The notes under the pieces are model-generated. The model searched no databases. It had not been told where the DNA came from and was given only the letters and a program-made list of their open reading frames with translations. Both the position numbers and the translations under genes were made by a program. From assembly GCA_048885865.1 (NCBI GenBank), contig JBHLLF010000052.1, positions 1 to 15,805 on the forward strand: DNA of 15,805 bases. Reading direction: 5' to 3'. Numbering within the stretch: the stretch's first letter is position 1; each line of letters opens with the position of its first letter. This document shows, one piece after another, positions 1-15,805 of the stretch. The stretch comes from Candidatus Hermodarchaeota archaeon (GTDB taxonomy: Archaea; Asgardarchaeota; Thorarchaeia; Thorarchaeales; Thorarchaeaceae).

Positions 1-654
1 GGTGTGAACATCCTACTATTCCCTGAAATGACCATCGACCTCAATTACAACGAATTACTAGAAGACATAATCCGCCTAGCTAAGGAATACCGTATGTACA
101 TTATCCCCGGATCATATCATGACGATGATACAAAACAGAACCTCAGTACGGTTGTAGGACCGGAGGGAATCCTTTGGAAACAGGAGAAGCACATTCCAGC
201 TACTATTCACTATAAAGGTGAAAGGTTCACTGAGGAAATAGGACCTGGAACACTCCCGAGGAGAACGTTCGTTTGCGACACAGAGTTTGGAAGGATTGCA
301 ATTGTTATATGTCGAGACTTTCTGGACATGGACCTGAGGGTGGAGCTAAAGAACTTTGAACCTCCAGTGGATCTAGTGTTCAATCCAGCGTTCACCCCGG
401 TTACAGCAGACTTCAAGGCAGCCCACTTTGATGCTCGAAGATCCATCTACGCCTATTGTTTCTTTGCAAATATTGCTGAGTTCGGAGATTCGCTCATTTA
501 CACTCCTGAAAAGGAACGTGTCGAAAGAAGTATACCACCGAGGGAGGAAGGTCTAATCTACAAGGATGTACAGCTTTTCCAACTTCGTTCAGAACGCAAA
601 AAGTGGGAGAAACAGCAGGAGAAACAAAGGTCGTTTATACAAAGTACAAGATGA
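1..654 (+). CDS. Carbon-nitrogen hydrolase (nitrilase superfamily) domain protein, probably 5'-truncated by the window edge
   Basis: The frame is open from base 1 (GGT GTG AAC...). Glu-Lys-Cys triad contexts are present: ILLFPE, QEKH and GRIAIVICRD. The later VFNPA and FFANIA...GDS segments are typical of the fold. Confidence 0.85.
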   Translation, partial: GVNILLFPEMTIDLNYNELLEDIIRLAKEYRMYIIPGSYHDDDTKQNLSTVVGPEGILWKQEKHIPATIHYKGERFTEEIGPGTLPRRTFVCDTEFGRIAIVICRDFLDMDLRVELKNFEPPVDLVFNPAFTPVTADFKAAHFDARRSIYAYCFFANIAEFGDSLIYTPEKERVERSIPPREEGLIYKDVQLFQLRSERKKWEKQQEKQRSFIQSTR

Positions 655-742
655 AGTGCCCCATTTGAAATCGTGAGAAGCTACTTTCCTATTGCTAGGA
701 ATCTTCTTAGCCTAGACAGTATTGCTCAGTGCAGGTTGTTAT

Positions 743-1876
743 ATGACTGACAGAAGCAGACTAGTATCATTAGCACAAGATCTAGTCACTATCAACTCTG
801 AAAATCCTCCTGGGGGTGAAGCAGAAGTTGCCAGTATTCTTCAAACCCATATGGAAGACCACGGCATCTCCTGTGCTTCCATCGGGCCTAGAGCGCGGCC
901 CAATCTACTGTTCTCAACTATAGAGGATGAAATCGGTCCTCTCGTGATTCATGGGCATATGGATACGGTTCCAGTTGGTCCCAGAAACTCCTGGACGCAT
1001 GACCCATTTGGAGGGGAGATAGTTGATGGTCTGCTCTTCGGAAGGGGTGCTGCAGATATGAAGGGGCCAGTGGCAGCCCTTGCTGAAACAATGATCCAAT
1101 ACAGTAACGAAAGGCACTCAATTCCTCTACTCATGCTTGCCACATCAGGTGAAGAGAGCGGCTTCACAGGTGCTGAAGAAGTCGCAAAGAATGGCCGCTT
1201 GAATGGAGTTCAATATGGCGTTTGCGCGGAACCAACTTCGCTCAATGTTTTAGTGGGAGAAAAGGGGATTTTTTGGTCAAGAGTTATCTCAGAAGGAAAG
1301 GCGGCCCATGGCTCACGACCGGAGGAAGGAATCAATGCTATTGAACTATGTATTCAAGCACTCGAGGTTCTTACAGGGAATGAGTATGACTATGAACCCG
1401 ATTTTCTTCTAGGAACTCAGACGATAGGCGTTGGCCTCATACAGGGGGGTGTCAAGGTGAATGTGGTCCCCGATACCTGTGAAGCGTTTCTAGATATGCG
1501 AATTGTCAAAGGTCAGACTCCTGAAAGTCTCCTCGATGATATGAACAGGCGACTCGTAGAGGCTGGTCTATCAGACCATGTGAGAGTAGAAACTGTCCAT
1601 GGAGCATCTGCAACTATCACGCCTATTGATTCAGAGATTGTTTCAGTCAGCATCGATGCAGTCAGACGTATCACTGGCATTGAGCCGAAACCAGCCGCAG
1701 CCACTTATGGAACAGACTGCTCTGTTCTTCAACCCAAAATTGGCATCATCAACGTGATATGCGGTCCTGGTTCAATTGAACAGGCCCATCAACCTGATGA
1801 ATTCATAGACATAGAGCAGCTGGTTCAGTCTGTTGGTGTCTATTTGGAAATTGCCCGACACTTTTCTAGGACATGA
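743..1876 (+). CDS. M20 family metallohydrolase (ArgE/DapE-like deacylase)
   Basis: Motifs HGHMDTVP, LFGRGAADMKG, GEESG, AEPT, GKAAHGSRPEEGINAI, GGVKVNVVPD and AHQPDEFI; the metal ligands appear intact. The ATG at 743 is preferred over the TTG at 722. Confidence 0.92.
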   Translation: MTDRSRLVSLAQDLVTINSENPPGGEAEVASILQTHMEDHGISCASIGPRARPNLLFSTIEDEIGPLVIHGHMDTVPVGPRNSWTHDPFGGEIVDGLLFGRGAADMKGPVAALAETMIQYSNERHSIPLLMLATSGEESGFTGAEEVAKNGRLNGVQYGVCAEPTSLNVLVGEKGIFWSRVISEGKAAHGSRPEEGINAIELCIQALEVLTGNEYDYEPDFLLGTQTIGVGLIQGGVKVNVVPDTCEAFLDMRIVKGQTPESLLDDMNRRLVEAGLSDHVRVETVHGASATITPIDSEIVSVSIDAVRRITGIEPKPAAATYGTDCSVLQPKIGIINVICGPGSIEQAHQPDEFIDIEQLVQSVGVYLEIARHFSRT

Positions 1877-1952
1877 TACTGGTCATCTTGCATAGGAGAA
1901 ACCTTAAAGTTGACCTTTGGCAGAGGAGCCCTTTAGAAGGCCATCCGCTTAG

Positions 1953-2495
1953 ATGGGGCGTCTATTCATGCAAATTGACGTGATTCTTGACCAATTGACG
2001 GAAATCGTTATGGATCCGATGTTCCAGTTGCTTGTGCTGTTCTTCATAATCATCGCTGTAGTGATATTCGCCTTAAGAAGAAGGAGCGGTCCTTCTAGGT
2101 CTCCTGTTATAGGGAAAATACAGAAGATGATTGGGGATGTAGAAAGGGAACGCGCTATCAAGGTGCCTGAGGTTAAATCACGGAGCACTATAGTCACAGA
2201 GATTTTTGAGAGCGAGATGAAATCAGTGGGACTTCAACCCTCCACTGAATCAGGGTATATCCCTGTTTCATACACTCCACTTGCCCGCTTTCTAGCTGAA
2301 CGTGGTATTGCAAACGATATTGCATCCGCGATTTCTGCTGGACTCAAGGAAGAGGAAACCGAAGAGGACGTTCGGAATATAATAGACGCCGCTGCAGGCA
2401 CTCCTGACATCGATCTTACTCCTGAAGAAATCAAGAAAGCACAGGATCTTGCTGTGGAAGAATGGAATCGAGTCAGGAAGTCAAGTGGGACTTGA
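1953..2495 (+). CDS. Hypothetical single-pass membrane protein with a helical soluble domain
   Basis: 180-aa ORF. Hydrophobic stretch FQLLVLFFIIIAVVIFAL is followed by RRR (positive-inside pattern). The true start may be a downstream ATG (e.g. 1968). Ends 10 nt before alaX. Confidence 0.75.
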   Translation: MGRLFMQIDVILDQLTEIVMDPMFQLLVLFFIIIAVVIFALRRRSGPSRSPVIGKIQKMIGDVERERAIKVPEVKSRSTIVTEIFESEMKSVGLQPSTESGYIPVSYTPLARFLAERGIANDIASAISAGLKEEETEEDVRNIIDAAAGTPDIDLTPEEIKKAQDLAVEEWNRVRKSSGT

Positions 2496-2505
2496 GGCTG
2501 TTCCA

Positions 2506-3234
2506 ATGACTGATTTATTATACATGAGAGATAACTATCTGCGGGAATTCGATGCGGTTATCCAGAAGGTCGCAGAGGACTATCTTGTACTGGACCAGAC
2601 TGCGTTCTACTATCTAGGAGGAGGACAAAGCAGCGATCGTGGAAGTCTTTCTTCTGAAGGCACATCCCTGATGATACATGAAGTCAGGAGGGCTGAAGGG
2701 GAAATCCGTCATCACGCCAAGGACTCAATTCCGTTCGATGTTGGTACTAGGGTTCATGGTGAGCTAGATTGGGATTTTAGATACGAATGCATGCGCTTTC
2801 ATACTGCGCAGCATCTTCTGTCTCGATACCTACAACTGGAGTATGGTTTCACCACCGTCGGAAATATGATTAAACCCGGCCGTAGCAGAGCGGACTTCAC
2901 ACCTATGCATTCCTTTGATGATGCTATGAAGCGCGACGTAGAGGAGGGAGTTAATGCCCTTTTTGCGAAGGAAATGAATGTTGAAACCAAAATGATGCCT
3001 CGTGCTGAAGCAATCGCATTCCTCAATGAGCGTGGATATCAGACTCGCTATCTTGAAATGGTTCCAGAAAGCGTTACTGAATTTAGGGTTCTTATCATCG
3101 AAGATTATGACGCTGCCTCATGTGCGGGTACTCATATTGCAAATACTCGTGAGATAGGCACCATCAGAATTGGAAAAAGCAAGAATGTCGGTGCGGGAAA
3201 ACAGAGGATATATTTCTCCCTAGAACCTCCATGA
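2506..3234 (+). CDS. alaX: Alanyl-tRNA editing protein AlaX (AlaX-M type, trans-editing)
   Basis: N-terminus MTDLLYMRDNYLREFDA, LDQTAFY..GGGQ.SD.G motif, zinc ligands HTAQH and CAGTH, and C-terminal NTREIG.I.I...K..GAGKQRIYF. ATG at 2506 is preceded by GAGG. Confidence 0.93.
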   Translation: MTDLLYMRDNYLREFDAVIQKVAEDYLVLDQTAFYYLGGGQSSDRGSLSSEGTSLMIHEVRRAEGEIRHHAKDSIPFDVGTRVHGELDWDFRYECMRFHTAQHLLSRYLQLEYGFTTVGNMIKPGRSRADFTPMHSFDDAMKRDVEEGVNALFAKEMNVETKMMPRAEAIAFLNERGYQTRYLEMVPESVTEFRVLIIEDYDAASCAGTHIANTREIGTIRIGKSKNVGAGKQRIYFSLEPP

Positions 3235-3295
3235 GCAAAGCTACCAACCAACAGTTTTATGCAAAGTTGCATCACCAAAGGATGTGGTTGTATCC

Positions 3296-4573
3296 ATGAA
3301 AGCACTCGTTCTGACAGCTGGCCAAGGGCTCAGACTGCGGCCTCTCACTTCGAGCAGGTCAAAGGCAATGCTCATGATAGCAGGAAGGCCCGTTCTACAA
3401 TACATCATTGACAGTTTGAAAGACAATAACATACGTGATATTGTTATTGTGGTAGGACATGGTCGTGAGGAGCTAATCGATCACTTCCAGATGGGCGGCG
3501 ATCAAGGAGTCAGAATTCGATATGTCATTCAGCACGAGCAAAAAGGTGTGGAACATGCAATTCTCCAGGCAAAAGATGAACTTGAAGGCGAAGAGGAATT
3601 TCTCCTTGTGAATGGAGACGTTCTAGTTGAATCTGAGATGGTTGAACGCACTCTTTCGAATCATAGATCCGCGAATTCCGACATCACCATGCTTGTGACA
3701 CTCGTTTCAAATCCTGAGCAATTTGGCACAGTGAAGATGGGAAAACACGGAGCTGTGGAGAAACTAGTTGAAAAGGGTGGACCCGATAGATATGTGAGCA
3801 ATTATGCAGTTGCTGGAGTTTCGGTCCTTAAAGCTGATGTGATACCACTTCTCGAGAAACATGAGACAATGGAATCTACTGTTGAGAAGCTGATTGAAAA
3901 GGGCAGGACTGTTAATGCAGTAGTCTGGGAAAAGGAGTGGGCGGAGTTCACATGGCCTTGGGATATTCTCAATGCCAACCGGATTGTAATGGATAGAGAA
4001 TTGAAAGGCAAGGGCAGTTTCATTGCAGAATCTGCTGAAATACACAAGAATGTGGTGTTGGAGGGGCCAGTCTTTATTGATGAAGGTAGCATCATTCGAC
4101 CCGGAGCGACAATCCGAGGTCCAGTATACATAGGCAAGAATGTCTATGTGGGCAATAATTCGCTTGTGCGGGATTATTCCAGTCTGTGTGAAGGGGTTCA
4201 TCTTGGATATGCTGTCGAAATGAGGAACTCAATGGTCTTTGATAATGTGATGGTTGGAAGACTCACCTTCGTAGCCGATTCAATTATTGGCAGAGACTCG
4301 TGCATCGAGGCAGGAGCTCAAATGTGGAATTGGCGACCTGGCGGCAAAGCAATCAAGCTGCAATTTGGTGATGAAGAGGTTGAAGTACCAATCAAAAAGC
4401 TTGGTGCAATCATTGGAGATAAAGTTGTCATAGGAGTCAATGCATCAGTTATGCCTGGCAAACGCATTGGGGACTCAAGCACAATTGCTCCAGGATGCGT
4501 CATTAATCAAGACATACCACCAGACAGTGATGTCACAGTGAAGCAGCAAATCACGATTTCGAAAAAGAAGTAA
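3296..4573 (+). CDS. GlmU-like sugar-phosphate nucleotidyltransferase plus left-handed beta-helix protein, with degenerate active-site motifs
   Basis: MKALVLTAGQGLRLRPLT..RSK nucleotidyltransferase signature, LVNGD, FGTV, LVEK, PWDILNAN, then hexapeptide repeats (GPVFIDEGSIIRPGATIRGPVYIGKNVYVG...KLGAIIGDKVVIGVNASVMPG). Confidence 0.85.
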   Translation: MKALVLTAGQGLRLRPLTSSRSKAMLMIAGRPVLQYIIDSLKDNNIRDIVIVVGHGREELIDHFQMGGDQGVRIRYVIQHEQKGVEHAILQAKDELEGEEEFLLVNGDVLVESEMVERTLSNHRSANSDITMLVTLVSNPEQFGTVKMGKHGAVEKLVEKGGPDRYVSNYAVAGVSVLKADVIPLLEKHETMESTVEKLIEKGRTVNAVVWEKEWAEFTWPWDILNANRIVMDRELKGKGSFIAESAEIHKNVVLEGPVFIDEGSIIRPGATIRGPVYIGKNVYVGNNSLVRDYSSLCEGVHLGYAVEMRNSMVFDNVMVGRLTFVADSIIGRDSCIEAGAQMWNWRPGGKAIKLQFGDEEVEVPIKKLGAIIGDKVVIGVNASVMPGKRIGDSSTIAPGCVINQDIPPDSDVTVKQQITISKKK

Positions 4574-4587
4574 GCGGCATCCTGCCA

Positions 4588-5262
4588 TCATTTTTCCCAT
4601 GGGACTTCTGCAATGACCTCGTCATCTGCATACACATAGAGAATGTCATCACGAAGGAGCAATTTCAAATCAGAGTTGGCTGGAATCTCTCCTACTCTAA
4701 TTGCTTTTCCTTCAATCATTAGGACTGAGTGCCCGGTACCATCATAAATCGAAGTATCGTGCATCAGCTTGATTAGCTCTCTCCTTTTTAATGGTAGAAT
4801 TCTAAAGTCCCCAAGGAGCTGTTCAAGTATTCTTTCTTCATGGGCGTTGAGTAAATCCCTAATGCTTTGAAAGCCTAGGTAGCGGTCCTTGCCCCTTTCA
4901 ACTACATGATCCTCATACTTGTTGACAAATGCTCGTTCCACTGCTAGGTAGTGACCTAGACCACGGCTGATGACATCTAAATCAGTCGCTTCTTCACACG
5001 AATCTTGTCCTTTTCCAGGATGGCTGATTTCATGAGCCAGTAATCCGATTATCGCAGGTTCAGGCCAATCTATAACATCTTGATGGCATGTGATGTTAAT
5101 TCCACCCACGTCGCTCCATCTCACTTGTCCGTAGGATTTCAAAGCACCTGCACGTACTTTGATTTTCCTGTTTGCTAGTTCTGGGTATGCATTTACTACA
5201 AGTCTGCGCACCAGGTTGCTAATGTCATTTGATTGTACTGGCACTGTAATCCCTTGATTCAA
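4588..5262 (-). CDS. Putative zincin-like metallopeptidase (HEXXH) with a beta-rich C-terminal extension
   Basis: IIGLLAHEISH motif followed by EEATD..VISRGLG (candidate third zinc ligand). The TTG start is uncertain. Confidence 0.65.
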   Translation of the reverse strand: MNQGITVPVQSNDISNLVRRLVVNAYPELANRKIKVRAGALKSYGQVRWSDVGGINITCHQDVIDWPEPAIIGLLAHEISHPGKGQDSCEEATDLDVISRGLGHYLAVERAFVNKYEDHVVERGKDRYLGFQSIRDLLNAHEERILEQLLGDFRILPLKRRELIKLMHDTSIYDGTGHSVLMIEGKAIRVGEIPANSDLKLLLRDDILYVYADDEVIAEVPWEK

Positions 5263-5306
5263 CTATCAGGAGCACGTATAGAGCTCTGAATAGAAGGAGC
5301 AATGAG

Positions 5307-5318
5307 CACCTTTAAAAG
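5307..5318 (+). promoter_or_regulatory. Putative archaeal TATA box for the eS25 gene
   Basis: CACCTTTAAAAG, with TTTAAA at 5311-5316, lies about 55-60 nt upstream of the inferred start in the divergent intergenic region. Confidence 0.45.
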
Positions 5319-5354
5319 TCGAACCCAAAACCTTCGCGTAACTCCTCAACAATT

Positions 5355-5369
5355 GAAAGGAGAGTAATT
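5355..5369 (+). promoter_or_regulatory. Shine-Dalgarno-like site for eS25
   Basis: GAAAGGAGAGTAATT sits immediately upstream of in-frame ATT (5367) and ATC (5373). Confidence 0.55.
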
Positions 5370-5372
5370 GCT

Positions 5373-6278
5373 ATCAGTCGGAAGAAATGGGGCAAGACAG
5401 CTGCAAAGACAGAAAGAGTCGTTAGAGATGCCATTCTAAAGCCAGACGTAGAGGCGAATATAGACGAGTATCTTGAGAAAGCGCGTTCTGTAACCCAGTA
5501 TGACCTTGCGAACCGATTTGGTGTTAGAATGAGTGTTGCGCGACAGATCCTCCGGCAGAAAGAATCAGATGGTGTTCTTATTCCATACATTCGAGAGGGC
5601 GGCCTTGAGGTCTACACTACACCTGCTGAATTGGAGAAGCGAGAGTCAGAAGCCCCAATAATGATTGCGGATGCACTTGAGGAAGTTGCTTCTTCTGTGC
5701 CGAAAGCTGCAGTCATCACCGAGGAAATGGATGCAGAACTAATAGCAGCATCAGCAGCAGGCAGTGTTGTAAAGCCCAGCAGGTTGGCGCGGCAGAGAAG
5801 AGAGGCCGGAGAGAAGAAGGAAGAGAAATCCAAAGCCAAACTTCCTGAAGTTATTGTTGAGCCACTAGTGGAGCCTGCTGAGGTTCCGCCTCAGCCCGCG
5901 CCTGAAACAACGCCGAAGCCAAAGGCTAAGCCAAAGAAGAAGGTCACGAAGAAGAAGGCTGAGGAAGAGGCTAAGCCAAAGAAGAAGGTCACAAAGAAGA
6001 AGGCTGAGGAAGAGGCTAAGCCAAAGAAGAAGGTCACAAAGAAGAAGGCTGAGGAAGAGGCTAAGCCAAAGAAGAAGGTCACAAAGAAGAAGGCTGAGGA
6101 AGAGGCTAAGCCGAAGAAGAAGGTCACAAAGAAGAAAGCCGAGGAGAAACCTAAGAAGTCCACCGCTAAAAAGACTGAGGCCAAATCCACAGCTAAGAAG
6201 ACTACTGCAAAGAAGACCACGAAAAAGGCGGAAGAAAAGCCTAAGGCGAAGAAGACAACGAAGAAATCAGACAAGTGA
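5373..6278 (+). CDS. rps25e: Ribosomal protein eS25 (S25e) with a long C-terminal acidic/Pro linker and Lys-rich repeat tail; non-canonical start (ATC 5373 or ATT 5367)
   Basis: The frame of ORF 5529..6278 stays open upstream to TAA at 5313-5315. It reads SRKKWGKTAAKTERVVRDAILKPDVEANIDEYLEKARSVTQYDLANRFGVRMSVARQILRQKESDGVLIPYIREGGLEVYT, matching the eS25 pattern (KKKWSK...ITP..VSERLKI..SLAR..L..L...G.I........IYT). Confidence 0.82.
   Translation: MSRKKWGKTAAKTERVVRDAILKPDVEANIDEYLEKARSVTQYDLANRFGVRMSVARQILRQKESDGVLIPYIREGGLEVYTTPAELEKRESEAPIMIADALEEVASSVPKAAVITEEMDAELIAASAAGSVVKPSRLARQRREAGEKKEEKSKAKLPEVIVEPLVEPAEVPPQPAPETTPKPKAKPKKKVTKKKAEEEAKPKKKVTKKKAEEEAKPKKKVTKKKAEEEAKPKKKVTKKKAEEEAKPKKKVTKKKAEEKPKKSTAKKTEAKSTAKKTTAKKTTKKAEEKPKAKKTTKKSDK
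5925..6146 (+). repeat. 45-bp in-frame tandem repeat, about 5 copies, encoding AKPKKKVTKKKAEEE
   Basis: Unit GCTAAGCCAAAGAAGAAGGTCACAAAGAAGAAGGCTGAGGAAGAG starts at 5925, 5970, 6015 and 6060, with a diverged, shortened fifth copy at 6105. There are no spacers. Confidence 0.97.
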
Positions 6279-6372
6279 GAGGCGTTCGTTACTCATTCAG
6301 ATGGCATAATAGTCAGTCCCACTTCAAACTCCTCAATTTGCGTGCTATTGACATACATGTGAATGTGAAATT

Positions 6373-6403
6373 AGAAAAAGAAGCTAGGGGCTGACCAAAG
6401 CCC
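6373..6403 (-). terminator. Putative terminator of the minus-strand gene 6436..6981
   Basis: Short stem GGGCT/AGCCC (6388-6392 / 6399-6403), followed on the minus strand by CTTCTTTTTCT, about 35-60 nt after the stop codon. Confidence 0.4.
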
Positions 6404-6435
6404 AAATGCAGACTATTAGCAGCCTCATGCCATAA

Positions 6436-6981
6436 CTACTTCAGACCCGCAATCTGACGATCAATCTCTTCTAGCTGGGAATCTAGCTCAGCTTCCTTGG
6501 ATTTGTAATCATCTTCTGGAATGTAGCCTCTCATGTAGTCAAATCGGAGATCTGTGAGTGACGCCTTTAATCGGTCCTTCTGCTGAAGCAGAAAATCTAG
6601 TTGGTCACTGCCCTCAGCAGCAACAGGTTCAGCAGCAGGTGCCGCAGCCGGTTCCGGAGCGGGGGCTGCCGCAGGAGTTGGCTCTGGCGTTGGCGTCGTT
6701 TCTGCTGATGGAGCGGGAGCTGGAGTGGGTTCAGCTACTGGTGCAGGTGCTGCTGGAGCAGCTGTCTTTACACTCTCCATTTCCTCCATGTTCTTTCTCA
6801 GAGTATCAATCTGATTTGCGATTTCTGTGAAGCTATCATTAATCGTTTTGTTAATTGCCGTCTTCATCTTGGCAAGGTTCTCTGCCAACTGATCGGCAAG
6901 CTTCTTAGTTTCTGCAACCTTCATAGCGTAGGTTTCAATTTCCTTCAGCTTTGTTGTTAATTCACCTATGTCAAAGGCCAT
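6436..6981 (-). CDS. Coiled-coil protein with a Pro/Ala/Glu-rich linker and a C-terminal helical hairpin (SHOCT / ESCRT-I steadiness-box / CdvA-like)
   Basis: Strong SD AGGTGA at 6993..6988 before ATG 6981. Heptad-rich N-terminal ~70 aa, an APAPAAEP-type linker, and C-terminal LTDLRFDYMRGYIPEDDYKSKEAEL. Confidence 0.75.
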   Translation of the reverse strand: MAFDIGELTTKLKEIETYAMKVAETKKLADQLAENLAKMKTAINKTINDSFTEIANQIDTLRKNMEEMESVKTAAPAAPAPVAEPTPAPAPSAETTPTPEPTPAAAPAPEPAAAPAAEPVAAEGSDQLDFLLQQKDRLKASLTDLRFDYMRGYIPEDDYKSKEAELDSQLEEIDRQIAGLK

Positions 6982-7116
6982 GAAATGTCACCTTAGTATA
7001 GCCTACTATATCGATAGTGCTAGTGCATGGTTCTTAACCTTTGCCGTGGTGGATATTCCATTTAAAGCCTAAATTCAGGCAGCTCCCCACCCATGATGGC
7101 AACTCCTGATACTTCT

Positions 7117-7968
7117 TTATGCAGCCTTGGTTTCTGCTTTCCCCTCAAGAATTGCTTTTCGAATTATCTGAATCAACCGGTCCCTATATGAAATATCAAT
7201 GGCGACCAATTCGTAGGTTGGGATGCCAAGAATCTGTCCAACTCTCTCAGGTGTCAATGCGGTAGGCAAATCTTGCTTATTGGCAATTCCAATTACCTTC
7301 GCTTCAGGAACTTCGTCCTTTACCAGAGTGACCAGTTTCTTACTTCGAAGGACATTCTCAAGAGTGCTGTCCGTGACAATCACTACAACCTGTGCATTCG
7401 CAATCATTTTCGCCCATAGAATGCTAAATCTTGACTGACCAGCCAAATCCCAGAGCACAATGTTGGCGTTCTGAACTTCTTCCGGAAGCCGCTTTATACT
7501 CACACCAATCGTCGGATCGTGAACAAGAGGAAGTGTTTCGCCTCTTAGTAGATGCAAAGTCGTTGTCTTGCCCACACCTGCGAAACCGAGAATCGCCACT
7601 TTGACCATGGTTACTGCAATTTCATCCACTTTGGCATCGAACCCATCCAAGGGCTGCTTGGCTGTGGCTAGGTTTGCAAAGTCCTTCATGAAGGTTTCAA
7701 CCATTTGGGTCATCTTGTCTTCAATCTGTACTGAATCGTCTGCTTTATCAGCAACAAAGACGAAAGTGAAGAAGTCTCTCTGAGCGAAGAATATTCGAGA
7801 AATGGCTACGTTCATAAACTCAGTCTTTCCTTCAAGATCGACACTCCTAAGGAAATGGACAAGATTCACAAGAAACTCAACCAGAGTTGCCTTTGAGTCA
7901 CTCTTAGCATATTCTTTGGAGTAGAGAACGTCTCCTTCTTGACCCAAAATATATACACTTCGAATCAA
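7117..7968 (-). CDS. Longin domain fused to an Arf-like Ras-superfamily small GTPase
   Basis: G1 GFAGVGKTT (7587..7561), G2 PTIG, G3 LWDLAGQSRF..LW, G4 ANKQDLP. The N-terminus (M)IRSVYILGQEGDVLYSKEY...FTFVFVADKADD resembles sigma/mu-adaptin and SRX longins. Likely start is TTG 7968 after GGAGTGAG; alternative GTG 7977. Confidence 0.85.
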   Translation of the reverse strand: MIRSVYILGQEGDVLYSKEYAKSDSKATLVEFLVNLVHFLRSVDLEGKTEFMNVAISRIFFAQRDFFTFVFVADKADDSVQIEDKMTQMVETFMKDFANLATAKQPLDGFDAKVDEIAVTMVKVAILGFAGVGKTTTLHLLRGETLPLVHDPTIGVSIKRLPEEVQNANIVLWDLAGQSRFSILWAKMIANAQVVVIVTDSTLENVLRSKKLVTLVKDEVPEAKVIGIANKQDLPTALTPERVGQILGIPTYELVAIDISYRDRLIQIIRKAILEGKAETKAA

Positions 7969-7969
7969 C

Positions 7970-9073
7970 TTACTCACTCCAAGTCTGCACAAGAAGCTCC
8001 AAATATCTTCTTGCGGTATCTGAACCAAGCTTTTTCTCTTCAATCTTTGTTGCGACTATCGGAAGAATATACTCCGGCATGAAAATTTCCATCTTTGGAT
8101 TGGTTATTAGTGCCCAAACTCCTTCTTCCTCGAAATTTGCAACAATTCTTTCCGCTTCCATGGCCCACAATGCCTTCTGAACAACTTCATCAGGGAATGA
8201 AATTTCACTGGCAATTTGACCAAGGCGAAGTGGCCCATTTCTTAGGCAGTCTAGAACTGCGTAGTTGATGCTATTTGCCATAATTCTCGCAATTTTCTCT
8301 CTATCTTCTAGAATTGGCGAATTGGGATCAGTGACCGGCAAAGTGGGATTATAGCCCTTCGTTGGTGGATCAGGAGAAAAGAATTTCTTCAGATACTCTT
8401 GATACTGGGGCATTAAGTTAGGATGAGCAACACTAGTAGCATTGAATGACTTAATAGGCGGAGATCTGTGTGGGAACACATCTTTCAACAGAAAAGCTGT
8501 TTCCAACTTGCCGATGATTTCCACCGCGACGATTCCTGAATCCATCAGGGGCGTAATAGCTTCCCTCAAATCCACATTTTCACTCTGAATTTGATTCTTC
8601 AGCCACATGGACAGTTTGGCAGTACTCTCAACACCCTCCGAGTGGAGCCTTTCCAAAAGAAGGGCTGAGGAAGGTGTCATGTAAATAGCGGCCGCTTTTT
8701 GCTCGTCATCGACAACGGGCATGGAGCTTTTCTTAGCCAAGACTTCTTCAATATCTAATGATTCTGGATCCGCAATCATGAGTTCCAGCATGAATCTGCC
8801 CATACCTTTGAGTTCATGCGAGATATCCTCCAGAACATCATCTTCGTTTAGTACATAGCACACTGTCCAGCCTGGAAATGTCTCCATTGCAAAGGAAGCA
8901 ATTCGCATCCCTTCAATCTCAGAATCTCTGATTTCCTCTTCTTTTCCTTGCTGATGCTCAAAATAGACTAGATTGAGCATGGTTTCCGTCAATGCAAGAG
9001 AAGAGGGATGACGCTTCTTTACAAGGAAACCATGAAAATCATCTAATTGAATGATGAAGGCGGCTTCTGGCAT
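7970..9073 (-). CDS. Hypothetical protein with a putative uDENN/longin-like N-terminus and two winged-helix-like segments
   Basis: 367-aa ORF abutting the GTPase start. N-terminal AAFIIQLDDFHGFLVKKRHP resembles the uDENN/longin F..FD...GP.....YP start. wHTH-like segments are LLLERLHSEG...PLMDSGIV and YAVLDCLRNGPLRLGQIASEISFPDEVVQKALWAMEAERIV. Confidence 0.7.
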   Translation of the reverse strand: MPEAAFIIQLDDFHGFLVKKRHPSSLALTETMLNLVYFEHQQGKEEEIRDSEIEGMRIASFAMETFPGWTVCYVLNEDDVLEDISHELKGMGRFMLELMIADPESLDIEEVLAKKSSMPVVDDEQKAAAIYMTPSSALLLERLHSEGVESTAKLSMWLKNQIQSENVDLREAITPLMDSGIVAVEIIGKLETAFLLKDVFPHRSPPIKSFNATSVAHPNLMPQYQEYLKKFFSPDPPTKGYNPTLPVTDPNSPILEDREKIARIMANSINYAVLDCLRNGPLRLGQIASEISFPDEVVQKALWAMEAERIVANFEEEGVWALITNPKMEIFMPEYILPIVATKIEEKKLGSDTARRYLELLVQTWSE

Positions 9074-9139
9074 TTGTCGTTCCCATCTCGGAGAGACAAT
9101 TATTGCATAAAAGAATGACCATTATGTATTCCTCAAGCC

Positions 9140-9487
9140 CTATTCTAAATGCTCAATGCACTGGATGTTTCCATTTTCATCCAGAATCCAGCAATTCTCG
9201 CATACAGAAATCCCACAGATTGCGCATATTCCGATATGATGATTCAGTCCTTCAAACTTGCAGTCGCTACCTTTCACTGAATGGACATCACAGTACATGC
9301 TACCGCAACGATTGCACGACAGAATAGCATCATTTCTACATAGCACACATGATGATTTTATCTCAGCCTGAGTGAGTTCGCCCTCTCGTGCATAGCCTGG
9401 GCAGGTTTTAACTTCACAATATCCTATTCCTTTGTAACTGCCGCAATGAGTACAGTAGGGGTCAAGGACAGGTTTGTTTCTCTTCAT
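9140..9487 (-). CDS. Small multi-zinc-finger protein (B-box/AN1-like Cys/His spacing)
   Basis: From ATG 9487: 115 aa with 15 Cys, including CTHC, CEVKTC, CVLC, CNRC....CDVH, CAIC....CENC and CIEH. Confidence 0.72.
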   Translation of the reverse strand: MKRNKPVLDPYCTHCGSYKGIGYCEVKTCPGYAREGELTQAEIKSSCVLCRNDAILSCNRCGSMYCDVHSVKGSDCKFEGLNHHIGICAICGISVCENCWILDENGNIQCIEHLE

Positions 9488-9593
9488 TGCCTTTTGGCGC
9501 TCCAATTCTTGAGAAGGCGCTCTCAAAGACTACATGATGAGGTGTTAGAAAGGATGAAAAGGATTTCTTTGCCAACGAAAGCAGTGGACCCCA

Positions 9594-11897
9594 ATGGACA
9601 TTGAGAAGGACACTCTCGTCATCCCGACAACTGCAGCCCGTAGTATCCAGTTGGCGGGAGGCCCACCAATGGAGCAGGCTATTCCTGAGGATTATGTTCT
9701 TGCATCAATGGTAATGCGCGCTCTTGAAGCCCGGAATGGGCAGGAACTTGAGTTTGTCCTTAAGACATACTATCCCATAATGGTCGTGCAGTCTTCGATA
9801 CCCAACTTCTGCTTCTTGATTGAGCTACTGGGAATTAGCTCTGGGAATTTGTTGCCCATGACTGGGATTGATATCTCAGGCATTCAGAATTGCATTGAAT
9901 CATCTGAAACCCCAAACCAACTCCAAAAGTGTATTGAAGATACACACGACCTAGTTGCCTCCCTGATGAAGAGCAATGAGATGACCATTCCTGGATTGCT
10001 CTCTGGAGAGCAGGCTGATGGGATTTCAGACCTTATGGATTGGCCAATAAGTGACATTCTGGAGGAATTTGGTCTTGTTTTACCAGAGGCCATAAGCAGC
10101 AAAGAAGTGTCTCGCTTGTTTGACACATTATATGAAACCTCCAGTGTCATTGGTTCGGCAGTTGATCTTCTCTCAAATCTGCTGGATATGATTCATCAGA
10201 GAATCATGAATATTGTTGGTGAGAGCAGATCAGAGTCATCTCATAAGACTAGCAGATTGAAGCAACGAATAGAGTTCTTGAAAAGAGAACTCGAGATGCT
10301 CGATTCTCGTTTGGAACAAAGGCGCGATGCCGCGGAATTGATGCGTGAAAGAAAAGCAAGAGCTGATGCGCTAAAGAGGGATGAGGCACGGCTTGAGGAA
10401 TTGCTTGGACGCACTCGCAACACCTCAGAGAAGCTGCTGGAACAAGAAGAGCTTCTGCGCAATGAGATTAACACAATGAGCTCAGCGATTCGAAAGCAAA
10501 GGGAGCTGCTCGATAATTACCTTGTACCACTGAGAGGGATTGAAATTCAGGACAAATCGTCACTTCTTCTAATTCCCTTCGTCATGGCTGGTTTTTCTAA
10601 GAAGGGACGCCTGAAAATCGTGGCATATCCACCTTCTCGACTAGAGGATGAGCGACAAAAAGTGGGGCGCTTGCGGGAATTTGCTGATGTCTTCGTACCC
10701 TCATCAGATGCGATAAGTTCCATAGCAAGCATAATCACCAGTCGTGCAAACAGAGATGTGACCCTGAGGAAACATATCCGAGAACTCTCAAAGGAGATGA
10801 GTCTTCTAGCTTCAAAACATGCACGCAAGTTGCTCCGAGAAGGGACTCAAGCTCTTGTAGCAGATGGCTTAATCAAAAGGTCAATGATGCAGGAGCTGGA
10901 CTCAATTCTCGATGGGATTCCTGAGCAAAGTATCAAACCCAGGAGAGTGAAAAGGTCCAAAGTCTTCCCTGCTGGAGACGCCGCTTGCAGGGTTAGATTC
11001 CATGTTTATGACGATTCAGGAAATCCAGTGCCTGGAGCTACTCTTGAGTTGGGTGCTTTTACTGCGAGTTCTGATTCTAAGGGGGTGATAAAAGCCTCCC
11101 TTCCCAAGAGCAATTATGAGGGACGAGTTAGTGCCAAAGGATACCGTGAGCGCCAGTTGGAGTTCACGCTCAATACGCCAGGAAACATCGTCGTTCCCAT
11201 AGTACTTAGCCCGCTTTCAAAGGAAGAGAAACTGGATAAAGAGCTGGATGTCCTCATTGATCGTGCAAACAGAATTGAACGTATTCGGGAACGGCTCGGG
11301 GAGGCATTCGAGAAACAAGGGACTACACTTCTCAAAATTCCAGCATACAGAAGTGCTCTGGTCGAATTGCTATCTGAGCTAGGATATGATGCGGAAGCTT
11401 GGATTGCTCAGGCAAGGACAAAACGAGGTATGGTCAAAGGTTTCCTCAAACGAGACGATCGAATTCATGGTGTGAGAAGAGACATTCTACGACTTGCTGA
11501 GGAGTCTAGGGATTCTGGTGGAGTGATGCTCTTCTCCGAACTGCTATTGCGTCTTGATAATATGGGGTGGGCGACTAGTTCAGATGAAGCGGAAGGCATT
11601 ATCAGGGATATGTCCAAGGAAGGTCTCATTGAAGGGCTTTCTACACTCGAGAGCGGAGCAGTGATTGTGAAATTCATTCCAGTTGCTTTGACTGATGACC
11701 CTCAGCAGCTAATGAGTCTCGCAGCAGAAAGCGACGGAAGTCTGACTATTGAGGCAGCGATTGTGAAGCTTGGTTGGACTGAAGAGCGTGTCAAGAACGC
11801 ATTGGATCTGCTTGTCGAAGAGGGTATCGCCAAGATGCAAAGGAGCTATTCGAAGAGTACACAATATTGGTTCCCGGGGCTTCGGGGAAAGAAATAA
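9594..11897 (+). CDS. Large fusion protein: alpha/beta domain with coiled-coil insert, carboxypeptidase-regulatory-like (Ig/transthyretin-like) domain, and C-terminal ESCRT-II Vps22/Vps36 (EAP30)-like domain
   Basis: The C-terminal ~220 aa follow the Vps22/Snf8 pattern: YRSALVELLSELGYD, SGGVMLFSEL, IVKFIPVALTDDPQQLMSLA, LGWTEERVKNALDLLVEEG, YWFPGL. The beta-sandwich motif VYDDSGNPVPGATL...SDSKG...VSAKGY lies at about 10984-11213 and a coiled coil at about 10170-10520. Confidence 0.8.
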   Translation: MDIEKDTLVIPTTAARSIQLAGGPPMEQAIPEDYVLASMVMRALEARNGQELEFVLKTYYPIMVVQSSIPNFCFLIELLGISSGNLLPMTGIDISGIQNCIESSETPNQLQKCIEDTHDLVASLMKSNEMTIPGLLSGEQADGISDLMDWPISDILEEFGLVLPEAISSKEVSRLFDTLYETSSVIGSAVDLLSNLLDMIHQRIMNIVGESRSESSHKTSRLKQRIEFLKRELEMLDSRLEQRRDAAELMRERKARADALKRDEARLEELLGRTRNTSEKLLEQEELLRNEINTMSSAIRKQRELLDNYLVPLRGIEIQDKSSLLLIPFVMAGFSKKGRLKIVAYPPSRLEDERQKVGRLREFADVFVPSSDAISSIASIITSRANRDVTLRKHIRELSKEMSLLASKHARKLLREGTQALVADGLIKRSMMQELDSILDGIPEQSIKPRRVKRSKVFPAGDAACRVRFHVYDDSGNPVPGATLELGAFTASSDSKGVIKASLPKSNYEGRVSAKGYRERQLEFTLNTPGNIVVPIVLSPLSKEEKLDKELDVLIDRANRIERIRERLGEAFEKQGTTLLKIPAYRSALVELLSELGYDAEAWIAQARTKRGMVKGFLKRDDRIHGVRRDILRLAEESRDSGGVMLFSELLLRLDNMGWATSSDEAEGIIRDMSKEGLIEGLSTLESGAVIVKFIPVALTDDPQQLMSLAAESDGSLTIEAAIVKLGWTEERVKNALDLLVEEGIAKMQRSYSKSTQYWFPGLRGKK

Positions 11898-11936
11898 GAC
11901 CCTCGCAACTCAACCAGCCACATTGAGGAGTTTCCA

Positions 11937-12725
11937 ATGAACCGTTTGTCGCATATGATATTTGCATTTTCTCTTTTTGTAGGAATGTACACGCTAATCT
12001 ATGCCTTCAGTGTCTGGCTGGCAGGATCCGGCCTTCTCTTTGATCTGCTATTCTACTACATTGCAGGTGGCATAGTTCTCACTATTCTTGCCGTGCCAAT
12101 CCTGTTCTTCAAAGCTCCAAACAAAGACATGGCCAACCGAACAAGCAGCAATCGTGGCGCTGTGGGGGCGATGTCATTCATGACATTCTGCATTGGTTCG
12201 CTTTGCGGAGCTGTTTATTATCAGTGGACCTCGGGAATTCTCTTCATTGGAGATATCTCTATTTTCATAGGCGCCGTGATAACGATGTCAGGCGCACTCA
12301 TGCCAGACTGGGACATCCCATTTCTAGGAATAGCACGACACAGAAACATCATTTTCCATTCCATAATTCTACCGCTCCTCATTGTCTTGATGACGCTAGT
12401 CAATGTCGCGCAAAGCATTGTTTCTTCATACTCGTTGAGTATCGGGGCTCACACGGAATACTACATCACCGCCCTCTTCCTGATTGGATATGCTTCACAT
12501 CTCTACCTGGATATCTTTCCAAGTGACGCTAATCCATTGGAGATAATTTGGCGTTCGGTAGATGTTACTAGCAATGCTCCAACTGGATTGAGACCCTTCG
12601 GCCCTATTAAAATCTCAAAGAATAACGCTCGAATGTGGCTAGTGGGAAATGCAACCCTGCTAGTGCTCATTGCGTTAGGCTTGCTGGGACTCTACTTCTA
12701 CAACCTGATACTGGTAGCACCGTAG
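11937..12725 (+). CDS. Polytopic membrane-bound metal-dependent hydrolase (YdjM/DUF457-like)
   Basis: Multiple TM helices with the family motifs N-terminal H, GALMPDWD, HRNIIFHS and GYASHLYLD. SD GAGGAG lies upstream. Confidence 0.8.
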   Translation: MNRLSHMIFAFSLFVGMYTLIYAFSVWLAGSGLLFDLLFYYIAGGIVLTILAVPILFFKAPNKDMANRTSSNRGAVGAMSFMTFCIGSLCGAVYYQWTSGILFIGDISIFIGAVITMSGALMPDWDIPFLGIARHRNIIFHSIILPLLIVLMTLVNVAQSIVSSYSLSIGAHTEYYITALFLIGYASHLYLDIFPSDANPLEIIWRSVDVTSNAPTGLRPFGPIKISKNNARMWLVGNATLLVLIALGLLGLYFYNLILVAP

Positions 12726-12727
12726 GA

Positions 12728-13027
12728 CTAGTCCCAATCGTCGTCGTCATCGAGGAATTCATCCTCATCTTCGAGTTCGCGCTCAGGAGGCAAATCGCTA
12801 TCGTCGTCAAAATCTTCTTCATCGTCATCCTCAAATAGAAATGTGTCAGGGTCGACTTCATCTTCTAAAACCTCAAGATCATCGGTCCGTTTTGCTTTCT
12901 TCTTGAGATGGCCTGCCATACATAGATTGTCCAAGGGGTCGTAATGTTCGCATTCTGGGCAACATTCCCCTTTATGATCGCAGGTATAGAATGCCCCGCA
13001 TATCTTGCAACACTTCAGTTCCGACAC
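12728..13027 (-). CDS. Small Cys-rich protein with a highly acidic C-terminal tail ending DDDDDWD
   Basis: 8 Cys in the first 36 aa (CCKIC, C, CCPEC, C), a basic KKKAKR patch, then an Asp/Glu-rich tail. It fills the gap between the converging hydrolase and the divergent gltX. Confidence 0.7.
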   Translation of the reverse strand: MSELKCCKICGAFYTCDHKGECCPECEHYDPLDNLCMAGHLKKKAKRTDDLEVLEDEVDPDTFLFEDDDEEDFDDDSDLPPERELEDEDEFLDDDDDWD

Positions 13028-13163
13028 ATTTCTGCACCATGGAATCGTAGTAACATATACGAACCCTCATTTATGCCAAATAAGCATGTCCCTGTGATAC
13101 CGTTTTTGCCGTCCAGTTAACGTTAAATGAGTCGAACTAGGATTTGTTCCAGAGTGGTTACAT

Positions 13164-14900
13164 TTGGACAGTCTTGAGAACGAGGTTCGCAAATTCGTAT
13201 TGGACAACGGTGTCAAGTATGATGGCAAGCCAACTGTTAAGTCGGTCATGAGTGCGATACTAGGCGCCAGAGCGGACTTGCGGTCTCGTGCTCGTGAGAT
13301 AAAGGAGATTGCTCAACGTTTAGTGACAGAAGTTGAGAAGATGTCAGTAGAGGAGCAGCGAGCCGAACTCAAGATGATAGCCCCAGAAATGTTGGAGGTG
13401 GCTTCCGAGGCTATTGAAGATAGGGAACTTCCAGATCTTCCTAATATCAACAAGTGGCCCAAAGTAGTAATGCGGCTTGCACCTTTTCCTTCAGGCCCAT
13501 TGCATATAGGCAATGCAAGAATGGTCATTCTCAATGATTATTATGTCAAGAGATATGATGGCGAATTGATACTCGTCTTTGACGATACGATTGGTTCAGC
13601 AGAAAAGGCAGTGGAACCAGATGCCTTTGACTTGATTCCAGAAGGACTAGAATATCTCGATGTCAAGTGGCATCGTACAGTCTACAAATCTGACAGGTTG
13701 GAAATCTTCTACAAATACGCTGTTGATCTCATCGAACGGAAAGAGGCCTACGTATGCGACTGCGATGCTGATATCTGGAGGACCGAGCATAAGGTCAAAG
13801 GAAAAGCTTGCAGTTGTAGCTTTCTCACCATTGAGGAGAACCTCGCTAGATGGGAAAAGATGCTTGATGGAACCTATCCTGAGAGAGGTGCAGCTGTGCG
13901 ACTTAGGACAGGGATGAGTGATCCAGATCCAGCTATGCGGGATCACGTGATTCTACGAATCTCCGAAACGGAACATCACCGAGTGGGCACGAAATATCGG
14001 GTTTGGCCCCTCTTGGAGTATTCATGGGGTATTGACGACCATGAGCTTGGAGTCACGCATATCATTCGGGGCAAAGACCTAGTGAAAGAGGGCAAGATCG
14101 AGCAACACATCTGGAACATTTACGGATGGCATCATCCCGAGCTCATCTATTTTGGTCGACTGAAATTCCAGGACGCCAAGCTTAGCAAGAGTAAGTCACG
14201 AAAGGAGGTTCTCGAGGGTGTCTATTCTGGATGGGATGACCCACGAACATGGAGTCTGCAGTCATTGCAGAAGCGGGGAATACATCCGGATGCCATCAGA
14301 AAAGCACTGCTTGACTTAGGTCTCAGTATAACTGACATCTCAATGTCGATGAAGGCGGTTTATGCAGAGAATCGCAAGCTTCGTGATGCTGATGCACCCC
14401 GGGCGTTCTTCGTGGCATCGCCTGTTTGGTTGGATTTACATCATGTTCCTGAAGATATTCAATTCGCGGAAGCTCCGGTACATCCAGATTTTCCAGAACG
14501 TGGGACTCGCAATATACCCCTTTCACGTGAGAAGGTTGACTCGCTTGTGAGGGTTGGTATATCTGACGCAGACTATAGGAAATTGTCTGAAGGTGAAGTC
14601 TTTAGATTGAAGGACTTGGCAAATTTCACCCTGAAGAAAGGGAAGAAACCCCAGGGCGTCTTTCACAGTCTGGATGTTGATGAAGTCCGCCAAGTTGGAG
14701 GCTCAATCATTCATTGGATTCCAAAGTCAGACTCTGTGCCAGTTGAATTGACAATGATTGATGGAGAGCTGGTGACTGGGCTGGGAGAACCAGGAATGCG
14801 TGCTATTAAGGAAGGCACATTCCTCCAATTCGAGCGAGTGGGTTTTGCTCGAATCTACGAATCGGGTGACAATATCAAGGCTGCATTCTCACACAAATGA
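13164..14900 (+). CDS. gltX: Glutamate--tRNA ligase (archaeal/eukaryotic type)
   Basis: RLAPFPSGPLHIGN (HIGH motif), FDDT, AYVCDC, DPAMRD, THIIRGKD, KLSKS (KMSKS motif), GWDDPR and LQFERVGF. Archaeal N-terminal helical extension; TTG start. Confidence 0.97.
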   Translation: MDSLENEVRKFVLDNGVKYDGKPTVKSVMSAILGARADLRSRAREIKEIAQRLVTEVEKMSVEEQRAELKMIAPEMLEVASEAIEDRELPDLPNINKWPKVVMRLAPFPSGPLHIGNARMVILNDYYVKRYDGELILVFDDTIGSAEKAVEPDAFDLIPEGLEYLDVKWHRTVYKSDRLEIFYKYAVDLIERKEAYVCDCDADIWRTEHKVKGKACSCSFLTIEENLARWEKMLDGTYPERGAAVRLRTGMSDPDPAMRDHVILRISETEHHRVGTKYRVWPLLEYSWGIDDHELGVTHIIRGKDLVKEGKIEQHIWNIYGWHHPELIYFGRLKFQDAKLSKSKSRKEVLEGVYSGWDDPRTWSLQSLQKRGIHPDAIRKALLDLGLSITDISMSMKAVYAENRKLRDADAPRAFFVASPVWLDLHHVPEDIQFAEAPVHPDFPERGTRNIPLSREKVDSLVRVGISDADYRKLSEGEVFRLKDLANFTLKKGKKPQGVFHSLDVDEVRQVGGSIIHWIPKSDSVPVELTMIDGELVTGLGEPGMRAIKEGTFLQFERVGFARIYESGDNIKAAFSHK

Positions 14901-14950
14901 ATCGTACCAAGCGGCCAAAGATGACTTATAGCTGAGGCGCATTTCCTAGC

Positions 14951-15712
14951 ATGGTGTCAATATTGGCCAAGAAGAAGTCCGCAAAACCCAAGGTATCTGC
15001 ATCAATGTTCAAAGTAACTGGTGCTCATGCCAAGATGAAGATTGATCAAAAGAAGAAGAAGATGTTCTACTTCAAAGAGAAGGTGAAGCCAGAGAAAGCT
15101 ATGAAGAATGCCCTCAAGGATGGCGCAGATTTCCTCGAAGTATCTCCTGATGTAGCAAAGGCCTCCAAACCGGCTCTGAAGTATGAATTCTATTGCATCT
15201 ATGATGCAGTTCTCCAGCTCAAATTCCTCCGCCTTAGACGCCAAGAACTCGGTGTCAATGATCAGGTGTCGGGTGCCTTTGTTGGTAAAGAAGTAATTCT
15301 GCCAAAGAAGGGCAAGACAATTCCAGGGAGAGCCCTTCATCTTGAGCTGATTGAACTCTTCGAGCTGAAGAGAACCGACGGAATGACTGTTGATGGGAAG
15401 ACAGGTGGTCCAGCTGATGCTGTTGAGAAACTATTGAAAGGCCCAGGCAAGAAGAAGGCGACGCCCGTGTGGATTCGTAGTAGCAAGATTGCCTCAGGGA
15501 AGTACAACTCGATTGAGAAGGTTGTCAAGACCGTTGCCAAGCTTGCTGGTAGTAGACCATCTGATGCAAAGCGAATTACTGAACACAGTTTGACCTTCAA
15601 TCGGCTTGACGGGTTCTATGTTCCCGTATATTATGTGAAGGTCAAAGCTGGTGAAAAGGCTCAGACAATGCGTGTCAACGGTCTCAATGGCGCAGTATCC
15701 CTTGATATCTAG
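14951..15712 (+). CDS. Basic hypothetical protein
   Basis: 253-aa Lys-rich ORF. Two related segments end in ...TVDGKTG and FYVPVYYV......RVNGLNG (PepSY-like pattern, tentative). The start may be TTG 14963. Confidence 0.7.
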   Translation: MVSILAKKKSAKPKVSASMFKVTGAHAKMKIDQKKKKMFYFKEKVKPEKAMKNALKDGADFLEVSPDVAKASKPALKYEFYCIYDAVLQLKFLRLRRQELGVNDQVSGAFVGKEVILPKKGKTIPGRALHLELIELFELKRTDGMTVDGKTGGPADAVEKLLKGPGKKKATPVWIRSSKIASGKYNSIEKVVKTVAKLAGSRPSDAKRITEHSLTFNRLDGFYVPVYYVKVKAGEKAQTMRVNGLNGAVSLDI

Positions 15713-15804
15713 CCCTCGGACTTGCCCCACCCTCCTCCGCCTGGTGTTTCAATACGGATGATGGCTCCTTTCGGAGCAGTCACTGTGGTCTTGGCTTGCA
15801 GCTC
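15709..15804 (-). CDS. 3' end of a hydantoinase B / 5-oxoprolinase family gene (partial, absent from the ORF track)
   Basis: The reverse strand reads ELQAKTTVTAPKGAIIRIETPGGGGWGKSEG*. IETPGGGGWG is the characteristic C-terminal motif of this family. The stop overlaps the stop of the converging gene within CTAG. Confidence 0.8.
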   Translation of the reverse strand, partial: ELQAKTTVTAPKGAIIRIETPGGGGWGKSEG

Positions 15805-15805
15805 A

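Follow-up and report, generated by a model that had tools for sequence, protein, structure and literature searches.

A small-GTPase operon and a long Vps22 paralogue as neighbours in a thorarchaeal genome

Closest described systems and the thorarchaeal locus

Longin-longin platforms that act on Arf or Rag GTPases are exemplified by C9orf72-SMCR8 (CSW) and FLCN-FNIP, and the NPRL2-NPRL3 pair of GATOR1 (Npr2-Npr3 in yeast SEACIT) acts on RagA/Gtr1. In C9orf72 a short motif occupies positions W33-D34...G38-P39 (PMC12290439). Among archaea, the close known systems are the longin/roadblock-GTPase fusions and NPRL2-like proteins of the Asgard group (Liu et al., 2020/2021, bioRxiv 10.1101/2020.10.19.343400; Tran et al., 2024, PMC10933270). 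The accessible parts of these two papers hold no description that we could find of an operon in which a GTPase and an NPRL2-like protein are translationally coupled and accompanied by a hairpin protein, and the latter reports that in MK-D1 the GTPase genes generally lie outside operons with roadblock or longin genes (Tran et al., PMC10933270). On the ESCRT side, a free-standing steadiness-box protein from Lokiarchaea interacts with Vps22 in the yeast two-hybrid assay (Hatano et al., PMC9192718), and the description of Asgard Vps28-C/adaptin/longin fusions was accompanied by the suggestion that ESCRT and small GTPases are linked (Makarova et al., PMC11188069).

The window analysed here, 15,805 nucleotides long, spans the full length of contig G000:C52 from a Thorarchaeota MAG. 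All six of the genes A to F recognised by a first-pass annotation are present as it described them (Table 1), and its domain calls were borne out by Pfam, profile and structure searches. The conserved start of B, within an open reading frame spanning 7117-8043, is a TTG codon, and the N-terminal MIRSVYILG that results is shared by all orthologues. The open reading frame of D spans 9140-9526, and its likely start at ATG 9487 (115 aa) gives the D-E spacer the bounds that the annotation had named. A sigma-70-type scan of this spacer showed no enrichment, the consensus being one that is not applicable to archaeal promoters. Genes for ESCRT-III, Vps4, Vps25 and ubiquitin, which the annotation had also reported as missing, are not seen in the window; this genome carries its canonical Snf7-Vps4-Vps25-Vps22 locus elsewhere, on contig C24.

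Table 1. Genes and spacer of the region, in positions of the window
Feature	Position	Strand	Length and type	Remarks
A	6436..6981	-	181 aa	third gene of the C-B-A operon
B	7117..7968	-	283 aa, small GTPase	TTG start at 7968
C	7970..9073	-	367 aa	predicted longin domain and two winged helices
D	9140..9487	-	~115 aa, Cys-rich	upstream of C on the same strand, divergent from E
D-E spacer	9488..9593		106 nt	divergent intergenic spacer
E	9594..11897	+	767 aa	Vps22 paralogue
F	11937..12725	+	262 aa, YdjM membrane hydrolase	39 nt after E

The C-B-A operon

The AF2 model of C (m5ce430eb5d02, pLDDT 90) predicts a longin domain (residues 1-116) followed by winged helices at ~124-200 and ~245-330, an NPRL2/NPRL3-like architecture. 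The GATOR1 NPRL2 and NPRL3 chains are its top Foldseek matches (E 3.6e-4) and provide both the best whole-chain and the best longin-domain structural matches, the latter to NPRL2 chain 8fw5_B (VIA; Z 10.3, rmsd 2.8, 115 residues aligned). The longin domain also matches DENND1A (Z 9.1), and a Loki roadblock-longin protein is likewise among the best structural matches of C (VIA, Z 10.2). The likeness to GATOR1 extends to the order of longin and winged-helix-type domains, and to the encoding of C together with a small GTPase that itself bears a predicted domain of the longin/roadblock class. However, C has no match to Pfam NPR2 or NPR3 at E<=1 and so lacks membership of these families at the sequence level, DEPDC5 is not known here, the GP motif is only partial, with F after G15, and the arginine at the beta3-beta4 turn (R57) is limited to C's own subfamily.

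The profile of the C family finds matches in 288 of 400 Asgard genomes. The family conserves, where beta1 joins beta2, a WD-x3-G with the spacing of the C9orf72 motif, and one paralogue in the same genome, on contig C90, carries the full WD-x3-GP; in the window's own C, by contrast, W is replaced by L and P by F. C further differs from C9orf72-SMCR8 and FLCN-FNIP in that its longin domain is followed by two winged helices only, with no DENN module, and a comparable role for C is predicted by analogy.

B has an Arf-like G domain with the motifs GVGKT, PTIG, WDLAGQ and NKQD. It matches Pfam Arf at 3e-19, over the cut-off, and its family profile matches Arl1/Arf1 in the PDB at 1e-15. From its sequence, the N-terminal region (~1-118) is predicted to be longin-like: matches to longin/roadblock proteins are sub-threshold (AP sigma, 0.015-0.05; MglB, 0.16), and a relative with 38% identity exceeds the cut-off for Pfam Fuz_longin_1. 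This arrangement, an Arf-like GTPase with the longin-like domain at its N-terminus, differs from that of Rag, which has a C-terminal roadblock. An N-terminal amphipathic helix is absent from B. It is the best conserved protein of the set, with 72-88% identity across the family, compared with 32-48% for E.

In A, a coiled coil at the N-terminus is joined by a linker rich in Pro, Ala and Glu, whose length varies, to a C-terminal helical hairpin, which is strongly conserved in the orthologue alignment (LTDLRFDYMRGYIPEDEY...). The CdvA-like coiled-coil family PF18822 matches 18 of 20 A orthologues (best 1.7e-7), and GvpG matches 19 of the 20, mostly under the cut-off. The first-pass annotation had suggested ESCRT-I-like scaffolds here; for A this reading is not supported. 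The ESCRT-I families of Pfam match neither A nor its orthologues, which yield only a hairpin motif of SHOCT/CdvA/GvpG type. The hairpin of A (...RFDYMRGYIPEDEYK...) does resemble that of Asgard Vps23-like proteins (...RFEAGDITPEEYFK...), and it and their steadiness boxes match, weakly, the same part of PF18822 or SHOCT. However, an HMM of the A hairpin finds no significant match to the Vps23-like steadiness boxes (E 0.1-0.8), and A lacks a UEV domain, a Vps28 core and a PRC barrel. The same hairpin is also found in an unrelated 171-aa zinc-ribbon protein of the same genome.

C, B and A form a real conserved unit. The stop codon of C lies 1 nt from the start of B, and the comparison of gene neighbourhoods across Asgard genomes that the annotation had proposed recovered the order C-like gene, B-like gene, small hairpin gene in two further Asgard families, f15 and f16 (L077, L082, L087, L107, L108), with gaps of 12-35 nt. 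The 106-110-aa genes downstream of the B-like GTPases of other families share the A hairpin (hhalign probability 91%, E 1e-6). Two extra pairs of C-like and B-like genes are present in the same genome, on contigs C20 and C90, and the gene that comes after the C90 pair encodes a 117-aa protein in which a similar hairpin motif recurs. D, the Cys-rich protein, has several CxxC pairs and is B-box/zinc-ribbon-like, with a weak match to the ANCHR-like B-box (0.0015) and a resemblance, also weak (E 6e-4), to the zinc fingers at the N-terminus of a Vps36-like protein from another family.

The Vps22 paralogue E and its neighbour F

The proposal that E is a Vps22-like fusion holds. Residues ~543-767, comprising the Vps22 helical domain and two winged helices, align end to end with human SNF8 and Asgard Vps22; the profile match to SNF8 chain 3cuq_A is 9.4e-18 and the Foldseek match 1e-7, and identity to the stand-alone ~250-aa Vps22 proteins of other Asgard genomes is 30-35% over 545-766. 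E is, however, three times longer than the ~250-aa Vps22, to which it adds a transthyretin-like Ig domain (463-541, Z 13.4) and a 450-residue N-terminal module of another archaeal family, residues 1-450 being homologous to stand-alone archaeal proteins of ~530-550 aa that have no Pfam family. In this module the AF2 model (m58f251d7cc43, pLDDT 84) predicts an alpha/beta domain (1-165), a long antiparallel coiled-coil hairpin (169-307) and a basic alpha/beta domain (320-445). Unlike canonical Vps22, E is encoded away from the ESCRT locus; it evolves fast, has often been lost and is confined for the most part to Thorarchaeaceae and a small number of relatives.

F is polytopic and matches Pfam YdjM (PF04307, metal-dependent membrane hydrolase) at the cut-off (9e-7, 29.0 bits). 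It stays in place where E has been lost and is missing beside E in the genomes G311 and G001; it is an adjacent gene with no evident tie to either unit.

One module or two units

We consider it fairly likely that the region consists of two units that are separable and owe their proximity in Thorarchaeaceae to common descent. The first-pass annotation had instead tentatively joined five genes in one module, in which GTP-bound B, controlled by C, would recruit A and E (with D) to membranes in a non-canonical ESCRT-I/II-like pathway feeding Vps25 and ESCRT-III. E and C-B-A have stayed adjacent in no fewer than 12 genera of the family, and to some extent in G311, where D-E, still a divergent pair, and B-A lie within 3 kb of each other despite rearrangement. 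In f28, one of two sister families, a longin-Arf GTPase of B's broad family moreover stands inside an ESCRT super-locus, two genes upstream of a co-directional gene for a 601-aa Vps36-like protein whose N-terminal B-box zinc fingers are weakly like D, and in f29, the other, a further such GTPase lies 1.4 kb from ESCRT-III genes, which with the thorarchaeal adjacency makes two lineages with such a GTPase beside ESCRT-II-type genes. The steadiness-box/SHOCT type of the A hairpin, the Loki two-hybrid interaction (PMC9192718) and the links suggested by Makarova et al. (PMC11188069) point the same way. Nevertheless, collinearity across the family covers the entire 15-kb contig, including the GluRS, eS25, AlaX and GlmU-like genes, so that synteny does not set these five genes apart from the rest. 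Repeated loss of E, affecting at least three genera, has left C-B-A in place: six family genomes that are 95-99% complete (G315, G321, G323, G387-389) have no long E and keep orthologues of C and B, and at the loci examined in four of them (G315, G321, G387, G389) E is cleanly absent and F adjoins (D)-C-B-A, with D retained in G315 and G321. Conversely, G001 has an E-like gene with no C-family or B-like match, the sampled f15/f16 cassettes and the C20 and C90 pairs have no ESCRT neighbours, and the f28 and f29 GTPases are relatives of B, possibly paralogous, which a tree groups, with weak support, with the same-genome paralogues on C20 and C8. Since each unit occurs without the other, a single GTPase-gated ESCRT machine is unproven, and we regard it as unlikely. 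What stands of the annotation's idea is the parts, the C-B-A unit and the related GTPases near ESCRT genes; the union of all five genes is not supported.

The most distant carriers of E, G311 and G001, offer another association, in which a conserved gene pair comes after E: X, encoding ~215-235 aa, and Y, whose ~1140-aa product contains a GCS2-like segment together with Ig-like domains. This pair is still mutually adjacent in the window's genome (C3:51064-55186), and E might belong with it, its place beside the GTPase operon in Thorarchaeaceae being a secondary rearrangement. The case is based on two genomes, the pair has no assigned function, and in Thorarchaeaceae E and X-Y persist on different contigs, so that we give this explanation only a slim chance. 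That C is a transcription factor whose winged helices bind the D-E spacer, with the nucleotide state of B regulating the neighbouring genes, deserves hardly any credence, for although these helices structurally match ArsR/SmtB and MarR (Z 7.6-9.3; VIA, 9.3 for an ArsR-type wH) with weak profile matches and the locus is arranged about a divergent spacer, the acidity of C throughout (pI 4.7; wH2 pI 4.4) and of its 'recognition' helix (DEVVQKALWAMEA; three acidic residues, one basic) argues for protein over DNA binding, over its whole chain C best matches NPRL2/NPRL3 and ESCRT-II-type scaffolds, in which the winged helices serve for protein binding, and the genomic surroundings of C-like genes are many and unrelated.

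With two separable units, the (D)-C-B-A operon would be a self-contained small-GTPase switch. C may pair with the longin domain of B to form a longin-longin platform that either sets the nucleotide state of B, as a GAP or GEF, or reads it out, by analogy with GATOR1-Rag, C9orf72-SMCR8-Arf, FLCN-FNIP-Rag and MglB-MglA; A, with its coiled coil, flexible linker and conserved hairpin, is a likely adaptor or effector. Cross-talk between this unit and E is possible. The second unit, E, is a long paralogue of ESCRT-II Vps22 whose Vps22 module probably docks on a component of the canonical ESCRT system, either Vps25 or Vps22. Its N-terminal 450 residues stem from an archaeal family that is widespread but uncharacterised, and they would provide a different input. 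On these grounds we propose that E may serve as an alternative ESCRT-II-type adaptor.

Two probable units in one neighbourhood

The window is one entire 15.8-kb contig of a Thorarchaeota MAG (completeness 87%), and the six open reading frames that the first-pass annotation described in it are real. A small Cys-rich protein (D), a longin protein with two winged helices (C), a longin-Arf GTPase (B) and a coiled-coil/hairpin protein (A) follow one another on the minus strand, while a Vps22 fusion (E) and a YdjM-family membrane protein (F; PF04307, 29.0 bits, the cut-off being 29) lie on the plus strand. Orthologue alignments place the start of B at TTG 7968, the codon at this position being ATG or GTG in other genomes, so that 1 nt separates the stop of C from the start of B. 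The start of D is most likely ATG 9487, which upholds the 106-nt divergent spacer named earlier, and the remaining intergenic gaps are 135 nt (A-B), 66 nt (C-D) and 39 nt (E-F). A promoter/terminator scan gave no enrichment with its sigma-70 model, which is not applicable to archaea.

It had been proposed that the five genes A to E form a single module in which a GTPase gates ESCRT-like proteins. The six genes and the C-B-A operon are confirmed, whereas E proves separable from that operon. Collinearity extends over the whole contig, with its genes for an M20 peptidase, AlaX, a GlmU-like protein, eS25, A-F, GluRS and more, in about 20 genomes that represent 12 genera of this family; the five genes are thus no better conserved than the housekeeping genes around them. 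Given this collinearity, together with rearrangements and losses of E, the A-B-C-D/E neighbourhood is not kept beyond close relatives and background synteny. Among the other neighbours, the eS25-like gene carries a long Lys/Ala-rich tail of near-identical 45-bp repeats (AKPKKKVTKKKAEEE), and a small protein that is rich in Cys and ends in an acidic tail keeps its position across the family, its first ~40-85 residues being 51-90% identical (tblastn).

Of the 85 family genomes, about 70 carry long E, which is also present in one genome of another family of the same order (G311) and in G001; elsewhere in 400 Asgard genomes residues ~545-766 of E alone find matches, to stand-alone Vps22 of ~250 aa. 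Long E is missing from six family genomes of 95-99% completeness (G315, G321, G323 and G387-389), all of which keep orthologues of C and B. At the four loci read, E is cleanly missing from F/D-C-B-A (G315, G321) or from F/C-B-A (G387, G389). The YdjM homologue of G389 was matched in three pieces in different frames, and may therefore be a pseudogene there. At least three genera have lost E but retained C-B-A, and since E persists in sister genomes within two of them the losses are independent. In G001, which is 93% complete, the E-like gene stands alone, with no C-family or B-like match in that genome, and in G311 the set is rearranged, with B-A and D-E within 3 kb and C on another contig adjoining the GlmU-like gene. 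In both genomes E is followed by a conserved gene pair, which in this genome is on contig C3: X encodes ~215-235 aa without a family assignment, and Y encodes ~1140 aa with a weak GCS2 segment (PF04107) and Ig domains of CARDB/transglutaminase-C type. Collectively, these observations suggest that the region probably consists of two separable units, the (D)-C-B-A operon and E, that are neighbours by descent.

Features of the window, of other contigs of the same genome and of related Asgard loci
Feature	Location	Details
A, coiled-coil/hairpin protein	6436..6981 (-)	181 aa
B, longin-Arf GTPase	7117..7968 (-)	283 aa
C, longin + two winged helices	7970..9073 (-)	367 aa
D, Cys-rich protein	9140..9487 (-)	~115 aa
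E, Vps22 fusion	9594..11897 (+)	767 aa
E residues 1-450	9594-10943	N-terminal module
F, YdjM membrane protein	11937..12725 (+)	262 aa
eS25-like gene	5529-6278	repeat tail
Small Cys-rich protein	12728-13027 (-)	acidic tail
C-like/B-like pair, this genome	C20	C-like 379 aa + B-like 583 aa
C-like/B-like pair, this genome	C90	C-like 394 aa + B-like 304 aa, then 117-aa protein with similar motif
Hairpin/zinc-ribbon protein, this genome	C35:13360-13875	171 aa
Double zinc ribbon protein, this genome	C24:30572-32143	523 aa
X-Y pair	L062:10349-14490 (G311); L063:4446-8538 (G001); C3:51064-55186 (L070:6065-10187), this genome
Distant cassettes (f15/f16)	L077, L082, L087, L107, L108
YdjM homologue at E-less locus	L088:8466-9237 (G389)
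Longin-Arf GTPase at ubiquitin-ESCRT locus	L094:13465-17206 (G299), L095 (G300); L097:8136-9032 (G304), L098, L109	two sister families

The C-B-A cassette

The structure model of C, built with 23 orthologues (pLDDT 90, pTM 0.87), has a longin domain (residues 1-116) and then two winged helices. In Foldseek searches, GATOR1 NPRL2/NPRL3 chains rank first (3.6e-4), and VIA aligned 115 residues with NPRL2 8fw5_B (Z 10.3, rmsd 2.8), other matches being a Lokiarchaeal roadblock-longin protein (Z 10.2), SEA-complex Npr (Z 9.4) and DENND1A (Z 9.1). The winged-helix domains matched at Z 7.6-9.3, the highest value being to an ArsR-type winged helix (Z 9.3). The predicted architecture resembles that of NPRL2/NPRL3 in GATOR1, in which an N-terminal longin domain precedes C-terminal domains of winged-helix type. 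By sequence C is not NPRL2/NPRL3, with no Pfam NPR2/NPR3 match at E<=1, and the C-family profile found only weak winged-helix matches in the PDB. C is acidic (pI 4.7), as is its 'recognition' helix, and its winged helices are therefore more likely to bind protein than DNA.

The C family is found in 288 of 400 Asgard genomes, often in multiple copies. Its beta1-beta2 junction reads WD-x3-G (WD-x3-G[ATV] in the wider family), the same spacing as in the W33-D34...G38-P39 signature of C9orf72, which a 2025 study has tied to GAP-type longins (PMC12290439). The paralogue of C on contig C90 has WD-x3-GP. In the window's own subfamily the junction is LD-x3-GF, where G15 is invariant and correctly positioned, with Phe as the next residue. 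Only this subfamily carries an arginine (R57) at the beta3-beta4 turn; the other C-family members have Asn there.

B scores 69.6 bits (3e-19) for Pfam Arf, well above the cut-off of 22.3, its family profile matches Arl1/Arf1 in the PDB at 1e-15, and the Arf-type G1-G4 motifs GVGKT, PTIG, WDLAGQ and NKQD are invariant across the family. It has no N-terminal membrane-inserting amphipathic helix; instead, a longin-like domain of ~118 residues, with the conserved start MIRSVYILG, forms the N-terminus, which makes B an Arf/Rag-type switch rather than a canonical Arf. B itself matched Pfam Clat_adaptor_s at 0.12 and Fuz_longin_1 at 0.16, and a family profile of its first ~118 residues matched AP sigma (0.015-0.05) and MglB (0.16) in the PDB. 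The matches of these residues are below threshold, but each is to a protein of the longin or roadblock class and spans the domain from end to end. A full-length relative (38% identical) lies above the Fuz_longin_1 cut-off (27.8 against 26.1 bits), and the protein atlas had no feature match for the N-terminus of B. Full-length B-like GTPases of 34-45% identity occur in ten other Asgard families, and contig C8 of this genome encodes another B-like protein, of 648 aa.

A has a coiled coil followed by a Pro-rich linker, which varies in length, and by a C-terminal hairpin that is nearly invariant. None of 20 A orthologues matched the ESCRT-I Pfam families, and A has a weak match (1.3e-4) to the C-terminal end of the Znr-PH protein in this genome. 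Likeness to CdvA is confined to the coiled-coil part (PF18822), for which the window protein scores 22 bits, below the cut-off of 30, and the N-terminus of A is a coiled coil with no PRC barrel, so that A does not qualify as CdvA. A zinc-ribbon protein on contig C35 has the hairpin motif of A (LDLDYMRGLMSEEEY) at its N-terminus and the ribbon at its C-terminus (HMM E 5e-8), which implies that the hairpin is a mobile module.

The order C-B-A is kept in two distant lineages (families f15 and f16) and in the paralogous C90 copy. In f15 and f16, a C-like gene (360-372 aa) and a B-like gene (279-282 aa) are followed, with gaps of 12-35 nt, by a gene for a 106-110-aa protein whose hairpin is that of A (LDxDFMxGKI as compared with LTDLRFDYMRGYI; hhalign probability 91%, E 1e-6). 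These cassettes, the C20 and C90 pairs and the C8 gene have no ESCRT neighbours, and no match to Vps22, Vps25, Vps4 or Snf7 occurred within about 7 kb at any of 20 distant C-family loci. We infer that C and the longin domain of B may form a longin-longin platform, which would control or read the nucleotide state of B, as a GAP or a GEF, with A as the adaptor of the cassette.

A Vps22 module fused to an archaeal domain set

E (model pLDDT 84) ends in a full Vps22 module, with the helical N-domain and tandem winged helices of ESCRT-II Vps22/EAP30. Its profile matches human SNF8 (3cuq_A, 9.4e-18) and yeast Vps22 (4.8e-8), Foldseek matches it to 2zme_A (9.6e-8), and it is 30-35% identical to Asgard Vps22 and nearer to Vps22 (8.5e-27) than to a Vps36-like protein (2e-15). 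Unlike the stand-alone ~250-aa Vps22 that is encoded with Vps25, Vps4 and ESCRT-III, E carries a foreign N-terminal part of 540 residues; the canonical Vps22 of this genome (257 aa; C24:34880-35653) lies on contig C24 with Vps25 (C24:34156-34878), Vps4 and Snf7. A weak EAP30 match on contig C12 proved to be a winged helix of MCM and not an E paralogue.

Directly before the Vps22 module is a transthyretin-like Ig domain (Z 13.4), and residues 1-450 form two alpha/beta domains linked by an antiparallel coiled-coil hairpin of 140 residues. In Foldseek and VIA searches with full-length E, residues 1-450 had no fold match beyond generic coiled coil. Comparison of the N-terminal and middle domains with the longins of B and C by hhalign gave nothing, in a test of low power, since it did not link these two longins to each other either. 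Among 1.84 billion representative proteins, the profile of residues 1-450 has 222 matches, comprising ~770-aa orthologues and a large set of stand-alone proteins of ~530-550 aa (E 1e-24 to 1e-7) that have no Pfam family; the protein atlas returned hypothetical proteins of Bathyarchaeota, Asgard archaea and Thermoproteota. These stand-alone relatives, of which this genome had no copy, indicate that E is a fusion of the module, the Ig domain and Vps22. The context of one Bathyarchaeota locus, from a single-protein scan, was uninformative.

GTPases beside ESCRT genes, and significance

A single GTPase-ESCRT module of the A-E genes appears unlikely, although several observations lend it some weight. 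In family f29, whose genomes are 1.3-1.4 Mb, a longin-Arf GTPase follows the series E2, Vps23-like, Vps28, Vps22, Vps25, Vps4, two Snf7 genes and an OB-fold gene. In f28, a sister family, ESCRT-I/II genes stand on one side of the GTPase and, on the other, a Vps36-like protein of 601 aa that combines B-box zinc fingers with a GLUE-like region and EAP30 (1.8e-11); the GTPase is two genes upstream of this protein and on the same strand. D weakly resembles the zinc fingers of this Vps36-like protein (6e-4), and the steadiness-box ends of Vps23-like proteins match the same part of PF18822/SHOCT as the hairpin of A. The likeness of these hairpins is at the level of motifs, however, and the hairpin HMM of A does not match the Vps23-like steadiness boxes significantly (E 0.1-0.8). 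In a maximum-likelihood tree the f28/f29 GTPases form their own clade (100/99), grouped with f14 and the C20 and C8 paralogues (87/78), apart from the clade holding B (f1+f2, 99/99), and the backbone is without resolution. The f28/f29 GTPases are thus possibly paralogous to B, and the two families count as one event.

In both sister families a UbiA prenyltransferase gene neighbours the ESCRT-locus GTPase. In this genome, the double zinc ribbon protein on C24 is encoded beside Snf7, within the canonical ESCRT locus. It matches the f28 Vps36-like protein over the zinc-finger/PH part of the latter (2e-25) and is probably a member of the Znr_PH_CC_SB family described by Makarova et al. (PMC11188069). 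A 113-aa gene adjoining canonical Vps22 encodes a membrane protein and not a hairpin protein.

According to Hatano et al. (PMC9192718), Thorarchaeota are without ubiquitin, Vps22 interacts with itself and a Loki steadiness-box protein binds Vps22. It is conceivable, if doubtful, that longin-Arf GTPases are ancient regulators or recruiters of Asgard ESCRT-II-type scaffolds, that D/E beside C-B-A and the f28/f29 adjacency are two remnants of one link, and that A is a steadiness-box-type adaptor binding the Vps22 module. ESCRT recruitment under the control of a small GTPase would then have a precedent among prokaryotes.

Longin-GTPase fusions and an NPRL2-like family have been described in most Thor MAGs (Liu et al., bioRxiv 10.1101/2020.10.19.343400), as have longin/roadblock-GTPase architectures, with MK-D1 GTPases generally outside operons with such genes (Tran et al., 2024; PMC10933270), and many ESCRT-related Asgard proteins with several domains, among them Vps28-C/adaptin/longin fusions (Makarova et al., PMC11188069). 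In the literature texts searched, we found no account of C-B-A as an operon, nor of the long fusion with Vps22. Asgard genomes encode dozens of small GTPases and longin/roadblock proteins, and the pairing of regulator and GTPase is rarely evident; whether GAP-like Asgard longins have Arf-related or Rag-type partners is a question put directly by the 2025 longin GAP study (PMC12290439). C-B-A is a genome-encoded matched set in which a longin protein shaped like NPRL2/C9orf72 comes with an Arf-like GTPase fused to a longin and with a likely adaptor, the hairpin protein, and the natural C variants WD-x3-GP, WD-x3-G and LD-x3-GF plus Arg are suited to GAP/GEF assays. The long Vps22 paralogue E exemplifies an ESCRT-II module fused to an unrelated archaeal domain set. 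The link to ESCRT, if real, would bear on the coupling of GTPase signalling and membrane remodelling before eukaryotes.
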